From the NCBI GenBank assembly GCA_964349065.1, contig CAYGEY010000002.1, forward strand, positions 907 to 64,906: a DNA stretch of 64,000 nt, given 5' to 3'. The stretch is from an uncultured Candidatus Peribacteria bacterium. Its GTDB lineage: Bacteria; Patescibacteriota; Gracilibacteria; 1-14-2-50-48-13. A model generated the notes under the pieces. It was not told the origin of the DNA. It did no database searches and saw only the letters and a program-made list of their open reading frames with translations. The translations under genes were made by a program, and so were the position numbers. Shown piece by piece: positions 1 to 64,000 of the stretch (within the stretch, counting starts at the first letter, position 1; the number at the start of each line of letters is the position of its first letter).

Positions 1-119
1 GTTGTCTCAACCGTTGTCCCAGTACTAGTTGTACCTGTAGACGTGGTAGATATAGTTGATGACTCCCCACAAGACGTAAGTGCCAGCATCAAAGTCATCA
101 AGGCAAAATATTTTTTCAT
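1..119 (-). CDS. putative lipoprotein, N-terminal fragment (gene runs off the left window edge)
   Basis: ATG at 119 on the minus strand. Hand translation MKKYFALMTLMLALTSCGESSTISTTSTGTTSTGTT shows a signal peptide, a lipobox-like LTSC and a Ser/Thr-rich linker. It is absent from the ORF track because it is truncated. Confidence 0.5.
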   Translation of the reverse strand, partial: MKKYFALMTLMLALTSCGESSTISTTSTGTTSTGTTVET

Positions 120-188
120 TGTTCAAAAAGTTAGGGATAAAACAATTATTACTTGTTTAACCTTTTTTATATGAATTGTAAATGAATT

Positions 189-878
189 TTATCGTACAAC
201 CACATTTTGGGCATACCTTTTCGCAATCTTTTCAAACCTCTGCATCTCATCTTCTGTGAACGAATCTCGATTTTCAAAATGTGCATCAATATGCTTTCCT
301 CTGCGGAAATTTTGCAAAGCCCAGGTTTGTGCCCCCAAGATTTCTAGGCCCATTTCATGAATATCTTGCAAAGAATGCATACCTGGAACAAGAGTTGACC
401 TTAGTTCATACTGAACATTGTTCTCTTTCAACAATTGGATCGTCTTTTGAATGCTTTTCAGATCAATTTTTACTTTTGGAGACACATTCTCGTATTTACT
501 CAGTGTATGCTTCACATCTAACGCGACAAAATCAATGAGGTTCTTTTCAATCAGCATTTGAACAACATGAGCATTCGTCCCATTGGTATCAAGCTTTACC
601 AGAAATCCATAAGATTTGATAAGCACAATCAACTGGACTAAATCATGGTGAATGGTCGGCTCTCCGCCACAAATAACAATCCCGTCCAAGAGCCCTTGCC
701 GGCTTTCTAAAAACGTTTTTAAAAATTCTTCGTCTACAAAATTACCACCTTTATTTGGCAATACCAACTCCGGATTGTGACAATATCCGCACCGGAGGTT
801 ACAACCAGGAAGAAACAATACTGCTGAAAGTTTCCCAGGGTAATCACTTAGTGAAAACGGCTCGATGGCAAATTTCAT
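189..878 (-). CDS. nrdG: anaerobic ribonucleoside-triphosphate reductase activating protein (radical SAM)
   Basis: 229 aa. Radical-SAM cluster motif CNLRCGYCHN near the N-terminus and ICGGEPT motif. The start shares 1 nt with the stop of the upstream nrdD fragment (TAATG). Confidence 0.9.
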   Translation of the reverse strand: MKFAIEPFSLSDYPGKLSAVLFLPGCNLRCGYCHNPELVLPNKGGNFVDEEFLKTFLESRQGLLDGIVICGGEPTIHHDLVQLIVLIKSYGFLVKLDTNGTNAHVVQMLIEKNLIDFVALDVKHTLSKYENVSPKVKIDLKSIQKTIQLLKENNVQYELRSTLVPGMHSLQDIHEMGLEILGAQTWALQNFRRGKHIDAHFENRDSFTEDEMQRFEKIAKRYAQNVVVR

Positions 879-1090
879 TATTTACAGCAATTATCAGAAC
901 TTGCCCCTCGCATAGTGTCAGCCTGATTAAAATATAACCTTGAGTAATACTCAGATTTTTTCCCAACATTGTACTGGCTCACAGGGCGGTGATACCCCAT
1001 CACCCGAGTCCAAATCTCGCATTTACTGCGCTTTGACATGAGAGTTGCGATGTCTTGAGTATTCATTGTTTCTAAAGTAGCTGTTGTCAT
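878..1090 (-). CDS. nrdD: glycyl-radical C-terminal segment of class III RNR, separated from nrdD by one in-frame TAA
   Basis: 70 aa, containing TRVMGYHRPVSQYNVGKKSE (RxxGY glycyl-radical loop). It is in the same reading frame as 1103..2959; only TAA plus 4 sense codons lie between them. Confidence 0.75.
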   Translation of the reverse strand: MTTATLETMNTQDIATLMSKRSKCEIWTRVMGYHRPVSQYNVGKKSEYYSRLYFNQADTMRGASSDNCCK

Positions 1091-1102
1091 AGGTATTTGT
1101 GA

Positions 1103-2959
1103 TTATGAAATATTTTTAATAAGATCTTTTTTTCTCTCCGAAGTGTGATGATCCATATTTGAACCATTTCGTAAATGATTTGGAATCCCAAGCGCATCAT
1201 CACATTTCGGACAGTACTCATGTTCACCCGCTAAATAACCATGTTTCGCACACATAGAAAATGTGGGTGAAATCGTTAAATAGGGAAGTCGAAACTTTTC
1301 AAACGCAGTGCGTACCAACTTTTTACATGTCTCTCCATCAGAGATCCTCTCACCCATGTAGAGGTGAAGCACCGTCCCTCCGGTATATTTTGCCTGCAAA
1401 TCATCTTGATGGAGTAGTGCGGCAAACGCATCACTCGTATACTCCACCGGAAGCTGTGATGAGTTCGTGTAATAAGGGAATTCTTTGGTTCCAGCCTGAA
1501 TGATTTTTGGAAATTTTTTTAGATCTTCTTTTGCAAACCGATAGGTAGTCCCCTCTCCCGGGGTCGCTTCCAGATTATAAAGATTGCCTGTTTCTTCTTG
1601 AAAGATCACCAATTCTTTTCGAATTTCATCAAGCATCTCCAAAGCAAAATCCCGCCCGACTTTGGTGGTAATATCTTCTTTGTCATCAAAAAAATTACGA
1701 ATGGACTCGTTGAGACCATTGATCCCAATAGTGGAAAAATGATTGTTCAGTCTCCCTAAATATCTTTTTGTGTAAGGGAAAAGTCCACTATCCAACCATT
1801 CTTTTATTTCATATCGCTTCTTTTCCAATGAATGTTTCGCAATATTCATCAAATACATCAGTTGTTTTTTATATTCAGCAATGTCCCCTTTATGCACATA
1901 CCCTAATCTCGCCATATTGATCGTCACCACACCAATACTTCCGGTCATTTCAGACGAACCGAAAAGTCCATTTCCTCGCTTGAGAAGCTCACGCAAATCA
2001 AGCTGCAGTCGACAGCACATGGATCTCACATCTCCAGGAGCCATACTTGAGTTAATAAAGTTTTGGAAGTAGGGAAGTCCGTATTTAGCAGTGAGGTCAA
2101 AAAGTAGTGTAGCATTCGGGTGATCCCATTCAAAATCTTTGGTGATATTGTAGGTTGGGATAGGAAATGTAAAAATACGACCTTTCAGATCCCCGGCTGA
2201 CATTACTTTTATGTATGCCTCATTGATACACATCATCTCTTTCTCCAGTTCACCAAAAGTGTAGTCAAATTCTTTTCCTCCAAGTACGAGCTTCTTATCC
2301 TCCAAATCTTTGGGGCAATTCCAGTCAAATGTGATATTAGTAAACGGCGTCTGACTCCCCCAACGAGACGGAATATTGAGATTGAAAACAAACGACTGCA
2401 TTGCGTCATAGACATACTTTTTTACTTTATCGTTAATATATTTTTCACGATCATCGATAGAAGGGAAAGCTACTTGGTATTCCTCAATTTCTTTTCGTAT
2501 TTCCAACTCGTGTTTTTTTACAAATGGAGCTAGGTAGGTGTCAAATGATGAAAACGCCTGCGCTCCCGCCCATTCATTTTGCAATGTCCCTAAAAAGTTT
2601 ACCATTTGCGCTACTGCTGAGACGAGATTTTTAGGAGGGCCACTTTCGATTTTATCTGCAACTCCATTAAACCCTTCTTCTAAAAGTACACGAAGTGACC
2701 ACCCTGCGCAATATCCGGAAAACATAGAAAGGTCATGGATGTGCATATCTCCGCTTCGATGCGCGGTACTGATCTCTTCATTGTACACTTTATCAAGCCA
2801 ATAATTGGCAATGACCTTGCCGGAAACGTTAAGAATCAGCCCACCAAGCGAGTATCCTTGATTAGCATTCTCCTTCACCCGCCAATCATGTTGCATGAGA
2901 TATTCAGCAACTGTTTGCACCGGATGGACCACTGCATGTTTAGGATTATTTTCTGGCAT
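1103..2959 (-). CDS. nrdD: anaerobic (class III) ribonucleoside-triphosphate reductase, large part lacking the Gly-radical loop
   Basis: 618 aa. N-terminal DWRVKENANQGYS, active-site region VRSMCCRLQLD, C-terminal Zn-ribbon-like CAKHGY..CPKC. There is no ATP-cone. Confidence 0.9.
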   Translation of the reverse strand: MPENNPKHAVVHPVQTVAEYLMQHDWRVKENANQGYSLGGLILNVSGKVIANYWLDKVYNEEISTAHRSGDMHIHDLSMFSGYCAGWSLRVLLEEGFNGVADKIESGPPKNLVSAVAQMVNFLGTLQNEWAGAQAFSSFDTYLAPFVKKHELEIRKEIEEYQVAFPSIDDREKYINDKVKKYVYDAMQSFVFNLNIPSRWGSQTPFTNITFDWNCPKDLEDKKLVLGGKEFDYTFGELEKEMMCINEAYIKVMSAGDLKGRIFTFPIPTYNITKDFEWDHPNATLLFDLTAKYGLPYFQNFINSSMAPGDVRSMCCRLQLDLRELLKRGNGLFGSSEMTGSIGVVTINMARLGYVHKGDIAEYKKQLMYLMNIAKHSLEKKRYEIKEWLDSGLFPYTKRYLGRLNNHFSTIGINGLNESIRNFFDDKEDITTKVGRDFALEMLDEIRKELVIFQEETGNLYNLEATPGEGTTYRFAKEDLKKFPKIIQAGTKEFPYYTNSSQLPVEYTSDAFAALLHQDDLQAKYTGGTVLHLYMGERISDGETCKKLVRTAFEKFRLPYLTISPTFSMCAKHGYLAGEHEYCPKCDDALGIPNHLRNGSNMDHHTSERKKDLIKNIS

Positions 2960-2961
2960 AC

Positions 2962-3009
2962 ATACTATATTTAGTGATTACTTTTACATTATCATACTAA
3001 ATATGGTTT
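2962..3009 (-). promoter_or_regulatory. two NrdR-box-like palindromes upstream of nrdD
   Basis: Plus-strand ATACTATATTTAGTGA (2962..2977) and TCATACTAAATATGGT (2993..3008). The cores CTATATTTAG and CTAAATATGG have centres 32 bp apart. They resemble the recalled NrdR consensus acaCwAtATaTwGtgt. Confidence 0.4.
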
Positions 3010-3134
3010 TGTTCCATTCCAAGAGCATTTTTTTTATGGGTTTGACGGAGTTCAAAAAAACTATCGGAAGAAATGGTGAAAGTGTCACTGGAGTGGTCTT
3101 GGAATAGTGGACAAATACTCACTATGATGTCGTA

Positions 3135-4091
3135 TTATTTTTTTATTTCAAATTTTTGGAGGAGATGTTTTATACTTTGTATGTCTTGAATACCCAGTTT
3201 TAAAGCCAAATACTGAGCTTTTTCATAGAGTTGGTGAACAGACTTTAGAGAAAAGTGGGGCAGATTTTTGGAAAGGATTATCTGAAGATATTTTTGATAT
3301 TCTTCAGGAGTGAGAACTTCCCCATTCATAATTTTTGGTTTGAGTTCGGGAGTATCTGCGAGAAACAATAGAAGAATGGGAGTTACTTTCAGATTTTGGA
3401 GATCGGTAGAAATTTCTTTCGGATTATTATATTCTTCTGCATCATTATGCATTTGATAGAGAAGTCCCAGGAGTTTTGAAAACTCGAGGAGATTGTCTTT
3501 ATCATTTGAGATTTGTATGTGAGCAAGAATGAGAGGAAGATATATTGAATAATATGCGGTTTTTTTAATGTACCAGGTTTGAAGCCCCTCCAAAGTAGGG
3601 ATGTGATCATTCAAAAATTCATGCGTTTGACCTTGGATGGTTTGATCAACGGCTATGTAGAATTCTGCTTTGAGCTGTGGATCAATAGCACTTTGCGCAA
3701 GATGTTTGTAAGCTGCATTTGCAACCGCGTCCCCGATCATAAGTGCGAGAGACATGGCTTTGTGCGGTGAATACTTTTTTGCAAATTCAGTGTGGAGGGT
3801 GTTCTTACCTCTGCGTGTTTCATCCTGATCCATGATGTCATCATGAATGAGAAAATAATTATGCAGGAGTTCGAGAGAGATTGCGACATTGATATCAGGA
3901 GCGACTTGGAGGTGCGTGCACATCTCGAAATAAAGTCGAGGGCGAAGTTGTTTTCCTCCTGTGAGGAGATACACTTTCGCATAATGAAGGCTAGCAGGGA
4001 AACTCTGAATTATATTTTCAACTGCGAGTTCGTATGGTTTAGTGAAAAAAATTTCAAACATGGATTGGGGATTACCGGGATTTTTTAGCAC
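3135..4091 (-). CDS. polyprenyl diphosphate synthase family protein (trans-IPPS)
   Basis: 318 aa. First Asp-rich motif LIHDDIMDQDETRRG. The second motif position reads YQMHNDAEEY, which is degenerate. Confidence 0.8.
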   Translation of the reverse strand: MLKNPGNPQSMFEIFFTKPYELAVENIIQSFPASLHYAKVYLLTGGKQLRPRLYFEMCTHLQVAPDINVAISLELLHNYFLIHDDIMDQDETRRGKNTLHTEFAKKYSPHKAMSLALMIGDAVANAAYKHLAQSAIDPQLKAEFYIAVDQTIQGQTHEFLNDHIPTLEGLQTWYIKKTAYYSIYLPLILAHIQISNDKDNLLEFSKLLGLLYQMHNDAEEYNNPKEISTDLQNLKVTPILLLFLADTPELKPKIMNGEVLTPEEYQKYLQIILSKNLPHFSLKSVHQLYEKAQYLALKLGIQDIQSIKHLLQKFEIKK

Positions 4092-4106
4092 AAAATGGAA
4101 AGAGTG

Positions 4107-4128
4107 AAAAGCCCCCCGGAGGGAGGGC
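4107..4128 (-). terminator. rho-independent terminator after 4146..4682
   Basis: The minus strand reads GCCCTCC-CTCC-GGGGGGC followed by TTTT. Confidence 0.6.
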
Positions 4129-4145
4129 GTAGTGAGAGAAAATCA

Positions 4146-4682
4146 TTATAATCTGCAAATGGATTGCTGATAAAACTTATCCCTCCCCTTATCATATCTA
4201 TTGATATCCTTGGTTTTCACCAATATATCATAAGAAAATTCATGGATCAGGTTTGTTTTAATATCCATGACCTGCAGATCCAGATTAAGGATAAATCCTG
4301 AACTAACTGGCTCAGCTTTTTCAAAACTGAATTTAATTGCACTTTGGTTTTCGTTACTAATAAATGCTTGTTTCCCAAACCTTGCCTCAGTAATAGCATA
4401 AACAGTAAGTAGTCCAGGTTCTGGACCAAATTTTAGTACTGGAACGAAGCCGTAGCTTCTGAACCAATCACGAAAGTTTATGTAGTCCTTCTTTTCCTTG
4501 CCAGGGAAATAATAGTCCTCTGCTTTGCAGTACTGGTCCAAAAAAACTTCTATTTCTCTGAGTTTAAGATATCTTCGGCCACTTTTGCTTTGCAAAAAAT
4601 GCAAAAAAATCCGTTCTTTGCATTTGGAAATAAAAAGAGACTCATTGAATCTAAGCATGCATTTTGTCCACATTTTTGGCAT
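4146..4682 (-). CDS. hypothetical protein
   Basis: 178-aa ORF, last gene of a same-strand orphan cluster. No recognisable motif. Confidence 0.5.
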   Translation of the reverse strand: MPKMWTKCMLRFNESLFISKCKERIFLHFLQSKSGRRYLKLREIEVFLDQYCKAEDYYFPGKEKKDYINFRDWFRSYGFVPVLKFGPEPGLLTVYAITEARFGKQAFISNENQSAIKFSFEKAEPVSSGFILNLDLQVMDIKTNLIHEFSYDILVKTKDINRYDKGRDKFYQQSICRL

Positions 4683-4870
4683 ACTTTCCTTTCTTTGTTA
4701 CTATTTTCATTGAGTTTTGCCAGGCTAAATGTCAGATGTAAATCTGGCATAGATCACTCCTTTTTAGTGTTATATTATTTCTAAATGTTTTGTGAGATTT
4801 GTAAATGGAATTGAAAATAAAAAAATGGCCTCTCAAGAATTGAGAAGCCTGGGGAGTTCTTGGTTAGAAG

Positions 4871-5533
4871 TTATTTTTCTGTTAAGTAGGCGTTATAACA
4901 TCTCCGGTTCAGCACTCCCCTTTCTACTAAATTTGGATCCGTCTCATGGTGTTTTGTATTTTCTTTCGAAAATATCTCACCGCAATCCATGCAGACCAAT
5001 ATAATTTTTCCTCGAAAAATCTTATTCTCATTTTGATTTTCAGTTGTAACATCAATACTTGAAGGATCCTTTTCCGCGTCGCCTGTGCAGTAATGGCAAA
5101 CCCATGCCAATACATCATTTTCGTGTGGAAGTAATCTCATGCATTCCGTGTCATACTCTACGTCGCAAGAATTGCACACAGCTTCCTGCTGATCTTCGAT
5201 GGAAATATCCTCCTCTTCTTCTTCCTCGTCATCAACATTTTCAACTTGCTCATGATCGCAATCCAGACCACCACAGACAGGGCATTCAGTGCTATCATTT
5301 TCTGATACTGCTTTCCAATTAATATAAATCATAACTGAATGCATAGCATATAGCACTCTACTGCCAACTTGCCGATCAGAAACAATTAGCTGTGCATCAT
5401 CATGTATTTCCCTAACAATTCTTGGTCCTCCTGGTGGGAAAAATAATGCCTTTTCTTTTGAGATAACAAGTCCAAAACCATGACCGCTATATGACCAGTA
5501 CTTGTGTCCCACTTCAAATTCTATCTTCTCCAT
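4871..5533 (-). CDS. hypothetical protein with acidic linker and CxxC zinc-ribbon modules
   Basis: 220 aa. Contains CPVCGG, an E/D run (DDEEEEEEDISIEDQQE), CNSC-x22-CHYC with WVC, and LVCMDCGE. Confidence 0.55.
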   Translation of the reverse strand: MEKIEFEVGHKYWSYSGHGFGLVISKEKALFFPPGGPRIVREIHDDAQLIVSDRQVGSRVLYAMHSVMIYINWKAVSENDSTECPVCGGLDCDHEQVENVDDEEEEEEDISIEDQQEAVCNSCDVEYDTECMRLLPHENDVLAWVCHYCTGDAEKDPSSIDVTTENQNENKIFRGKIILVCMDCGEIFSKENTKHHETDPNLVERGVLNRRCYNAYLTEK

Positions 5534-5548
5534 AATTTTTACCTCTTT

Positions 5549-5755
5549 TCATTTTTTATTTTCTGCACTCAAACTAATAAACACAATATCTTTTTCTTTA
5601 TAACAATCCATACATACCCATTTTCCGCTTTCCCCCTCTGAAAATGGTAATATGTATTTCATATGAACTGTTTTAATAAATTTCTGACAATAGTGACATA
5701 CTGCTCTAACATCACTTTTGCCGAAAAGTTTTTCAAATAAATCATTTGATGACAC
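5549..5755 (-). CDS. small zinc-ribbon protein
   Basis: 68 aa. CHYC-x24-CMDC with W two residues before the third Cys. Same module as its neighbours. Confidence 0.5.
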   Translation of the reverse strand: MSSNDLFEKLFGKSDVRAVCHYCQKFIKTVHMKYILPFSEGESGKWVCMDCYKEKDIVFISLSAENKK

Positions 5756-5811
5756 ACGCTCTACCTCACATTTTATTTGTACTATTTCTACACGTTTTAT
5801 AAATATTGTAA

Positions 5812-5838
5812 ACTAAAACCCCCTCACAACGGAGGGGG
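5812..5838 (-). terminator. rho-independent terminator after 5858..6067
   Basis: Stem CCCCCTC (5819..5825) / GAGGGGG (5832..5838). On the minus strand it is followed by TTTTAGTTT. Confidence 0.7.
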
Positions 5839-5857
5839 TTTAACATTGAAATGAAAT

Positions 5858-6067
5858 TTAGAGATTTTCATTTTGTAAGCAGTGTGGACAAATCCACATA
5901 CCATTGCTTACCTCAGCAATTTCACGACTTTTAATTTTAGGCTCGAAAACAGTAAAACAGAGTGAACAAATCTTTTCTTCTATAATTGTAACTTCAGAAT
6001 TACTACATATAGCTGTAATAAATGAAACTTGTCTCTCTTCTTCAAAAGGAACTTGTTGTAACGACAT
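5858..6067 (-). CDS. small zinc-ribbon protein
   Basis: 69 aa. CSLC-x22-CPHC with WIC. Followed by its own terminator. Confidence 0.5.
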   Translation of the reverse strand: MSLQQVPFEEERQVSFITAICSNSEVTIIEEKICSLCFTVFEPKIKSREIAEVSNGMWICPHCLQNENL

Positions 6068-6196
6068 GACTTTAACCTCATCTAATTTTTTATTATTTTA
6101 TAATATATTATTATTAAGTCAATGTTTTCTCCACACCTCCCTACACGAAACTCCCAAAAACTGTATCATGTCCACACTTAACCAAATAATTTTGCC

Positions 6197-7609
6197 ATGG
6201 AGAAAATCACCCCACAATCACAAGACTTTGCACAGTGGTATCAGGACATCGTCAAAGAAGCGGACCTTGCAGAGAATTCTGAAGTGCGCGGATGTGGAAT
6301 TGTGAAGCCATACGGCTATAAAATGTGGGATCTCATTCGTAATGAGCTCAACTCCCGCATCGAAAAAGACGGCGTGGAAAATCTCTACTTTCCGATCTTC
6401 CTCCCTCTCTCCAATTTAGAAATGGAAAAAGACCATATCGAAGGATTTGCTCCAGAGCTCGCAGTGGTCACTCATGGTGGAGGTGAAGAACTCGTCAACA
6501 AGCTTGCAGTGCGGCCAACTTCAGAGGCGGCGATGTATTCTACCTACGCGAAATGGATCCAAAGCTATAAAGACCTCCCCATGCGCTACAACCAATGGGC
6601 AAATGTCGTTCGTTGGGAAAAGCGGCCACGACCGTTTTTGCGTTGGTCAGAATTCCAGTGGCAGGAAGGGCATACGTGTTTTGCGAATAAAGATGAGGCG
6701 GTGACAGAAGTAGCGCACATGCTGGAAATGTACAAAGATATTTTTGATTGGATGGCAATCCCCGCTATTTTAGGGATGAAATCCGAAGCGGAAAAATTTG
6801 CCGGTGCGGATACGACATATACTGTTGAAGTCATGGCCAAAGATGGAAAAGCCATTCAGGGAGCGACATCGCATTACTTGGGGACGCATTTCGCAGAAGT
6901 GTTTGGTGTGAAATACCAAGGTCAAGACGGGAAGGAGCATTTAGTTCACCAAAATAGTTGGGGGATGTCATGGCGGACGATCGGGGCATTAATCATGGTC
7001 CATGGTGATGATAAAGGACTGCGTCTGCCTCCAAATGTGGCTCCCTTTCAGATTGTGATTGTGCCTATTACCCGGGATGAAAATAAAGATAAAGTTTTAA
7101 ATTATGCAAAAAAATTGAAAGAACAATTGGGTGATTATCGAGTGAAAATAGATGACAGTGCAGGATCGCCGGGATTTAAGTTCAATCAATGGGAGATGAA
7201 AGGCGTGCCGGTGCGAATCGAGATTGGTGAGCGAGAAGTGGATGAAGATAAATTAACAGTATTCCGAAGAGATCTTGGAGAAAAAAGTGTGATGACTGAA
7301 GCTGAGTTTTTGTCTGGAGTTTCTGACTTAATGAAATCTATCCATGAAAATTTGTACTCCCAAGCAGAAAAATTTATGAACTCTCATATAGTTCGGATCG
7401 AATCATGGGAAGAGATTGGAGATCAAGTTGGTTTTTTTGAAGCAAGTTGGTGTGAGTCTCCGGAATCAGAGAAAATACTCAAGGAGAAATATTCCATGGT
7501 GTCGAGATGTTTGCCGAAAAAGTATGAGGGGGCCTCACCGAAAAGTAAGAAGTGTTTCATCACAGGGGAAGAGGCAAAACATGATTGGTATTTTGCGAAG
7601 AGTTACTAA
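6197..7609 (+). CDS. proS: prolyl-tRNA synthetase, archaeal/eukaryotic-like type
   Basis: 470 aa. FAQWYQDIVKEADL N-terminus, class II core, Zn-binding C-terminal domain ending in the conserved terminal Tyr (..FAKSY). Confidence 0.92.
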   Translation: MEKITPQSQDFAQWYQDIVKEADLAENSEVRGCGIVKPYGYKMWDLIRNELNSRIEKDGVENLYFPIFLPLSNLEMEKDHIEGFAPELAVVTHGGGEELVNKLAVRPTSEAAMYSTYAKWIQSYKDLPMRYNQWANVVRWEKRPRPFLRWSEFQWQEGHTCFANKDEAVTEVAHMLEMYKDIFDWMAIPAILGMKSEAEKFAGADTTYTVEVMAKDGKAIQGATSHYLGTHFAEVFGVKYQGQDGKEHLVHQNSWGMSWRTIGALIMVHGDDKGLRLPPNVAPFQIVIVPITRDENKDKVLNYAKKLKEQLGDYRVKIDDSAGSPGFKFNQWEMKGVPVRIEIGEREVDEDKLTVFRRDLGEKSVMTEAEFLSGVSDLMKSIHENLYSQAEKFMNSHIVRIESWEEIGDQVGFFEASWCESPESEKILKEKYSMVSRCLPKKYEGASPKSKKCFITGEEAKHDWYFAKSY

Positions 7610-7621
7610 TACTTTTTTTAA

Positions 7622-7659
7622 TTTTTGAACCGATCACAAAACGTAATCGGTTCAAAAAT
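7622..7659. terminator. bidirectional hairpin between convergent proS and 7676..8119
   Basis: TTTTTGAACCGAT-cacaaaacgta-ATCGGTTCAAAAA: a 13-bp stem with A/T runs on both sides. Confidence 0.7.
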
Positions 7660-7675
7660 ATGATTTTTCTAAAAC

Positions 7676-8119
7676 CTACGCTGCTTTACTCCACAAAAAA
7701 TAGAGCAATGCCGCCGCAACATGCAAATCTAACCAAATGCGTGAACCATTGATAAACAAAAGTTTCCATGACATATTCTCCCATGCAACATTAGAGAATA
7801 AGATTGTCCATGCTGCAGATGTGACTAAACACGCCAATATCATTGCAGAGGCAAATGATGTCGGATCAACCAAAACAAACAAAATTGCAAACATAATATT
7901 TCGCACAATACAGTACAGGTTCTCTATCAAAAATGCTCGTCCCATTCCTTCATTCATCCCCTTCGGATCCGGCTTTATATTCGCCAATTTCATCCAGATT
8001 TTTCCAAAAAGAGGACCATACCAAAGCATCCCGATGATGTTCGCAGCTACGATGCTCAGCACTATTGGAAGCCACGGAAGCTGAGTCAAAACGGTCATTA
8101 ATTGTGATTCGATATTCAT
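7676..8119 (-). CDS. DUF1761-like membrane protein
   Basis: 147 aa, 4 TM segments. The motif LWYGPLFGKIWMK is typical of DUF1761 as recalled. Confidence 0.6.
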   Translation of the reverse strand: MNIESQLMTVLTQLPWLPIVLSIVAANIIGMLWYGPLFGKIWMKLANIKPDPKGMNEGMGRAFLIENLYCIVRNIMFAILFVLVDPTSFASAMILACLVTSAAWTILFSNVAWENMSWKLLFINGSRIWLDLHVAAALLYFLWSKAA

Positions 8120-8198
8120 AATAGATAAAAAGAAATAGTGATTTGAGTATAAATGACTTTTTCACAATGTAAATCATAGCAAAAACCGGCTTCCATAT

Positions 8199-8227
8199 TT
8201 GTTTTTTGGTGAATATTATGGTATACT
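8199..8227 (+). promoter_or_regulatory. candidate promoter of xfp (extended -10)
   Basis: TTGTTT-17 nt-TATACT, preceded by TG (TGgTATACT). The same TGGTATACT element recurs at 12487..12495. Confidence 0.45.
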
Positions 8228-8253
8228 TTAGCTAAATAATTTTAGACTTATAC

Positions 8254-10614
8254 ATGAAGAAATCCTCAAAGATTCCATTAGTCGCACTTGACCAATATTT
8301 CCGAGCCAGTAATTACCTCTCTGTTGCTCAGATTTTCTTACGGGAGAACTTTCTTCTTACAAAACCTCTTGCTTTCCATAACATTAAATCCCGCCTCCTA
8401 GGCCACTTCGGGACCTGCCCCGGGATTAATTTTGTGTATACCCATCTCAACTACTACCTCACGAAACATAAAGAAAGCATTTTATTTGTACTCGGACCGG
8501 GACACGGTTTCCCTGCTATTCAAGCGCAAAACTTCATAGACGGGACGCTTTCCCATTTTGAAGAAACTCGTGTGCCCTATAATTACAGCGGGATGAAAAC
8601 CATGATTAGTGGTTTCTCCTACCCGTACGGCTTTCCAAGCCACGTGAATCCCGGCTCTCCCGGAGCGATACTTGAGGGTGGGGAACTGGGGTACAGTCTT
8701 TCTACCTCATTCGGTGCGGTATTAGATAATCCTGATCTCACTGTCGCATGTCTAATTGGCGATGGGGAAGCCGAAACCGGGGCGTTAGCTACTGCGTGGC
8801 ATTGTAACAAATTTCTTGATCCGAAAACTTCGGGTGCCGTACTTCCCATCCTGCACCTCAATGGATACAAGATCTCAGGTCCGACTATTTTTGGACGTAT
8901 GTCTGATACTGAACTTCAAAAACTTTTTGAAGGATACGGATACACCGTGCACTTCGTGGATTACACCAAAAAAGAAAATATCCATGAACAGATGGCAGAA
9001 ACTATGGAAACAGCTTTTGCCGAAATAAAAGCCATCCAGAAAAAAGCGAGGTCCGGGAAAGATGTCGAAAAGCCGGCTTGGCCGATGATCATCATGCGTA
9101 CGCTCAAGGGTTGGACTGGTGTGAAAAAATTAAAAGGTCGGGATATTGAAGGGAACTTTGCTGCTCATCAAGTTGTCCTCACCAAAGCGATGTCTGACCA
9201 GTCAGAACTCTCCATGCTAGAAGACTGGTTGAAATCATATCATTTTGAAGAACTATATAATCCCAAAACAGGATTTAATAAAAACATTCAGTCGCTCATA
9301 CCAGCAAAAGACCTCCGTATCGGTATGAATAAACACGCTCTCGGCGGACTTGTTTCACAAAAACTGAACTTCCCTGACATAAAAAAGCATGCGCTTGACA
9401 TAAAAAAACCAGGTACTATAAACGGCTTAGCAATGCATGCAATCGGGAAATATCTTAAAGAAATTTTTGAAAAAAATAAAAATAACTTCCGAATTTTCAG
9501 CCCTGATGAGACGTATTCAAACAAACTGCAAGATGTCTTTGAAGAGACGTCAAGAGCGTGGCAGTGGCCCATAATGAAGCATGATGAAGATATGTCCCGT
9601 CATGGCCGCGTTATAGAAATGTTATCAGAACACACGCTCCAGGGACTTATGCAAGGATATATCTTGACAGGACGATATGGTGTTTTTCCATCATACGAAG
9701 CATTTTTACAGATTGTTTCGTCAATGACAGATCAATATGCAAAATTTCTCAAGGCTTCTTTTGAAGTTTCTTGGAGACTTCCTGTTCCGTCATTTAATTA
9801 TATTTTGTCAAGTCTTGGATGGAGACAAGATCATAACGGATATTCGCACCAGAACCCGAGTTTCATTTCTAATATCCTGGCAAAGCACGGGAATTTTGCG
9901 AGCGTGTACTTCCCTGTCGATGTCAATTCCGCTCTGGCTGTGATGGAAGAGTGTTTACATGACTCAAATTGCATCAATGTCATCGTTTGTGAAAAACAAG
10001 AACATTTGCAATGGTTAACGCTTGAACAAGCACGCAAACAAGTGAAGGAAGGTCTCGCCATTTGGCATGATTTTTCTGATAACAACCCGGACATTGTTTT
10101 TAGTTCTGCAGGCGATTACCCTACTATCGAAACCATTGCGGCGATTGATTTCTTGAAAAAAGAATTTCCGAAAGTGAAAGTACGATACGTGAATATCATG
10201 GAGCTCACGAGTATTTCGGTGGCTGACCCAAGATCTAATACTACAAAAGAAAATTTCGAAAGTTATTATACTAAAGATAAACCGGTGATATTTAATTATC
10301 ATGGCTATAGAGGCGATATCAAACAACTCTTGTTTGATTCGATTGACAGTGACCGAAACCGTTTCGTGATTCATGGGTATGAAGAGAATGGCTCCACCAC
10401 TACCCCGTTTGATATGCAAATTCGCAATAAAACAGATCGGTTACATTTGGTGCGAGATGCACTAAATATGCTTACCGAGAGAAAAGTCGTTGATGCAGTT
10501 AATGCAGAAAAAGTTCAGATTAAAATACAAAAAATGCTTGAAGAACACCGAGCATATATCATTGAACATGGCGACGATCCTGAATTTATAACCAATTGGA
10601 AATGGGGTACATAA
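8254..10614 (+). CDS. xfp: xylulose-5-phosphate/fructose-6-phosphate phosphoketolase
   Basis: 786 aa. GHFGTCPGINFVY and GDGEAETG (ThDP) motifs, with phosphoketolase family length. Confidence 0.92.
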   Translation: MKKSSKIPLVALDQYFRASNYLSVAQIFLRENFLLTKPLAFHNIKSRLLGHFGTCPGINFVYTHLNYYLTKHKESILFVLGPGHGFPAIQAQNFIDGTLSHFEETRVPYNYSGMKTMISGFSYPYGFPSHVNPGSPGAILEGGELGYSLSTSFGAVLDNPDLTVACLIGDGEAETGALATAWHCNKFLDPKTSGAVLPILHLNGYKISGPTIFGRMSDTELQKLFEGYGYTVHFVDYTKKENIHEQMAETMETAFAEIKAIQKKARSGKDVEKPAWPMIIMRTLKGWTGVKKLKGRDIEGNFAAHQVVLTKAMSDQSELSMLEDWLKSYHFEELYNPKTGFNKNIQSLIPAKDLRIGMNKHALGGLVSQKLNFPDIKKHALDIKKPGTINGLAMHAIGKYLKEIFEKNKNNFRIFSPDETYSNKLQDVFEETSRAWQWPIMKHDEDMSRHGRVIEMLSEHTLQGLMQGYILTGRYGVFPSYEAFLQIVSSMTDQYAKFLKASFEVSWRLPVPSFNYILSSLGWRQDHNGYSHQNPSFISNILAKHGNFASVYFPVDVNSALAVMEECLHDSNCINVIVCEKQEHLQWLTLEQARKQVKEGLAIWHDFSDNNPDIVFSSAGDYPTIETIAAIDFLKKEFPKVKVRYVNIMELTSISVADPRSNTTKENFESYYTKDKPVIFNYHGYRGDIKQLLFDSIDSDRNRFVIHGYEENGSTTTPFDMQIRNKTDRLHLVRDALNMLTERKVVDAVNAEKVQIKIQKMLEEHRAYIIEHGDDPEFITNWKWGT

Positions 10615-11666
10615 TTGCTGTCAATGCAGGAAGTTCGAGCACAAAATATAGTATTTTTCAAGATGGTCTTGAGGTAGAGCAGGTCAATTTTGAAGTGCGA
10701 AAAAAAGTTTTACCACAAAAATACTTGAAAGATACTACTATCAATGCTTTTGTATTTCGCGTTGTTCATGGCGGTGAGAAATTTACTAAGCCACTATTAG
10801 TTGATCAAAAAGTTTTGAAAGAGTTAAAAAAGATTTCATATCTTGCTCCTCTTCATAACCCTGTGCAGATTTCTTTGATGAAAAAGTACTTAAAATCATA
10901 TCCCCACATTCCATGTGTTGCAGTTTTTGATACAGCCTTTCATACAAGTATACCAGAAGTAAATACAACTATAGCCATACCAAAAAAGCTTAGGGATTCA
11001 GGGGTCCGTAAATACGGTTTTCATGGAATCTCCATTGCATCCTCGCTTCATACTCTTAAAAAACTTAATAAAACAATCCCACAAAAAATCATAGTTTGTC
11101 ACCTTGGCTCCGGATGCAGCATCACAGCAGTGAAAAACGGAAAATCATTTGATACATCCATGGGCTACACACCACTTGACGGAATGCTGATGATGACTCG
11201 GGCAGGAAGTATTGATCCTGGTATTGTTCTAAAAATGAGAAATACAAAACATGTACTCAATTTTGAATCCGGTATGCTGGCTCTATGTGGAACTTCTGAT
11301 ATGCGGGAGGTTATAAAGAAAAATAAAGCCGGAGATACAAGTGCACAACTGGCTTTTCAAATGTTTATTCAAAGTGCGGTGAAACATATCGGCTCATACG
11401 CTTTTGAAATGGGTGGATGCAATTGCATCATTTTCACCGGCGCAATCGGAGAAGGGTCTAGCTATGTGCGAGAGCAGATTTGTAAAAGATTAGAATTTTT
11501 TGGAATTGATATTGATGCAAAAATAAATGAACAGGAAAAAGATGATTTTTGCTTCTCCACTAAAAAATCAAAAGTGGAAATCTGGAAAATAAAGGCAAGA
11601 GAAAATCAAGAAATGGTCAGAGAAGCGAAAAGTTTACTGCTTCCCGGATCCAGTTCTCAGCGATAA
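10602..11666 (+). CDS. ackA: acetate kinase (short form)
   Basis: MGYIIAVNAGSSSTKYSIF N-terminus and FHGISIAS motif. ATG at 10602 overlaps the xfp 3' end by 13 nt; the track's TTG at 10596 is an alternative start. Confidence 0.85.
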   Translation: MGYIIAVNAGSSSTKYSIFQDGLEVEQVNFEVRKKVLPQKYLKDTTINAFVFRVVHGGEKFTKPLLVDQKVLKELKKISYLAPLHNPVQISLMKKYLKSYPHIPCVAVFDTAFHTSIPEVNTTIAIPKKLRDSGVRKYGFHGISIASSLHTLKKLNKTIPQKIIVCHLGSGCSITAVKNGKSFDTSMGYTPLDGMLMMTRAGSIDPGIVLKMRNTKHVLNFESGMLALCGTSDMREVIKKNKAGDTSAQLAFQMFIQSAVKHIGSYAFEMGGCNCIIFTGAIGEGSSYVREQICKRLEFFGIDIDAKINEQEKDDFCFSTKKSKVEIWKIKARENQEMVREAKSLLLPGSSSQR

Positions 11667-12377
11667 ATATTTGTACATTACCTCCGCAATTCGCCCTCGT
11701 GTCAGCTCCTCGGACGGATTGACATCATCCCCTTCACGTATCGGCAATAACCCGATATTTTTTGCCCGAACAAAATACGGAGTGTACCACATATATGCGG
11801 CAACTCCCTCAAAAGGTTGTTGAGCCTCATCATCTTTAGCAATCACTTCACGTTCTAACACAAAGAGCATCTTTAAAAACTCTGAGAGCATAATCGGTCT
11901 CCCAGCCTCGAAATTCCCGTCAGGTGAGCCTTTCACTAATCCTAATTGATATGCACGATATAAAGCGGGCGCAAACCAATCTGTTGCTTTCACATCCGGA
12001 AAGAGAAAGTATGGCATGTCAAAGTCACTTTTTATGTATTTCTGGAATACCTCATTGATATCATTGTTTTCCATCGGAGAAATCTGGAGCAGAATTTTAA
12101 TGGCTTCAATCCTATTCGAAGCCACATCAGGTCGATACGTTCGATCAGGATACCCCTGCAAAATATTCTGTTTCGATAACTCGGAAATAGCCTCAAATGA
12201 AGGGTGAGATGGTGGTACATCCTCATAGGATATATGTGGAATATCCTTCTGCGCATCCGTGTCCAACTTTGTTTGAGGACGTAATCCTCCATGCACCGAA
12301 AATACAATGCCAAAAACAACAGCCGTTGAAACGACTATGGCTACATAAAATATTCTGTCAAAAAAAGTTGGATTCAT
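11634..12377 (-). CDS. SLH (S-layer homology) domain membrane-anchored protein
   Basis: 247 aa. N-terminal TM segment, then SLH-type repeats (YEDVPPSHPSFEAISELSKQNILQGYPDRTYRPD; FPDVKATDWFAPALYRAYQLGLVKGSPDGNFEAG). Confidence 0.7.
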   Translation of the reverse strand: MNPTFFDRIFYVAIVVSTAVVFGIVFSVHGGLRPQTKLDTDAQKDIPHISYEDVPPSHPSFEAISELSKQNILQGYPDRTYRPDVASNRIEAIKILLQISPMENNDINEVFQKYIKSDFDMPYFLFPDVKATDWFAPALYRAYQLGLVKGSPDGNFEAGRPIMLSEFLKMLFVLEREVIAKDDEAQQPFEGVAAYMWYTPYFVRAKNIGLLPIREGDDVNPSEELTRGRIAEVMYKYLSLRTGSGKQ

Positions 12378-12465
12378 GTTTGTGCGTGAAAACTGTCACC
12401 ACTCTATACAAAAATCAAAAGTTGGCAATTTTAAACATATCTTTTCATACCATCAAAGATTTTTT

Positions 12466-12627
12466 TTGCAAATTTTGACCAACCCATGGTATACTGTTCT
12501 TGATAGGACCCCCGAGCCCCATTTCTGGCAAAATAGCGTTTCGCCAATTTGTTGTATTTTAGGACAGTATATGGTATGATACTCAGGATAGCACCCCCGA
12601 GTCTGATTTCCGGGGTATTTTTATTTT
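12466..12627 (+). promoter_or_regulatory. tandem duplicated promoter-plus-leader unit upstream of trmB
   Basis: Unit 1: TTGCAA-18-TGgTATACT, then 6 nt, then GATAGGACCCCCGAG (12502..12516). Unit 2: TTGTAT-17-TGgTATGAT, then 6 nt, then GATAGCACCCCCGAG (12587..12601). The second unit runs into hairpin CCCCG..CGGGG plus TATTTTTATTTT. Confidence 0.4.
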
Positions 12628-12674
12628 CAGATTCTTGGGCTCGTGCTACACTCTGGCTACTATAAATATATTGT

Positions 12675-13325
12675 ATGACGAGAAAAAAGCTTCAAAGATT
12701 TGCAGAGGTACTCACCTTCCCCAATTACATTTGCCCGAGAGAAAATCCGGAAATATCTGTGGTTGATTTTTTAGGAGATGGACCATATACTTTGGAGATT
12801 GGTTGTGGGAGCGGCGTGTATACTTTGGCGCTTGCAGGGCGGTTTCCTGAAAAGACTGTTGTGGGTATCGACGTGAAGGCGGCGAGAATTTATTATGGGG
12901 CGAGAGATGCACTTCGAGACAATATTCATAATGCGAAGTTTATGCGGGCACAGGCGGAGTTGCTTGGGGATTATTTACCTGAGGGTTCTGTTGCTGATAT
13001 TTGGCTCACCTTCCCAGACCCGTTTTTGCAAAATAGGAGATCCCACAAAAGGCTGACCTCTGAGAGATTTATGAAGATGTATAAGGAGCTCTTAGTTCCA
13101 GGAGGGTCCGTGCATCTGAAAACCGATTCCCTGCCCTTATTTCTGTTTACACTTGAGGAATGGGAGAGGGTTGGCGTGAAAGTGCTTGAAAAATACGAGG
13201 ATATCTATGCGATGGTAGAACGAGGAGAGGAAGTGCCTGAGATTTTAACCGGGATCCAGACTAAATATGAAAAAGAGCACTTGGCAGGTGGGAGGAAGAT
13301 TTATTATGTGAGAGGTGGGTGGTGA
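12675..13325 (+). CDS. trmB: tRNA (guanine46-N7)-methyltransferase
   Basis: 216 aa. SAM motif LEIGCGSGVYTLALA, then VGIDVK and LTFPDPF, typical of TrmB. Confidence 0.85.
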   Translation: MTRKKLQRFAEVLTFPNYICPRENPEISVVDFLGDGPYTLEIGCGSGVYTLALAGRFPEKTVVGIDVKAARIYYGARDALRDNIHNAKFMRAQAELLGDYLPEGSVADIWLTFPDPFLQNRRSHKRLTSERFMKMYKELLVPGGSVHLKTDSLPLFLFTLEEWERVGVKVLEKYEDIYAMVERGEEVPEILTGIQTKYEKEHLAGGRKIYYVRGGW

Positions 13326-13431
13326 AGATTTTATAATACATCACTTTATCAAAGTTCCTCCAATACACTTTGTCGTGGTGAGAATTCTACAAGCCAAATT
13401 TCACCTTTTTTTGGTTTTACCATAAATCATG

Positions 13432-13668
13432 TTAATTATCTATAATATCAAAGCCATCTTCAATAACCTCATAATGTTTTGCCATCTTTCTTGATTGTTC
13501 ACTTAAAATACGATGCTGTTCCTTTATTGGAAGGGCATCCAACTCTCTGGCGGTTATGCGATTATTTTTAGCGGCAACAAACAATATCATTTCATCTTTC
13601 TTTTTTGGTTCATTGCTTTTGTGACTCATAATCCTTTCTTCAGTCTCAGGTGGATAAGCTGTTTTCAT
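13432..13668 (-). CDS. hypothetical small protein
   Basis: 78-aa ORF, charged. No motif recognised. Confidence 0.4.
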   Translation of the reverse strand: MKTAYPPETEERIMSHKSNEPKKKDEMILFVAAKNNRITARELDALPIKEQHRILSEQSRKMAKHYEVIEDGFDIIDN

Positions 13669-13805
13669 GTGCTAATTTTAAAAAATATAACCTCATCTCA
13701 ATTGATTATATCAACTTACAAGAGTTACGTAAGACATTTTTTTCGATTGTGTAAATGGAGATTAACAGGAGATTGATTATTTGGCTGAATTGAGTAAAAT
13801 ATCAG

Positions 13806-13835
13806 CAAAAACTCCCACTAAAAATAGGTGGGAGT
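13806..13835 (-). terminator. rho-independent terminator after 13854..16268
   Basis: ACTCCCAC (13811..13818) / GTGGGAGT (13828..13835). The minus strand is followed by TTTTGCTGATATTTT. Confidence 0.7.
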
Positions 13836-13853
13836 TGTACTATTGAAAAAGAT

Positions 13854-16268
13854 TTAAGCAGTCTTCTGTTCCAACTTGTATTTGGGTGTCTGTATATCCG
13901 TCTTCATATCAGTTTTTACCGGCTCAATCTTTGTCCCGCCTTCAGGTGCAATATACGTAACTATTCTTCGATAATTGTTGTCAGCTCTATATCCTTCTCC
14001 ACCACCTTGAAACAGAACATTAATTCCTCCTTTTGTTAGATTCAAGCTTGTTTTGATACTATTAACATACTCTGTAGGAGGTTCTTTTTTCCAAGAAGTG
14101 TATGTATTTACATCAATCTCGTGTGTTTTGCTATATGTACCATCTGGCTGTTTTACATCCAAAGTATCATTTGTCATCGTTAATACTTTTGTTCCAGGCA
14201 CCCTTGGAAAATTTATCATAAAATCAAGTTTCGGATGCATGAAACCTCGAATTTTTCCATCTTTTATTATTGCAATCATGCCTTCTTTTGCGATAAGTTC
14301 AGCAGAAGGGGGATAGACTGTTAATGCCTTTAGAGCATTTTTCTCTTCATCCTTAAGTCGTTCTCCCTTTTTATTAGAAAAAGTAAATGTGTCTTTAATT
14401 TCTTCTACACTTAGTGGAATATTGTCCTTGTGATATTCATCAAAAATCTTAGTCACCATTTGAGTATATGTTTGTGGATTACTCATATCTTCTTTTTTCC
14501 ATAAATCAGAAGAAACTCCCTTTATCAAATAATGTTGCTTATGCTCAGGATCATCAAACTTTGTCTTCAATTTATCCATATATGTTTTTATTTCTGGCGT
14601 CTCTAGCGATTTAGTAAGAGTATTCGCAGGCTTCTCATTCCCATGATTTTCCGGGTTAGTACCTGGCTTCGCCGCTGTTTGATCTAGTTTATCTGCTTCT
14701 CCCGGGAAATTAGCTTTGAAATTCCCCATAATTTCTGTATACTTGGTAACCAGTTGGTATTTATCATTTTCTTGATTCATGTCAAAATCAACTGGTTTGC
14801 CATCCTTATCTTTCACTGTATTTGTACCATTCGTTTTCCAATCTTTCCCTTTCAAAGCAACTGCAGAGGCATAGATGTCTTTTATCGCCTTTACCTTTTC
14901 GTCATAAATCTTTGAATTTGCCTCTGTCATCGGACTATTAGACCTAAATTTTACTGCAGTTCCAATCAAGCCGAAATAATTCCAATATGGCTGTTCAAGT
15001 GAATATACAATGTTCATTTTGTCATCTTTATCTTTGATATCTATACTTTTATTCCATTTCTCTTTTGCTAAATCTTCACGAGATATTTCTTTGTTATCTT
15101 TTGTTTCAACATACGCGGCATCCTGTTGAAGGATTGCAAATGCGATTTCATGACGTAGAAAAATTGATGCTTCAGCCGGAGAACCTTTTGGTAAAGTGGC
15201 GCTTTGCAATACATCCACGTATTTCTTAATTGCATCCCGGGTTGGTTGAATGTTGTTTTTATCAGCGGAGATTCGTAATTGTTTTGTTTCTTCACCGATC
15301 CCCAGGACTGCGGACTTAAATTCATTGTAGTCTTTTGCTACATTGAGTTTATTACTCAGAGAGTCAAAGTTTTTTAAGTTGTCGATTTTTGGGAGGGTTT
15401 CTGTGGTGGGTTTTGTGAGTTCAGTGTTTTGTGCAGTAGTAATCATATCTTCTCCCTTTTTATCAATTACTCCTGCATCTTTACTCTCAGAACTTGAAAG
15501 ATTACTCAAATCAGGATTTCGACCTCTGCTGACTTTCACTCCGGCCATATCGCCTAAAACAGCTCTAATATTGCCTTTTAACTCTTCTCTGTTCATGGAT
15601 TTCACACCTAACTGAAAAATTTCTTTCATCTGACCCAAGCGAGCTTTGTCATCCAATCCGGATTTTAGATTATAATTGTATGGAAGCTTATCCAAACACA
15701 TTTTATAAACATCTGAAACTCCTTTATCGATCATTCCTTTATCTTTCAATAAATCCAGTAACTTCGTTTGCAGTCCGCTATCTGAGAACTCTTCAAAAGA
15801 TTTACCTTCAAATCCATATACTTTACTCATTTGCTGAGTGATGTTTTGTTCAAAGGCAGTAATTGCTTGATCCAGATTCTCTTTTTCCTGTATCAATTCT
15901 TCTACTTTGGGCCTCAGTTCATCTTTCAATGCAAGAGTTCTGTCAGTTTTTAGTCCTGAATTAAATGTTTCGGCAATAGACATCAACACACCTTTATACT
16001 GAGCTGCAGGCAATGTATCCAGTTGTTGTCGTAAACCTTGAACCGTATTCAGAGCTTCTTCAAATCTTTTTTGATCTGCAACAATATCATTTTCTTTGAT
16101 ATCAGATTTAGCAATAATGTCTTTCATCATTTGCATTTTTGATTGCGCATTTCGAATTCTGTTATCAAGGTTATCTTTAATCTTTTGGAGAGAGTTTTCT
16201 ACTTTATTCTCATTGCCACCATTGCCCACTTCAGGAGTAATTGCTTGATAATTTATATTAAATCTCAT
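13854..16268 (-). CDS. large Lys/Asp/Glu-rich hypothetical protein (about 804 aa)
   Basis: The ORF track gives 836 aa. The likely start is MRFNINYQ at 16268, 4 nt after the stop of 16273..16584. Long helical N-terminal half; no known motif. Confidence 0.6.
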   Translation of the reverse strand: MRFNINYQAITPEVGNGGNENKVENSLQKIKDNLDNRIRNAQSKMQMMKDIIAKSDIKENDIVADQKRFEEALNTVQGLRQQLDTLPAAQYKGVLMSIAETFNSGLKTDRTLALKDELRPKVEELIQEKENLDQAITAFEQNITQQMSKVYGFEGKSFEEFSDSGLQTKLLDLLKDKGMIDKGVSDVYKMCLDKLPYNYNLKSGLDDKARLGQMKEIFQLGVKSMNREELKGNIRAVLGDMAGVKVSRGRNPDLSNLSSSESKDAGVIDKKGEDMITTAQNTELTKPTTETLPKIDNLKNFDSLSNKLNVAKDYNEFKSAVLGIGEETKQLRISADKNNIQPTRDAIKKYVDVLQSATLPKGSPAEASIFLRHEIAFAILQQDAAYVETKDNKEISREDLAKEKWNKSIDIKDKDDKMNIVYSLEQPYWNYFGLIGTAVKFRSNSPMTEANSKIYDEKVKAIKDIYASAVALKGKDWKTNGTNTVKDKDGKPVDFDMNQENDKYQLVTKYTEIMGNFKANFPGEADKLDQTAAKPGTNPENHGNEKPANTLTKSLETPEIKTYMDKLKTKFDDPEHKQHYLIKGVSSDLWKKEDMSNPQTYTQMVTKIFDEYHKDNIPLSVEEIKDTFTFSNKKGERLKDEEKNALKALTVYPPSAELIAKEGMIAIIKDGKIRGFMHPKLDFMINFPRVPGTKVLTMTNDTLDVKQPDGTYSKTHEIDVNTYTSWKKEPPTEYVNSIKTSLNLTKGGINVLFQGGGEGYRADNNYRRIVTYIAPEGGTKIEPVKTDMKTDIQTPKYKLEQKTA

Positions 16269-16272
16269 TTTC

Positions 16273-16584
16273 TTATAATTGATGAAATAAATTTTTCCCT
16301 TCTTCCTCTTCTTTTGACTTTTGCATTTGCTCTGCTTTAGCCAACGCATCTCGCTGAACATCATTCATATATTGACTCAGAAGAGTCGTAATACCATCCA
16401 AAGCCTGCAATTGCTGGACCTTTAATGGGATAACAGTGTCAATAAACGTTTGAACAGCCTGCTCAATCTCTGCGATTGCATCCGGTGAAGTATCCTTGGA
16501 TTCCAATAAATCCTTGATGATATTCACTTGTGATTGAGGTAGAACATTGGTTTCAGCTAACTTTTGCCAAAGAGGAGTATCCAT
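16273..16584 (-). CDS. small helical acidic hypothetical protein
   Basis: 103 aa, immediately upstream of the large orphan and apparently coupled to it. Confidence 0.5.
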   Translation of the reverse strand: MDTPLWQKLAETNVLPQSQVNIIKDLLESKDTSPDAIAEIEQAVQTFIDTVIPLKVQQLQALDGITTLLSQYMNDVQRDALAKAEQMQKSKEEEEGKNLFHQL

Positions 16585-16777
16585 GTTTTCCGTGTGAGAA
16601 ACAGTTTCTAAATTGAAACTTCATAGTATTGTACCCTAAAATGGTGTTTTTTTCAAGCATGGAAGCCGGGAATTGGAGAAAGATGGATTTGACATATTAA
16701 GGATTGTGATTTTTGGGGAATAGCAAAACCAGCCCAACGAGTAAACGAGGGGCCGGCAGTGGTTTTTTGGGAGATTT

Positions 16778-17809
16778 TCAGTGAGGCCTCATCACTACCT
16801 TGGTTAGATAGTATGTTGCTTTACCTGTTCCTCCTATGCTGGATGTAATTTCAACCTGATATCTCCCTCCAGTTAGGGAAGACAGTGTATCACGCAATCT
16901 GTTTCCATCCATTGAAACCAGATTATTCAAGGCATTGTACTCTGCACGACTGAACTCGTTTCCCACATAAATGTGGGTTTTGATGAGTTCTTTGAACATT
17001 TGTACTTGATCAGCTTCCGGTTCGCTATTGGGGTCGAACCAGAGTAAACTGTACTCTACCGTCCCGGGCCAATAGACCCGAGTCAGACGAAGTAATCCAC
17101 CATCAGCAATCATTCTAATTCCAATAAGTTCCCCACGATTGATGAACGTTCGCAAGCAACCAGGAGAAACAAATCGCAAATATTCCCGATTCATTGTAGC
17201 ATTTTCCATAGGGGTAAGATTCCCCTGTGGATCCAGCTTTGCAGTACATACAACACCGGTATCTCCGCTTGCCGGGGCATAGGACATAACAAAGGTTCCA
17301 ATTTGAGCTTGGAGCTGTTTGTGTGTCAAATTTCCGTTAGCAAAGGATGACAACAGTGCTTCTAAGCCCATACCTCCATAAGAGGGTTCAACCCACTTAC
17401 GGACATCGGCCGACATCCTGATTCGACTGTGCAGATCAAGAAATTTTGAGAGTACAGACTCACGGGATGCTTGCAAAGGTGGAGCTGTTGCAATAATTTT
17501 GAGTGCCGGGTTTCCAGGTCCTGTATCCAGTCTCCCATCATTCGGCTGTACAGTCGGCTCCGGCGTCGGGCTAGGTATCAATGGAGGGAAATCCTCAACT
17601 GTAGGCCCTACCGTCGGTTCTGGAGTTGGCGCTGGACTTGCACTTTCGCTTGGTTGTACTTGCGGTGGATTTTGAGGTCCACATGCAGGAATCCAAAATA
17701 AGAAACATCCTATTTTAGAAAATACATCTTCATCCTGTGCTCGTGCAGCGGAACTGGAGGCAACAACCAAACCAATAACCAAAGCCAAGCGCAAAAAACT
17801 TCTTTTCAT
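16778..17809 (-). CDS. secreted hypothetical protein with Pro/Thr/Glu-rich linker
   Basis: 343 aa. Signal peptide MKRSFLRLALVIGLVVASSSAARAQ and repeated PTPEPTV(G/Q)P. Confidence 0.65.
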   Translation of the reverse strand: MKRSFLRLALVIGLVVASSSAARAQDEDVFSKIGCFLFWIPACGPQNPPQVQPSESASPAPTPEPTVGPTVEDFPPLIPSPTPEPTVQPNDGRLDTGPGNPALKIIATAPPLQASRESVLSKFLDLHSRIRMSADVRKWVEPSYGGMGLEALLSSFANGNLTHKQLQAQIGTFVMSYAPASGDTGVVCTAKLDPQGNLTPMENATMNREYLRFVSPGCLRTFINRGELIGIRMIADGGLLRLTRVYWPGTVEYSLLWFDPNSEPEADQVQMFKELIKTHIYVGNEFSRAEYNALNNLVSMDGNRLRDTLSSLTGGRYQVEITSSIGGTGKATYYLTKVVMRPH

Positions 17810-17913
17810 AATATCTATTTTCCTTTTTCTAATTTATTTTTTTATTACTCACACCATACCAAAAAACACTATTTTGTCAACAATTCACAAAATAATCTCA
17901 CAAACATTCCCAC

Positions 17914-19011
17914 CTAGTCAAAATTAATCCCAAAGCGACCCCAAAAGTCAGCGGAAATTGTATCCATAACCTCACTTGGACTAACACTCTCCTGACCTCC
18001 AAATCCTGCTAATATCATACCAACAGCCTTCTTTTTCGATTTCGTGCTCGATAATTTTTTTGCTAGCTTTATATTCTCTGCAACCAGTTTTTCAATTTTT
18101 TTCAACAACAAAGTTTTATCCTCTTCGGTTAAAAATTCAGGTTCAGGATTTTTCTCTTCAACCACAATACCAATTTTAGGTACACATATTTCATCTTCAA
18201 CAACTATATTTTCAAAACTCACGACTTCCTTCTCCTCACTCACTTTCTCCAAAATCTTCTCCCTTAGCACCTCTTTTGCAATATCTAAATATTTTGCAAA
18301 AAGTTTTTCATCCCTTTTAAACTCAAACTCTTTTTGATTTCGATCTATCACCTCATCAACGCATGTCTCCAAATCCATCTCCTTTGTTAGAGCTTCTGTC
18401 TTTATCAACTCAAGATACCCACCTGAGAATATCTGTAAAATAGCAATAATCTCATTACCAACGCCTGGGATTTGATCAGGATAGATCTGACTAAGTAATG
18501 GATGAGTTGTCCTAAAATCATCTACAAGTAGCGAAAGATCACCTAATGTTGTCTTCAATAAATACCGGGTATCAGTCATATATGTGCTCACTTTCCGCCG
18601 AAAATATGCATACAATATATTCTCAATTGTAACATCTCTTGGTTGCCTATTTTTCTTCAAAAATTCTGCTCCAAATTGTCTCAATTTTTCCACTGTCATA
18701 TCTAATTCATGTTCAGCAATATATTGTTCAAACTTAATTCCAATTTCATCTGCCGTTTTGGATGTTGCGCTAAATACCTTTTGCAATTTTTCGCTTTGTG
18801 GTATTTGCAGCAGCCCATCATTGATCATGTGTCTTGCGGTATTGATTACCTCCTTATCATAAGCCTCTAATGGTGGCTCTTCTCCTCTTTCAGATCTTCT
18901 TACTGTCTCATCTATATCATCAAACAGGTATGTTTTGAGCATATCAAAATACCCGTTATATTTCTTCCATGCATATTCAAAATTTATCTTTGACGCATCC
19001 GGAAGTTTCAC
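17914..19011 (-). CDS. hypothetical protein
   Basis: 365 aa, acidic and helical. The inverted repeat TTACTCA-N11-TGAGTAA (19052..19076) lies 41 nt upstream. Confidence 0.6.
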   Translation of the reverse strand: MKLPDASKINFEYAWKKYNGYFDMLKTYLFDDIDETVRRSERGEEPPLEAYDKEVINTARHMINDGLLQIPQSEKLQKVFSATSKTADEIGIKFEQYIAEHELDMTVEKLRQFGAEFLKKNRQPRDVTIENILYAYFRRKVSTYMTDTRYLLKTTLGDLSLLVDDFRTTHPLLSQIYPDQIPGVGNEIIAILQIFSGGYLELIKTEALTKEMDLETCVDEVIDRNQKEFEFKRDEKLFAKYLDIAKEVLREKILEKVSEEKEVVSFENIVVEDEICVPKIGIVVEEKNPEPEFLTEEDKTLLLKKIEKLVAENIKLAKKLSSTKSKKKAVGMILAGFGGQESVSPSEVMDTISADFWGRFGINFD

Positions 19012-19208
19012 TGTAAGAAAATCAATAGCTGATACTTGTACCTTACTAAAATTACTCAGTTGTATTTGATGAGTAAGATTTTTTGGTGTACTTCCTGGTA
19101 AGTTTGGATGATAGTATATTGAGATATTCTTTTCATTAGAATGTGATGATGCATCATTGATTTTTTTAAGATTTTGTCAATATCTGATTTTATAATGATA
19201 ATCCTTTC

Positions 19209-20471
19209 TTACAAAGCAAACCCCAGCCCCACCATTTGTAAATTGGAAACTCTCACGGGTGATTGAATGAATCTTTTCCCTGTTAGTATCCCGGGGCGTA
19301 CTGTATACCTTCCAAACTTGTCATTAACCTTATCCACTGCATGAAACAACGTTTCTTGAATCTGGGTGATCTTGTCCTCCATAAAAAATGATAATTGGGT
19401 CGAGGTATCCTTCTCGCACTCCGAGAAGACTGCTCCAATAGCACGAATACGCATACCCGAAATCTTTTCTAAAAACGGCTCGAGTAAAAGACTAGAGAAT
19501 CTTGAACTACTTGCATGACAGATAACATCCTTTGCCTCAATACTCACTGTTCGGAAACTACTGTCTTTTGCATACAGAAACAGCTTCTTTGCCCGAAGTC
19601 CTTTTCTTCGAAGTTTGGATGTGCAGAGAAATAAATGATTTACTACTTCCATCCGAATATGCTCAGGATTGGTCGTTTCGCGAAACGTTCGGCTTCGGGA
19701 GATAGATTTTGGTAACACATTTTCTAATACAAGCGGCATGGCAGGAGTCCCGGAGAGCTCATGCCAGAGGTATACTCCCGGTTTCATCATCAAACTCCGC
19801 ACTCTCTCCTCCGAAAAAGATAAAAAATCTGTTATCTTTTTTACGCCGGCTTTTTCAAGCAAAGCTACAGTATTGTCTCCAAACCCGGGAACATCAGAAA
19901 GTGCACATGAATCCAAATACTGGTCAATAGCTCTCCTTGGGACCTCATAGATACCAAAAGGTTTCGCAGAGTCAGATGCCATCTTTGCCAATGTTTTTGT
20001 CGGTGCTACGCCAATGGACACAGGAAGTCCCAACTCTCGCATCACTTTCTCTTGTATCATGCGTGCAATACCCGTAAAAGAAGTACGATATAATCTACGC
20101 AAACCACCAACATCGATAAATCCTTCATCAATTGAATACTCTTCAACATCCGGAGAGAACTCTCGGAGTATAGCAAAGAGCCTCTCCGAATATTTCGCAT
20201 ACAAACTAAAATTGGATGACACATAATACGCTTGGTGCTTCGGCAATAGTTTTTCTGCTTCCCATGCAGGCATACCCGTTTTTATACCAAATTTTTTAGC
20301 ATCACGAGTAGCGGCTAAAATGATCCCATGCTCTTTGGCCAAAACACATACCGGCTTGTCCCACAATTTGGGATTTACTGCACGTTCACATGATGCAAAG
20401 AAACTATCCGCATCAATGTGAAGGATCTTATTCCTATATGTAGTCATGATGCGTGCCATAGTATGATGCAA
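19209..20471 (-). CDS. Y-family translesion DNA polymerase (UmuC/DinB-like)
   Basis: 420 aa. ILHIDADSFFASCERAVNP, SSNFSLYAKYS and EEYSIDEGFIDV are Y-family palm motifs. Lies downstream of lexA. Confidence 0.85.
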   Translation of the reverse strand: MHHTMARIMTTYRNKILHIDADSFFASCERAVNPKLWDKPVCVLAKEHGIILAATRDAKKFGIKTGMPAWEAEKLLPKHQAYYVSSNFSLYAKYSERLFAILREFSPDVEEYSIDEGFIDVGGLRRLYRTSFTGIARMIQEKVMRELGLPVSIGVAPTKTLAKMASDSAKPFGIYEVPRRAIDQYLDSCALSDVPGFGDNTVALLEKAGVKKITDFLSFSEERVRSLMMKPGVYLWHELSGTPAMPLVLENVLPKSISRSRTFRETTNPEHIRMEVVNHLFLCTSKLRRKGLRAKKLFLYAKDSSFRTVSIEAKDVICHASSSRFSSLLLEPFLEKISGMRIRAIGAVFSECEKDTSTQLSFFMEDKITQIQETLFHAVDKVNDKFGRYTVRPGILTGKRFIQSPVRVSNLQMVGLGFAL

Positions 20472-20576
20472 TTTACCAGCTAAACACTAAGAGGACATGA
20501 GCAACAAAAAGGAGAATACAAAGGCCTGAGTAAAAAGATAATTGATTTCTTCCTGTGCGATCAAATGTAGAATATC

Positions 20577-21212
20577 TCATATTTTATGGGTTTTACGAAT
20601 TACAGAAATAACAGGACCAAAAACGGACCATCCATCCTCAAAAGGAATGTCTTTGTATATGGGATTGGCAGAGCGAAGAACCAACTCTCCTCGAACTTTC
20701 GCAACATATTTAATACGATATCCGGTATCAGTCGTCACCACCACAATGTCACCATTTGTGTATGGTGATCCTTTTTCTACTAACACATAATCTCCATCCA
20801 AAATCCCGGCACCAATCATCGAATCGCCGGACACGGTGAGCATAAATGTTTGCTGCGGATTATTAATCAAAAATTCATCGATAGACACCATGTCACCACG
20901 GGTTTCATCTACCGGAGAGGAAAAGCCTGCGGCAACACCACCAAGTATTTCTGTTCTGCGAGGCATAGATACAATATGCATCCGCCCGCAATTATCCTTG
21001 GTTAAAAATCCCTCAGCAACGAGCTTGGTCACATGCTTGTACACACCATTGGTAGAACGTACACCAAGGTACCGCATGATCTCACGCACGGTCGGAGCCC
21101 GCGAGACACTATTGTGGTAGTCTTTAATAAATCTCAGCACCTTCTCCGTAGAAGTCGACAAGGTCGCTTGTGCTCTGGTCATCATGGACAGTGCTGTGGG
21201 TGATGCAAACAT
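20577..21212 (-). CDS. lexA: LexA repressor (S24 peptidase)
   Basis: 211 aa. wHTH region VLRFIKDY..PTVREIMRYLGVRSTNGVYKHVTKLVAEGFL, cleavage site GGVAAGF, and VSGDSMIGAGILDGDYVLVE with a downstream Lys. Confidence 0.85.
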   Translation of the reverse strand: MFASPTALSMMTRAQATLSTSTEKVLRFIKDYHNSVSRAPTVREIMRYLGVRSTNGVYKHVTKLVAEGFLTKDNCGRMHIVSMPRRTEILGGVAAGFSSPVDETRGDMVSIDEFLINNPQQTFMLTVSGDSMIGAGILDGDYVLVEKGSPYTNGDIVVVTTDTGYRIKYVAKVRGELVLRSANPIYKDIPFEDGWSVFGPVISVIRKTHKI

Positions 21213-21226
21213 ACTTCGTTGGGTTA

Positions 21227-21244
21227 GGTGATATCTTCATCACC
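21227..21244. promoter_or_regulatory. candidate LexA operator 1
   Basis: Perfect palindrome GGTGAT-atcttc-ATCACC, 15 nt upstream of the lexA ATG. Confidence 0.5.
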
Positions 21245-21249
21245 ATAAT

Positions 21250-21269
21250 AGGTGAAAGTATGTTCACCT
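21250..21269. promoter_or_regulatory. candidate LexA operator 2
   Basis: Perfect palindrome AGGTGAA-agtatg-TTCACCT. Same GGTGA-N8-TCACC architecture; the right half contains GTTCAC, like the Gram-positive Cheo box half-site. Confidence 0.5.
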
Positions 21270-21317
21270 GTAAAGAGTTATTTTGAAAAAAGTGGGAGGT
21301 GGCTTTAGAGCTATGTT

Positions 21318-22595
21318 CTAAGCTATAATACTCATCCAATCTTTTACCACTTCTCTCACCTTCCCAATCATATACATCGACCCGGTCACCACAATCAGAT
21401 CATTCGTCCCGCTTTCTCGCATCGCCAGTTCAAATGCCTTCACAGGATCCCCAATTGATACCACAGATGGTGGGTATGTATGATGTTTCAATTCATCAGC
21501 TAGTTCCATTGCCGGGATAAATTTTTTCCCCTTTACATCAGTCACTGTTGTCGCATACCAGTTATCTATCAATGGCAACAGCGGATGAATCATTTCGTCT
21601 ACATCTTTTCTAGACAATAAAGCAAAAATTACAGACACGGAGGATATATTATAATTTTCAATGAACGTCCGAAGTCTCCCTGCCAAATACTCCATCTTCT
21701 CCGCGTTGTGCGCACTGTCGACAATCACAAACGGTTGCCCCTCCTGGTGAAATACTTCAAATCGCCCGGGGAACCAAGGTGGTGGTGTTAGTTCTGTATC
21801 AACATACTCACAGCCCCAAAGCTCCTTTGCCTTTGCAAGCGCATGCACAGCAAGCTCATCATATTGTATAAACTCCACATCCGACCCAACTTCTTTTGCT
21901 TCCTCTTTTACAATATGTTGCAACTCCTGATCACTCAAACTCGAATACATCACCCGCCCCGCTTTCAGCGCCCCTGCATCATGAAAGGCCAAATCTTTTT
22001 TTGTAGGCCCCAGGGTTTCCAAATGATCATCTGAAATTCCGGTGTGCACGACGATCTCTGCGGGAATCAGATTAGTAAAATGATACCGCGCCCCGGCTCC
22101 AACCTCAACAATGGAAATATCCACGTGCATGTCTTTAAAAACCAAAAGCCCAAGTGCAAACAAGGCAGTTCCATAACCGACAAGTAAACCTTTATCAGCA
22201 AGACTAGTAATCGCGGACAGCACTTGTTCCCCACATTTCAAATATACTTCAACCGGTACCAACTCATCATCCACCCGATACCTCTCGCGGAGGCTCATAA
22301 TATGCGGGCTGACGTAACTCCCGACATGCGTCCCACCCCCATACAGGCTCTGATGCAGATGCGTCACCATACTCCCCTTCCCGGACGTCCCGATTACATA
22401 CATATATTTCCCCGCTTCCAGATCAATATCTAAAAGTTTTAATAAAGCTTGAAAAGAAACAAACTCCAGATCTGTGTATCGCACCACATGAAATGTCCCG
22501 TATGATTTTTGCACATCAAAAATAACAGCCTCTTTTGTATCTTGGGTAATTAATTCTTCAAATCTCATCTGCATTTCATGTTCTTTATTCTCCAT
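21318..22595 (-). CDS. folC: folylpolyglutamate synthase/dihydrofolate synthase (Mur ligase family)
   Basis: 425 aa. P-loop VIGTSGKGSMVTHL followed by YVSPHIMSLRERYRVDDE, the FolC-type SPHL..RER signature. Confidence 0.75.
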   Translation of the reverse strand: MENKEHEMQMRFEELITQDTKEAVIFDVQKSYGTFHVVRYTDLEFVSFQALLKLLDIDLEAGKYMYVIGTSGKGSMVTHLHQSLYGGGTHVGSYVSPHIMSLRERYRVDDELVPVEVYLKCGEQVLSAITSLADKGLLVGYGTALFALGLLVFKDMHVDISIVEVGAGARYHFTNLIPAEIVVHTGISDDHLETLGPTKKDLAFHDAGALKAGRVMYSSLSDQELQHIVKEEAKEVGSDVEFIQYDELAVHALAKAKELWGCEYVDTELTPPPWFPGRFEVFHQEGQPFVIVDSAHNAEKMEYLAGRLRTFIENYNISSVSVIFALLSRKDVDEMIHPLLPLIDNWYATTVTDVKGKKFIPAMELADELKHHTYPPSVVSIGDPVKAFELAMRESGTNDLIVVTGSMYMIGKVREVVKDWMSIIA

Positions 22596-22713
22596 ATACT
22601 TTTAATAAACATACGGCACCCTAGCTCAAAATGAGCTGATGTGCAAGGTTGACGATACGAGGCTTCGCATTTATAGTGCGTGTGCTGAATTTGTATTTAT
22701 TATTTTTCATATT

Positions 22714-23259
22714 ATGCATAACCCAAGTAGCTTGTATCACTGCATCCCAACCGGATCCAATGTGCCAGATGAGGTCAATGTCATTATCGAGATTTCTGAA
22801 GGATCACACATGAAATATGAGTATGATCATCATTTGGGAATATTTATGCTGGACCGTGTAAATTATGCGCCGATGCCGTTTCCGACGAATTACGGGTTTA
22901 TTCCACAGTGTTGGAATACTGATGATAATGACCCTGCAGATGCAGTGGTGATCTCGTCATATCCCATTCATCAGGGTGTATTGGTACCGTGCAAAGTGCT
23001 TGGAATGCTGGAAATGATCGATAGCGGAGAGAAAGATGACAAGATAATTTGTGTGCCGGTAAATGATATGCGACTTATGGAAGTTGAAAAAATTGAGGAT
23101 TTCCCGAGCCACTTTTTGAAGCAAATTGAGTATTATTTCGCGTATTATAAAAAGATCAAGAACAAGGAAGTCGATGTGAAAGGGTTTCTATCAAAGGCGG
23201 AGGCTGCGAAGAAAATTGTGAAAGGAATGGCGGATCATACGGAGAAGTTTGGGGGATAA
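22714..23259 (+). CDS. ppa: inorganic pyrophosphatase, family I
   Basis: VNVIIEISEGSHMKYEYD, NYGFIPQCWNTDDNDPADAVVIS and DDKIICVP. ATG at 22714 chosen over the track's upstream start. Confidence 0.9.
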   Translation: MHNPSSLYHCIPTGSNVPDEVNVIIEISEGSHMKYEYDHHLGIFMLDRVNYAPMPFPTNYGFIPQCWNTDDNDPADAVVISSYPIHQGVLVPCKVLGMLEMIDSGEKDDKIICVPVNDMRLMEVEKIEDFPSHFLKQIEYYFAYYKKIKNKEVDVKGFLSKAEAAKKIVKGMADHTEKFGG

Positions 23260-23263
23260 TCCT

Positions 23264-24631
23264 CTATAACTCCCCAACCATCCTCACAAATAAATCCCCT
23301 CTCTCTTTATAATTCTGGAACTGATCCAAACTTGAGCACGCAGGTGAAAGCACCACGTGCTTTATTTCACTACTCGCAACAACCTCTGCAAAAATCTTCG
23401 GAAGGCTAGAGAAATCTTTAACATGTTTAAGTCCAAAAGGGGTCTCGCCACGCGCCTCAATCACATCATACAATCTCCTCCCGGCCTTCTCTCCAATTGT
23501 CACCACCTTTCTCAGATGGCTTGATCGAAATAACTCATCCACCAACCCCTCAAACGCCACATTCTTCTCACCTCCGCCCAGCAACAACATCATCGGCTCA
23601 GAAAATGAATGGATCGCGGCCATGGCTGACTCCGGGGTGGTCCCGGCGCTATCATTCCAAAAAGAAACCTCACCTACTTTGCGCACAAACTCCATGCGAT
23701 ATGGAACGCCTTTATATGACAGAAGCGCATCTCTCATAACCTCTTTGGTGATTCCCAAAATATATCCAAGGGTGAGCCCCATCAAAAAATTAATCCGAAG
23801 TTCCGGCGCTTTGGCGGGGATGTCCTTGAGATCGACCAACGCTTCGTATTCCCCATCCTCACAAAAAATAACATGCTCGTCCTGCACACCAATCCCGTAT
23901 GAAACCGGTTCTTTTTTACTCACTTGATACGCCTGCGCGCTTCCGATGTTTTCAAACGCTCTGGAGATCTCATTATCCACATCAACTATTTTGATATCAG
24001 AAATACCCTGGTGTATAACAATCGATGATTTTGCCTCTACGTATTCATCAAAATCCTTGTGATAATCCAAATGCTCCGGTGTGATACCAAGCACCATGGC
24101 AATATGCGGACTTGTTGGCAAATCATGTAATTGAAAGCTGGAGAGCTCCATAATCACATACGTTTCCTCATCAATCTCGGAAAGTTGGCTGAGCATCTGA
24201 ATACCCACATTCCCCACGAGGACAGATTTTTTTCCGGCTGCTGTGAGCAGATGATGTAAAAATGTCGAGGTGGTTGTTTTCCCTTTTGTTCCGGTCACTC
24301 CGATAGTGATGCCTCTACAAAGCTCTAGAAAAAGCTCTGTCTGAGACGTGATTTTCACGCCATGTTCAGCCGCCTCCACCAACTCCGGCCTCAGGAGAGA
24401 AACTCCGGGGGTTCGGAAGGCTATATCAAAATTCATCAAATGTGACATTGCATTTTTCCCGCAAACCGCGAGATACGGCTCTTTGGGAGTCACTTCTTTG
24501 TCATCCAAAATGGTCACATCTTTGTAGTCCTGTGCATACAGATACGAAGCGACTGCCTGGCCCTCCACGCCATACCCTATTAATGCTATTTTATCTGTTT
24601 TATTCATAAAAAGTGGATATCTACTTGGCAT
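23264..24631 (-). CDS. murD: UDP-N-acetylmuramoyl-L-alanine--D-glutamate ligase
   Basis: 455 aa. IALIGYGVEGQA Rossmann N-terminus and GVTGTKGKTTTSTFL P-loop. The start may instead be MNKTDK at 24607. Confidence 0.88.
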   Translation of the reverse strand: MPSRYPLFMNKTDKIALIGYGVEGQAVASYLYAQDYKDVTILDDKEVTPKEPYLAVCGKNAMSHLMNFDIAFRTPGVSLLRPELVEAAEHGVKITSQTELFLELCRGITIGVTGTKGKTTTSTFLHHLLTAAGKKSVLVGNVGIQMLSQLSEIDEETYVIMELSSFQLHDLPTSPHIAMVLGITPEHLDYHKDFDEYVEAKSSIVIHQGISDIKIVDVDNEISRAFENIGSAQAYQVSKKEPVSYGIGVQDEHVIFCEDGEYEALVDLKDIPAKAPELRINFLMGLTLGYILGITKEVMRDALLSYKGVPYRMEFVRKVGEVSFWNDSAGTTPESAMAAIHSFSEPMMLLLGGGEKNVAFEGLVDELFRSSHLRKVVTIGEKAGRRLYDVIEARGETPFGLKHVKDFSSLPKIFAEVVASSEIKHVVLSPACSSLDQFQNYKERGDLFVRMVGEL

Positions 24632-24671
24632 AGTATATCCACCTTTTATAATTCCTCAACTGTTCATTGTA

Positions 24672-26084
24672 TTACAAAATATCAAGCACTTTTTCTTTTT
24701 CTTCATCGGCATAGATCTTCTCAAATGACCTACGCGATTTATTCAAATCATTGTTAGCCTTTTGCTTTTCTGACATAAGTGATTCAAACATTATTTTTGT
24801 TGAATCAATCACATTTTCCTTTGTTAACCGTTTACCATTGTGCCATGCATCTATCTGAATAACGGCTCCATTTGGTGCTATATTTGATAATGTCTGAAAA
24901 ACAACCTTCATTTCAATTTCGACACCATGCAAGTTTTTATACTGATCTACAATATCTGAAAGATACCCGAGAGAAACCTGCAACTGCATCAATAGGTTTT
25001 TTTCTCGCGCTCCATACTCTTTGTCATGATGCGTTGCCGCAGAAAAAAGAGTATGGAAACTATCACGGTCTTCCGACTTCTCAGGATTTAATTGTAAATA
25101 ATGTAATACAGCACTTATGTGCTCCAACACACTTCTCTCTTCATGTGGATTATCATGCAGAACACGCCTCTTCATGGACTCGATTATGATTCGGAGAGTA
25201 TCTTCATAATTTTCAGTATTTTTTTCCTGACTCTGTTTACTTTGATGAAGTTTTTCTAAACACTGCTTGATATTTGAAAACTCAGTTAAAAATGTTTCAT
25301 ATTCATCGTTTGTAATCGGTAACATATCCTGTAGTGTTTGGTGCAGTGCATCAAGATTTTGTATTTGTTCAACGATAGTCAGTCCTTCATCTAAGATGCC
25401 ATATGCCTCTGCCGCACTTACAATATTGAAGAAATCTTTTGACTTTTGCACTTCATTCTCAAAATTTCTCATGCTGATGTCATGGACAAATTGTGACATT
25501 TGTTTTTCCGTGTTTTTTTCATAGTATTTTGATTCTTGTAATACTTCCTTTTTAAAAAGCTGTTCCATCAATGTATTACTATTAAGCAAATGACGATTCA
25601 GTATGTGGGCGAGAAACTCAGCTTCGGTCAGAACATTTTTTTCAATTTCATGGGAAAACTGATCTTGTACATACTGAACAAACAAGTCACCCGAAACATC
25701 CTTTTTTTCTTTTGCCTTCGCAAGCGTAAATTTTAAAAATGGAAGAATAATATTTACCTGTCCGCCTAATGCATTTTGAATACCTTGAATCATGATCATC
25801 GCTTTTTCTTCTTTATGTACATCCACAGACCGGCTATCTGTAAAAAATTCAGTAATGGCCTCTTGCTTCTTTTTATGGTCAGCACGCAGGAAGTTATTCT
25901 GCCTTTGGCGCATAAGTTGTAGAGTTTCTTCTACTTCTTTTATTGGCGTTCCGTATGTTGTCGTACGCCCAGGTGCAAGCGGATTAAAACTTGAAATGGG
26001 GGTTTTTCCAAAAAGGACAAGTTCGTGTTGCTCTGGCTTTTCAAGGCAATGTTGCGAGAGATCCATAGTGTTTGAAATAAACAT
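24672..26084 (-). CDS. hypothetical protein (helical, charged)
   Basis: 470-aa ORF. No motif recognised. Confidence 0.55.
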   Translation of the reverse strand: MFISNTMDLSQHCLEKPEQHELVLFGKTPISSFNPLAPGRTTTYGTPIKEVEETLQLMRQRQNNFLRADHKKKQEAITEFFTDSRSVDVHKEEKAMIMIQGIQNALGGQVNIILPFLKFTLAKAKEKKDVSGDLFVQYVQDQFSHEIEKNVLTEAEFLAHILNRHLLNSNTLMEQLFKKEVLQESKYYEKNTEKQMSQFVHDISMRNFENEVQKSKDFFNIVSAAEAYGILDEGLTIVEQIQNLDALHQTLQDMLPITNDEYETFLTEFSNIKQCLEKLHQSKQSQEKNTENYEDTLRIIIESMKRRVLHDNPHEERSVLEHISAVLHYLQLNPEKSEDRDSFHTLFSAATHHDKEYGAREKNLLMQLQVSLGYLSDIVDQYKNLHGVEIEMKVVFQTLSNIAPNGAVIQIDAWHNGKRLTKENVIDSTKIMFESLMSEKQKANNDLNKSRRSFEKIYADEEKEKVLDIL

Positions 26085-26220
26085 ATAGGTAAGAAATTTT
26101 GATAATTTTTATAGTGCAAGGAGTCAAGGCGGGAGCGACGCAACCGTAGTTTTTCTACGGTGAGGAGCGAGTAACGCAGACGACGAAGCAATATACAATT
26201 ATCAGAGTTTCTTTGAGAAG

Positions 26221-26257
26221 AAAAAAGCTCCCCTCGGTTGCCCGGGGGAGCTTTTTC
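26221..26257. terminator. hairpin terminator downstream of secA unit
   Basis: AAAAAAGCTCCCC-tcggttgccc-GGGGAGCTTTTT, with A/T runs on both sides. Confidence 0.75.
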
Positions 26258-26279
26258 ATATCGTTTTTCTTATGCTTTC

Positions 26280-26378
26280 TTACCCCCGGACATATACTTT
26301 AGCGTACACACAAATAATCATTCCAAAAGAAATGACTGTAATGAGTGCGCTAAGTAGTAGTTGGGAGACCAAATTCAT
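26280..26378 (-). CDS. possible 32-aa membrane peptide between secA and its terminator
   Basis: Hand translation MNLVSQLLLSALITVISFGMIICVYAKVYVRG gives a single hydrophobic helix. No clear RBS. Not in the ORF track because it is under 60 aa. Confidence 0.3.
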   Translation of the reverse strand: MNLVSQLLLSALITVISFGMIICVYAKVYVRG

Positions 26379-26437
26379 ATAGTAGAAAAACATCTTCAGG
26401 AAGAGTTTAGCAAAATGAGGGAAAATGTCAAGACCAG

Positions 26438-29221
26438 CTATTTCCCCTCCTTCTCCAACTTTTTCCTTTCTTTTCTTGTGAGCCTGATTCCATTTTCACC
26501 AACAACTTCTCGTGCATGCACATTTGCGGACCCACCTGCGCGGATCACCTCCACTTGTTTCTGTTGAATATCCGCCATTTCGATGTCACTTCCATAAAGG
26601 GTACTTTCTACTTCATCCGCATTGGTTTTAATAACAGTGATGTGATCAGGATCAGCTATGGGAGCTATTTGGGCCTCCTGTGGCATAAACTGAGTTAAAT
26701 CGATCCTCATCAAACTCTCTACAATACTCTCGGTAATCGCCGTCAGAAGTTTCTCAAATTGCATGAATGCCTCGTTCTTGTATTCAACAAGCGGGTCACG
26801 CTGTCCATATCCTCGAAGTGACACTCCCTGTCGAATGTATTGCATCGTTTCTAAATGCTCCATCCAGAGTACGTCTATTGCCCTAAGATAAAGGCTGCGC
26901 TCAAGCTTTCGCATGATTTCCGCATTATTGACTAACGCCTCACGTCTTTCATATGCTTTCAATAAATAGTCCTGTGCTTTTTCGATGATTTCATCCTGCG
27001 TGAAACATTCATCTAAATCTTCTTCTGAAATCGAGTATGAATCATCATGATAAAGTGCTTTGAGTTTCTCTGCAATTTCTAATCGATTCCATTGTAGATG
27101 ATTGCTTGAAGAAGTATGAACGCCTACAATATGATGTGCTTCTTGTTTCATCAGCTCCACCATTTCACTTCGGATATGTGTATGCTTCAACACTCTCCGC
27201 CTGCGAGCATAAATAATCTCACGATGTTTATTCATCACGTCATCATATTTCACGACATTTTCACGGATATCATAATGATGATTTTCCACTTTCTTCTGTG
27301 CAGACTCAATCTGTTTGGTAATAATCCCATTCTCAATCGGCAAATCTTCAGGAACCTTAAGTGACGCCATGATTGACTTCATCCGATCTCCGCCGAAAAT
27401 GCGCATAAGGTCATCATCCATCGAAATGAAAAACTGTGACTCCCCGGGATCTCCCTGACGACCGGAACGCCCTCGAAGCTGGTTATCTATTCGGCGGGAT
27501 TCATGACGCTCTGTACCAAGGATGACCAAACCTCCAAGCTCTTTCACCTCATCAGAAATTTTAATATCCGTACCTCGACCGGCCATATTGGTTGCGATCG
27601 TGACTGCTCCTTTTTGACCTGCGTTTGCAACAATCTCCGCTTCTTTCTCGTGGAATTTTGCATTAAGGACATTGTGCGGAACACCTTCCTCAACCAAGAG
27701 TCTCGCCAGTTTTTCAGACTTTTCTATAGAGATGGTACCAACAAGCACCGGTTGCCCCTTCTCTTGTAATTCTTTCACTTGTTTTGCTATTGCCTTAAAT
27801 TTGCCATGTTCAGAGAGGAAGATACTATCAGATTTATCCTTTCTGGTAACTGTACGATTAGTAGGAATAGAAACAACCTCAAGATGATAAATCTTCCCGA
27901 ACTCTTCAGCCTCGGTGATCGCTGTTCCTGTCATTCCAGCAAGTTTCTTATAAAGTCGGAATAAGTTTTGAAATGTTACTGTGGCAAGCGTCATACTCTC
28001 TCTTTGCACATCCACTTTTTCCTTAGCTTCAATTGCCTGATGTAAACCCTGACTATACCGCCGACCATGGAGGATACGACCGGTAAATTCATCAACAATT
28101 TGTACCTGGTCATCCACCACAACATAATCAATGTCGCGTTTAAAACAGGCCATTGCTTTGAGGGACTGCTCAATATGATGCACTTCTTTAAACCCGGCCT
28201 GAGTATAAATATTTTCTACACCCATCATTGCCTCCATCTTCCCGATTCCTTCTTCCGTGAGAGTTGCGGTTTTTTGCTTCTCATCGATATTATAATGAGT
28301 CCCTTCTTCGAGATATTTTACAAGTTCGGAATATTTGTGATATTTGTCCGTAGACTCAGCTGCAGGTGCAGAAATAATGAGAGGAGTCCTTGCCTCGTCA
28401 ATCAAAATGGAATCCACCTCGTCTACAATTGCAAAATGCAAATCGCGTTTCTGTACGAGTTGATTTTGATCCACGGCCATGTTGTCCCTGAGGTAATCAA
28501 ACCCGAATTCATTATTGGTTCCGTAGGTGATGTCCGCATTGTATGCTTCGAGTTTTTCTTCAGGATTCATACCACTCATGATCACACCTGACGTGAGGCC
28601 AAGATAGTTATAGAGATGATTCATCCATTCTCGGTCACGTTGTACGAGATACTCATTGACAGTCACAAGATGAACACCTAGACCTGTGAGAGCGTTTAAT
28701 ATAAGTGGCATTGAGGCAACGAACGTTTTTCCTTCACCTGTTTTCATTTCAGAAATCCTTCCTTGATGGAGTACCGTTGCACCAATGAACTGCACATCAA
28801 AAGGGACTATTTCCCATGTGATAGTATGTCCTCGCACTTCAAATGTTGTTCCTTTCAACCTTCGGCACGCATCTCCAATCACGGCATACACCTCCGGGAG
28901 GATTTCCCAAAGTTTATCCTGGTACATTTTATGAAGTTTCTCCATTTCATTTTCGTGCTTAGTCTTGAGTTCTTTTTTATACTGCGGAGAGAGTATGGCT
29001 TCGTCTTGGAACATCTCGTTCTCCAGTTGATCTACCTTTTCCTTTTGTTTCTCTACATGTTTGGCTATGGCTTCTTTGAATACCGGGATTTTTGCTTTAA
29101 GGTCGGCGTCTGAAAGACCGGTCAAAGTTTTTTCATATGTTCGTATTTGATCTACAATACTTCGAAGTTTCTGAACCTCTTTTTCGTTTGGGTCACCAAA
29201 AAATTTTGAGAAGAATGCCAT
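26438..29221 (-). CDS. secA: preprotein translocase ATPase SecA
   Basis: 927 aa. MKTGEGKT Walker A, DEVDSILIDEARTPLIIS, TNMAGRGTDI. Confidence 0.95.
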   Translation of the reverse strand: MAFFSKFFGDPNEKEVQKLRSIVDQIRTYEKTLTGLSDADLKAKIPVFKEAIAKHVEKQKEKVDQLENEMFQDEAILSPQYKKELKTKHENEMEKLHKMYQDKLWEILPEVYAVIGDACRRLKGTTFEVRGHTITWEIVPFDVQFIGATVLHQGRISEMKTGEGKTFVASMPLILNALTGLGVHLVTVNEYLVQRDREWMNHLYNYLGLTSGVIMSGMNPEEKLEAYNADITYGTNNEFGFDYLRDNMAVDQNQLVQKRDLHFAIVDEVDSILIDEARTPLIISAPAAESTDKYHKYSELVKYLEEGTHYNIDEKQKTATLTEEGIGKMEAMMGVENIYTQAGFKEVHHIEQSLKAMACFKRDIDYVVVDDQVQIVDEFTGRILHGRRYSQGLHQAIEAKEKVDVQRESMTLATVTFQNLFRLYKKLAGMTGTAITEAEEFGKIYHLEVVSIPTNRTVTRKDKSDSIFLSEHGKFKAIAKQVKELQEKGQPVLVGTISIEKSEKLARLLVEEGVPHNVLNAKFHEKEAEIVANAGQKGAVTIATNMAGRGTDIKISDEVKELGGLVILGTERHESRRIDNQLRGRSGRQGDPGESQFFISMDDDLMRIFGGDRMKSIMASLKVPEDLPIENGIITKQIESAQKKVENHHYDIRENVVKYDDVMNKHREIIYARRRRVLKHTHIRSEMVELMKQEAHHIVGVHTSSSNHLQWNRLEIAEKLKALYHDDSYSISEEDLDECFTQDEIIEKAQDYLLKAYERREALVNNAEIMRKLERSLYLRAIDVLWMEHLETMQYIRQGVSLRGYGQRDPLVEYKNEAFMQFEKLLTAITESIVESLMRIDLTQFMPQEAQIAPIADPDHITVIKTNADEVESTLYGSDIEMADIQQKQVEVIRAGGSANVHAREVVGENGIRLTRKERKKLEKEGK

Positions 29222-29309
29222 ATTGAAATGCTATTAAATGCTATTTTTTTACACATTGGACTATAATAGTTTTTAATCTACTTGCAAACCAAAATCTTGC
29301 GGTTATAGT

Positions 29310-29909
29310 TTATCTATCACGATGGTGAGCTACGTTGGGGTTCCTGTCTCCAATCGGATGCTCACCGTTCTTATTTTTCCTGTTCTTTCCCCCACGAAAT
29401 CCGTAATTCATGATCTTGCGTAAATCACTAACATAAAAAAAGTAGTGGGCATATTTCCTGATCAGTGAAGAATATCCTCTCTTGTTGGGGATTCCAATTT
29501 TGAATAATTTATTATGCTTATCAAGATATTCATAGAGACAATAAAAATCCCCGTCACCGGAAATAATAACCGCTTTTTCGTAATTATTCAATTCAATCAT
29601 AGTTTGCAAAACAAGTTCTGCATCGCAGTTCCCCTTCACTATTCCATCACGTTCAAGAGTTGGTTTATAAATGAGTTCATAGCCATTTTCTGTGAGTGAT
29701 TTGTACATTGGTTCATTCCCCTCCACAAATCCTATGAAAAGAAATGCCTTTTCTACATTAAATTTTTCTTTGAGATACACCCGGAGTTTGCGAAAATCAA
29801 GCTTCCAACCGAGAGCATTAATCGCAAGATTAAGATTTTGACTATCTATGAATGCATAGTTATTATGTGGCTTTTTTGGCTTTATTTTTTGAAAGAATTT
29901 TTTGATCAT
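29310..29909 (-). CDS. NYN-domain (LabA/PIN-like) predicted RNase
   Basis: 199 aa. AFIDSQNLNLA ... VIISGDGDFYCLYEYL, then a basic C-terminal tail. Confidence 0.7.
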   Translation of the reverse strand: MIKKFFQKIKPKKPHNNYAFIDSQNLNLAINALGWKLDFRKLRVYLKEKFNVEKAFLFIGFVEGNEPMYKSLTENGYELIYKPTLERDGIVKGNCDAELVLQTMIELNNYEKAVIISGDGDFYCLYEYLDKHNKLFKIGIPNKRGYSSLIRKYAHYFFYVSDLRKIMNYGFRGGKNRKNKNGEHPIGDRNPNVAHHRDR

Positions 29910-29914
29910 AATTG

Positions 29915-30175
29915 TTAATAAATTATCGTCCCACGATTTGAACTACTTGAACTTGTCCCAGTCCCCTGACTCCCAAAATTAATTATAAACATCAATGCCA
30001 AAAGCAGAAAAAAAATCCCGGCCATCAGTTGAACAAAGTACATCCACTTGGAAAACGGACGTAGGGCAGACACGCCTTGCATCTGTTTTTTCAGAAGTAA
30101 GTTGATCACCGCAAATGTTACCGCTGCGATGATCCATACTATTATAAGAAGAATTTGTGTTATTGTCGGTGTCAT
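29915..30175 (-). CDS. small membrane protein (2 TM)
   Basis: 86 aa. The start overlaps the ileS stop by 4 nt (ATGA-type coupling). Confidence 0.45.
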   Translation of the reverse strand: MTPTITQILLIIVWIIAAVTFAVINLLLKKQMQGVSALRPFSKWMYFVQLMAGIFFLLLALMFIINFGSQGTGTSSSSSNRGTIIY

Positions 30176-33100
30176 GCGTTTTTGGATACAGTTTCAATCC
30201 CAACTATACACTCTCCGTCAAAGAGAGAAAGCGTTTTTGTGAGCTTCGGCATATCACCGCTATATGAGAGATCAAGGGCGAGAGTCTCCTTGCGAATATA
30301 ATCCCCCCATTCCTCAAGCATCTTGGTCAGCTCCTGTGCAATATTTCCGGAAATTAAAATGGTGATATTGTCTGTCACTGCAAGATCATTGTCTTTACGT
30401 AAATCCTGGATTTCACGCACCAGATCCCTTGCGGCACCTTCACGAATGAGTAATTCGTCAATTGTCGTATCAAGTGCAACAACAATCCCGGCCATACTCT
30501 GCGCAGAAACTCCTTCGTGACTTTCGTACCCGACTTCTACCTCGTGTGGTTCTAAAATCATTCCCATGATTTCAATGGATCCATCATCTTTGAGTATAAA
30601 ATTCCCAGCTCTTGCCTCTTTAATAACCTCCTGCACCTTGCCTCCGAGCCTCGGCCCAAGCACCTTAGCATCCGGCTTCGCCACCGGTTTTCCAAGTTGT
30701 TCCGGATCTTTTTCAAACCGGATTTCTTTCACATTAAGCTCCTCTAAAATTACCTCTTTGTATTTTTCCAGCTGTGTAATTTTCAAAGATTTCGGCAGAG
30801 CAATTTGTGCTAAGCGTAGTGGCATTCGCACCTTTATTTTTTCTTTTGAACGGATGGCAAGCCCAAGTTGCACAATAGCTCGAACTGCATTTACTTCTTT
30901 AATAAGATTTTCATCAAACCAATTATTTTTATTGGTATCAAAGTAGGAAAGATGCACAGACTCAGCATTTGGAACGAGATTCATGTACATTTCCTCAGTA
31001 ATGAAAGGAGTGATTGGAGCCAGGAGTTGGCAAAACCGGATTAATACCTCGTGAAGCGTTGAATACGCATTATTTTTATCAGTATCATTTTCACTCTTCC
31101 AAAATCTGCGACGAGAGCGACGGATATACCAGTTGGTCATCGCATCCATACTCGCAAGCAGGATATCTGTCACACCTTTGAGATCATATTTTTCCATTGC
31201 CTCGTGGTAGAGCCTCTCCGTGTTTTCCATTTCAGAGAGCATCCAGAGATCAAGATTGTGCGAAATATTAGTTAAATCTTTTGATTCAATATCCCAATTA
31301 TCAACATTGGCATACGTCATAAAAAACGTGTACGAATGCCAGAGCGGAAGGATCATTTTTCGGAGAGTTTCTTCGACGCCTTTTTTACTGAAACGTAAGT
31401 TTTCTCCATGGACGACAGGTGAGTTCATGAGGTAAAACCTGAGGCTATCTGCTCCAAGTTCAGTAAAAATCTCAGAAGGATCAGGATAGTTTTTGAGCCG
31501 TTTGGACATTTTTTTCCCATCCTCAGCTAATACTAGGCCGTTCACCACAACATTTTTAAATGCAGGATTATCTTGACCAAGTCCTGATGCACCGTCTGTT
31601 AATGCGGTTGCGAGCACCATCAATGTATAAAACCAGCCCCTTGTCTGATCAGCTCCTTCGGCAATGAAATCTGCCGGAAAATTTTTCCTGGTTTTTTCAA
31701 GATTTTCAAATGGATAATGATTTTGTGCATACGGCATAGAACCTGATTCAAACCAACAATCAAAAACCTCCGGAACACGGTACATCAATTCACCTTTTTC
31801 TGAAGTGAGCGTTATCCCATCCACAAAGTGTTTGTGAAGATCAAATTCTTTTCCGGAGAGACTATCAAGAAATAAGGTTTTTGCTGAGCCGGTTTCGAGC
31901 TCATTGATGGTCGACATTTTTTCAGGAGATTTATTCCGAAGTACGTATTCCACCACTTGGAGAACAGCGGCATGGGAAACTATGTATACCGTTTTTCCTG
32001 CATGGTTTTCTTTTATGTCTTTCAATAAAGAAGTCAGGCGTTTTGCAATATCTTCATAACTTTCACTTCCTGTTGTTCTTTTTCCGGAAAAATATTCTTT
32101 TGACCCGCTTAGCTTTTCGTATACATCTATTTTAGAAAGCACTTCTTCCGTGTCCAATTTCTTACCTTCCCAATCACCTCCGTTCATTTCTATAAGACCA
32201 CCATCTATTTTTATTTCAATAGTTCCACCAAAAAATTTCTCCACAGCTTGAGCGGTCTCACGTGCTCTGAGAATGGGAGAAGAATATATCACATCCGGGC
32301 GTTCCTCAACATATTTCATTAATGTATCAGAAACCTGTTTTTTGCCTTTTTCGGTGAGGTGATGTTTATCAATTTCTGATGACCAAATATTAGTAACGTT
32401 CTTTTCAGATTCGCCATGTCGTAATAAAACTATCTTCGTGAGACGACCTTTTGCTTCATGATATAGTTCATCAAGCCCTGCAATTACCTTCATTTCTAAT
32501 CCGTCTTTCGTGCGCCAGATCGGCAATGGAGTTCCCCAAAACCTGTTTCGGGAAATCGCCCAATCTCGGACATTTTCTAACCACTTCCCAAATCTGCCGT
32601 CCTTCATGTGATCCGGTACCCAATGCACTTTTGCATTATTTGCGATGAGTTTTTCTTTGAGCTCTGTCACTCGTACAAACCATGTTTCGATAGGTTTGTA
32701 GATTAAAGGGGTGTCTGTTCTCCAACAATGAGGGTAGCTGTGCATGATGGTTTCTTGCTTCACTAAAGATCCATCATTTTTTAGACGTTCGATAATCGGT
32801 TTATTCGCATCAAACACGAGCATATTTTCAAAGTCTTTCACCTCATGAGTAAATGTCCCGTCATCCTGGATGGGATCCATGATCTCGATCCCTTTTTCAT
32901 TGATAACACGGAAGTCATCTTCACCATATGGGGCTAAATGTACAATCCCTGTACCATCTCCTTCTGTGACGAAATCAGCTAGGACAGTCTGGAAGGCACC
33001 TTCCTCAGCTTTATGTGCAAAGTATGGAAAAATCGGAGTGTATTTCAAATTGGCAAGATCTGAACCATGAAAAGTTGTAAGGATTTGGTATTGAGCTTCA

Positions 33101-33930
33101 TCCTTGTAATATTTTGATAGCGAAGATTTTGCCAAAACATATTGTTCATTTTTTTCAACATCCTTGATGAGAACATATTCCATTTTTTCTCCCAAAGCGA
33201 GCAAAAGGTTGGATGGAAGGGTCCACGGGGTTGTTGTCCATGCCAAAATATAAATAGGTTCACTATTTTCAAATCGAAAATTGGGCAAAAGAAACTTGAC
33301 TGTCACTGCCGGATCTTGCCTGTCTTGATAATTTTGTTGTGCTTCAAAATTAGAAAGCGGGGATGAAATACGGTAGGAAAAAGGCACTACTTTTTTACCA
33401 AGATAGACGAGATCCTTTTTCCAAAGCTCAGCAAACACCCACCAGATTGACTCCATAAACCATGGCTCCATAGTCTTATAATCGTCGTCCATATCCACAA
33501 ATCGACCCAGACGCTCAATCATTACTTTCCATTCATCAGCATATTTTAATATAGTTTGACGACAGCTTTCATTAAATCGATCTACACCGTATTCTTCGAT
33601 CTCAAGCCGAGATCCAAGTCCAAGTTCCTTTTCTTTTTCAAACTCGATAGGAAGACCATGGCAATCCCATCCCCAACGCCGATCCACGCGGTACCCGCGC
33701 ATTGTCCAATACCTCGGCACCATGTCCTTCATGACCGAGGCGAGGATATGACCATAATGAGGAAGCCCGGTCGCGAAAGGGGGTCCGTCGTAAAAAGTAT
33801 ATTCTTTGTCTGTGGATCTTGACGTGATAGATCTCCTAAAAATCTGCTCTTTTTTCCAAAAATCGAGAATACGTTCTTCTAATTTTGGAAAAGATTCTTT
33901 GGGGTTCGGTTTTTTGAAGTGGTGAGTCAT
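30172..33930 (-). CDS. ileS: isoleucyl-tRNA synthetase, type 2 (eukaryote-like), with nested histidine-phosphatase domain
   Basis: PPFATGLPHYGHIL (HIGH) and KMSKRLKNYPDP (KMSKS); FDCWFESGSMPYAQ and DQTRGWFYTL track the recalled human IARS1. ATG at 33930 (MTHHFKK) chosen; the track start at 33975 is TTG inside the leader. Confidence 0.95.
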   Translation of the reverse strand: MTHHFKKPNPKESFPKLEERILDFWKKEQIFRRSITSRSTDKEYTFYDGPPFATGLPHYGHILASVMKDMVPRYWTMRGYRVDRRWGWDCHGLPIEFEKEKELGLGSRLEIEEYGVDRFNESCRQTILKYADEWKVMIERLGRFVDMDDDYKTMEPWFMESIWWVFAELWKKDLVYLGKKVVPFSYRISSPLSNFEAQQNYQDRQDPAVTVKFLLPNFRFENSEPIYILAWTTTPWTLPSNLLLALGEKMEYVLIKDVEKNEQYVLAKSSLSKYYKDEAQYQILTTFHGSDLANLKYTPIFPYFAHKAEEGAFQTVLADFVTEGDGTGIVHLAPYGEDDFRVINEKGIEIMDPIQDDGTFTHEVKDFENMLVFDANKPIIERLKNDGSLVKQETIMHSYPHCWRTDTPLIYKPIETWFVRVTELKEKLIANNAKVHWVPDHMKDGRFGKWLENVRDWAISRNRFWGTPLPIWRTKDGLEMKVIAGLDELYHEAKGRLTKIVLLRHGESEKNVTNIWSSEIDKHHLTEKGKKQVSDTLMKYVEERPDVIYSSPILRARETAQAVEKFFGGTIEIKIDGGLIEMNGGDWEGKKLDTEEVLSKIDVYEKLSGSKEYFSGKRTTGSESYEDIAKRLTSLLKDIKENHAGKTVYIVSHAAVLQVVEYVLRNKSPEKMSTINELETGSAKTLFLDSLSGKEFDLHKHFVDGITLTSEKGELMYRVPEVFDCWFESGSMPYAQNHYPFENLEKTRKNFPADFIAEGADQTRGWFYTLMVLATALTDGASGLGQDNPAFKNVVVNGLVLAEDGKKMSKRLKNYPDPSEIFTELGADSLRFYLMNSPVVHGENLRFSKKGVEETLRKMILPLWHSYTFFMTYANVDNWDIESKDLTNISHNLDLWMLSEMENTERLYHEAMEKYDLKGVTDILLASMDAMTNWYIRRSRRRFWKSENDTDKNNAYSTLHEVLIRFCQLLAPITPFITEEMYMNLVPNAESVHLSYFDTNKNNWFDENLIKEVNAVRAIVQLGLAIRSKEKIKVRMPLRLAQIALPKSLKITQLEKYKEVILEELNVKEIRFEKDPEQLGKPVAKPDAKVLGPRLGGKVQEVIKEARAGNFILKDDGSIEIMGMILEPHEVEVGYESHEGVSAQSMAGIVVALDTTIDELLIREGAARDLVREIQDLRKDNDLAVTDNITILISGNIAQELTKMLEEWGDYIRKETLALDLSYSGDMPKLTKTLSLFDGECIVGIETVSKNA
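31852..32445 (-). other. inserted histidine phosphatase (phosphoglycerate-mutase-like) domain within IleRS (track residues 511-708)
   Basis: KIVLLRHGESEKN (RHG catalytic His), SSPILRARETA, GGDWEG and YIVSHAAVL (second His). It lies between IleRS segments ..LDELYHEAKG and KEFDLHKHFVDG, which are adjacent in canonical type 2 IleRS. Confidence 0.8.
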
Positions 33931-34103
33931 GGTAAACAAAAAATGCAGAATAAAATATTTCTGCAATCGGCCCAAAAAATTTGGGAGGTACCACCGAGAG
34001 CTATACTTGATTTGGTTTGAGGAGTCTACTGGGATTTTGGCCCTTTCTTTCCTCTACGCTTCACTCATGTGAAATCCCGTTGATAGCGGGTTGGCGTATT
34101 TGA
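33931..34103 (-). promoter_or_regulatory. T-box riboswitch leader of ileS (Ile specifier AUC, ultrashort stem I type)
   Basis: Minus strand, in order. Promoter TTCAAT-17-TATAAT (34110..34138). Hairpin CCCG-CUAUCAA-CGGG with AUC+A in the loop (AUC at 34082..34084). Stem with GAA/AGUA internal loops. T-box core UCGG-UGGUACCU-CCCAAA-UUU-UUUGGG-CCGA (GGUGGUACC at 33987..33995). Hairpin UGCAGAA..UUCUGCA plus U6 (33938..33965). Confidence 0.7.
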
Positions 34104-34141
34104 TTCAAAATTATAGTAACAGGATTTTATTTATTGAAAAG

Positions 34142-34181
34142 AAAAAATAACTCCTGGGCAAAAAAAGAAAACCCAGGAGTT
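34142..34181 (-). terminator. rho-independent terminator after 34262..35038
   Basis: AACTCCTGGG / CCCAGGAGTT 10-bp stem. The minus strand is followed by ATTTTTTC. Confidence 0.75.
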
Positions 34182-34261
34182 TGGAGGTAGCATCTACATG
34201 ACAAGTGTTTTCTCTACCAAGTTTGTTGTTACTATAGTTAGGAATGTTTATTAGTCAACAC

Positions 34262-35038
34262 CTACTTCCACTCCGCACTTTTTACACCTCTTCCCTGAGG
34301 CAGAACCTCAATCACATACATCACATTGGCAAATTCTTCTCCAACCAATGGACACACCTTCATCACCACGCACGTCGTCAGATATCTCCTCTCATTGATC
34401 ACCTTTTTATCTTTGTCTAAAAATATCAAATCAAGTGGCATTATCATATCCTGCATATGAAAAGGATGCTTTCCCACCTCATCAAATGTAAAAAGCATAC
34501 CTGTTCCGTCTGCGAGGCTTTCTCGATATGACAATCCCTGTTTCCTTTTTTCCGGAGAATTTGCCACCTCCAACGCAAACTCTTTTTTCTCGCCATTTTC
34601 GAATGTGAGCAAGACTTTCTGCAAATCATACACAAATGGTGCCTTCATTTTCTGGCTTAAAGTTTTTTTGTATTCATCGAGTTTATCATAAAATCCAAGA
34701 CAATCTTTCATTAGTGTTGCATCCACATATTTACAAACGTTCTTATCCATGAACGCTCCATACAATAATTTTGTACATTCCTCACCCTTCACTTTATCAC
34801 CTCCTGTTTCACATAACTTGATGTTTTTTGCATTGTATGCGGAGTCAGCCAACTGCATCACATCCATGGTTCTTGTATTTCTAATGTTCTGGTATGCAAA
34901 AAACGCCGCAACAGAAAGCGCGATCAAAAGGAGGAAGAAACTAATTCGTTTTGTGGTGGAGTTCATAGATTTGAGAAAGGTTTGTACACATACTTTAGAA
35001 TAAAGAATCTTTGTGTGCAAGGTATGAACCTCTACCAT
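34262..35038 (-). CDS. DUF192 domain protein with N-terminal membrane anchor
   Basis: GLSYRESLADGTGMLFTF..HPFHMQDMIMPLDLIFLDKDKKVI is DUF192-like. The likely start is MNSTTKRISFF at 34966. Confidence 0.7.
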   Translation of the reverse strand: MVEVHTLHTKILYSKVCVQTFLKSMNSTTKRISFFLLLIALSVAAFFAYQNIRNTRTMDVMQLADSAYNAKNIKLCETGGDKVKGEECTKLLYGAFMDKNVCKYVDATLMKDCLGFYDKLDEYKKTLSQKMKAPFVYDLQKVLLTFENGEKKEFALEVANSPEKRKQGLSYRESLADGTGMLFTFDEVGKHPFHMQDMIMPLDLIFLDKDKKVINERRYLTTCVVMKVCPLVGEEFANVMYVIEVLPQGRGVKSAEWK

Positions 35039-35151
35039 AAAGTATTCCTGTTATTTGAGTCCTGTTGTTAAAATGTAGCAACAATCAAACACCTTTTCGC
35101 TTTCCTTTTAAAAAATGTCGCTCAATACTGAAACGATATTTTTAAAGATAT

Positions 35152-35766
35152 ATGAAAAAATACAAGACAATGGTTTATGTAGATGGATTTAATTTGTATT
35201 ATGGTGTGCTCAAAGGTACACCTTACAAGTGGCTTAATATTGATGCTCTTGTAAAAAATTTACTGACAAATAATGAGATTATTGGGATTAAGTATTTTAC
35301 TGCGCCTGTGACCGATAGAAGAAGACTCAAGAACCAAAAAATATATATTTGTGCATTACAAACAATGATTCCATATTTTGAATGTATATTTGGTTATTTT
35401 CAAGAAAAGCGTTCTGACATGCGACATCTAAATCCACCCCCGAACAAAGTTCAAGTACTTGTTTCAGAAGAAAAAGGGACAGATGTTAATATTGCAGTTG
35501 AAATTGTAAACGATATTCATACTAAAGATTTTGACAGTGTTCTATTAATTTCAAATGATGGAGATTTAGAAAGATCTTTAAACATTGCAAAACAAAAAGG
35601 GAAAAAGATTATTCTAATTTCACCATTAATGAATAAAAAAGCTCGTCCAGCACATAAATTAGTAAAAATTGCTGACCATGTCTATTTCCTAAAAATACCA
35701 AATATATTAAAAAAATCATTATTACCAAAATCAGTAGGAATTTATACCTGTCCATCGCATTGGTAA
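35152..35766 (+). CDS. NYN-domain predicted RNase (second copy)
   Basis: 204 aa. MVYVDGFNLYYG, EKGTDVNIAVE, LISNDGDLE. Confidence 0.7.
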   Translation: MKKYKTMVYVDGFNLYYGVLKGTPYKWLNIDALVKNLLTNNEIIGIKYFTAPVTDRRRLKNQKIYICALQTMIPYFECIFGYFQEKRSDMRHLNPPPNKVQVLVSEEKGTDVNIAVEIVNDIHTKDFDSVLLISNDGDLERSLNIAKQKGKKIILISPLMNKKARPAHKLVKIADHVYFLKIPNILKKSLLPKSVGIYTCPSHW

Positions 35767-35791
35767 TACTGAAAGGCCATCCTCACGGTAT

Positions 35792-35824
35792 GGCCCGTCT
35801 CAAGCTATACACTTGAGACGGGCC
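35792..35824. terminator. 13-bp GC-rich hairpin between convergent genes
   Basis: GGCCCGTCTCAAG-ctataca-CTTGAGACGGGCC. There is no clear T tract on either strand. Confidence 0.5.
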
Positions 35825-35885
35825 ATGTAAATAGCTTGAGATCAACATAAATATTTTAATGCTGAAAATATTGAAGTCAAGAACT

Positions 35886-38024
35886 TTACGCCGCGGGCAT
35901 TTCAAAAAATTGTTTATGCGTCAGACTCACTTTTCCTTCTCCTTCAAGTGCCTTCACTTTAACCTTGATGCGATCTCCAAGTTTCAACACATCTTCAACA
36001 GCGTTGATCCTCATCGGAGCAATTTCTGAAATATGAAGAAGTCCTTCCTTGCCGGGAGCGTATTCAACGAGGGCGCCAAATCCGAGGATCCGTGTTACTT
36101 TTCCTTCAAACTCATCTCCGACTTGAGGCATGTAGGTGAGAGCCTTAATCATAGCAACTGCTTCCATCACGCCTTTCGCGTCTGTACCTGTGACCATAAC
36201 AAGACCGTTATCATCAATATCGATCTTCGCATTCGTTGCGGCAACAATAGATCGGATCATCTTTCCGCCAGGACCGATCACCTCACCAATAGACGCTACC
36301 GGAATCATCATTGACTCGATACGTGGAGCATATTGAGACATCTCTTTGAGAGGAGCTGAAAGTACCGCCGTCATCGTATCCAAAATATGCTTTCGTCCTT
36401 TATCGGCTTTCGCAATCGCATCTTTCAATATTTCGCTTGTTAATCCCTCGATCTTGATATCAAGTTGCAGAGACGTAATACCTTTATCCGTACCGGCAAC
36501 TTTGAAATCCATATCTCCAAGGAAATCCTCAAGCCCCTGAATATCAAACAAAATACAATGTTCTTTGGTGTCCTTGTCTAAAATAAGTCCCATCGCAATA
36601 CCTGATACAGGAGCGGAAATCGGCACACCAGCATCCATGAGAGCAAGCGTAGAGCCGCAGACAGAGGCCATTGATGATGAACCATTACTCATTAGGACTT
36701 CAGATACAACTCGGATCGTATATGGAAACGCTTCCTTCGTTGGAAGTACAGCCAAAAGTGCTCGCTCAGCCAGATCTCCATGACCAATCTCCCGACGTCC
36801 GGGACCTCGATTAGGAGCTACTTCACCGACGGAAAATGCCGGGAAATTGTAATGATGGAGATATCGTTTCTCTGTCGCTTCATCCATGTCATCAACTACC
36901 ATTGCATCTCCGGGAGAACCAAGGGTGAGCATTGATAACACTTGTGTTTCACCTCGCGTGAACAATCCTGACCCATGGACTCTTGGGAACAAACCATGCT
37001 CAACTGCGATCGGTCTGATTTCATCCAACTTTCTACCATCCACACGAACTCCTTCACGGAGAACCAGCTTTCTCATATGATATTGGATTTGATCATACAC
37101 CACTTTTTTTACATCTTTTTCTGTCCAAATATTACCTTCTGTTTTATCTGTGTATTTTGGGGCAAAATGTTCAAGTGTCTCTTTCATAATGGCCTTTTGC
37201 GCAAGGTCTGCATCATCTTTTCCTTTTCCGAAAATACCTTTGACCTTTGACTCTGAAACAAAGTCTCCCACCTCTTTGACAACCTCCGCAGGAACATCAA
37301 TAATAATCAGTTCAATAGGTTTGATATCTGTAATTGCGCTTAAAAATTCTTTTTGGATCGCACAAAGTTCTTTGATCTTCTCATGGGCTTTTTCAAGTGC
37401 TTTGAGAAATAAATCAGAGTCTACCTCCTTAGCTCCCGCCTCGATCATGGTGATGGCATTTGCAGTACCGGCTACCATGAGATCCAACCGACCATTTTCA
37501 ACTTGTTCATAATTTGGATTCACAACAATTTCTTCAGTACCATCTTCTTTCATTACAAGTCCTACTCTCACTCCTGCACATGGGCCTCCAAACGGAGCTC
37601 CGGTGAGAGAACAAGCAAGCGATGCTCCTAAAATAGCAATATCCTCAGGGTTATTCACCATGTCAGCTTGCAACACATTAACTACTACCTGCACGTCATT
37701 TCGTGTGTTTTTTGGAAACAACGGCCGAAGCGGACGATCGATCATTCGAGCCGCGAGGATAGAACCATCCGAAGGACGACCTTCTCTTTTGATAAACCGG
37801 CTTCCTTTCATTTTCCCTGTTGCGTAAAATTTTTCTTGGTAGTCAACTAACAACGGGAAGAAATCCATCCCGGGACGAGGCTCCTTTGCAATTGTTGTCG
37901 TGACCAAAATGGAGGTGTCTCCGTAACTGACCTGAATACTTCCGGTCGCGAATTTAGCGAGTTTTCCGGTCTCTAACACGAGTTTTCGCCCGAGGAATTC
38001 TTTTTCAATTCTGTGAATTTGCAT
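35886..38024 (-). CDS. pnp: polyribonucleotide nucleotidyltransferase (PNPase)
   Basis: 712 aa. Two RNase PH domains plus KH and S1 domains (GKVTRILGFGALVEY). Confidence 0.95.
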   Translation of the reverse strand: MQIHRIEKEFLGRKLVLETGKLAKFATGSIQVSYGDTSILVTTTIAKEPRPGMDFFPLLVDYQEKFYATGKMKGSRFIKREGRPSDGSILAARMIDRPLRPLFPKNTRNDVQVVVNVLQADMVNNPEDIAILGASLACSLTGAPFGGPCAGVRVGLVMKEDGTEEIVVNPNYEQVENGRLDLMVAGTANAITMIEAGAKEVDSDLFLKALEKAHEKIKELCAIQKEFLSAITDIKPIELIIIDVPAEVVKEVGDFVSESKVKGIFGKGKDDADLAQKAIMKETLEHFAPKYTDKTEGNIWTEKDVKKVVYDQIQYHMRKLVLREGVRVDGRKLDEIRPIAVEHGLFPRVHGSGLFTRGETQVLSMLTLGSPGDAMVVDDMDEATEKRYLHHYNFPAFSVGEVAPNRGPGRREIGHGDLAERALLAVLPTKEAFPYTIRVVSEVLMSNGSSSMASVCGSTLALMDAGVPISAPVSGIAMGLILDKDTKEHCILFDIQGLEDFLGDMDFKVAGTDKGITSLQLDIKIEGLTSEILKDAIAKADKGRKHILDTMTAVLSAPLKEMSQYAPRIESMMIPVASIGEVIGPGGKMIRSIVAATNAKIDIDDNGLVMVTGTDAKGVMEAVAMIKALTYMPQVGDEFEGKVTRILGFGALVEYAPGKEGLLHISEIAPMRINAVEDVLKLGDRIKVKVKALEGEGKVSLTHKQFFEMPAA

Positions 38025-38064
38025 AGCAAAACATTATAATATAATGATCCTATGCTTTTGTTTG

Positions 38065-38111
38065 GTCTCACGTGCCGTGTGCTAATAGTTTTAGCAGTCC
38101 GCACTTGAGAC
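38065..38111 (-). promoter_or_regulatory. long imperfect hairpin in the pnp 5' leader
   Basis: GTCTCAcGTGCcgtgTGCTAAtagttTTAGCAgtccGCACtTGAGAC, about 40-85 nt upstream of the pnp ATG. Confidence 0.4.
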
Positions 38112-38180
38112 GAAAAGTGAGCAGAGGAACGAGGGGAGTGTAGCAGGTTTTTGGGAAAATGGAAGGGGATGTTGGGATAT

Positions 38181-38204
38181 GAAAAAGAGGGGTCTCCCCC
38201 CTCT
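38181..38204 (-). terminator. rho-independent terminator after 38227..38859
   Basis: AGAGGGG-ggaga-CCCCTCT followed by TTTTC on the minus strand. Confidence 0.7.
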
Positions 38205-38226
38205 AATTTGCACAAATAATGTGCTT

Positions 38227-38859
38227 TTACGATTCCATTCTTTCCAAAATCATTTTAATTTCTTCCATGATTTCAAGGTCACTTTCAAGTTCATCCATAG
38301 TGAGCGTGCAATCGCGTTTACTTTTAAAGTTGAGTTTGAGTGAATGGTCTGAAGGCCAAATCCAGACTACACCAGAAATATCATCAGTACACATTTCTGG
38401 AGCCTTATCAGGAAGGTATGTCAGAAAGAAATTGAAGTTACGACATTCTAAAACATCATAATTTCCACACCCTCCATTAAAGTTAAATCCAGAACAAATT
38501 CGTTTCCTCACATCTAGAGAGTCTAATGAGGAAAGAAGTGCAACTTTTGACACAATTGTGGCTATTTGCATGCCTGTATTGAACACCCTACTAAAACTTA
38601 TTTTAGAGGGGATGTAATCCCCCTCATCAATTGCAATTTTACCGTTCATTCTTGATAAAACATCCGAGAAGAAGTTGGGATATTCGAAGTCATTGTATTC
38701 AAAAACAAGCTTACAAGTGTCATCATTAAAACTAAAAGTATAATGATTTGATAACCCACTATTTTTACCAAATAGATCTTCTATAAGCTCCTGAGAAACT
38801 CCTCTGGGTAACTTGACTCCCTTATAGACGATTAATTTCCGGACAGCTATGGTATCCAT
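38227..38859 (-). CDS. hypothetical protein
   Basis: 210-aa ORF with its own terminator. No motif recognised. Confidence 0.5.
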   Translation of the reverse strand: MDTIAVRKLIVYKGVKLPRGVSQELIEDLFGKNSGLSNHYTFSFNDDTCKLVFEYNDFEYPNFFSDVLSRMNGKIAIDEGDYIPSKISFSRVFNTGMQIATIVSKVALLSSLDSLDVRKRICSGFNFNGGCGNYDVLECRNFNFFLTYLPDKAPEMCTDDISGVVWIWPSDHSLKLNFKSKRDCTLTMDELESDLEIMEEIKMILERMES

Positions 38860-38942
38860 AATTTTATTTTCCGCCTTTTATTTTTTTATTGAATCCAATC
38901 TACAACTATTACCACACAAGTCAATCTTTCAACACCTCACCT

Positions 38943-38971
38943 TTGACACTTACATGAACCCACGCTACAAT
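38943..38971 (+). promoter_or_regulatory. sigma70-type promoter of glyQS
   Basis: TTGACA-17 nt-TACAAT, 30 nt upstream of the ATG. Confidence 0.6.
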
Positions 38972-39000
38972 CCAACCACTTAACAACATAACTCCAACCC

Positions 39001-40398
39001 ATGGACGTCTCAATGGATACCATCATCAATCTCTGCAAAGGTCGCGGCTTTATCTTCCAAGGCTCCGAGATTTACGGTGGGATGGCGTCCACGTATGATT
39101 ACGGACCCCTCGGTGTAGAGCTCAAAAACAACGTCAAACAAGCATGGTGGCGAACATTTGTGCAAAATCGGGAGGACATGGTCGGACAAGATGCTGCGAT
39201 ATTAATGAACCCGCGTGCGTGGGAGGCGTCGGGGCATGTGGGTGGATTTTCGGATCCATTGATGGATTGTAAGGAATGTAAAAATAGATGGAGAGCTGAC
39301 AAACTCATCGAAGAATATCTTGAAAAAAATGTAGCCGACGCAGATCGCGTCATTGGTTGGCCGACTGAAAAAACCCCTTTCTCAGAAATGGAAGGATTTA
39401 TTAAAGATAAAAAAATCGCTTGCCCAAATTGCAAAGCAACAAATTTTACAGAAATCCGTACATTTAATTTAATGTTCAAGACATTTCAAGGTGTGGTGGA
39501 AGATAGCACAAGTATCGTCTATTTAAGGCCAGAAACGGCCCAAGGAATCTTTGTTGATTTCAAAGCGATTTTGAATTCTTCACGCAAAAAAATCCCGTTC
39601 GGGATTGCTCAAATTGGAAAAGCTTTCCGAAATGAAATCACTCCGGGAAATTTTACTTTCCGCACCCGGGAGTTCGAGCAAATGGAGATCGAGTACTTTG
39701 TTTCGCCTGAGGATTGGAAGCCTTCGTTTGAGGAGTGGCAAAAAGCGATTCATGCATTCGCACTTAGTTGCGGACTTGATCCAGAAAAGCTCCGGTTCCG
39801 TGAACATGCCAAGGATGAGCTTTCACACTATTCATCCCAAACTGTTGATATAGAATACAAATTCCCATTTGGGTGGGGAGAGTTATGGGGCCTCGCCTAC
39901 AGAGGAGACTTTGATCTTTCTCAACATCAGAAATTTAGCGGTGAAGACCTTTCATATTTTGATCAGGAACATAATAAAAAATACATACCTCATGTCATTG
40001 AGCCTTCGGTCGGCGCTGATCGCCTCTCACTTGCCATTTTACTTTCATGTTATACTGAAGAAACGGTTGGAGATGAAACTCGAGTGGTCTTAAAATTTCC
40101 GAAAAATTTAGCGCCGTACAAAGTTGCCGTATTACCGCTTGTGAACAAACTGGAAGACAAGGCGAAAGAAGTATACGAGAGTATAAAACGAGAATTCCAC
40201 ACTGAGTTTGACCGCTCCGGAAGCATCGGTAAACGATACAGACGGCAAGATGAAATAGGGACGCCGTATTGCGTGACCATAGATTTTGAAACCCTTGAGG
40301 ATGGTGCCGTTACTGTGCGAGATCGGGATAGTATGGAACAGGAACGTGTAAAGTTATCTGAATTGAAATCTTATTTGGCAGGTAAACTTGCTTCGTAG
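39001..40398 (+). CDS. glyQS: glycyl-tRNA synthetase (dimeric class II type)
   Basis: 465 aa. RGFIFQGSEIYGG, FRNEITPGNFTFRTREFEQMEIEYF, VIEPSVGADRL. Confidence 0.92.
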   Translation: MDVSMDTIINLCKGRGFIFQGSEIYGGMASTYDYGPLGVELKNNVKQAWWRTFVQNREDMVGQDAAILMNPRAWEASGHVGGFSDPLMDCKECKNRWRADKLIEEYLEKNVADADRVIGWPTEKTPFSEMEGFIKDKKIACPNCKATNFTEIRTFNLMFKTFQGVVEDSTSIVYLRPETAQGIFVDFKAILNSSRKKIPFGIAQIGKAFRNEITPGNFTFRTREFEQMEIEYFVSPEDWKPSFEEWQKAIHAFALSCGLDPEKLRFREHAKDELSHYSSQTVDIEYKFPFGWGELWGLAYRGDFDLSQHQKFSGEDLSYFDQEHNKKYIPHVIEPSVGADRLSLAILLSCYTEETVGDETRVVLKFPKNLAPYKVAVLPLVNKLEDKAKEVYESIKREFHTEFDRSGSIGKRYRRQDEIGTPYCVTIDFETLEDGAVTVRDRDSMEQERVKLSELKSYLAGKLAS

Positions 40399-41273
40399 TC
40401 TTCTTCAGTTGCAGGTTCAAATGCAGAAACCCCTTTACCGGTTGATGACCAGAGTAGGGCTGTTTTTGCTTCAGGAAAACGGTTGGTGCTTCCAAGTAAA
40501 ATTACAATATATTTGTGAGCATTTTTTGATTGTACTATACCGATATATGACTGACCGGCATTATCCGTGGTGCCGGTTTTGAGGCCAATTACTTTCATGA
40601 AAGATGTCCCCAAAAGTTCGTTCGTTGTTTTGAGTTCATATGGCAACCCGGAAAGAGACGTTGAGATTTCTTTCTGCGTGCTGGAAATTTCTAAAACTTC
40701 CGGAAATTCTTTCATCACATATTTGGAAAGAGTGAACAAATCCCTCGCCGTTGTGTAATGATTGGGACTATCCAATCCCATAACATTTTCAAAATGCGTC
40801 GCAACCATGCCGATTTCCTCGGCTTTTTGATTCATCTTTTGTATGAACTTAGGTCCTCCACCTGAGAAATGTTCAGCTAAAGCCACAGTAGCATCATTTC
40901 CGGAGCGGATGAGAGCCCCATGGATGAGGTCTTTTACAGTCAATGCATCGTGGGCTTTGTAGCCTACTTTTGATCCCTCTGTTTCGGTCGCAGCCTTAGA
41001 AATATTCACAACATCTGCAAGCTTATAGTTTTCCAAACTCACTAAAACAGTCATCAACTTGGTGAGGGACGCCATCGCATGTGGCTCCATGCTTTTCTTT
41101 TCCAGAATGATTTCCCCAGTTTCTAAATCGCCAATCAAAAAATTATCAGCAGTTGTTGCCGGGATAACTTCAGTTGAAATTTCTGTAAGTACTTGGCCGG
41201 AACCAGTAAGCGTTTTTGGTTCGTCTGCAAATACAGGGAGTCCAAAAAATATGGAGAGCATTATTGTAAACAT
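40371..41273 (-). CDS. D-alanyl-D-alanine carboxypeptidase (peptidase S11, PBP5-like)
   Basis: 300 aa. SxxK as ASLTKLMT, SGN as IRSGNDA, KTG as LKTGTTDNAG. Signal-like N-terminus. Confidence 0.85.
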   Translation of the reverse strand: MFTIMLSIFFGLPVFADEPKTLTGSGQVLTEISTEVIPATTADNFLIGDLETGEIILEKKSMEPHAMASLTKLMTVLVSLENYKLADVVNISKAATETEGSKVGYKAHDALTVKDLIHGALIRSGNDATVALAEHFSGGGPKFIQKMNQKAEEIGMVATHFENVMGLDSPNHYTTARDLFTLSKYVMKEFPEVLEISSTQKEISTSLSGLPYELKTTNELLGTSFMKVIGLKTGTTDNAGQSYIGIVQSKNAHKYIVILLGSTNRFPEAKTALLWSSTGKGVSAFEPATEEDYEASLPAK

Positions 41274-41830
41274 AGGTTTCCATCTTCAGCGTCCTTGGCG
41301 AGAACAAGTAAAATGCCATCATCTTCGTCGGTCGGAAGTGTGACGTGAATATAATTTTTTTCTGCCAGATATGCAAATAAGTCCTCCATTTTGTGACGGA
41401 ATTTTATAACGTCGTCGAAGATAAAGAGGGTGTCGGCATGAGAGAGAGGGATGGAAGCTTTAAAATATTCTACGTATTCTTTTTTCATCGCGTCGATGAA
41501 GATAAGGTCGAATGTGTCTGTGAGAGTTGGGATTATTTCTTTGGCGTCACCACAGAGGAAGGTGATTTGGTCAATGACGTCCATGGTTTGGGCATGTTCT
41601 TTTGCTTCAGTGATATCTCGCTCTGATCGCTCGATTGTCGTTATTTGAGCTCCGAATTTTGCGAAAAAGAGGGTGGAGACACCGTTTGCTGTTCCGATTT
41701 CGAGGATGGTTTTTGCTTTGGATATTTGGGCGAGTATTAATAATGTGTATCCATTTTTCATGGAGACGTTTGGGACTTTTTGCTCACGACTTTTTGCATG
41801 TATTTTTTTCAGTTCGGAAAAATATCCCAT
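41261..41830 (-). CDS. class I SAM-dependent O-methyltransferase
   Basis: ILEIGTANGVSTLFFA SAM motif and IFIDAMKKEY. MGYFSELKK at 41830 preferred because a terminator overlaps the longer ORF's 5' end. Confidence 0.75.
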   Translation of the reverse strand: MGYFSELKKIHAKSREQKVPNVSMKNGYTLLILAQISKAKTILEIGTANGVSTLFFAKFGAQITTIERSERDITEAKEHAQTMDVIDQITFLCGDAKEIIPTLTDTFDLIFIDAMKKEYVEYFKASIPLSHADTLFIFDDVIKFRHKMEDLFAYLAEKNYIHVTLPTDEDDGILLVLAKDAEDGNLCLQ

Positions 41831-41890
41831 AAATTTATAGATAATTACAGAATGACTATATGGATTTTTGAGAGTTTGAAAACGAAAGAT

Positions 41891-41928
41891 AAAAAACAAA
41901 TCCCCTATTGCAACGCAAAAGGGGATTT
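41891..41928 (-). terminator. rho-independent terminator after 41961..42260
   Basis: AAATCCCCT / AGGGGATTT stem followed by GTTTTTTATC on the minus strand. Confidence 0.7.
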
Positions 41929-41960
41929 AAGCCGAACAACTTTTGAAGTCAAGTTCTTTG

Positions 41961-42260
41961 TTATCTTTTTGTCATAGACAATACATTTAATCCCTGAAGT
42001 TTTGCCAATAAAGTTTGAATTTTATTAACAACTACTTCAACCCTTGCAGTCATTTCATCAACATGATACTCAGTTTGGAATTCAACAAACTTTACCAACA
42101 CTTCATTGCAACCTGATATGAGTTCACTCCAAATTGTATACAATTCCAAATCTTTTTGCACTTCTGAAATATTTGGTAAAAACTTTTCAATCTGCTGCTC
42201 GAGATCATGTAGATCTTTCATAAGTGAATTAAACTTTTCTTGATATGTCATATCAACCAC
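41961..42260 (-). CDS. small helical hypothetical protein
   Basis: 99-aa ORF with its own terminator. Confidence 0.45.
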   Translation of the reverse strand: MVDMTYQEKFNSLMKDLHDLEQQIEKFLPNISEVQKDLELYTIWSELISGCNEVLVKFVEFQTEYHVDEMTARVEVVVNKIQTLLAKLQGLNVLSMTKR

Positions 42261-42356
42261 CTTATTTTTTTGAGTACTCTATTCACAAAGTCTATAAAGT
42301 CAAAGGATTTTGAATATCCCCCGGCCGGATTGTACCTGCCGGAGGGATATTGTTAG

Positions 42357-42803
42357 TTAATTGTTGGAAACTCTACCCCTCGAATGAGGAAGTAGATTTC
42401 TGGATATGAAAGAGCTACGCATTAATTGCTTATCTATTGGTACAAAAGGTAACTCTAAGCACGCTTTGAATTTTTCAAGATCACCTAGTAGATTCGCAAC
42501 AATATTCTCAATATTCAAGATCCTTTCTGAAACGTTTTTATCACTGTCTTTATTAGCTTTTTTTACGATTTTAATCCTTACATTGAAAGTTAAGATCGTT
42601 TTAATAGAACCATTTAACTGCTTGATTAACTCTTCGGATGTAAAATTGGCTGCCTTTGGGTCATTAATATAGTCTTTAACTATACGCATAACTTCCTGAG
42701 CAAGCAGTTTCGCTTGCGTCAAATCTTCCTCATTGGCGTCCACCAGCATCTTGAGTCCATTCATTTCTTCAGTTACTTCAGTTTGTGCAGTTAATTCAGT
42801 CAT
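42357..42803 (-). CDS. helical hypothetical protein
   Basis: 148-aa ORF. A hairpin at 42314..42350 lies downstream. Confidence 0.5.
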   Translation of the reverse strand: MTELTAQTEVTEEMNGLKMLVDANEEDLTQAKLLAQEVMRIVKDYINDPKAANFTSEELIKQLNGSIKTILTFNVRIKIVKKANKDSDKNVSERILNIENIVANLLGDLEKFKACLELPFVPIDKQLMRSSFISRNLLPHSRGRVSNN

Positions 42804-42848
42804 GCTTTTTATTTTCGCTCCTAATTTTAATTTTGCCCAAATGTACCC

Positions 42849-42880
42849 AAAAAAAAAGATAAGTCAAATCAACTTATCTT
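42849..42880 (-). terminator. rho-independent terminator after tsf
   Basis: AAGATAAGT-tgatttg-ACTTATCTT followed by T7 on the minus strand. Confidence 0.75.
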
Positions 42881-42900
42881 TTTCTTCATTTTCCCGATCT

Positions 42901-43674
42901 CTACCCGATCTTCAACATCACAAAACTCAGTACCTTCGCTCCACCAAGTACATCCTTCACTTTCATCGCCGGATCACGAATATAATCTTGCGTTATAAGA
43001 GCCTGTGACTCTTTGAATTTTCGCACTTTTCCTTCAATAATATTCTCAATAATGTTCTCAGGTTTTCCTTCTGCTTTTAATTGATCTCGATACACATCTT
43101 TCTCTTTCTCAATCTCACTTGCATCGACCTCATCCGGATTCACAACAGACGGAGCGCTTGCTACCACCTGCATCGCCATATTTTTCCCAAGTTCTCCATC
43201 TCCTCCTTCAAGTGAAACAATCGCCGCTACTTTGTTATTTGAATGCACATATACTGCCAGATTGTCTCCTTTGAGCATAGATACATCTGCTACTTTGATG
43301 TTTTCACCAAGTGTCACAATCGCCTCATTAGCAATTGCCTCACCCTCAGTCATTGCAGCCTCAGCATTTTTTTCAAATGCAATATTTGCAATATCTTTTA
43401 CCAACTTTACAAAGCTCTCAGTCCTTGCAACAAAGTCAGTTTCACAAACAACCTTTACCACTACTCCGATATTTCCTCGGATCTCTGCAAATACAACACC
43501 CTCGGTAGTCTCTCGATCAGCTTTAGAAACTGCTTTTGCCTCTCCTGATTTTCTCAGAAGGTCAATTGCTTTCTCTTCATCTCCTCCAGCCTCTATTAAA
43601 GCTCTTTTACATGCCATCATAGACACGCCCGTTTTTGCTCTCAGGTCCATTACAGCCTTAGCACTTATTTCCAT
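42901..43674 (-). CDS. tsf: translation elongation factor Ts
   Basis: 257 aa. UBA-like N-terminus AKAVMDLRAKTGVSMMACKRALIEAGGDEEKAIDLLRKSG. Confidence 0.9.
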   Translation of the reverse strand: MEISAKAVMDLRAKTGVSMMACKRALIEAGGDEEKAIDLLRKSGEAKAVSKADRETTEGVVFAEIRGNIGVVVKVVCETDFVARTESFVKLVKDIANIAFEKNAEAAMTEGEAIANEAIVTLGENIKVADVSMLKGDNLAVYVHSNNKVAAIVSLEGGDGELGKNMAMQVVASAPSVVNPDEVDASEIEKEKDVYRDQLKAEGKPENIIENIIEGKVRKFKESQALITQDYIRDPAMKVKDVLGGAKVLSFVMLKIG

Positions 43675-43706
43675 AGTGTATAAAATTTAAAATAAAACAT
43701 TCAGAC

Positions 43707-44444
43707 TTACGCAGCCATCTCCGTTTCCACTTCAGCCATCTTAATCACATTCTCTGATTTAGCAGGAGTTTTTCTCTCACATGCAGTTGCAATATAACTA
43801 AGAACATATTCCAAAGATTTTCGTGCATCGTCATTTGCAGGGATAACATAATCCACCCCTTCAGGACTTGCATTCGTATCAACAATAGCAACAACCGGAA
43901 TATGACATAAATTTGCTTCTTTTACAGCCAAAGCCTCTTTGAGAGGGTCAACCACAAACATGACATCAGGCAGGCCTCGCATAAGCTCAACACCACCAAA
44001 TGAGCTCGATAATTTTTCATAATCTTTTTTAAATTTCGCGACTTCTTTTTTCGTATATTTTTCCTCTAAATCTCCACTCTCCAAATCTGTTCGAAGTTCT
44101 TTCAATTTTCCTATTCGCTCTCGTAGTGAATCCCAGTTTGTTAGAAGTCCCGCAGGCCATTTATTTGTTACATACGGCACATGCAATTTGATCGCCATGT
44201 CTTTCATAATCGGACTTACTTGCGGCTTTGTACCTACAAATAACATTGTTTTCCCTTCTTTTGAGGCAACCTCAAGAAATTTTAAAGCTTTTTCCAACTG
44301 GTCCTTCGTCTTCTCCAAGTTTATCACATGAATACCGTCTTTTTCAGCGTAAATAAATTTTTTCATCTTAGGATTCCATTTAGACTTTTTATGTCCAAAA
44401 TGAACGTTTGCTCCTGCCAAATCTTGTACCAAAATTTCTTTCAT
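43707..44444 (-). CDS. rpsB: 30S ribosomal protein S2
   Basis: 245 aa. GANVHFGHKKSKWNPKMKKFIY, VVAIVDTNASPEGVDYVIPANDDA. Confidence 0.95.
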   Translation of the reverse strand: MKEILVQDLAGANVHFGHKKSKWNPKMKKFIYAEKDGIHVINLEKTKDQLEKALKFLEVASKEGKTMLFVGTKPQVSPIMKDMAIKLHVPYVTNKWPAGLLTNWDSLRERIGKLKELRTDLESGDLEEKYTKKEVAKFKKDYEKLSSSFGGVELMRGLPDVMFVVDPLKEALAVKEANLCHIPVVAIVDTNASPEGVDYVIPANDDARKSLEYVLSYIATACERKTPAKSENVIKMAEVETEMAA

Positions 44445-44546
44445 AACTGCCTGGAAAAGGAAAATATAATAATTCGTAGCCGCATATTATACTGATTTGG
44501 CTTCACTGCAAGAAAAAAGTGAGAAAAAGTATTGATGTAAATATTT

Positions 44547-44633
44547 CTTTTGAAAGATAAAGTACCCGGATCTCAATTGCCTGCACGTTCATTCGGCAAG
44601 AATCGATCCTAGGGTACATTTATCTTTCAAAAG
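44547..44633 (-). repeat. conserved long hairpin element, copy A (6 nt after the stop of 44640..46022)
   Basis: Minus strand: CTTTTGAAAGATAAATGTACCC-TAGGATCGATTCTTGCCGAATGAACGTGCAGGCAATTGAGATCC-GGGTACTTTATCTTTCAAAAG. The core is near-identical to 52164..52241, with compensatory pair changes. Confidence 0.7.
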
Positions 44634-44639
44634 TTATCT

Positions 44640-46022
44640 CTAATTTTTCAGTATTTTCTGCAAAAAACCACAGATAGCAAACGTTCCCTCAGTAATTGTT
44701 GCTTTTGCAAACCCGCTGTCGAACTGACTCAACTCATTTTTATCCTTTGCGATTTTTTCAATGACATCCAGAATATTCTGATTTTTTTCCATGATAACAC
44801 CAATATGATATTTATTTATAAGCTCTGCATTACCTTGCTCCTGCCCCGGAAGTACCTTGGTAATAATCATTGGGCGACGAGCCGCAATACATTCCATTAC
44901 TGTCGCTCCACCAGCCTTTGTAATTATCACATCCGCGGCTTTCATATACGCATACATATTATCAACCCATTTGAGCAAAGTAACATTGTCTCCCAGATTC
45001 ATTTTTTCCAGTTTCTGGAACAAATCCTCATTGTTTGCCAAAATCATAATGAGTTTAGCATGTTTTCCGCATTTTTGATGGAAATCTTTAACCCATGCGA
45101 CATCTTTCAATTTACTTCCAGTCCCGACAGACATGAGAAACACTTGCTTCTCCGTATGAATATGCAAACTTTGACGAGCTTCTTCTTTAGAAAGAGAATG
45201 AAAAAACTTCGGGTGAACAGGAAACCCAAGTACTTTTACTTTTGTTTTTGCATACCCCTTCTCAACTACCGCTTCTTTGGTCTCTTCGTTAGCCACGATA
45301 TAATAATCAACATCCTTGCCGTACCACATCTCGTGTATGGAAATCGAATCTGTAATAACTGTAACAAACGGAATATATTTCTTCATCTGGCGCAGAGAAC
45401 GTTTAATCCAGTGGTTAATTCCAGGAAAAGAGTATGTGGAAACAATCACGTCAGGATTTTCCTCCTCGATGATGGCATCCAATTTTCCGGCAAACATCGG
45501 GTATCCAAAACCATGCACGAGTGCCATACCCTCCTTAGAATCAGTTGATTCAAACATCCACTGATAAAGTTTTGGAGTATGTTTCACAGTTGTCTCATAA
45601 AATGTGTTCAGATCAACTGGGAGTTCCTTGAACACTATTTCTGCATCGTACCCATATTTTTCATGCATCCCTGCCAAAATGGCTTTCGCAGCGGAAGTAT
45701 GACCGTGACCTGCGCGAATTGTGATGATAAGAATCTTTTTTCGATGTTCCAGCATCTGTTTTTGTTTCCGAAGAAACGCTTCCAATAGACTAAGAGACTG
45801 GTCATTCAACAATCCAGCTATCATTCCATAAAAAAATTTCTTGGATATGTGAGAATATTCATCAATTGTATGCTTATTTGTCGATTTCTCGAGAATGAGT
45901 GCAAGCTCCTGTAAATACTGGGCAAACATGTTTTCAAGTACATTTGTTCTAGAGTTTTTTTCAAAAAATACTTTTTGGAAATTCAATGCCTCTTTAAATA
46001 TTGTTGATCTTTGGCTGTACAT
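44640..46022 (-). CDS. glycosyltransferase, MGDG-synthase/UgtP-like (GT28 family)
   Basis: 460 aa. ILIITIRAGHGHTSAAKAI motif and C-terminal ITKAGGATVMECIA. There is an N-terminal extension of about 95 aa. Confidence 0.8.
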   Translation of the reverse strand: MYSQRSTIFKEALNFQKVFFEKNSRTNVLENMFAQYLQELALILEKSTNKHTIDEYSHISKKFFYGMIAGLLNDQSLSLLEAFLRKQKQMLEHRKKILIITIRAGHGHTSAAKAILAGMHEKYGYDAEIVFKELPVDLNTFYETTVKHTPKLYQWMFESTDSKEGMALVHGFGYPMFAGKLDAIIEEENPDVIVSTYSFPGINHWIKRSLRQMKKYIPFVTVITDSISIHEMWYGKDVDYYIVANEETKEAVVEKGYAKTKVKVLGFPVHPKFFHSLSKEEARQSLHIHTEKQVFLMSVGTGSKLKDVAWVKDFHQKCGKHAKLIMILANNEDLFQKLEKMNLGDNVTLLKWVDNMYAYMKAADVIITKAGGATVMECIAARRPMIITKVLPGQEQGNAELINKYHIGVIMEKNQNILDVIEKIAKDKNELSQFDSGFAKATITEGTFAICGFLQKILKN

Positions 46023-46096
46023 ACTATTGTTTGGTTGGTAAACACTTGTATTTTAGCGAGAAATTTGCTATACTACAATGACATATAAAAAATACT

Positions 46097-46465
46097 ATGA
46101 ACAAGGTGAGGATAGGAATAGTACTGCTTATGATACAACTTGGCATTCCAAGTGTATTTGCAGCAGACAAGCCACAAGTTAAATGCGGCGATGGTGCGCT
46201 ACCCGGTTGTGACAGCAATATCAGTATCGGGGCTGTATTTACAAACCTAGTTCCGACAGTCATAAACTTTGTTATCTTCGGCATTGCAATTGTGTCCTTT
46301 GCGTTTCTTGTCAAAGGCGGCATAGATATGATCTTGGCTCTGGGACAGGAAGAAAAAATGAAAAAAGCTGTGGGAAGCATGGTCTCGGCTGTTATCGGCC
46401 TAGCTGTTGCTCTCCTATCGTATGCGATTGTTGCGGCGATTGTATCTCTTAAAATTTTTGGATAA
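46097..46465 (+). CDS. TrbC/VirB2-like (T4SS-pilin-like) small membrane protein 1
   Basis: 122 aa. Signal peptide ending FAAD, then two TM helices around a polar loop (LALGQEEKMKKAVG). Confidence 0.6.
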   Translation: MNKVRIGIVLLMIQLGIPSVFAADKPQVKCGDGALPGCDSNISIGAVFTNLVPTVINFVIFGIAIVSFAFLVKGGIDMILALGQEEKMKKAVGSMVSAVIGLAVALLSYAIVAAIVSLKIFG

Positions 46466-46466
46466 C

Positions 46467-46871
46467 ATGAAAAAAATAATTTCAATTTTGCTTTCTGTGG
46501 GACTGGGGATCGGGCTTGCCTTTGGGGGTGTATTAGCTGCTGATGAAAATTTTTTAACTCCAAATACGCCAACACTATTTGCTCCAACGGAGAATGGATT
46601 AGAAGCTGTTAAACCAACCGAAGATGCTAAATCCCAACAGGTGAACCTTTTATTCCAGGGACCTCAGTCTGTTATGAGATTTCTTTTCGGATTATTTACT
46701 TTGATTGGGGTTTTAGCAAGTATTTATGCCGGATCACGCATAGTTTTCTCACAAGGAGATCCAAAAAAGATGCAACAGGGGTTTTTTATGCTTCTCTACA
46801 CAGCCATCGGGTTTCTGATTATCGGTAGTGCCTGGTTTATCATACGGTTTATCCTTAATTTCAAATTCTAA
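46467..46871 (+). CDS. TrbC/VirB2-like small membrane protein 2
   Basis: Start MKKIISILL at 46467, 1 nt after the stop of gene 1. Signal peptide ending LAAD, then a TM hairpin with SQGDPKKMQQG loop. Confidence 0.6.
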   Translation: MKKIISILLSVGLGIGLAFGGVLAADENFLTPNTPTLFAPTENGLEAVKPTEDAKSQQVNLLFQGPQSVMRFLFGLFTLIGVLASIYAGSRIVFSQGDPKKMQQGFFMLLYTAIGFLIIGSAWFIIRFILNFKF

Positions 46872-47395
46872 TGAAAAAAGGATTATCTGTTTTTATAGTA
46901 AGTTTTAGTCTTATGCTTACAACAAGTTTTGTCCAGGCCGCAGATCCTTGCGATCTGTCAGTTGGCGGAGATGCAGCTTTTTCTTTTCAAAGTATAACTC
47001 CGGATAATGCCCCGTCCATCAAACAACTTGGAGTGGATTGCAGCAAGCTGAAAATCTCAAATGATGCGAATATCAATGGTAAAAATCTTGCAACAACAAA
47101 TGCTGCAAATGCAACAACCATATTGATTAAGAATATCATATCCATTGTCACCGGTTTCATTGCATCATTTGCGGCTCTTTATGCTATTTTTCGACTTATG
47201 GGACACGCCTTGGCCTTGGCACAATCCCAAGGTGATGCAACTAAAATGGATGCCGCAAAAAAGGGAATAGTGAACACCCTAGCCAGTCTTTTCATTATTT
47301 CGATAGCATATATGATTGTGTATACAATCATCAATACAACTCTGGCAATTCCTGCAACACTGCCGACTTCATCCACAACTGCCGGTACACGATAA
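46871..47395 (+). CDS. TrbC/VirB2-like small membrane protein 3
   Basis: 174 aa. Signal peptide ending VQAAD, then a TM hairpin with AQSQGDATKMDAAKKG loop. The start overlaps the previous stop (TAATG). Confidence 0.6.
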   Translation: MKKGLSVFIVSFSLMLTTSFVQAADPCDLSVGGDAAFSFQSITPDNAPSIKQLGVDCSKLKISNDANINGKNLATTNAANATTILIKNIISIVTGFIASFAALYAIFRLMGHALALAQSQGDATKMDAAKKGIVNTLASLFIISIAYMIVYTIINTTLAIPATLPTSSTTAGTR

Positions 47396-47400
47396 CCAGT

Positions 47401-47481
47401 CTAAAAAATATAGATCAATACTGATGAAAGCACCAATACGAGCAATATCATTCCAACACCTATTTTCTGCACAATTTTCAT
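47401..47481 (-). CDS. possible 26-aa membrane micro-protein
   Basis: ATGA overlap with the stop of 47478..47777. Hand translation MKIVQKIGVGMILLVLVLSSVLIYIF. Confidence 0.25.
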   Translation of the reverse strand: MKIVQKIGVGMILLVLVLSSVLIYIF

Positions 47482-47777
47482 ATTTTTGAGGTAAGTTTAA
47501 GAAGTTTTCTGCGAGATGAGGATCCCGCAATTATCTGTACTCTCCACTTCTTCAGCGATTCCCTTTCAAAATATTCGATCAGTTCCTGATTGGCTTTTCC
47601 TTTTTCTGGAGGTTTTGCTACTGCGATTATATAGATTTTTTGCATTGTTCCATCGATGTTTTCCTCGCGGATTTCTTCTAATCCTGTTTTTACTTTATGA
47701 GGACGGACTTTTACTGATATGAATATTTCACCGTTTTTTTGAATGCTATTTGCTAACTCTAATAGCCATGATTCCAT
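47478..47777 (-). CDS. DUF167 (YggU-like) protein
   Basis: 99 aa. ISVKVRPHKVKTGLEEI and GKANQELIEYF fit UPF0235/DUF167. The start overlaps the rpmA stop. Confidence 0.7.
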   Translation of the reverse strand: MESWLLELANSIQKNGEIFISVKVRPHKVKTGLEEIREENIDGTMQKIYIIAVAKPPEKGKANQELIEYFERESLKKWRVQIIAGSSSRRKLLKLTSKI

Positions 47778-48049
47778 TATGAAACGTGTACAACAACGTC
47801 TTTGAAAATTCTACCGTCAAATTTCTTCATTTTTCTCTCTTCAAAACTCACCACACCTTCTGTTCTGGCATACAATGTAAAATCTCGTCCTTCAGACACA
47901 TTATTTCCGGCGAAAAACTTGTTTCCTTTCTGTCGAACAATGATATTTCCTGCGATTACCTTCTCACCACCAAATACCTTCACTCCTCGTCTTTGCGATG
48001 CCGAGTCTCTTCCGTTTTTGGTCGAACCTGCCGCCTTTTTATGTGCCAT
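47777..48049 (-). CDS. rpmA: 50S ribosomal protein L27
   Basis: [36 protein letters not shown]. Confidence 0.95.
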
Positions 48050-48210
48050 AGTGTATTAAATGAAAATCAAATGTGTTAATGTACATTGACAAGAATATGT
48101 ATTTTTGAGTAGGAGGCAAGAGAAAGTTGTTTGATGATTTTCCTCCCTCTTCCCACCTCTTTAAAAATCAATATACTTTCAATGAAAATTACCCTCTCAA
48201 TATTCAGACT

Positions 48211-49788
48211 ATGAAAAAAATTCTCAGCATACTTGCTGTTATTAGTTTCCAAACTATAGCGATATCAACGACTCATGCTTTTTTTAAGGACGTGCCTGAA
48301 ACACATGAGCACAGTAAAGCAATCCATGCCCTGTATGACCAAAAAGTTATTGAGGGCTATAGTGATAATACTTTCAAGCCGGATGAGCATGTCAGTCGAG
48401 CTGAGGCACTAAAAATTATTCTCAAGAGTGTATATAATGATATTCCAACTTCAGTGGATGAAAGCAAGTTTCCGGATATTTCGGCTAAAGACTGGGTTGC
48501 ATCGTATGCGAACTTCGGAAAAGAGAAAAATATTGTGAATGGGTATCCTGATGGAAAGTACAAGGCAAGTGCTCTTATTAATTCAGCTGAGATTTTGAAA
48601 GTCGCAACGAGAACGTATACAATCTCGACTACCACTATGTATAAAGAAGAAGATTATAAAAAGAACTTCCCGACCGTTTCACTCAAAGAGTGGTTTTTGC
48701 CATACATATTGTATGCAAAGGAAAAAAATCTCGGACTGTACTCAGCCCCGGGATCTAATCCAACTCGTGGAGAAATGGCGGAAATCATTTATCGTCTGAA
48801 AACGACGTATGCGTTTGATTTGCCGACATTTAACGAGGCAGATATTGACCTGTATAATAGTGTCATGACGAGTCTTGGGATTTCACCTGAGAGTATTACC
48901 GGGAGACAGACTATAGCTGTACAAACGGAGGATATGAAAAAAGACACTCCAGTAACACCTACTGTATCAACAGATACAGCTTTGCCAATAACTCCTACGT
49001 CTACTCCAACTACAACTGCCCTCTCCCCAGTTCTTGCCATTAAGGTTGATACACCACTTACGATAATTGAATCCTCACCATTTCTCTCAGGAACCAATGC
49101 ACCTCTTGCCCAGCCGGTGATTCCTTCGGATACTTTGGATGATGCTGATAATGGGAAACTACTTAAGATCATCAATGGTCTTATGTTCGAGGGAGATATG
49201 CTCGCGCTTACATGGACGACCAATTTGACTATTGATAAAGAAATGTTGTCTATTATGCAAAGTCAGCTAACAAGCCTTAGAGCTGAAATTACCGCAACAA
49301 AAACGGTGATTATTAATGATACCAACAAATCAAAAGAGACAAAGAAAAAGATCAGGAAAACTATTTCAGAAGCAAAGGCGACAATAACGGAGCTATATGC
49401 AAAGACATACGGTGCTATAATCAAAGGAGCAGATGATGCCAAGAATGTTTTGCCAATGCTTGAAAAATATGCAGATTTACCTGCATACAAAGAGATCGAG
49501 GCGAAGCAAGAAGAGATCATGAAGGCACAAAAAATAACCTTGGCTGATACAAATATGCCACAGTGCGGAGTGGATGAGAGTTTGATTTTCGAAGACACTA
49601 TGGATAATTTTCATACGATTGTGAAGTTGCTCACTGAGCAAGATGCGCTGTATCTAAAATTGGTGAAGCAGGTTGCGAAGAAGGATGAGGTGGTGAAAGA
49701 AGACACGTCTAATGATAAAGAGGATGTGAAGACAGATGAGAAGGATATGAAAAAGGCTGAGATGAGTTTGGAGGTGAAGAAGAAATAA
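48211..49788 (+). CDS. secreted SLH-domain protein with Thr/Pro linker and coiled C-terminal region
   Basis: Start MKKILSILAV at 48211 (signal peptide). SLH repeats (FKDVPETHEHSKAIHALYDQKVIEGYSDNTFKPD; FPDISAKDWVASYANFGKEKNIVNGYPDGKYKA). Confidence 0.7.
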   Translation: MKKILSILAVISFQTIAISTTHAFFKDVPETHEHSKAIHALYDQKVIEGYSDNTFKPDEHVSRAEALKIILKSVYNDIPTSVDESKFPDISAKDWVASYANFGKEKNIVNGYPDGKYKASALINSAEILKVATRTYTISTTTMYKEEDYKKNFPTVSLKEWFLPYILYAKEKNLGLYSAPGSNPTRGEMAEIIYRLKTTYAFDLPTFNEADIDLYNSVMTSLGISPESITGRQTIAVQTEDMKKDTPVTPTVSTDTALPITPTSTPTTTALSPVLAIKVDTPLTIIESSPFLSGTNAPLAQPVIPSDTLDDADNGKLLKIINGLMFEGDMLALTWTTNLTIDKEMLSIMQSQLTSLRAEITATKTVIINDTNKSKETKKKIRKTISEAKATITELYAKTYGAIIKGADDAKNVLPMLEKYADLPAYKEIEAKQEEIMKAQKITLADTNMPQCGVDESLIFEDTMDNFHTIVKLLTEQDALYLKLVKQVAKKDEVVKEDTSNDKEDVKTDEKDMKKAEMSLEVKKK

Positions 49789-50859
49789 TCAACCCTTCTT
49801 CATCAACGCCAAATGCTTCATCAACGTGATAAACAAGGCCATAATACACGGTCCATACACAATCCCGATCGGACCAAAGAGTGTGATCCCGCCTAAAATC
49901 GCCAGGAATATCGCAAGCGGATAAAGCTGCGTCCGTGCATCCAAGAACCTCGGCCTAATTACCGCGTAAAACAAAAAGCTATCGATAAAAATAACAGTAA
50001 TCAAGAACAGCAATGCCATCCACCACGAATTGGAAAAGTATAAAAAGAAAACGCTCGGAATATAAATGATCCAGGTTCCAAGCACTGGAATAAGCGCTAG
50101 AAAAGCGATACAAAGCCCCCAAAGCATCGGGCTCGTAAACCCAAAGAGCCAGAAAACCACAGTCATAATCGCTCCCATAATCAGCGACGACACAATACTT
50201 CCCATGATCACCGTCTGCCCCACATGCTCCACCGCATCCACGAGATTTTGCGTCTCCTGCTTATTAAACGGCAGAAGGCTTTTGAACTGTTCAATTATCA
50301 TTTCCCCATCGCGCACTAAAAAGTACGTGATGAATAAAAAGAAAAAACTGTTAATCATAATTCCGGCAAGGTTGCTCAAAATAGCAATCGCATTGTTGTA
50401 AATAAGCTGCCCAAACACCTGTACACTATTGCCGATATACGCCCGCATCCCGTCGATCGAAATCTGAATATGCGTCGGTTCAAGAAGGTTGTTTATTGCA
50501 TGTTCCGTTCCTGCAAGTTTGTTGGTGAGTAACGTAAACCCGTCACTCGATAACATCTTTTGTACAAACCCTACAAAGTTAAATGCTTCCAGACCCAGCA
50601 AAACTATGATCAAGAGCATAGGAATAATAATCACTAACAGTGTCAGCACTGTTGAAATCCCTGCGTATAGACTTTTATTATTCGTCAACTTTTTCGGCAT
50701 TGAGGGTTTGATCTTCACGAAAATACTTGCCACGATCGCGGCCAAAATTAGCGGACCGATATATGGCGAAACTAGCCAGACCGTAATAATAATAACGACA
50801 AAATAAATAAGGCTTCGAACCATTTGTGATGACAGAACATTGATCTCTTTTAAGTCCAT
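49789..50859 (-). CDS. AI-2E family transporter (PerM/UPF0118)
   Basis: 356 aa, about 8 TM segments, with family-typical length and topology. Confidence 0.75.
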   Translation of the reverse strand: MDLKEINVLSSQMVRSLIYFVVIIITVWLVSPYIGPLILAAIVASIFVKIKPSMPKKLTNNKSLYAGISTVLTLLVIIIPMLLIIVLLGLEAFNFVGFVQKMLSSDGFTLLTNKLAGTEHAINNLLEPTHIQISIDGMRAYIGNSVQVFGQLIYNNAIAILSNLAGIMINSFFFLFITYFLVRDGEMIIEQFKSLLPFNKQETQNLVDAVEHVGQTVIMGSIVSSLIMGAIMTVVFWLFGFTSPMLWGLCIAFLALIPVLGTWIIYIPSVFFLYFSNSWWMALLFLITVIFIDSFLFYAVIRPRFLDARTQLYPLAIFLAILGGITLFGPIGIVYGPCIMALFITLMKHLALMKKG

Positions 50860-50977
50860 TGAGAGTATATTTACTTATAGATATTTTCACTATAAACAGG
50901 AAACTCATTTCATTCTAGATTTTTCTTCGAGATACTTCGCAATCTGTGGTATAATACTATGAATCCTAACCAATGAC

Positions 50978-51160
50978 ATGAGTGAAATAGTCCCTACTTC
51001 AGGAGGAAGTCACAGAAAAAAATCAGCCAGTCCGGCAGAGATAGCCAGAAGAAAAAAAATCTGGGCCAAGTTTCCGGAATTGCAAAAGAAGTTTGAGCTT
51101 GAAGAAGCGCAAGATAAGAACGAGGCGGAAAGTCTGCTTGAGGGCATTAATAATAAATAA
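50978..51160 (+). CDS. small charged hypothetical protein
   Basis: 60-aa ORF ending 4 nt before the pyk ATG. Confidence 0.35.
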   Translation: MSEIVPTSGGSHRKKSASPAEIARRKKIWAKFPELQKKFELEEAQDKNEAESLLEGINNK

Positions 51161-51164
51161 CACT

Positions 51165-52160
51165 ATGATTAGAATAATCACTACACTCGGTCCGGCTACA
51201 GAAACAAAGGAAGCCCTCATCTCACTTGCAAAGGCCGGGGCGAATATCTTCCGATTTAATTTCACGCATGGGACGTATGAGTGGTATGATAATTTATTTG
51301 CGAAGGCTCATGTAGTGAATGATGAACTTGGTGGAAAATTAATATTTATGTTGGATACAAAAGGTCCGGAGGTCCGTACCGGATCGTCTAAAAAGGAAAT
51401 CATTATTAAAGAGGGCGAAGTCTATTCCCTGGGAGATGAGGATACTGATATTCCATGTGACTATGCGCCACTTGCACAAAAATGCACTGTTGGACAGCTT
51501 CTCCACATTGATGGAGGAAAAATTCAAATGATTGTAGAAAAGGTCGAAGGAAACAAAGTATTCGCTCATGCCGAAAATGATGGAGTTATCACACCAAAAC
51601 GACATCTTAATTTACCAGGGGTGTATTTGGACTTACCTATTCTTTCAGATATTGATAAAGAAGATGTGGCATTTGGGATCAAACATGGCATCCACAGAAT
51701 AGCCGCGAGTTTTGTCAGCTCTGCAAAAGATATTGCAGATATTCGCAAATTTGTTGCCACGCAAACTAATAGAAAAATTGAAATCATTGCGAAAATAGAA
51801 TCAGTAACAGGTATCAAAAATATCGATGAAATCATAGATGCTTCTGATGGCATTATGATTGCCCGTGGTGACCTTGCTGTGGAAACGTCTTTTGAAAAAT
51901 TACCTGTCTACCAACACATGATTATCCAAAAATGTTTAGTAGCTCATAAACCGTTTATTGTCGCGACACAGCTTTTGGCAAGCATGGTTACAAATACAAC
52001 ACCCACACGGGCGGAGGCATCTGATGTCGGAAACAGTGTGTACGCCGGAGCAGATGCCATTATGCTTTCAGAGGAGACTTCTGTTGGTGAACATCCCTTT
52101 CTTTGTGTTGAAACGATGCGAAAAATCGCGAATGCGGTGGAAAGTGATATGGGGAAATAA
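51165..52160 (+). CDS. pyk: pyruvate kinase lacking the C-terminal regulatory domain
   Basis: MIRIITTLGPATE, NFTHG, MLDTKGPEVRTG, MIARGDLAVE and MLSEETSVGEHP. It is 331 aa and ends right after the A domain. Confidence 0.85.
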   Translation: MIRIITTLGPATETKEALISLAKAGANIFRFNFTHGTYEWYDNLFAKAHVVNDELGGKLIFMLDTKGPEVRTGSSKKEIIIKEGEVYSLGDEDTDIPCDYAPLAQKCTVGQLLHIDGGKIQMIVEKVEGNKVFAHAENDGVITPKRHLNLPGVYLDLPILSDIDKEDVAFGIKHGIHRIAASFVSSAKDIADIRKFVATQTNRKIEIIAKIESVTGIKNIDEIIDASDGIMIARGDLAVETSFEKLPVYQHMIIQKCLVAHKPFIVATQLLASMVTNTTPTRAEASDVGNSVYAGADAIMLSEETSVGEHPFLCVETMRKIANAVESDMGK

Positions 52161-52163
52161 AAT

Positions 52164-52241
52164 AAGTAAAAGATACCCTAGACTCGATTCTTGTCGGAAC
52201 GAACGTGGAGACAATTGAGAGTCGGGTACTTTTACTTTTTT
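52164..52241 (+). repeat. conserved long hairpin element, copy B (3 nt after pyk stop; also acts as terminator-like hairpin plus T run)
   Basis: AAGTAAAAGATACCC-TAGACTCGATTCTTGTCGGAACGAACGTGGAGACAATTGAGAGTC-GGGTACTTTTACTT followed by TTTT. Confidence 0.7.
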
Positions 52242-52251
52242 ATTGTATCTT

Positions 52252-54024
52252 CTAAATAGCTTTCAACTGTTCAAACAACTTCTCAATCACCTTCATACCT
52301 TTGTTGTAAAACTCACTTGTCCCAAACTCAATCCCGAAGACTGATTTAATCATGTCATGAGGGGACTTACTTGATCCAAGTGATAAAAATTGCTCATACT
52401 TTGGAATAAAATCTGCAGGATTTTCTAAGTATTGTTCGTACAGACAGAGCACCACCAACAAACTCATCGGATACGTGAAGTAATAAAACGGCGTCTGGAA
52501 AATATGGGGAATACGAGCCCATGCATAGCGATCAAGATCGGTGCCGATGATATCTTTCCCTTTCACTTCATTGGAAAACCCTTCCCAAATATCACACATT
52601 TCTTCTGGAGAAAGAACACCCTTTGCCAATTTTTCATGCACAACAATTTCAAATCTCGTCACAGTGAGAGCACTCATGGTACAATACAAAAGATCTTCAA
52701 TGTGGTGTGAAAGGAGACTGCGTTTTTCCTCCCTGTCAGTGAGAGTTTTCATGTAATGATCAAGTAACAGAAGCTCTGCAAATTGAGATGCAGATTCAGC
52801 AATTACTTTGGAATGATTACGAAGAAGGTATGGCTGATGTTCCTGAGTTAAAAGAGAATGAACTCCGTGACCAAGCTCATGGATCATCGTAAATACTTCC
52901 CGAATCTTTGGTTGGTAGTTGAGTAGAATAAACGGATGTTCATACATCGACCATGAATATGCGCCGGCATATTTATTCCCTCCTTCGCGTGCATCGATCC
53001 AGCTGTTATCAAAAAATTGTTTTGCAAGACTTGCGAACTTTTCTGAAAATCCTGAAAAAGTGGCGAGGACCGTTTCTTTGGCAGTATCAAATGGGATAGG
53101 TGCTTCATGCGTAGAAAGTGGAGCCCCCATATCATACACATACATTTCTTCTAACCCAAGTTCTTTCTTTTTCCACGCATAATACTCGTGGTACAGTGGG
53201 ATGTACTCTTTTATAACTTCAATCATCTCTTTTGTATCTGAGTCTGCCACTTCATCCCCCATAGCTGAACGGAAAAGACCGTTCGGGTAGCCACGTACAT
53301 CCTTTGAATCTTGTTCAAAACTGCTCACCACCTGTGCATATGTGTATCCCAAAATATGCATGGTATCTTTGAACGGTTGTTTCATCAATTTGGAGGCCTG
53401 TTTACGCAGGTCTCTATTTGGAGAGGAGAGATAGTTCTTCAAAAGAGATTGATTCATCTTAATCTTTTTTCCTTCATCTTCGATTTCTCCAAAATCAAAA
53501 TGGGAAACTAATTCTGTGTGCATATTACGCCATCCCTCCTGCGCAAAACGGTCTTTGCTGATTAAAAGCATTTCAGATTTTTCATCTAACGTGTATTTTT
53601 CATACAATTTCACCACTTCAAAAAATCGTTGATATCTTGCCAGATTTTCATCATGTGAAAATTTTTCTATTTCTTCTGTAGGAATTTTTTTCAAGAATTG
53701 AGAAAACCATTCGAGCTTGCCTTCCACTTCTGTGAGGAGCGCGGTTGCAGAATCAAACGCTTTTTTTGCATCGGTGTTTTTTGTATCAACGTCATATTGC
53801 ATTCGGGCAAAAGCATAATAGTGAAGTACTTGCACTTCAATCTCCTCATACGCTTTAAGGCTTTCAAATAAATGATTTGTATCTATGGGTATTGCTGACA
53901 GATGGGAACGTTTTTCTTCAAAATCTTTCAAGGCTGTCTCAAGGTTCTTGGGTGCATCAAGATATTCTTTACTATCAAAACTCGTAAATAAATCAGTAAG
54001 ATCCCACATTGGAAGTGTCGACAT
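52252..54024 (-). CDS. pepF: oligoendopeptidase F (M3B)
   Basis: 590 aa. HELGHGVHS zinc motif and M3B length. Confidence 0.88.
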   Translation of the reverse strand: MSTLPMWDLTDLFTSFDSKEYLDAPKNLETALKDFEEKRSHLSAIPIDTNHLFESLKAYEEIEVQVLHYYAFARMQYDVDTKNTDAKKAFDSATALLTEVEGKLEWFSQFLKKIPTEEIEKFSHDENLARYQRFFEVVKLYEKYTLDEKSEMLLISKDRFAQEGWRNMHTELVSHFDFGEIEDEGKKIKMNQSLLKNYLSSPNRDLRKQASKLMKQPFKDTMHILGYTYAQVVSSFEQDSKDVRGYPNGLFRSAMGDEVADSDTKEMIEVIKEYIPLYHEYYAWKKKELGLEEMYVYDMGAPLSTHEAPIPFDTAKETVLATFSGFSEKFASLAKQFFDNSWIDAREGGNKYAGAYSWSMYEHPFILLNYQPKIREVFTMIHELGHGVHSLLTQEHQPYLLRNHSKVIAESASQFAELLLLDHYMKTLTDREEKRSLLSHHIEDLLYCTMSALTVTRFEIVVHEKLAKGVLSPEEMCDIWEGFSNEVKGKDIIGTDLDRYAWARIPHIFQTPFYYFTYPMSLLVVLCLYEQYLENPADFIPKYEQFLSLGSSKSPHDMIKSVFGIEFGTSEFYNKGMKVIEKLFEQLKAI

Positions 54025-54138
54025 GTTGTACTTGTAAATTTTAGTACGCTTAGTATCACAAAAATTTGAAAAAAGAAAAGACCTTGTTCTTTGTTTGTGT
54101 ATAATTTACACTTATTATGAAGATTGTAAAAACAAATC

Positions 54139-54780
54139 ATGACAAAAACAGCATTATTACTCATTGATATACAAAATGATTTTCTTCCCGGTGGCTCCCT
54201 TTCAGTTCATGAAGGTGATCAGGTGATACCTGTTGCAAATGAACTTATTATTTTTGCACGTAAGCATAATTGGCTTGTCATAGCGACGCAGGATTGGCAC
54301 CCGAAAAATCATAGGAGTTTTGCTATCAACAATCCTGGAGCGAAAGTTTATGATAAAGGAGTGCTCGATGGTCTCCCACAAGTTTGGTGGCCTGTGCACT
54401 GCGTTCAGGGTTCACATGGGGCAAAGATTGCGAAGGAGTTACTGAAACCTGATATTGTTATTCAAAAAGGCATGCATCCCAATATAGATAGTTACAGCGG
54501 TTTTTTTGATAACGCTCACAGGGCGAAAACTGAGCTTGATGATTTGCTCAAAAAACATCATGCACAGAAGCTTGTTATTTTGGGCATTGCAACTGATTAC
54601 TGTGTGAAATATACGGTGTTGGATGGACTGTCTCTGGGATATGAAGTTATGGTTGTCACAGACGGTTGTCGAGGTGTGGATATGCCGAATGGGAGCTGTG
54701 ATGAGGCGTTTGCAGAGATGAAAAAATCCGGAGCGATTTTGGCAACATTAGATAAAACTATAAAAAACTTGCAATTGTAG
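54139..54780 (+). CDS. pncA: nicotinamidase/pyrazinamidase (isochorismatase family)
   Basis: ALLLIDIQNDFLPGGSL, QDWHP and catalytic Cys in GIATDYCV. Confidence 0.85.
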   Translation: MTKTALLLIDIQNDFLPGGSLSVHEGDQVIPVANELIIFARKHNWLVIATQDWHPKNHRSFAINNPGAKVYDKGVLDGLPQVWWPVHCVQGSHGAKIAKELLKPDIVIQKGMHPNIDSYSGFFDNAHRAKTELDDLLKKHHAQKLVILGIATDYCVKYTVLDGLSLGYEVMVVTDGCRGVDMPNGSCDEAFAEMKKSGAILATLDKTIKNLQL

Positions 54781-54829
54781 CGCTTTTTCTTATGATTCTC
54801 TCATAAAAGTATCATATTATCGTTTTACT

Positions 54830-55744
54830 ATGGCACTCTCACACGAACACCCTTATGCAGTACTCCTCTATTATAAATTTGTCGATATTGCAGATCCACA
54901 TACAGTTGTGTATGACCATCTGACGGTGTGTAAAAATCTTAACCTTTTGGGAAGGATTTATATTTCAGAAGAAGGAATAAACGGGACATGCAGTGGGAAA
55001 GTTGAAGATTTGGAAAAGTATTTGAAATACATGAAGAAGCATCCGCTTTTTGAAGATACAAAGTTTAAAATAGATAATGTAAATGAGCATGCATTTCGAA
55101 AAATATTTGTGCGATATCGTCCGGAAATTGTGGCTTCTGATTTGTTTGATGCAGTTCATCCGAAAGAAGGCGGAAAGCATTTATCCCCGGCTCAGTGGCA
55201 GGAGATGGCAAAAAATGATCCGGATGCTGTGATGTTTGACGCAAGAAATAATTATGAATCAGTGATCGGGACATTTGAAGGTGCTGTAGTACCAAATACA
55301 GAGAGGTTTCGTGATTTGAAAGATATGGTGGACGAAGGAAAATTTGATGAATTGAAAGATAAGAAATTAATGATGTTTTGTACCGGCGGAATACGATGCG
55401 AAAAGATCAGCGCTTATTTTAAAAAGAAGGGGTTTAATGATGTGTACCAGCTCGATGGTGGGATAGTGAGTTATGCGAAAAAAATTCCGGAGGAGGAAAG
55501 GCTATTTAAAGGAAAATGTTTTGTGTTTGATGATAGGATTGCCGTGCCGATCACGAAAGATGTATTGTCGGAGTGCTACCACTGCGGCGTAGCATGTGAC
55601 CGGTATTTAAATTGTACGAATGCAGAGTGTAATGAACTTTTTTTATGCTGTGATGATTGTGAAGTAATGACAGGGCATGCATGCAGTGAGGCATGTGCAG
55701 CACAGCCACGAGCAGAGTGGAAGAGGAAAGATTTGGTGGGGTAG
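54830..55744 (+). CDS. trhO: rhodanese-domain tRNA uridine(34) hydroxylase (UPF0176/YceA)
   Basis: 304 aa. LLYYKF N-terminus, active-site loop MFCTGGIRCEK, C-terminal Cys-rich tail. Confidence 0.85.
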   Translation: MALSHEHPYAVLLYYKFVDIADPHTVVYDHLTVCKNLNLLGRIYISEEGINGTCSGKVEDLEKYLKYMKKHPLFEDTKFKIDNVNEHAFRKIFVRYRPEIVASDLFDAVHPKEGGKHLSPAQWQEMAKNDPDAVMFDARNNYESVIGTFEGAVVPNTERFRDLKDMVDEGKFDELKDKKLMMFCTGGIRCEKISAYFKKKGFNDVYQLDGGIVSYAKKIPEEERLFKGKCFVFDDRIAVPITKDVLSECYHCGVACDRYLNCTNAECNELFLCCDDCEVMTGHACSEACAAQPRAEWKRKDLVG

Positions 55745-55825
55745 ATTTTTTTGTTTTTTTGCTTGCAGAATACTGATTTCTGAGTATTTTTCTGCACGTC
55801 TTTAAAAAATAAAAAGGATATTACC

Positions 55826-56092
55826 TTGATCACAGCTCAAAAATCAGAAATTTCTCAGGTATTTAGAGATTTTGCTCAAAAGAGACATAACATAAAAATT
55901 CAAACAATTTTTGGAGGAACTCCAACAAATTTTACCAGCAACAAGGCACTCAATGATGCTCTGAAAGAAGCTCAAGCAAACCAGCAACAAGCACAAATCA
56001 CCTGGAACTTGATTGTCTTCAACTACCACCATGTACATTTGTTTCCACAGGGTGGAAATCAAAGGATTGTGGTGACCAAAAAATATAAATAA
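55826..56092 (+). CDS. small hypothetical protein, paralogue of 56918..57196
   Basis: 88 aa, TTG start 7 nt after AAGGA. Shares FRDFAQK..I.I..I....P.NF...ALKEA...TWN....Y..VHL with the paralogue. Confidence 0.5.
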   Translation: MITAQKSEISQVFRDFAQKRHNIKIQTIFGGTPTNFTSNKALNDALKEAQANQQQAQITWNLIVFNYHHVHLFPQGGNQRIVVTKKYK

Positions 56093-56106
56093 AGAAAATA
56101 CATGAT

Positions 56107-56138
56107 AAGAACCCTTCCGGTTAACTGGAAGGGTTCTT
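56107..56138. terminator. bidirectional hairpin terminator
   Basis: AAGAACCCTTCC-ggttaact-GGAAGGGTTCTT: a 12-bp perfect stem with a T run 3' on the plus strand. Confidence 0.75.
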
Positions 56139-56148
56139 TAACTGTTTT

Positions 56149-56757
56149 TTAGATGTTGCTATTCAATAGTGCATCAACCTCTTGCCAGGCAGAACCTATA
56201 TCAGTTATATTATCTTCGAACGAATCTTCCAGTCCCTTCCTTCGAATAAATACTACAAGTAACTGACCAACATAGGCATGGAGCTTCACAAGATAATTTA
56301 CTGCATCTTCAGTTGGCATTGCAATGAGCTTGTCAATCTTCAACAGTGAAGTATCTGACTCATTTTTAGCCAAAGATGAGCATTCACATACAACTACTTC
56401 TATCTGTTTTTCCTCAATCTCTTTTTCTAAAAGGCATTTCAGCCAAGAATAGGCTTTCGATCCTTTCATTGCTCTTTTCGCCATTCTCTCTGCTACCGGG
56501 TCGCTGTCAGATTGATAGAATGCATAGATATTTTTTATGTTTTCATGAACCTTTTGTAATTCTTCCTCTGTAAATTTAATGCTTACATCAAGCAATTCTT
56601 GACGAATCACACTCAGCGCTGGCCGGTCTAGATTTTTCAATAAATGAAATCTTTTGCCGACATACTTTGACATCACAGTGATAGCTCTCAAGACAGGTTC
56701 ATTTCCATAGAGAAAATCTAAATGTTTGATTAGTCTATTTAGATCAATTTCTAACAT
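56149..56757 (-). CDS. hypothetical helical protein
   Basis: 202-aa ORF lying between the two paralogous small genes, on the opposite strand. Confidence 0.5.
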   Translation of the reverse strand: MLEIDLNRLIKHLDFLYGNEPVLRAITVMSKYVGKRFHLLKNLDRPALSVIRQELLDVSIKFTEEELQKVHENIKNIYAFYQSDSDPVAERMAKRAMKGSKAYSWLKCLLEKEIEEKQIEVVVCECSSLAKNESDTSLLKIDKLIAMPTEDAVNYLVKLHAYVGQLLVVFIRRKGLEDSFEDNITDIGSAWQEVDALLNSNI

Positions 56758-56917
56758 ATTTTTTGCTCCTAGTTTCTTTCGTTTTTTTACACAATAATTT
56801 ATATTTGTTTTATGTCAACTCCAACGCCACTCAGAAACGAATATATATACATTTTCAAAGTATTTACAAAAAGATTTTTTATATTTATATTATTATAAAA
56901 AAGGAAACATATCTAAC

Positions 56918-57196
56918 ATGTATGAATCTGAAAAAGATTTCAGAGAATATGCACGAAAAAACTATGGAATCGAAATCGGTATAATTCACGATCAGATTCC
57001 TTATAATTTTCAAAATCTTCCTCATGTAGTTGCCGCACTAAATGAAGCATTTAGAAAAGCAAATACCGTCTGGAATTTTGAATTTTGTTATTTGTACGTA
57101 CATTTGACTACAAACACTCCTAATATATGCAATAGAAAAGTATATAAGAATGGAGTGTTTGAGGAAAATGAGTGGAGTCCACCTCTTCAAAGCTAA
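56918..57196 (+). CDS. small hypothetical protein, paralogue of 55826..56092
   Basis: 92 aa. AAGGA lies 12 nt upstream of the ATG. Motifs FREYARK..IEIGII...IPYNF...ALNEA...VWNF...YLYVHL. Confidence 0.5.
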   Translation: MYESEKDFREYARKNYGIEIGIIHDQIPYNFQNLPHVVAALNEAFRKANTVWNFEFCYLYVHLTTNTPNICNRKVYKNGVFEENEWSPPLQS

Positions 57197-57233
57197 AAGT
57201 CTGTTTGAGAAATTCAATTTTTCAGACAGACTT
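57197..57233. terminator. hairpin between convergent 56918..57196 and xth
   Basis: AAGTCTGTTTGAGAAA-ttcaa-TTTTTCAGACAGACTT (16-bp stem, two mismatches). Confidence 0.65.
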
Positions 57234-57254
57234 ATTCAAAAATGTTAAATATAT

Positions 57255-58019
57255 TTACTTTAACTCCAACACCACCGGGCAATGATCTGATCCTCTGAGA
57301 TCATTCCTGATTGTAATCCCCTTAATATCCGGCACTACATCCTCAGATACCACGAAATAATCAATCCTCCACCCGACATTGTTATCCCGTGCGCGAAATC
57401 GTTGATCCCACCACGTATATACATCCTTAGTCTCCGGGTTGAGATGTCTCCATACGTCTACATACCCGTTTTCTAAAAGCTTGGTAAACCATTCTCTCTC
57501 CATTGGTAAAAATCCGGAGTTGTTCACATTCGCCTTTGGTCGCGCCAAATCAATCTCATTGTGCGCAACATTAAAGTCTCCACATGAGATTATTTTTTGG
57601 CCTTTTGCACGCTCCTTATTAAACACATCAATCATATATTCACTAAACCGCATTTTGTAATCCAGTCGCTCCGGACCACTTCCCCCATTTGGGAAATATA
57701 TTCCATATATCGAATACTTCCCGATCACAGCTTTGATCACGCGACCCTCAATATCAAACTCAGGATTCTCAATCCCATTCTCCACTTTGTCCGGGGTGAT
57801 CCGAGTAAACAACGCCGTCCCGCTATACCCCTTCCTCTCCGCCGGATTCCAATATGTTTTGTAATGCTCGTGCTCCAATAATTCCTTTCCCAACTGATCA
57901 ACCTGTGCCTTAATTTCTTGTAAAAACACTAGCTCAGGAGCCTCTTCATGAAGCATTTCTAAAAACCCTTTTTTGAGAATAGCACGGACACCGTTGACAT
58001 TGAACGTCATGATTTTCAT
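57255..58019 (-). CDS. xth: exodeoxyribonuclease III (AP endonuclease)
   Basis: MKIMTFNVNGVRA, FLQEIK, GDFNVAHNEIDL, SDHCPV. Confidence 0.92.
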   Translation of the reverse strand: MKIMTFNVNGVRAILKKGFLEMLHEEAPELVFLQEIKAQVDQLGKELLEHEHYKTYWNPAERKGYSGTALFTRITPDKVENGIENPEFDIEGRVIKAVIGKYSIYGIYFPNGGSGPERLDYKMRFSEYMIDVFNKERAKGQKIISCGDFNVAHNEIDLARPKANVNNSGFLPMEREWFTKLLENGYVDVWRHLNPETKDVYTWWDQRFRARDNNVGWRIDYFVVSEDVVPDIKGITIRNDLRGSDHCPVVLELK

Positions 58020-58153
58020 GGTAGCGATGTGAGAAATATTGCGAAAGTAGTATGGCGGGGAAGGTGGATGTGTGCAAGATTATGGTGGATTTTGTGAATA
58101 AATTCTCTTGCGTTTGCGGTGATGATTAGTAAAATACCTTCAGTTCATAGCGT

Positions 58154-58229
58154 GCGGGTATAGTTCAATTGGCTAGAATTACTGCCTTCCAAGCAGTCTA
58201 TATGGGTTCGAGTCCCATTACCCGCTCCA
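58154..58229 (+). tRNA. tRNA-Gly (anticodon UCC), CCA encoded
   Basis: Hand-folded cloverleaf. Acceptor GCGGGTA/TACCCGC, D arm GTTC/GAAT, anticodon arm ACTGC-CTTCCAA-GCAGT, T arm ATGGG-TTCGAGT-CCCAT, discriminator U, then CCA. Candidate promoter TTGCGT-16-TAAAAT at 58108..58135. Confidence 0.95.
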
Positions 58230-58241
58230 GAATTAGAAAAT

Positions 58242-58784
58242 CTATAAACCTTGTTTTTCAAGTATTTCATCTATTGAGCTTGAGAGGTCTTTGATCGTAC
58301 CGTTATTCATAATGCTATAATCAGCAAGTTTCATACATTCAAAAAGCCTTTGAACAGTGCCCGAATTCTCTAAACGCTCACGTTCAATAAACTCTTCCAA
58401 AGAATCAGCTTCACCTAACTTCCCCCTATCTTTTACTCTTTCAAATCGTGTTTTTGGATCAGCATCAATACTAATAAGAAAAAAATCTGAATTTTTCCTC
58501 AGAAAATCAATTTGCTCCAGCATTCTCATACCTGTAATTATCCCAATGGAATTTATTTGATCCAGTATATATTCAGCAAGATAAGTCGGCCCTTTTTCCT
58601 GAGAGATTGTTCTTCCTATTTCAATGAGAGTCTCCCTTGTAGTTGAAAGCCCTTTTGATAATGCGATATCTTTAATAGGTTGGCTTATCTGAAAATGTCC
58701 GGCTCCTGTTTTCTTGGCAATATATTCTGCGCATGTGTCTTTACCAACTCCTATTGGACCGATTATGCCTATGACTTTTTTCAT
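58242..58784 (-). CDS. P-loop deoxynucleoside-monophosphate kinase, T4 gp1-like
   Basis: Start MKKVIGIIGPIGVGKDTCAEYI at 58784. GxGKDT P-loop, FQISQPIKDIAL and C-terminal IMNNGTIKDLSSSI parallel the recalled T4 gp1 (SGKDTTADFI, YQLAGPIKDAL, ITNDGSLEELFSKI). Confidence 0.65.
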   Translation of the reverse strand: MKKVIGIIGPIGVGKDTCAEYIAKKTGAGHFQISQPIKDIALSKGLSTTRETLIEIGRTISQEKGPTYLAEYILDQINSIGIITGMRMLEQIDFLRKNSDFFLISIDADPKTRFERVKDRGKLGEADSLEEFIERERLENSGTVQRLFECMKLADYSIMNNGTIKDLSSSIDEILEKQGL

Positions 58785-58892
58785 GGATTGAATACAAATT
58801 ATGTGAGCATGATAAAGCAAGATTGATTCAAACACAATTCCATTTACTAAAAACTAAAACATTATAGGTTGTTTTATATTCCAAGAATAATA

Positions 58893-59972
58893 ATGCACCC
58901 AAACTCAAATCTCATATTGACATCCACTATCGTCACAGCCCCATCCGTGAACACACTCAATTTCGAGGCGTTGAAAATAGTACAAAATAAAAACATGCAT
59001 CCTATCTCCACAAGAGCCGGTGCATGTTATCAAACGAATGACGTGATCTACACTCTCCAAAACTCTCAAAATCGAGTTCCCACTCTCAGAGAAAAAATGC
59101 TGGAATACTTTCGAAAGGAAATGATGGCATATCTCAAAGGCGTTCGAGTGGTGGATGCAGAAAACGGTCTCGGTCATGCATCTAAATATTGGTTCAAAAT
59201 TGCAAATCACGAAAGAGAGATTAATTCCAATTACGGTCACTATATTTTTTTCCAGGAAATACCCGGGAGGCAGGAAATTTTTCCAAAAAATACACAGTTC
59301 TTCTGGGCGGCAGAGCGGCTTGTCGAGAATATCCATACACGTCGTGCCATTATCAACATAAATCAACTGCATCACAAACAAGATGAAGAATACATAGAAG
59401 ATCATGAAGTCGTCATTGAAAACAGCAGAGATTTCCCGTGCACAGTTTCATTACAATTTCAAGTTATTGAGAATAAGCTGCATTGTATTGCCAATGCTCG
59501 AAGCACGGATATTATCACCGGACTTCCCTATGACATTGCGTTTTTCTCGTTTGTGAATGAGCTCATGTACCGACACCTCAAACAAAATTATAGTAATGTT
59601 AACGAATCCATTCAAATTCTGGAGCTTGGACCAACTGTTATGAAATCCGAGTGCACGCAAATTTATGAAAATGCGCTTGCAGAAAAGGCTATAAAAGAGA
59701 TCATCGGGAAGACATATTTCAAACTAAATAAAGCCTGGGAGTTGCAAGGACCATGGTCTGTGGGTGCACTCATACATGATCTGTCAGAACATATTTCCTC
59801 CGTTGAAAAAAATAATGGAGCGGATAATTTTGATAGGAATGGTTCTACATATCCAAATGAAATAGCGGCTACTGATCCTATGCCGCAAATCACAGATGCC
59901 AATCTTGTACTTCATGAAATTTATTCAAAAGAGAAGCCAACTTCTGAAGTGATGAAATGGGTGTATCAATAA
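58893..59972 (+). CDS. thymidylate-synthase-superfamily pyrimidine C5 transferase, dCMP hydroxymethylase/methylase-like (T4 gp42-like)
   Basis: KEMMAYL (Glu), KYWFKIANHEREINSNYG, IHTRRAI (Arg pair), DFPC (Cys codon 59439..59441), ARSTD, and GLPYDIA (Asp codon 59532..59534) where ThyA has GLPFNIA. An extra C-terminal extension of about 95 aa has no recognisable motif. Confidence 0.75.
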   Translation: MHPNSNLILTSTIVTAPSVNTLNFEALKIVQNKNMHPISTRAGACYQTNDVIYTLQNSQNRVPTLREKMLEYFRKEMMAYLKGVRVVDAENGLGHASKYWFKIANHEREINSNYGHYIFFQEIPGRQEIFPKNTQFFWAAERLVENIHTRRAIININQLHHKQDEEYIEDHEVVIENSRDFPCTVSLQFQVIENKLHCIANARSTDIITGLPYDIAFFSFVNELMYRHLKQNYSNVNESIQILELGPTVMKSECTQIYENALAEKAIKEIIGKTYFKLNKAWELQGPWSVGALIHDLSEHISSVEKNNGADNFDRNGSTYPNEIAATDPMPQITDANLVLHEIYSKEKPTSEVMKWVYQ

Positions 59973-60016
59973 TTTTTTTGTGATATGATGCTCTTGCAAT
60001 CAATGAACTTCATATT

Positions 60017-60592
60017 ATGCCAAAACTACTTCACTCAAAAAACTTCCTCAGCTTTCTCATCATCCTCGATATCTTCATGGCTATTGCCGCGACAGTTTAT
60101 GATTGGAACAAATATATGGAGCTCCCTTGGTATCTCCTGCTTTTTGCACCAATCTGCCCTGTTTATCCGCTGTTTATTGCCATTTGTTTTTGGTATGTAC
60201 TTCAGAAAAAAGAGATTCCAAGTCCCCTTCTCGCCTTTACATTGATGGGGGCGATTTCGTACGGGATTATGAATTTCATTTTTTATCCCCTGCATATGAT
60301 TTATGCGGGATTTACATTTCAGATTGTCGGGAATATGCTGTGGGTATTTGTGTATACTGTGCAAGCGCTTTTGTTAGTGAAAAAGCCACTTCATCCTTCG
60401 ATGCTTGCGATTGGTTTGATAGGGCTGTATTTTTTATGCAAAGATATTATTGATATGTTTTTTTATCGATTTTCGTATGTCATTGGGGATGGGTATCCGA
60501 TGTGGATTAAAGTAGTTTCATTCGTGTGTGTGCTGGTGATTCATGCAGGGTTGGTGGTGTGGATATGGAGGGGGAGGAAGAAATCCTCTTAA
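60017..60592 (+). CDS. polytopic membrane protein (about 6 TM; possibly DUF1405-like)
   Basis: 191 aa, hydrophobic throughout. The WYLLLFAPICPVYPLF motif only vaguely recalls DUF1405. Confidence 0.5.
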   Translation: MPKLLHSKNFLSFLIILDIFMAIAATVYDWNKYMELPWYLLLFAPICPVYPLFIAICFWYVLQKKEIPSPLLAFTLMGAISYGIMNFIFYPLHMIYAGFTFQIVGNMLWVFVYTVQALLLVKKPLHPSMLAIGLIGLYFLCKDIIDMFFYRFSYVIGDGYPMWIKVVSFVCVLVIHAGLVVWIWRGRKKSS

Positions 60593-61482
60593 ATTCCAAG
60601 CTCCTTTCGAACTTGGGCTAATGATTTAACTTCACCTTTTCTTACTTGTTCTCTGGCACTCTTGATATCATGTAAATATAACTTCTTCTCAACCAAACTT
60701 ATAAGTCTCTTATCAGTTTTCTCATTAATATTCACTGACCTTTCAAAAAACTCATACTTCCCAGATTCAGAGTTTTTTATCATGCTAGTGACGACTTCTG
60801 CGATAGCATCAAAAGGAATTTGTTCATTCGTATCAGGTTTCCTAACTAATGCTACAAGATCCTGTAAGGTCGATGTAGGAACCCATTCATTATAAACAAT
60901 TGGGGATTGGATCTTTTTTCCAACAGCCGCTTTGATTGTTGTCACATTTTGCAAAATTGCACCAAAAAGCCTTCTGTTGCCGTCAGAAACTATGAACTTG
61001 TTATCACGTTCAACAGCAAAGATCGGAAAATGATCCACATCGTTTACGTGCTTTTGGGAATTGAAATGATTATCTTTCATCTTTTGAAATTCATCAGCTG
61101 GAAGTTTTTGTATAAAATCCTGAACTTCTTTGACGGATGGTTGTAGACTTAGATGCTTAAATTCCTGAAAATTTACCCCAAAATGAAATTTATCAATTTC
61201 AACCATATCTTCACTCCATTCAATATTCTCTGACGTGAGCCAACTCACAATATTTTTAAGTTTAAAACCTCTGGAAATACCATGGACTCCATTCCAAAAA
61301 TCTCGAATTGGGGCGAAGGTATGATGACTGTTAAACCAAGTTCGAATCTCGTTATCTATTTTTACCCATGTTTGTTCGTCGTTGATAGTGGAAAAAAATT
61401 TCCGGAATTCATGGGAAAGGTAATCTTCAGCGATTTTTCTACGAAGCGGATCATAGATGTGGGATGGGTAGGGGTTTGGCAT
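60589..61482 (-). CDS. ParB/sulfiredoxin-fold (ParB-like nuclease domain) protein
   Basis: 297 aa. FPIFAVERDNKFIVSDGNRRLFGAILQNVTTIKAAV matches the ParB N-domain pattern P-I-x-V..(x)..I-V-x-G-x-R-R-x-x-A..G..I-x-A-x-V. Confidence 0.5.
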   Translation of the reverse strand: MPNPYPSHIYDPLRRKIAEDYLSHEFRKFFSTINDEQTWVKIDNEIRTWFNSHHTFAPIRDFWNGVHGISRGFKLKNIVSWLTSENIEWSEDMVEIDKFHFGVNFQEFKHLSLQPSVKEVQDFIQKLPADEFQKMKDNHFNSQKHVNDVDHFPIFAVERDNKFIVSDGNRRLFGAILQNVTTIKAAVGKKIQSPIVYNEWVPTSTLQDLVALVRKPDTNEQIPFDAIAEVVTSMIKNSESGKYEFFERSVNINEKTDKRLISLVEKKLYLHDIKSAREQVRKGEVKSLAQVRKELGI

Positions 61483-61543
61483 GGGGAGTGATTGACAAGT
61501 AACGACGTGAGTATATCTTCAGAACATAGTATTTACAATATTT

Positions 61544-62101
61544 ATGAGCCTTTCAGAATTTCAAACCGACGTTCATAAATGGACCAAAAACTTTGAAACA
61601 CAGTATTGGCCAGAACACGAAATATATACTCGTCTTGGTGAAGAATTCGGCGAGCTCGCAGATGCGCTTGAAGGGGATTCAAATGAAAAAATTCAAAATA
61701 TTGCCGATGAGATAACAGATATCATGTTCACTGTTATTTGCTTAGCAAATAAGTTAGGACTTGATCTCAATGAAAGTTGGGAAAAAATGAAAGGTCAAAA
61801 TAATATCGAAGATTTGATGGAAAAATTTGATAAAAAATACACAACAGAACTTGAAATTTATGCCCGTCTTGGAGTGGAATCTGGCAAACTCGCCAGAGCG
61901 ATTAATACAAAATTTGGACATAAAAAAGCGAAGCCTGGTGAAATGACTCCAGAAATAGATGTTCAGATCACGAATATTATTTTCACTGTAAAGTGCTTGG
62001 CAAGTAAATTAGCAATTGATGTAGATGCTAGTTGGGAGAAGATGAAAAGAGAGAAATTTGAGAGGGATAAGGATAGGTATGAGCAAAAAGAGAAAAGTTA
62101 A
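61544..62101 (+). CDS. tandem MazG-type all-alpha NTP pyrophosphohydrolase
   Basis: Repeat 1 has the metal motif GEEFGELADA ... ADEITDIMF. Repeat 2 (GVESGKLARA ... DVQITNIIF) has lost most acidic ligands. Both repeats end ..SWEKMK. Confidence 0.8.
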   Translation: MSLSEFQTDVHKWTKNFETQYWPEHEIYTRLGEEFGELADALEGDSNEKIQNIADEITDIMFTVICLANKLGLDLNESWEKMKGQNNIEDLMEKFDKKYTTELEIYARLGVESGKLARAINTKFGHKKAKPGEMTPEIDVQITNIIFTVKCLASKLAIDVDASWEKMKREKFERDKDRYEQKEKS

Positions 62102-62166
62102 GATTAGCGCAATCCAGTGATCTAAAAAATCTGTTCAAAAAAGTATTATGCTGATATAATCAAGTC

Positions 62167-62424
62167 ATGAATAAAATACTTACATATAGTGTCCGATTTG
62201 AAGAGGCTGAAGAAGGGGGTTATAATGCTTTTGTACCTATTTTGCCAGGCTGTATGACGCAAGGTGATACTCTCGAAGAGGCAAAAGAAAATATAAAAGA
62301 TGCTATTACCGGATATATAGCAGTACTTAAAGAAGATAATGAGCCAATCCCTGTTGAAAGTTCTAAGCATATTTCCATTAAAATTAAGGTTCCAATAAAC
62401 ACTAGAGGATTAACATTAGCATAG
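62167..62424 (+). CDS. hicB: HicB-family antitoxin (UPF0150 fold)
   Basis: 85 aa. YSVRFEEAEEGGYNAFVPILPGCMTQGDTLEEAKENIKDAI. Confidence 0.8.
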   Translation: MNKILTYSVRFEEAEEGGYNAFVPILPGCMTQGDTLEEAKENIKDAITGYIAVLKEDNEPIPVESSKHISIKIKVPINTRGLTLA

Positions 62425-62444
62425 TGACTGATCGATTACCACAG

Positions 62445-62651
62445 ATGAAGCCAAGAGAAATGATCAAAGTCTTAGAAAAATTTGGTTTTTTTATACGTAG
62501 ACAATCCGGTAGCCATGTTTTTATGAAGAACTCAATGACAAATAGGACAACAGTTGTTCCATTTCACGCTAAAGATATTAACAGGGGTATTCTTTTTGAA
62601 ATACTAAAACAGGCTGGGATTACTCAAAAAGATTTTCTTGAAAAACGGTAG
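62445..62651 (+). CDS. hicA: HicA-family mRNA interferase toxin
   Basis: MKPREMIKVLEKFGFFIRRQSGSHVFMKN. The track's GTG at 62424, overlapping the hicB stop, is an alternative start. Confidence 0.85.
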   Translation: MKPREMIKVLEKFGFFIRRQSGSHVFMKNSMTNRTTVVPFHAKDINRGILFEILKQAGITQKDFLEKR

Positions 62652-62660
62652 CAGTTGAAT

Positions 62661-62700
62661 AAAAAAAACCGGCTCCCTCGTGGGAGACCGGCATTGTTTT
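62661..62700. terminator. bidirectional hairpin terminator
   Basis: A8-CCGGCTCCC-tcgt-GGGAGACCGG-cattgttttt, between convergent hicA and 62722..63966. Confidence 0.7.
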
Positions 62701-62721
62701 TGATATTTAATTTTCTCCTTT

Positions 62722-63966
62722 TTATTTTTTAGGTACATCTAGTGAGAATACTGCTGGCACATTTCCACCAAGGTTTGTACCAATGATTGAAATGCTGATT
62801 GCTGATGTACCATTTGTTACATCAAGCATCAAATCAAATTTTTTTGTCTCATCCTTTAGGATATCGACTTTCCCAACATTGATTTTGGTAATACCAGGTA
62901 ATAGATTTGCCACAGAAACAAGCTTGGTTTTGTTTGAAAAAATTGTCAGGTTTGCAGGCATACTACCAGGCTTCACATAGACTTTTAATTCTTCGATTGT
63001 TTGCGGGCCTGTGATCTGAAACGATCCAATTCTTCTACCAAAACCAGGATCAACTGTTTTTACTAGTTCGATTGGTGTGATTTCCGGACCACCAACTCTG
63101 TGAAGCTTCCCTTTCTTATCCTCGTATTCATAGAACAATACTTGGTAATTAAGAGATTGCGCAATATTCAACCTAGCGTTGATGAATAAATACTTTTCAT
63201 CCTTGGTGGCTATTTTCTCATTAATGGATTGGATATCAACCAAACCATTCATGGGTTCTAGCTTAGAATCTTCATCCACCTTATTCACAGTGTCACCAAA
63301 AGTGACATGGGAAAATGTTGGTTCAGAATAGAAAAGTGCAACTCTTTTCAATGTAGCTTCTTCGCTTGATGCCAATTTGAGAATTGTTACTACACGATCA
63401 GCAGGGGTTTGCATTCCAGTTGGTGATATGCCAGAAACGGTCACTTTCATGACTTCTGGAGCTGCTGAATCCATGACAATGTTCTTATTGCCTCCTAACG
63501 AATTAGCAGAACCAGGGGCAGGTAATGTCAGTATGGCATTACCTCCTGTTGTATCTTGAATTGTTCCTCCGTTGAGCGTTAACGCAGCAGAAGAAGCATA
63601 GTCAAGATCAGCAGAAGTGTTCCCAGCAGTAACAGTAAAGAGAAATGTAAGAGTAGCAGTCCCAGATCCAGCCTCGTAATTCAATACTGTTGTAGCCGGA
63701 GTACCTGTTGAAATCGTCAGTTGCGGATGATCCGTCACTTTAACGATTTTATCAAATACTACATGCACTGGAATCTGTGTACCTAGGTCATATCGACCAT
63801 CAGCAAGTGACGACGTAACCGAAATTACTTTTGGTAAGTTAGTTACGGGTTGCACTGTTTTCGTCACACTTGGTACCTTAGGTAAAATCACATAAGGCGC
63901 TACATCAGTACATCCAATTAACGCCAAGGCTCCACAAACAACTAACAAACTTTTCAAATTCAGCAT
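62722..63966 (-). CDS. surface lipoprotein with Ig-like/beta-sandwich repeats
   Basis: 414 aa. Lipobox LALIGC. The Thr/Gly/Ala-rich segment GTATLTFLFTVTAGNTSADLDYASSAALTLNGGTIQD is typical of bacterial Ig-like surface domains. Confidence 0.65.
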   Translation of the reverse strand: MLNLKSLLVVCGALALIGCTDVAPYVILPKVPSVTKTVQPVTNLPKVISVTSSLADGRYDLGTQIPVHVVFDKIVKVTDHPQLTISTGTPATTVLNYEAGSGTATLTFLFTVTAGNTSADLDYASSAALTLNGGTIQDTTGGNAILTLPAPGSANSLGGNKNIVMDSAAPEVMKVTVSGISPTGMQTPADRVVTILKLASSEEATLKRVALFYSEPTFSHVTFGDTVNKVDEDSKLEPMNGLVDIQSINEKIATKDEKYLFINARLNIAQSLNYQVLFYEYEDKKGKLHRVGGPEITPIELVKTVDPGFGRRIGSFQITGPQTIEELKVYVKPGSMPANLTIFSNKTKLVSVANLLPGITKINVGKVDILKDETKKFDLMLDVTNGTSAISISIIGTNLGGNVPAVFSLDVPKK

Positions 63967-64000
63967 AATTTCAATTATCCTTTTTCTTTTTGATTATGCC

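Follow-up and report, generated by a model that had tools for sequence, protein, structure and literature searches.

The ileS gene of the window, the whole 64,000-nucleotide stretch of DNA analyzed here, encodes an isoleucyl-tRNA synthetase (IleRS) of the type-2, eukaryote-like form within which a complete and apparently active histidine phosphatase (HP) domain is nested. Judged from sequence comparison, this nested architecture is real, old, clade-wide and already present in databases, and the HP-in-IleRS arrangement reads as a genuine two-enzyme polypeptide that is characteristic of the Gracilibacteria/Peribacteria-type lineage within Patescibacteria (CPR). The initial annotation had recognized the domain in the window but overlooked the clade-wide, already databased architecture as well as the multiple insertion sites and copy numbers. 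In the openly accessible literature, including the full text of CPR papers, we found no description of a phosphatase nested in IleRS.

A phosphatase domain inserted in the CP3 module of IleRS

The ileS open reading frame on the reverse strand (30172..33975) contains neither a stop nor a frameshift and comprises 1267 aa when counted from the TTG at 33975; the ATG at 33930 is the likely true start, giving 1252 aa, and a database protein (P0121) is identical to this 1252-aa window IleRS. The window protein scored 913.8 bits against the ileS equivalog model TIGR00392 (cutoff 621.4), and its full-length AF2 model (pLDDT 90.5, pTM 0.87) matched the IleRS structures 7d5c, 8c8v and 1ile in Foldseek with TMt values of 0.72-0.92. 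With the HIGH and KMSKR signatures, the CP1 editing motifs, and the anticodon-binding and C-terminal domains in place (Table 1), the window protein is a complete and conserved type-2 IleRS. Residues H58, Y59 and G60 of the HYGH motif (alignment A1 numbering) were invariant across 69 relatives, and the WTTTPWT and GTGIVH motifs and the KMSKR signature were invariant or nearly so in the same alignment. In domain order, motifs, editing domain and DUF5915 the protein resembles the type-2 enzymes of Priestia megaterium (IleRS2, 8C8V), Thermus thermophilus (1ILE) and yeast (7D5C/8WND), but the CP3 of canonical type-2 IleRS holds no inserted enzyme domain.

Table 1. Features of the window ileS gene and its product (residue 1 is the TTG at 33975).
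Feature	Residues (aa)	Position in window	Strand	Basis or remark
ileS, type-2 (eukaryote-like) IleRS with nested phosphatase		30172..33930	(-)	TIGR00392, ORF, AF2/Foldseek
HIGH signature, HYGH	73-76	33748..33759	(-)	Direct reading
CP1 editing motifs WTTTPWT and GTGIVH	246-252 and 341-346	32938..33240	(-)	Direct reading
CP2-CP3 linker WAISRNRFWG	472-481	32533..32562	(-)	Reading; yeast domain map
CP3 N-terminal half, ...PIWRTKDGLEMKVIAGLDELYHEAKG	485-510	32446..32523	(-)	Alignment to yeast IleRS
Nested His_Phos_1 domain, site S1	511-708	31852..32445	(-)	Pfam, PDB search, AF2/Foldseek
RHG motif; His520 predicted phospho-accepting nucleophile	Arg519-His520	32416..32421	(-)	92 domains compared
Second phosphate-binding Arg (SPILRARETA)	Arg570	32266..32268	(-)	92/92 domains
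Predicted general acid (LIEMNGGDWEG)	Glu596	32188..32190	(-)	Glu 91/92, Asp 1/92
Second catalytic His (IVSHAAV)	His668	31972..31974	(-)	92/92 domains
CP3 C-terminal half	709-739	31759..31851	(-)	Alignment, direct reading
Conserved DLHKHFVD motif, between sites S1 and S2		31819-31842	(-)	In CP3 C-terminal half
DCWFESG motif, Rossmann fold resumes	739-745	31741..31761	(-)	Reading; D724-G730 invariant in A1
KMSKS signature, KMSKR	822-826	31498..31512	(-)	Direct reading
Anticodon-binding domain (Anticodon_1)	909-1055	30811..31251	(-)	Pfam E 1.9e-28
C-terminal DUF5915, typical of type-2 IleRS	1074-1261	30193..30756	(-)	Pfam E 8.9e-35

The inserted segment (RLTKIVLLRHGESEKN...LDSLSG) is 198 aa long. 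Once it is removed, its flanks align without gaps to human IARS1 (9w01_B, ...AELEELSGAKISDLHRESVDHLTIPS...) and to the yeast and Candida IleRS, which makes the segment an insertion into the canonical type-2 form. The spacer between the WxISRxRxWG and DxWFESG motifs measures 257 aa in the window protein versus 59-61 aa in canonical enzymes. The extra length is that of a whole enzyme domain budding from the middle of CP3, a peripheral element that is small and varies in structure. CP3 is anchored on its N-terminal side by the CP2-3 linker at the A76 pocket and on its C-terminal side by the DxWFESG strand at the adenylate site. In yeast IleRS, CP3 corresponds to residues 459-526 and the equivalent of the linker, 453-ARDWNVSRNRYWG-465, lines the tRNA A76/reveromycin pocket (PMC7955072); CP3 topology varies among IleRSs, and CP3 lies opposite CP2 with no reported tRNA contact in the yeast complex (PMC7191050, PMC11685878). 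In the AF2 model of the window protein, the N-terminal half of CP3 forms strands 471-474 and 480-482 and helix 486-492, and pLDDT is high across both linkers of the insert.

The initial annotation had placed the phosphatase at 31852-32445, and these coordinates proved exact. Its further claims stood as well, namely that the insert carries a complete branch-1 HP signature (Arg519-His520, Arg570, Glu596 and His668), separates segments that are contiguous in type-2 IleRS, is in frame without intein hallmarks, and leaves the HIGH and KMSKS motifs intact. The domain lies in a surface loop in mid-CP3, and the proposed profile check against Pfam returned His_Phos_1.

An artefactual origin, whether by chimeric assembly, as an unrecognized intein or mobile element, or in a decaying gene, might be suspected on the grounds that the source organism is uncultured and that the GC content of the insert (0.37-0.40) is slightly below that of its flanks (0.40-0.45), values that do not, however, amount to a sharp compositional break. 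The intein reading was rejected since Pfam detected no Hint/intein domain and the junctions, between AKG and RLTK and between LSG and KEFD (that is, G-R and G-K), have the wrong residues, with neither Cys/Ser/Thr nor His-Asn. A chimera was rejected because over 69 relatives from independent assemblies, some of them megabase contigs, share the in-frame nested architecture at identities as low as 41%. The uninterrupted reading frame, the full complement of intact synthetase and phosphatase motifs and the confident AF2 model also argue against an artefact, which appears effectively refuted by these comparisons and to which we assign almost no probability.

Identity and active site of the nested domain

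Searched alone, the insert matched Pfam His_Phos_1 with an E value of 4.1e-35 (121.6 bits versus a gathering cutoff of 21.7; profile positions 1-169 of 194), and a PDB sequence search retrieved PspA (4ij5, E 4e-14). The AF2 model of the insert alone (pLDDT 92.8) aligned in Foldseek with 9mmh, 4ij6, 4pz9, 6e4b and 1h2e at TMt values of 0.77-0.81 and an rmsd of ~3 A. The above-threshold profile match, the catalytic core and the PhoE/dPGM-type alpha/beta fold mark the insert as a branch-1 histidine phosphatase, and the modeled fold is that of a short phosphomonoesterase of the PhoE/PspA/CobC/ARPP type. Like PhoE/YhfR (1H2E), PspA (4IJ5), CobC (6E4B/6NRU), GpgP (4PZ9) and the riboflavin-pathway enzyme 9MMH, the insert has ~200 aa, the same fold and catalytic set, and the GxWEG and GES motifs; those short HPs, however, are free-standing, whereas the window HP is nested inside another enzyme.

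JGI names some members of the family 'isoleucyl-tRNA synthetase/bisphosphoglycerate-dependent phosphoglycerate mutase' and one relative SixA. The dPGM identity implied by the former name was rejected on the profile and fold comparisons: TMt to dPGMs was only 0.6-0.7, below the values for the short phosphatases, with an rmsd of 6-10 A; TIGR01258 gave 40.8 bits versus a cutoff of 81.7 and aligned only to residues 4-68; NF038349 (dPGM_arch) gave 88.8 versus 225; and other gpmA models gave 20-48 versus 300-420. The insert likewise stayed below the NCBIfam equivalog cutoffs for PspA (73.7 versus 350), CobC (TIGR03162, 81.5 versus 162.9) and SixA (TIGR00249, 40.9 versus 74.5). With no curated equivalog cutoff reached, a substrate is therefore not transferable from known HPs. 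The second-best NCBIfam match was NF005567, an RNase H/acid phosphatase fusion (86 bits versus a cutoff of 326), and among the closest structural neighbors are enzymes whose substrates are 5'-phospho-ribityl or ribosyl heterocycles (9mmh, CobC).

The catalytic set of Arg519, His520, Asn526, Arg570, Glu596 and His668 was conserved across all relatives. All 92 nested HP domains had the His of the RHG motif and 91 had its Arg, and the Glu596 segment aligns with IEIDHGMW of PspA. The domain is predicted to be an active phosphatase because the catalytic residues are kept in ~92/92 domains over a deep divergence, identity between groups being just 22-34%.

This retention bears on the proposal that the HP domain serves as a ligand-binding or structural module, either as a phosphometabolite sensor tuning IleRS allosterically or as a substitute for a CP3-stabilizing Zn-knuckle. 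Such a role would fit the two CxxC pairs that flank the insert in relatives P0123-P0130 and are lost in the window protein, the high pLDDT at the junctions, which suggests a rigid unit, and the conservation of the phosphate-binding residues, which would be expected of a sensor too. Nevertheless, practically all of the domains keep both the nucleophile and the second His as well as the general acid Glu, whereas pseudo-enzymes usually lose at least one catalytic residue; the pattern is therefore one of catalysis rather than mere binding, and we consider a sensor or structural module very improbable.

Outside the active site, the cap region and surface of the domain are poorly conserved among relatives. 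Identity to the nearest relative was 39% for the HP domain versus 68% for the IleRS core, and mean identity to relatives was 31% versus 52%, values that point to much faster evolution of the HP domain than of the core. The mean pI of the nested HP domains was 7.0, 6.4 and 5.9, so that they are not basic. A strongly RNA-binding domain is unsupported because of these pI values of ~6-7, and the evidence leans mildly against a tight RNA-binding role.

Distribution among relatives and genomic setting

Of the 120 publicly available IleRS most similar to the window protein, 69 carried nested PF00300 domains (41-63% identity). They came from independent assemblies, on contigs that include ones of 1.62, 1.17 and 1.04 Mb and in records labeled Gracilibacteria or Peribacteria; genome contigs were scanned with a single narrow pattern, and species counts from that scan are minimum values. 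The survey of relatives proposed in the initial annotation thus located the insert in dozens of independent assemblies without signs of loss of function.

The relatives carry 1-4 HP copies per IleRS, at no fewer than four sites. Two of these, S1 and S2, lie in CP3 and are 14 residues apart; S4 follows HYPFxN; and S3 is at the start of the anticodon-binding domain, where the window protein has an empty counterpart in the loop TYANVDNW...LDLWMLSE directly upstream of Anticodon_1. From class-Ia topology, S3 is expected to lie far from the IleRS active site. The nested HPs were always internal in IleRS and never terminal. Among the best 150 HP-domain relatives retrieved from 1.84 billion representatives, every multidomain host was an IleRS, and HP inserts in other aaRS or protein families were absent from these 150. 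HMM cross-scores place the S1 and S2 domain types as far from one another as from the nearest free-standing HPs. The closest free-standing relatives were generic ~200-aa phosphatases and cyanobacterial-type tandem 'phosphoserine phosphatase' proteins, and a search with a tandem HP-HP relative returned a mainly cyanobacterial family. Inserts of other enzyme domains also occur in relatives, one a GNAT and one a Ser_hydrolase (alpha/beta-hydrolase) domain, each in one representative only, and relative P0335 contains both GNAT and HP inserts.

The gene order PNPase-DUF192-ileS(HP)-SecA is conserved within the closest relatives; no further conserved partner was detected, more distant loci share nothing, and the conserved neighborhood contains neither a kinase nor a toxin. 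The 64-kb window holds no second ileS or second HP gene, and its class II aaRS at 39001-40398 is of ordinary size. PADLOC gave no match for the HP domain, and a defense-system component was accordingly set aside. The possibility of a pyrophosphatase substitute was weakened by an ordinary PF00719 pyrophosphatase ~8 kb from ileS in the 1.62 Mb relative.

Several known systems offer partial parallels. The RNase H/acid phosphatase protein (Rv2228c type, NF005567) likewise has a CobC/PhoE-like HP covalently joined to a nucleic-acid enzyme, but as an end-to-end fusion with a different partner rather than as a nested insertion. IleRS with GNAT (NF040702, 'ileS_w_GNAT') provides a precedent for an extra internal enzyme domain in IleRS; its GNAT site precedes the CP1 T-rich motif, whereas the window protein has another inserted enzyme at another site and no GNAT, and it scored 295 versus the NF040702 cutoff of 1999. 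The classical example of a hydrolase lodged within the Rossmann fold is the CP1 editing domain of IleRS, ValRS and LeuRS; CP1 is universal in those enzymes and acts on mischarged tRNA, whereas the window HP is lineage-specific and has an unrelated fold.

Possible roles of the nested phosphatase

We tentatively favor an autonomous phosphomonoesterase riding on IleRS over a role coupled to tRNA or nucleotides. The IleRS core, probably the cell's housekeeping IleRS, would charge tRNA-Ile as usual, and the HP module would hydrolyze a phosphomonoester via a phospho-His520 intermediate with Glu596 as general acid. Taking no part in aminoacylation or editing chemistry, the phosphatase would act autonomously on a soluble phosphoester of low molecular weight, akin to phosphoserine, a sugar phosphate or a nucleoside phosphate. 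IleRS would serve mainly as a permissive, constitutively expressed scaffold, a form of gene sharing in a reduced genome, on which the nested HPs may have expanded through intragenic duplication.

Autonomy is favored because the HPs occupy at least four different surface sites in one to four copies, because unrelated enzyme domains (Ser_hydrolase, GNAT) have also been inserted in relatives, because the HP domains are not basic and evolve faster than the core with an unconserved cap, and because the closest free-standing relatives are generic phosphatases and tandem 'phosphoserine phosphatase' proteins. The variable topology of CP3 and its position opposite CP2, with no reported tRNA contact, favor it as well (PMC7191050, PMC11685878). 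Other observations fit an autonomous passenger less well: the insertions are exclusively internal and the multidomain hosts among the best 150 domain relatives are all IleRS, the intermediary metabolism of CPR is small and would have little need for such phosphatases, and the high linker pLDDT and the pTM of 0.87 suggest a rigidly docked domain more than a loosely tethered one. The use of adjacent CP3 sites by distinct HP types could reflect selection acting more than once to join an HP to IleRS, something not expected of a pure passenger.

Some of the same observations speak for a phosphatase coupled to the synthetase, which would dephosphorylate a molecule bound by IleRS itself. The target might be a 2'- or 3'-phosphate or a terminal pyrophosphate phosphate left on the tRNA-Ile CCA end by nucleases or toxins and removed before charging, or else a nucleotide by-product or analogue in the adenylate site. 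Catalytic domains fused to bacterial aaRS usually target aa-tRNA or related ligands. A coupled role would also be in keeping with the anchoring of the CP3 insert at the A76-pocket linker and the adenylate-site DxWFESG strand, with the occurrence of nested HPs only in IleRS among those multidomain relatives, with distinct domain types at two adjacent CP3 sites, with the ribityl- and ribosyl-phosphate enzymes among the best structural neighbors, and with the NF005567 precedent of an HP joined to a nucleic-acid enzyme. Weighing against it are the acidic to neutral HP domains, the poor conservation of cap and surface and the S3 and S4 copies at other surface loops, and we know of no HP-superfamily member that acts as a tRNA-end phosphatase. 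CP3, moreover, lies opposite CP2 and has no published contact with tRNA (PMC7191050, PMC11685878). On this evidence we regard a coupled role as possible yet rather unlikely.

The HP, GNAT and hydrolase inserts might instead inactivate an IleRS inhibitor or reverse HipA/HipT-like kinase phosphorylation of IleRS. The three inserted activities (phosphatase, acetyltransferase and serine hydrolase) are typical of enzymes that modify drugs. Natural products classically target IleRS, whose type-2 form is the mupirocin-resistant one, and the NCBIfam models that rank next for the window IleRS are those of MupA and MupB, although it remained below their cutoffs (693 versus 1900 and 710 versus 1900). Protein phosphatases exist in the HP superfamily (SixA, PGAM5, Sts-1), and the JGI name SixA for one relative points the same way. 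The subthreshold score of the insert against the SixA model, the restriction of the GNAT and hydrolase inserts to a single representative each, the absence of a PADLOC domain match and the lack of a kinase or toxin in the conserved neighborhood all argue against such protection, and we know of no IleRS inhibitor with a phosphomonoester. We judge this explanation improbable.

A broader formulation, that the nested phosphatases are an unrecognized accessory aaRS activity, either 'healing' tRNA-Ile ends that bear 2'/3'-(pyro)phosphates or acting in self-defense together with the GNAT and hydrolase inserts, seems to us doubtful, if conceivable. If true, this would be the first case of a phosphoesterase built into the catalytic body of an aaRS.

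The aaRS are among the most conserved enzymes and have very rarely acquired new catalytic domains within their catalytic core; editing domains are the textbook case. In the present clade of ultra-small, host-dependent bacteria, one to four predicted, apparently active phosphatases have entered the surface loops of IleRS, as have, on occasion, further hydrolytic or transferase domains. Database names such as 'class I tRNA ligase family protein', 'histidine phosphatase family protein' and 'IleRS/bisphosphoglycerate-dependent phosphoglycerate mutase' are misleading, and ileS(HP) may be miscounted as a phosphoglycerate mutase in metabolic reconstructions of these genomes. A phosphatase coupled to IleRS would represent a new layer of tRNA/synthetase maintenance or a novel way for a target to protect itself. 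A passenger phosphatase would be a striking case of a shared gene and of an essential enzyme that tolerates an inserted domain, and its insertion sites would show protein engineers where IleRS naturally permits insertions.

Structure of the ileS gene and its nested phosphatase

The ileS product of the window is a bona fide isoleucyl-tRNA synthetase (IleRS) that contains a complete, conserved histidine phosphatase (HP; His_Phos_1, PF00300) within its CP3 element. Residues are numbered here from the upstream TTG (33975) that opens the ORF; homologues and the database gene call begin at ATG 33930 (MTHHFKKPNPKESFP...), which is the probable start codon and gives a 1252-aa product identical to database protein P0121, and the 15 extra codons (33930-33975) are probably not translated. 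The initial annotation had placed the phosphatase at 31852-32445, exactly the nucleotides that encode aa 511-708, and its assignment to the histidine phosphatases was upheld when the insert alone matched Pfam His_Phos_1 (E 4.1e-35, 121.6 bits, cutoff 21.7). In the whole-protein Pfam search the family was found (E 1.2e-33) beside tRNA-synt_1, Anticodon_1 and DUF5915, and the whole protein scored above the cutoff of the curated ileS model TIGR00392 (913.8 vs 621.4 bits). With the 198 residues removed, the flanks aligned without gaps to human IARS1 (9w01_B), as the initial annotation had indicated for the human enzyme, and to Candida (6ldk) and yeast (7d5c) IleRS. Synthetase and editing motifs HYGH, KMSKR, WTTTPWT and GTGIVH are present, the first two being the HIGH and KMSKS signatures described as intact. 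An intein, of which no hallmarks had been seen, was ruled out by the junctions (G/R and G/K) and by the lack of a Hint domain in Pfam. GC content drifts only from ~0.42 to ~0.38 across the insert, and the genetic code in use is the standard one, TGA terminating 7 of 47 long ORFs in the window.

Features of the window around and within ileS
Feature	Position (nt)	Strand	Remarks
470-aa ORF	24672-26084	minus	no Pfam match at E<=1e-3
NYN-domain (LabA-like nuclease) gene	29310-29909	minus	one side of DUF192-ileS pair
ileS ORF	30172-33975	minus	one uninterrupted ORF
CP3 half	31759-31851		flanks insert
HP insert, RLTKIVLLRHGESEKN...LDSLSG	31852-32445	minus	aa 511-708 of translated ORF
CP3 half	32446-32523		flanks insert
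DUF192 (COG1430) gene	34262-35038	minus	immediately upstream of HP-bearing ileS
NYN-domain (LabA-like nuclease) gene	35152-35766	plus	other side of DUF192-ileS pair
210-aa ORF	38227-38859	minus	no Pfam match at E<=1e-3
Class II aminoacyl-tRNA synthetase, 465 aa	39001-40398	plus	tRNA-synt_2b + HGTP_anticodon
tRNA-Gly(TCC)	58154-58229	plus	no other tRNA gene in the 64 kb window

The class II synthetase is of ordinary size and has no extra domain, and HP insertion is therefore not general to the synthetases of this organism. The upstream NYN gene is in addition a match (E 3e-34) to HEC-09, a candidate defence family of PADLOC; neither NYN gene has a counterpart in L001, a locus of Gracilibacteria CG17. 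DUF192 lies directly upstream of HP-bearing ileS in relatives as well (L001, 2929-3795; L080, 6762-7487; L081, 344-1069), and PNPase further upstream and SecA downstream of the pair constitute a local synteny conserved in the window and the relatives examined.

Distribution, insertion sites and copy number

Searching with the insert and its flanks returned ~25 fragments with both PF00133 and PF00300 (93-100% query coverage, 31-42% identity), several of them entered as 'Patescibacteria group bacterium'. A survey of relatives had been proposed in the initial annotation; in a whole-protein search, 69 of the 120 best IleRS carried PF00300. These proteins have 1193-1485 aa, show 41-63% identity and are encoded on contigs of up to 1.62 Mb; among their names are Candidatus Gracilibacteria, Peribacteraceae and 'isoleucyl-tRNA synthetase/bisphosphoglycerate-dependent phosphoglycerate mutase'. 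A one-genome-per-species scan with a single narrow pattern located the nested form, among the matches listed, in MAGs labelled Gracilibacteria CG17, Peribacteria, Altimarinota and Magasanikbacteria, while its Treponema and Nitrosomonas matches were free-standing proteins of ~250 aa. The same scan found HP-nested IleRS 37-41% identical to that of the window at L004 and L005, in MAGs labelled 'Saccharibacteria' and 'uncultured Gammaproteobacteria'; the labels or the binning of these MAGs are probably wrong.

The closest named relative, L001, shares local synteny with the window and has a SecA 68% identical to its counterpart there, and the relative P0124 lies on the 1.62 Mb contig in the window's gene order (PNPase ... 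DUF192 - ileS(HP) ... SecA). Because the nested form recurs in relatives and the synteny is shared, a chimeric assembly is ruled out, and we regard artefact of any kind as scarcely credible. HP nested in CP3 of IleRS is a clade trait. An ordinary PF00719 gene close to ileS in the 1.62 Mb relative makes it less likely that the insert substitutes for a pyrophosphatase.

The spacing from WxISRxRxWG to DxWFESG is 59-61 residues in canonical type-2 IleRS vs 234-281 or ~443-450 residues in HP-bearing enzymes, and alignment resolved two separate insertion points in CP3: S1, the site used in the window, before the conserved DLHKHxVD motif, and S2, after that motif and 14 residues past S1. Two further sites are S3, where the anticodon-binding domain begins, in the loop TYAxIDxW.P[...]LDxWIxSE, and S4, after HYPFxN. 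Some single proteins have both S1 and S2 filled; among the top 120 IleRS, 51 had no HP, 25 had S2 only, 21 S1 only, 15 S1+S2 and 8 S1+S3. One IleRS (P0241) has four HP domains and another (P0246) three, at S2, S4 and S3; P0308 combines a Ser_hydrolase (PF06821) at S4 with HP at S3, and P0335 a GNAT domain ahead of the CP1 T-rich motif with HP at S1. Within this clade, IleRS seems to be a protein in which the insertion of enzyme domains is concentrated. The many permissive sites, the several copies per protein and the insertion of other, unrelated enzymes fit a phosphatase that rides on IleRS as an autonomous passenger, the reading that we rank first, though somewhat short of an even chance; S3, judging from class-Ia topology, is presumably remote from the active site.

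In a rough NJ tree of insert-masked IleRS cores, S1 occurred in three clades (the window's clade, an S1+S3 clade and an S1+S2 clade), and S2-only enzymes were mixed among insert-free Peregrinibacteria-type enzymes. S1-only members were nested within the S1+S2 clade, which implies that S2 was lost from them. S1-type domains of different clades are 30-34% identical to one another vs only 22-28% to S2- or S3-type domains, and in HMM cross-scores the distance between S1 and S2 types was similar to that from each of them to its nearest free-standing HPs. These types may have arisen either by one ancient capture and duplication or by two captures.

Catalytic centre and type of the phosphatase

The predicted catalytic residues of the insert are Arg519, His520, Asn526, Arg570, Glu596 and His668. 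The catalytic signature of a branch-1 histidine phosphatase that the initial annotation had read in the insert proved to be retained almost without exception in 92 nested HP domains (44 at S1, 40 at S2 and 8 at S3): the nucleophile His, the second Arg and the second His were present in 92/92, the Arg adjoining the nucleophile in 91/92 (one Lys) and the Glu in 91/92 (one Asp). Sequence change has been much faster in the HP domain than in the synthetase, with 39% vs 68% (core) identity to the closest relative and mean identities of 31% vs 52%; the cap region is not conserved, and the nested domains are not basic (mean pI 7.0, 6.4 and 5.9). Such a pattern points to a working catalytic centre in loosely constrained surroundings. 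A non-catalytic sensor or scaffold is, in our estimate, quite improbable. The non-basic, fast-evolving surfaces also favor the autonomous passenger.

By sequence, the best solved relatives were PspA phosphoserine phosphatase (4ij5, E 4e-14), PhoE/YhfR, CobC and the N-terminal halves of dPGMs. Modelled on its own (pLDDT 92.8), the insert domain matched ~200-aa phosphatases (9mmh, 4ij6, 4pz9, 6e4b, 6nru, 1h2e) with TMt 0.77-0.81 and rmsd ~3 A vs only TMt 0.6-0.7 and rmsd 6-10 A for dPGMs, and the insert reached none of the curated equivalog cutoffs tried (bits/cutoff: dPGM_arch 88.8/225, pgm_1 40.8/81.7, PspA 73.7/350, CobC 81.5/162.9, SixA 40.9/74.5). Because of these structural matches and scores, the insert is predicted to be a generic PhoE/PspA/CobC-like phosphomonoesterase; phosphoglycerate mutase, despite some database names, was rejected on the dPGM model scores and poor dPGM fold match. 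The IleRS core would carry out normal isoleucylation and editing, and the insert would hydrolyze phosphomonoesters through phospho-His520. Self-protection of an 'armoured target', protein dephosphorylation included, seems improbable to us.

When 1.84 billion representatives were searched exhaustively with the domain by phmmer, 10,707 matched at E<=1e-3, and 606 still did so at E<=1e-10. The top 150 of the 10,707 comprised ~38 IleRS pieces, ~32 tandem HP-HP proteins (~410 aa) and ~78 single-domain proteins (~200 aa), with no other synthetase or other host protein. The free-standing tandem proteins (P0249, P0251, P0257 etc.; P0390-P0508) form a large, mainly cyanobacterial family of ~410-450 aa that ranks among the closest relatives of the insert and is frequently named phosphoserine phosphatase or PhoE.

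Position in the synthetase and significance

Yeast IleRS comprises a catalytic domain, CP core, CP1, CP2 (420-458), CP3 (459-526) and others, and its CP2-3 linker, 453-ARDWNVSRNRYWG-465, helps to form the pocket in which reveromycin A and the 3' end of the tRNA bind (PMC7955072). The counterpart of this linker in the window IleRS is WAISRNRFWG (aa 472-481), and the insertion point aligns with yeast residues ~493-497, in mid-CP3. CP3 of Candida IleRS, a small beta-beta-alpha-alpha element, lies opposite CP2, and its topology varies among Candida, Thermus (Zn knuckle) and Staphylococcus IleRS (PMC7191050); no CP3-tRNA contact is reported in the yeast IleRS-tRNA paper (PMC11685878). Two CxxC pairs around the insert are kept in the CP3 halves of relatives P0123-P0130, a Zn-knuckle like that of Thermus CP3 (PMC7191050); all four cysteines are lost from the window protein, which reads RTKDGLE and TLTSEKGE.

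AlphaFold2, run on aa 16-1073 with a 69-sequence alignment, gave a confident model (pLDDT 90.5, pTM 0.87; 87-97 for the insert and both linkers) that superposed on type-2 IleRS structures with TMt 0.72-0.92. The variable, peripheral nature of CP3 again suits the autonomous passenger. Coupling of the phosphatase to tRNA, a nucleotide or IleRS itself, which we consider rather unlikely, would account for the reuse of two adjacent CP3 positions beside the A76 and adenylate anchors, the apparently rigid docking in the model, the always internal placement and the exclusive association with IleRS among the best 150 of 10,707 phmmer matches. It would also be in keeping with other catalytic domains found fused to bacterial synthetases, which as a rule act on the ligands of those enzymes.

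Both component families are well known, and public databases already contain the fused proteins, though with names that are uninformative or misleading. In the open literature, including full texts on CPR metabolism, we found no account of an aminoacyl-tRNA synthetase with a phosphatase, of the histidine type or any other, nested in it. To a specialist in these enzymes, a phosphoesterase that looks active and sits within the catalytic body of IleRS would come as a surprise, and its occurrence in one to four copies at four sites as a still greater one.

Follow-up and report, generated by a model that had tools for sequence, protein, structure and literature searches.

Hydroxymethylation of cytosine at the nucleotide level is known from bacteriophages, which use it in the counter-defence of their DNA, and from two antibiotic pathways. 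A 64,000 nt stretch of the genome of an uncultured Candidatus Peribacteria bacterium, referred to here as the window, contains a gene of the thymidylate synthase (TS) superfamily with a phage-type active-site signature in a cellular context that includes SecA, IleRS and UvrA. This locus raises the question of which nucleotide the encoded protein acts on, what product it forms and what purpose such an enzyme could serve in a bacterium.

A thymidylate synthase homologue close to T4 gp42

58893..59972, + strand: gene of the TS superfamily ('Gln207' cellular subfamily) for a predicted dCMP C5-hydroxymethylase of 359 aa; stop codon TAA

A sequence-only reading of this DNA had proposed this open reading frame, which is borne out, and had quoted the motifs DFPC (Cys183, 59439..59441), GLPYDIA (Asp214, 59532..59534), HTRRAI, ARSTD and KEMMAYL, all of which are present at the codons given for them. 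Translation with UGA as Gly, the alternative code of some Gracilibacteria, was considered and rejected: the frame stops at TAA, and the standard code gives a coding density of 92%. Membership of the TS superfamily lies far beyond chance, as the protein matches Pfam PF00303 over residues 51-230 (43.7 bits against a cut-off of 24.3, E = 2.4e-11) and phrog_160 (E = 8e-24), and its AF2 model (pLDDT 85, pTM 0.86) is matched by Foldseek to about 400 TS-family chains with a probability of 1.00. By contrast, every cut-off of the NCBIfam ThyA equivalog models is failed, the best score being 35.2 bits against 327.

The closest solved structure is T4 dCMP hydroxymethylase (gp42; EC 2.1.2.8; PDB 1b49, 1b5d, 6a9a), both by sequence (phmmer to 1b49, E = 4e-7) and by fold (1b49_A, E = 3.3e-14, TM-score 0.71 on the target). 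In the Foldseek ranking it is followed by the CMP hydroxymethylase MilA, the sequence match to which is weak (E = 0.012), and then by ThyA, while the top structural match among viral models is gp36 of Xanthomonas phage Xp15 (Q52PP0, E = 1.9e-17). The suggestion that the protein is closer to gp42 than to ThyA is thus supported by sequence search, reference alignment and fold alike, although identity is only about 20-25% to gp42 and about 21% to E. coli ThyA (EC 2.1.1.45). The stretch likened to gp42 in the sequence-only reading, KYWFKIANHEREINSNYG, is indeed present, and aligns with gp42 KIWQQVASSKGEINSNYG in the search of PDB sequences.

Active-site residues and predicted chemistry

Residue equivalences were read from a 32-sequence family alignment and from a reference alignment with gp42 and E. 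coli ThyA, the latter built from database sequences (M37159.1 for gp42, NC_000913.3 for ThyA). The positions concerned are as follows.

59118..59120, + strand: codon of Glu76, the catalytic Glu, equivalent to ThyA Glu58 and gp42 Glu60; invariant in both alignments
59340..59345, + strand: codons of the phosphate-binding pair Arg150-Arg151, equivalent to ThyA Arg126/127 and gp42 Arg123/124; reference alignment, role from PMC5175136
59430..59441, + strand: DFPC, with Asp180 (ThyA Leu143, gp42 Asp145) and the nucleophile Cys183 (ThyA Cys146); reference alignment
59499..59510, + strand: RSTD, with Arg203, Ser204 (ThyA Ser167) and Asp206 (ThyA Asp169); alignment and sample of relatives
59532..59534, + strand: codon of Asp214, the base-specificity position, equivalent to ThyA Asn177 and gp42 Asp179; phmmer match to 1b49 and both alignments
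59658..59666, + strand: Gln256-Ile-Tyr258, at the position of ThyA His207-Leu-Tyr209 (3'-OH-binding pair); alignment and sample of relatives

The catalytic set is complete, as had been claimed: Cys183, Glu76, Arg150/151, Arg203 and Tyr258, which corresponds to ThyA Tyr209, are invariant in the reference alignment. The Cys, the Glu, the Arg pair and the R-S-x-D motif are common to gp42, and with ThyA the protein shares the fold as well as its Cys, Glu58, Arg pair, Arg166, Ser167, Asp169, Tyr209 and Trp80. It differs from ThyA in having Asp, Asp, Thr and Gln at positions 177, 143, 147 and 207, and at the first three of these it resembles gp42, with which it shares the specificity Asp, an Asp three residues before the Cys, a Thr directly after it (Thr184, equivalent to ThyA His147 and gp42 Thr149) and the EINSNYG motif. 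The proposed Asn-to-Asp switch towards cytosine therefore holds in an alignment of database sequences, in which Asp214, invariant across the 32 family members, falls on gp42 Asp179 and ThyA Asn177; an Asn at this position, which the sequence-only reading had named as contrary to its proposal, is excluded at the sequence level.

The literature gives meaning to several of these positions. The N177D change confers cytosine specificity, D169N is a mark of 5-hydroxy-dCMP synthases and L143D/E one of hydroxymethylases, the link of the last to a hydroxymethyl product being a correlation ('thought to'), while in enzymes that form a methyl product the Leu143 position is occupied by a bulky hydrophobic side chain (PMC13326640). 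Positions 177 and 147 have been found to be the two that best discriminate for cytosine-modified DNA (PMC8670742). In the window protein, position 143 is Asp and Asp169 is kept, and these two diagnostic positions, of which the earlier reading had made no use, agree with it at the level of the enzyme. Of 81 relatives sampled, 79 retain the signature residues, with Asp found at the Leu143 position in 79 and at the Asp169 position in 79. A flavin-dependent 5-hydroxy-dCMP synthase of the type of RB69 gp48 or DLP3 gp80 is ruled out by the retention of Asp206, where Asn would be expected.

It is very improbable that the protein is simply the organism's thymidylate synthase, converting dUMP to dTMP. 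Homologues are labelled 'thymidylate synthase' by both NCBI and JGI, the 64-kb window contains no other TS-family gene, and a single divergent copy is common in reduced genomes. However, this reading has to contend with the four substitutions at ThyA positions 177, 143, 147 and 207, with equivalog scores far below their cut-offs, and with the fact that Enterobacteria and Bacillus, which are equipped with an ordinary thyA, carry this gene in addition to it, in many cases on plasmids.

On balance, the protein is probably a folate-dependent C5-hydroxymethylase of dCMP rather than dUMP, predicted to be active and to work on the free nucleotide pool. By analogy with the literature on T4 gp42 and ThyA, and from the conserved residues, Cys183 would attack C6 of the cytosine ring, Asp214 would protonate and hydrogen-bond cytosine N3/N4, and the one-carbon unit would be supplied by methylene-tetrahydrofolate. 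The open, acidic Asp180 position would then allow water to attack the exocyclic methylene, such that 5-hydroxymethyl-dCMP, not 5-methyl-dCMP, might be released.

The alternative at this last step, that the enzyme is a dCMP methyltransferase forming 5-methyl-dCMP in the manner of the ThyA N177D/N229D mutants and the phage XP12 enzyme, whether for dTMP supply via deamination or for 5-methylcytosine in DNA, seems rather improbable. The Asn-to-Asp change is sufficient to make a dCMP methylase out of a TS (work referenced by PMC13326640 and PMC8670742), a dCMP deaminase is fused to, or neighbours, the gene in the distant relatives P0257 and phage Xp15, and such a bypass could suit nucleotide-scavenging bacteria. 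Against this, the Leu143 position is Asp here, as in nearly all of the relatives sampled and in gp42 and MilA; the top matches by both sequence and fold are hydroxymethylases; and the tail, described below, is unlike the C-terminus of ThyA, which in that enzyme shuts the active site so that hydride transfer can occur.

The nature of the sugar bears on a second alternative, that the enzyme is a CMP hydroxymethylase initiating small-molecule synthesis, for example of an antimetabolite or nucleoside antibiotic derived from 5-hydroxymethylcytosine, in the way that MilA and BcmA do in the mildiomycin and bacimethrin pathways (PDB 5jnh, 5b6d). These too are cellular TS homologues with Asp at the Asn177 and Leu143 positions, and MilA is the second-best fold match. 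A preference for deoxyribose is associated with Ser167 and Arg126', which are replaced by Ala and Lys in MilA and BcmA, and the A176S/K133R double mutation abolishes the CMP activity of MilA (PMC5175136). The window protein has the deoxyribose-type residues, Ser204 and Arg150, which correspond to Ser169 and Arg123' in gp42, in place of the Ala176 and Lys133' of MilA. The pair that binds the 3'-OH is altered, however. The sequence-only reading had noted, from the segment SECTQIYEN, that the ThyA His is not conserved; this segment is present, and places Gln256 at the His207 position, such that the His216/Tyr218 pair of gp42 is represented by Gln256 and Tyr258. As the His207-to-Gln change at a sugar-binding position is without characterised precedent, the preference for deoxyribose over ribose is not secure, and the change counts towards the CMP reading. 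That reading is nevertheless unlikely, for reasons that include the gene neighbourhoods considered below.

Insertions and the C-terminal tail

The sequence-only reading had described a C-terminal extension of about 95 residues and suggested that it might form a partner-binding or second-activity domain. Comparison with the family resolves the region, along with a segment upstream of the catalytic Cys, into three features.

59379..59429, + strand: loop before the catalytic Cys, with a lineage-specific expansion of 13 residues (aa ~163-179); a beta hairpin in the model
59721..59870, + strand: lineage-specific linker insertion (aa ~277-326); pLDDT 47-67, no homologue detected
59880..59969, + strand: family-conserved C-terminal tail (MPxI...IY...KW), corresponding to the C-terminal segment of ThyA; alignments, pLDDT 94-97

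Approximately 30 residues of the supposed extension (330-359) are thus the conserved tail of the family, in which Met330, Pro331, Ile343 and Trp356 are invariant across the 32-sequence alignment and the MPxI segment aligns with LPKL of ThyA and with the tails of the phage Xp15 and RsoM2USA proteins. What stands of the claim is an insertion of about 49 residues in the linker: between Tyr258 and Met330 the window protein has 71 residues, where 31 homologues have 18-28 with a median of 22, and a further family member, P0186, has 147 residues at the same, evidently variable, site. A second C-terminal domain is not supported by the family alignment, the low model confidence of the insertion or the comparison of linker lengths, and the C-terminal 93 residues searched alone have no Pfam match; the apparent extension is a variable-loop insertion followed by a normal family tail. 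The loop before the catalytic Cys, not mentioned in the earlier reading, is 18 residues long where the median is 5, with strands at 165-169 and 172-176 in the model. T4 gp42 lacks the 13- and 49-residue insertions and the 30-residue tail, while phage Xp15 gp36 has the same kind of tail in combination with the Asp/Asp signature.

Genomic surroundings and distribution of the subfamily

58242..58835, - strand: P-loop nucleotide kinase (dNMP-kinase-like), candidate partner; divergent, matching phrog_139 (E = 3.8e-19) and Pfam AAA_18 and DNMK
60017..60592, + strand: membrane protein, 191 aa, 44 nt downstream of the TS-like gene and possibly co-transcribed with it; sub-threshold DUF1405
60589..61482, - strand: 297-aa gene with a 'DGNRR' motif; weak match to a PHROG of unknown function
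61544..62101, + strand: tandem MazG/PRA-PH-type NTP pyrophosphohydrolase, candidate supplier of monophosphate; Pfam, YpjD-like by PDB sequence search

The subfamily is proposed to act on the free nucleotide pool, with a pyrophosphatase partner that would convert (d)CTP to (d)CMP and, in several lineages, an NMP kinase that would re-phosphorylate the product. In the window genome, the candidates for these roles are the adjoining dNMP-kinase-like gene, which matches a phage family of deoxynucleoside monophosphate kinases (phrog_139), and the MazG gene 1.6 kb downstream, beyond the membrane-protein gene and a gene on the opposite strand. The kinase being divergent and the MazG gene separated by two others, the linkage is weaker than at other loci. 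Furthermore, the window kinase shows no homology to the guanylate-kinase-like partners found elsewhere in the family, nor to the domain fused to the TS-like protein in P0184, so these partners are analogous rather than orthologous. No terminator-like site was found between the TS-like and membrane-protein genes, and promoter-like and terminator-like sites in general did not exceed shuffled expectation. A ParB-like identity for the 297-aa protein, suspected from its 'DGNRR' motif, was rejected for want of a Pfam or PDB match, and a compositional island is not supported, the GC content being 0.37-0.38 here and about 0.40 in the window overall. A HicAB pair also lies nearby.

Comparable partners occur in phage systems. 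T4 gp42 works alongside a dCTPase, a dNMP kinase and DNA glucosyltransferases, for which the window offers an analogous kinase and MazG but no glycosyltransferase, and PRA-PH proteins co-occur with Asp177-type TS in contigs of cytosine-modified phages (PMC8670742). Similarly, PRA-PH/MazG-type pyrophosphatases and NUDIX proteins accompany the TS homologues of phage cytosine hypermodification; the Xp15 gp36 gene lies two genes from a carbamoyltransferase, and the 5hmC carbamoyltransferase clusters found by MetaGPA belong to the same group. Unlike these phage proteins, to which identity is 24% and which keep His207, the window protein is encoded chromosomally in a cellular organism of the Patescibacteria; the window contains no carbamoyltransferase and no glycosyltransferase, glucosyltransferases included, and the gene is not surrounded by phage genes.

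The subfamily of which the window protein is a member is distinct, uncharacterised and found mainly in cells, and is recognisable by a rule of Asp at both the Leu143 and the Asn177 positions, Gln at His207 and the MPxI...KW tail. Gln at the His207 position is restricted to the ~21 best-scoring representatives sampled, 58 more distant relatives having His, and the subfamily so bounded comprises about 25 clusters at 50% identity from Patescibacteria, Dependentiae, Chlamydiae, Bacillota and enterobacterial plasmids. Sixteen matches came from viral contigs, 12 of them more distant (26-36% identity); three of the four close ones (38-39% identity) have TS paired with NUDIX, as is typical of cellular loci of the Dependentiae-like kind. 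Literature searches on the cellular subfamily, its operon and the biochemistry of its members returned nothing.

Across 41 genomic loci, 29 have a DUF84/NTPase_I-T or NUDIX gene no more than two genes away, mostly directly downstream. In the Patescibacteria locus L034, for instance, NUDIX, kinase, TS and DUF84 genes form one tight same-strand cassette, while no pyrophosphatase was found among the neighbours in Chlamydiae loci. Some associations extend to fusion: the core-family proteins P0181, P0182 and P0184 have N-terminal extensions of about 120-210 aa, that of P0184 matching a kinase-like P-loop domain in Pfam below threshold and those of the other two, without a Pfam match, being kinase-like by eye only, and in more distant relatives the fusion is with a thymidylate-kinase-like or a dCMP deaminase domain. 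Other contexts are more elaborate. On E. coli and Salmonella plasmids, the TS gene is followed in turn by DUF84, an amidohydrolase, a PurN-like formyltransferase and an MFS transporter, accompanied by a LysR regulator. The Thermoactinomycetaceae series begins with radical SAM, TS, DUF84 and an amidohydrolase, continues with three ATP-grasp ligases and ends with MFS and a LOG-like nucleotide nucleosidase, LOG-like genes being confined to these loci. Such operons resemble small-molecule biosynthetic clusters, in keeping with the CMP hydroxymethylase reading, yet in Patescibacteria loci the only partners of the gene are kinases and pyrophosphatases, and beside the window gene there is no amidohydrolase, ligase, dedicated exporter or nucleosidase, including the MilB/BcmB type (hm-CMP N-glycosidase) found in MilA/BcmA clusters. 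Given this heterogeneity, one chemistry may serve different ends.

One such end, a role in an anti-phage or anti-competitor system acting on the nucleotide pool, through a triggered drain of dCTP into a dead-end nucleotide or through a poison or signal nucleotide, concerns purpose and is therefore compatible with the proposed dCMP hydroxymethylation; it is an improbable one. The precedent is DS-4 (DefensePredictor, Science 2026), a cellular system of TS, dNMP kinase, DNA-hypermodification and TIR components whose defence against phages has been validated in E. coli (PMC13092281), and which likewise combines a TS-superfamily gene with a dNMP kinase. Models of anti-phage dCTP deaminases include a kinase-like domain, which the window kinase matches (PADLOC dCTPase, E = 2.7e-19; NCBIfam, E = 2.7e-11), the HicAB pair is close by, and the family has a scattered taxonomic distribution and is carried on plasmids in Enterobacterales. 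Set against these observations, the NCBIfam match covers the kinase part alone and scores 43 bits against a cut-off of 400, and when the TS-like protein and its neighbours were searched with PADLOC only the kinase was matched. DS-4 is rejected as the same family, as its TS is 28% identical over just 89 aa and has no specificity Asp; the window, moreover, contains no TIR or other effector, no DNA-hypermodification gene and no equivalent of the 5-hmdU DNA-kinase partner.

More speculatively, host-dependent Patescibacteria, Dependentiae and Chlamydiae could run a phage-style pre-replicative pathway, in which pyrophosphatase, dCMP hydroxymethylase and kinase would act in that order, yielding 5-hydroxymethyl-dCTP for their own DNA or a modified nucleotide to be released or injected into a host or competitor. 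We regard this as a fairly unlikely scenario; were it true, it would be the first pathway of nucleotide-level cytosine hydroxymethylation to serve a cell and not a virus or an antibiotic cluster.

The phage-type signature described here defines a coherent group, many carriers of which are bacteria that scavenge host nucleotides. If the predicted chemistry is correct, these cells deliberately make 5-hydroxymethyl-cytosine nucleotides, and the purposes could include DNA marking, defence, antimetabolite production or salvage. The result corrects a systematic 'thymidylate synthase' label in the databases, and the compact plasmid operon of E. coli and Salmonella provides an easy experimental entry point.

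Active site and predicted fold of the thymidylate synthase homologue

The thymidylate synthase (TS)-like gene delimited by an earlier, sequence-only reading is present as an open reading frame of 359 residues (58893..59972, +) ending in TAA, and all the motifs quoted in that reading were found at the codons given. Three metagenomic contigs, the longest of 85.7 kb, encode an identical protein. The product matches Pfam Thymidylat_synt (43.7 bits against a curated cut-off of 24.3; E = 2.4e-11), with the match confined to residues 51-230, and phrog_160, the PHROG 'thymidylate synthase' family (E = 8e-24), but falls far under every cut-off of the NCBIfam ThyA equivalogs (35 vs 327 bits).

Among solved structures, T4 deoxycytidylate hydroxymethylase (gp42; 1b49, E = 4e-7) is the nearest in sequence; in its alignment with the window protein, GLPYDIA lies over GFRNDYA and Asp214 falls on gp42 Asp179. 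The same correspondence was found when the window protein and its homologues were aligned with references from database records (alignment A2; gp42, M37159.1; thyA, NC_000913.3), bearing out the proposed switch from ThyA Asn177 to Asp.

Active-site residues of the window protein and their equivalents in alignment A2
Glu76: ThyA Glu58, gp42 Glu60
Trp100: ThyA Trp80
Arg150-Arg151: ThyA Arg126-127, gp42 Arg123-124
Asp180: ThyA Leu143, gp42 Asp145
Cys183: ThyA Cys146, gp42 Cys148
Thr184: ThyA His147, gp42 Thr149
Arg203-Ser204-Thr205-Asp206: ThyA Arg166-Ser167-Cys168-Asp169
Asp214: ThyA Asn177, gp42 Asp179
Gln256: ThyA His207, gp42 His216
Tyr258: ThyA Tyr209, gp42 Tyr218

Asp at position 177 confers a preference for dCMP; at position 143, a bulky hydrophobic residue is thought to exclude water and so lead to a methyl product, T4-like hydroxymethylases and the CMP hydroxymethylase MilA having Asp or Glu; and Asn at 169 marks flavin-dependent 5-hydroxy-dCMP synthases (Lee et al. 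2026, PMC13326640). Deoxyribose-preferring enzymes possess Ser167/Ser169 and Arg126'/Arg123', with Ala and Lys replacing these in the CMP-preferring pair MilA and BcmA, and preference is reversed in a MilA A176S/K133R double mutant (Zhao et al. 2016, PMC5175136). Positions 177 and 147 best discriminate the TS homologues of cytosine-modified contigs from those of unmodified ones (Yang et al. 2021, PMC8670742). In ThyA numbering, the window protein has Asp177, Asp143, Asp169, Ser167, Arg126 and a residue other than His at 147, a combination that marks cytosine hydroxymethylases of the folate type and deoxyribose type; it deviates solely at the His207 position, a contact of the sugar hydroxyl, where Gln is found.

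An AlphaFold2 model built from the family alignment (pLDDT 85.3, pTM 0.86) retrieved T4 dCMP hydroxymethylase as the best fold match in the PDB (E = 3.3e-14, TM-score 0.71 on the target), followed by MilA and, only later, canonical ThyA. Among predicted viral structures, the top match was the TS homologue of Xanthomonas phage Xp15, the gene for which adjoins a dCMP deaminase and is two genes away from a carbamoyltransferase. The enzyme-level call of the sequence-only reading is upheld alike by the alignments, by the comparison of folds and by the diagnostic positions in the literature.

C-terminal tail and loop insertions

That reading had also described a motif-free C-terminal extension of about 95 residues, which proved to be mostly an artefact of a short comparator, gp42, combined with a loop insertion. 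In an alignment of 32 homologous sequences (A1), Met330, Pro331, Ile343 and Trp356 are invariant, and the homologues, 276-333 aa in length, end in a common MPxI...DIY...KW tail that lines up with ThyA in the region of LPKL. The homologues of phages RsoM2USA and Xp15 have tails of their own that align with it, whereas the shorter gp42 lacks it. In the AlphaFold2 model the tail forms two helices (pLDDT 94-97).

The window protein stands out by its linker between Tyr258 and Met330, which is 71 residues long where 31 homologues have a median of 22 (range 18-28). The excess of about 49 residues (aa ~277-326) includes one predicted helix, is modelled at a pLDDT of 47-67 and has no Pfam match. This site is a tolerant loop, as a family member (P0186) holds 147 Ser/Pro-rich residues there. 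Given a family-wide tail and an excess accommodated in such a loop, the suggestion of a separate partner-binding or catalytic C-terminal domain was rejected. A second insertion, absent from the earlier account, extends the loop preceding the catalytic Cys to 18 residues, compared with a median of 5 in homologues.

A Gln207 subfamily and its gene neighbourhoods

A word-indexed search found 55 homologues of 31-44% identity, every one labelled merely 'thymidylate synthase', in Bacillus, Lysinibacillus, Thermoactinomyces, Pectobacterium, Erwinia, Salmonella, Vibrio, Bradyrhizobium and Pseudomonas, as well as in numerous unnamed metagenomic sources. When 1.84 billion representatives were searched exhaustively with a profile, 8899 matched at E <= 1e-3, of which 275 reached E <= 1e-30. 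When residues were tabulated for 81 sampled matches (A3), Asp at 143, Asp at 177, Ser167, Asp169 and the Cys were each present in 79; the Asn-to-Asp switch alone is thus common, being found in nearly all sampled relatives of a set numbering thousands. Gln at 207 was restricted to about 21 best-scoring representatives, all with the M-P...W tail, while the other 58 relatives keep His207, like gp42. This joint occurrence sets apart a 'Gln207' subfamily, which includes the window protein, within the cytosine-hydroxymethylase-like branch; a literature search found no paper on it.

In two relatives (P0203 and P0264) the catalytic Cys is replaced by Pro and there are further active-site losses; both are probably inactive derivatives. 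Three others (P0183, P0186 and P0187) have hydrophobic N-termini that look signal-peptide-like by eye, so the enzyme might be exported by some host-associated bacteria.

A scan taking one genome per species yielded 41 loci, in which ORFs were called de novo and clustered by BLAST, and representatives annotated with Pfam. They come from Parachlamydiales, Anoxychlamydiales, Chlamydiales, Dependentiae, Babeliales, many Patescibacteria (Saccharibacteria and others), Thermoactinomycetaceae, Bacillus cytotoxicus, Enterobacterales, Burkholderia and others. The next gene downstream encodes a DUF84/NTPase_I-T protein (YjjX-like ITP/XTPase) in 19 loci and a MutT/NudG-like NUDIX hydrolase in 10 more; an eleventh NUDIX locus, L034 of Patescibacteria, carries both, with NUDIX, kinase, TS and DUF84 genes tightly packed on one strand. 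The noteworthy feature is a mainly cellular Gln207 subfamily usually encoded near a nucleotide pyrophosphatase, a DUF84 or NUDIX gene lying at most two genes away in 29 of the 41 loci; the three Chlamydiae loci have no pyrophosphatase gene in the neighbourhood.

Guanylate-kinase-like genes adjoin the family gene in four loci. Three core family members (P0181, P0182 and P0184) have N-terminal extensions of ~120-210 aa; that of P0184 has a sub-threshold match to Pfam AAA_17 (P-loop kinase-like), and the other two, lacking Pfam matches, are kinase-like merely by eye. Distant relatives are fused to a thymidylate-kinase-like (P0236) or dCMP deaminase (P0257) domain. At two loci (L016, 9277..10623 and flanks, and L023), a TS-NUDIX pair lies between TLC/NTT-type nucleotide transporter genes, an arrangement suggesting a connection with the nucleotides that host-dependent bacteria import.

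On E. coli and Salmonella plasmids (L048, NZ_CP075671.1; L049, NZ_CP095450.1; L050, NZ_CP030205.1), the family gene is the first of a translationally coupled operon with overlapping gene ends, followed by genes for a DUF84 'inosine/xanthosine triphosphatase', an amidohydrolase, a PurN-like formyltransferase and an MFS transporter, with an adjoining LysR regulator that is divergent in pLS45-2 (L049). In the Salmonella copy (L050), the PurN-like gene is missing and a carbamoyltransferase-C-domain gene stands immediately upstream, recalling phage 5hmC carbamoyltransferase clusters. Four Thermoactinomycetaceae loci (L007, L009, L015 and L022) combine radical SAM, TS, DUF84, amidohydrolase, three ATP-grasp ligase, MFS transporter and LOG-like nucleotide nucleosidase genes, a set resembling a natural-product pathway for a peptidyl-nucleoside or a nucleobase. 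The common thread is free-nucleotide chemistry, from NTP to NMP and then C5 modification, with the downstream fate of the product differing by lineage.

Genomic setting and putative role

The window is ordinary bacterial chromosome, encoding SecA, IleRS and phosphoketolase, with UvrA on the longer contig. Its SecA shares 65-68% identity with Candidatus Gracilibacteria and ~55% with Peregrinibacteria and other Patescibacteria, on which basis the organism is a CPR bacterium. CPR bacteria generally depend on scavenged nucleotides. No second TS-family gene is present in the 64 kb, and GC content shows no anomaly around the TS-like gene, which is flanked by:

58242..58835, -, P-loop kinase, divergent; phrog_139 (phage dNMP kinase family), E = 3.8e-19
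60017..60592, +, membrane protein of 191 aa, 44 nt downstream of the TS-like gene
60589..61482, -, 297-aa gene between the membrane-protein and MazG genes
61544..62101, +, tandem MazG/PRA-PH pyrophosphohydrolase, YpjD-like
62167..62651, +, HicB antitoxin / HicA toxin pair, closely following the MazG gene

The kinase also matches the kinase-like domain of anti-phage dCTP deaminase models, although a PDB sequence search finds it merely AdkA/UPF0200-like; it is apparently analogous, not homologous, to the partners at other loci. There is no terminator-like site between the TS-like and membrane-protein genes. For the 297-aa product, Pfam and the PDB gave no match, and PHROG no more than a weak one to a family of unassigned function; a ParB-like reading based on its DGNRR motif was unsupported by any of the three. 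PRA-PH-type pyrophosphatases are among the domains found together with Asp177-type TS on phage contigs with modified cytosine (PMC8670742). Linkage of the TS-like gene with the kinase and MazG genes is suggestive rather than tight.

The best-supported reading is that the window protein would act on the nucleotide pool as a folate-dependent dCMP C5-hydroxymethylase, the family's predicted chemistry resting on residue correlations and homology. A pyrophosphatase (MazG in the window, NUDIX or DUF84 elsewhere) would make dCMP from dCTP, feeding the enzyme, which would place a hydroxymethyl group on C5; in some lineages a kinase would then re-phosphorylate the product. The same logic is followed by the pyrophosphatase, hydroxymethylase and kinase of T4 (gp56, gp42 and gp1). 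Published descriptions of that logic are also available (PMC13326640, PMC8670742). In a cell, the enzyme might serve DNA marking, defence through the nucleotide pool or salvage, or make an antimetabolite for export. DS-4, a validated E. coli defence system in which a TS domain is paired with a dNMP kinase (PMC13092281), shows that enzymes of this sort can take part in cellular immunity, although its TS is of a different subfamily (28% identity to the window protein over 89 residues) and lacks the Asp switch.

Elsewhere in the window, an 836-aa ORF (13854..16364, -) has no Pfam match at E <= 1e-3. Two small paralogous ORFs (55826..56092, +, and 56918..57196, +; 35% identity over 65 aa, E = 3e-8) bracket an opposite-strand 202-aa ORF (56149..56757), all three without Pfam or PHROG matches. 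An isoleucyl-tRNA-synthetase-like ORF of 1267 aa (30172..33975, -) carries an unusual insertion, a His_Phos_1 (histidine-phosphatase) domain placed by Pfam at aa 515-690, between the halves of the class I synthetase domain.
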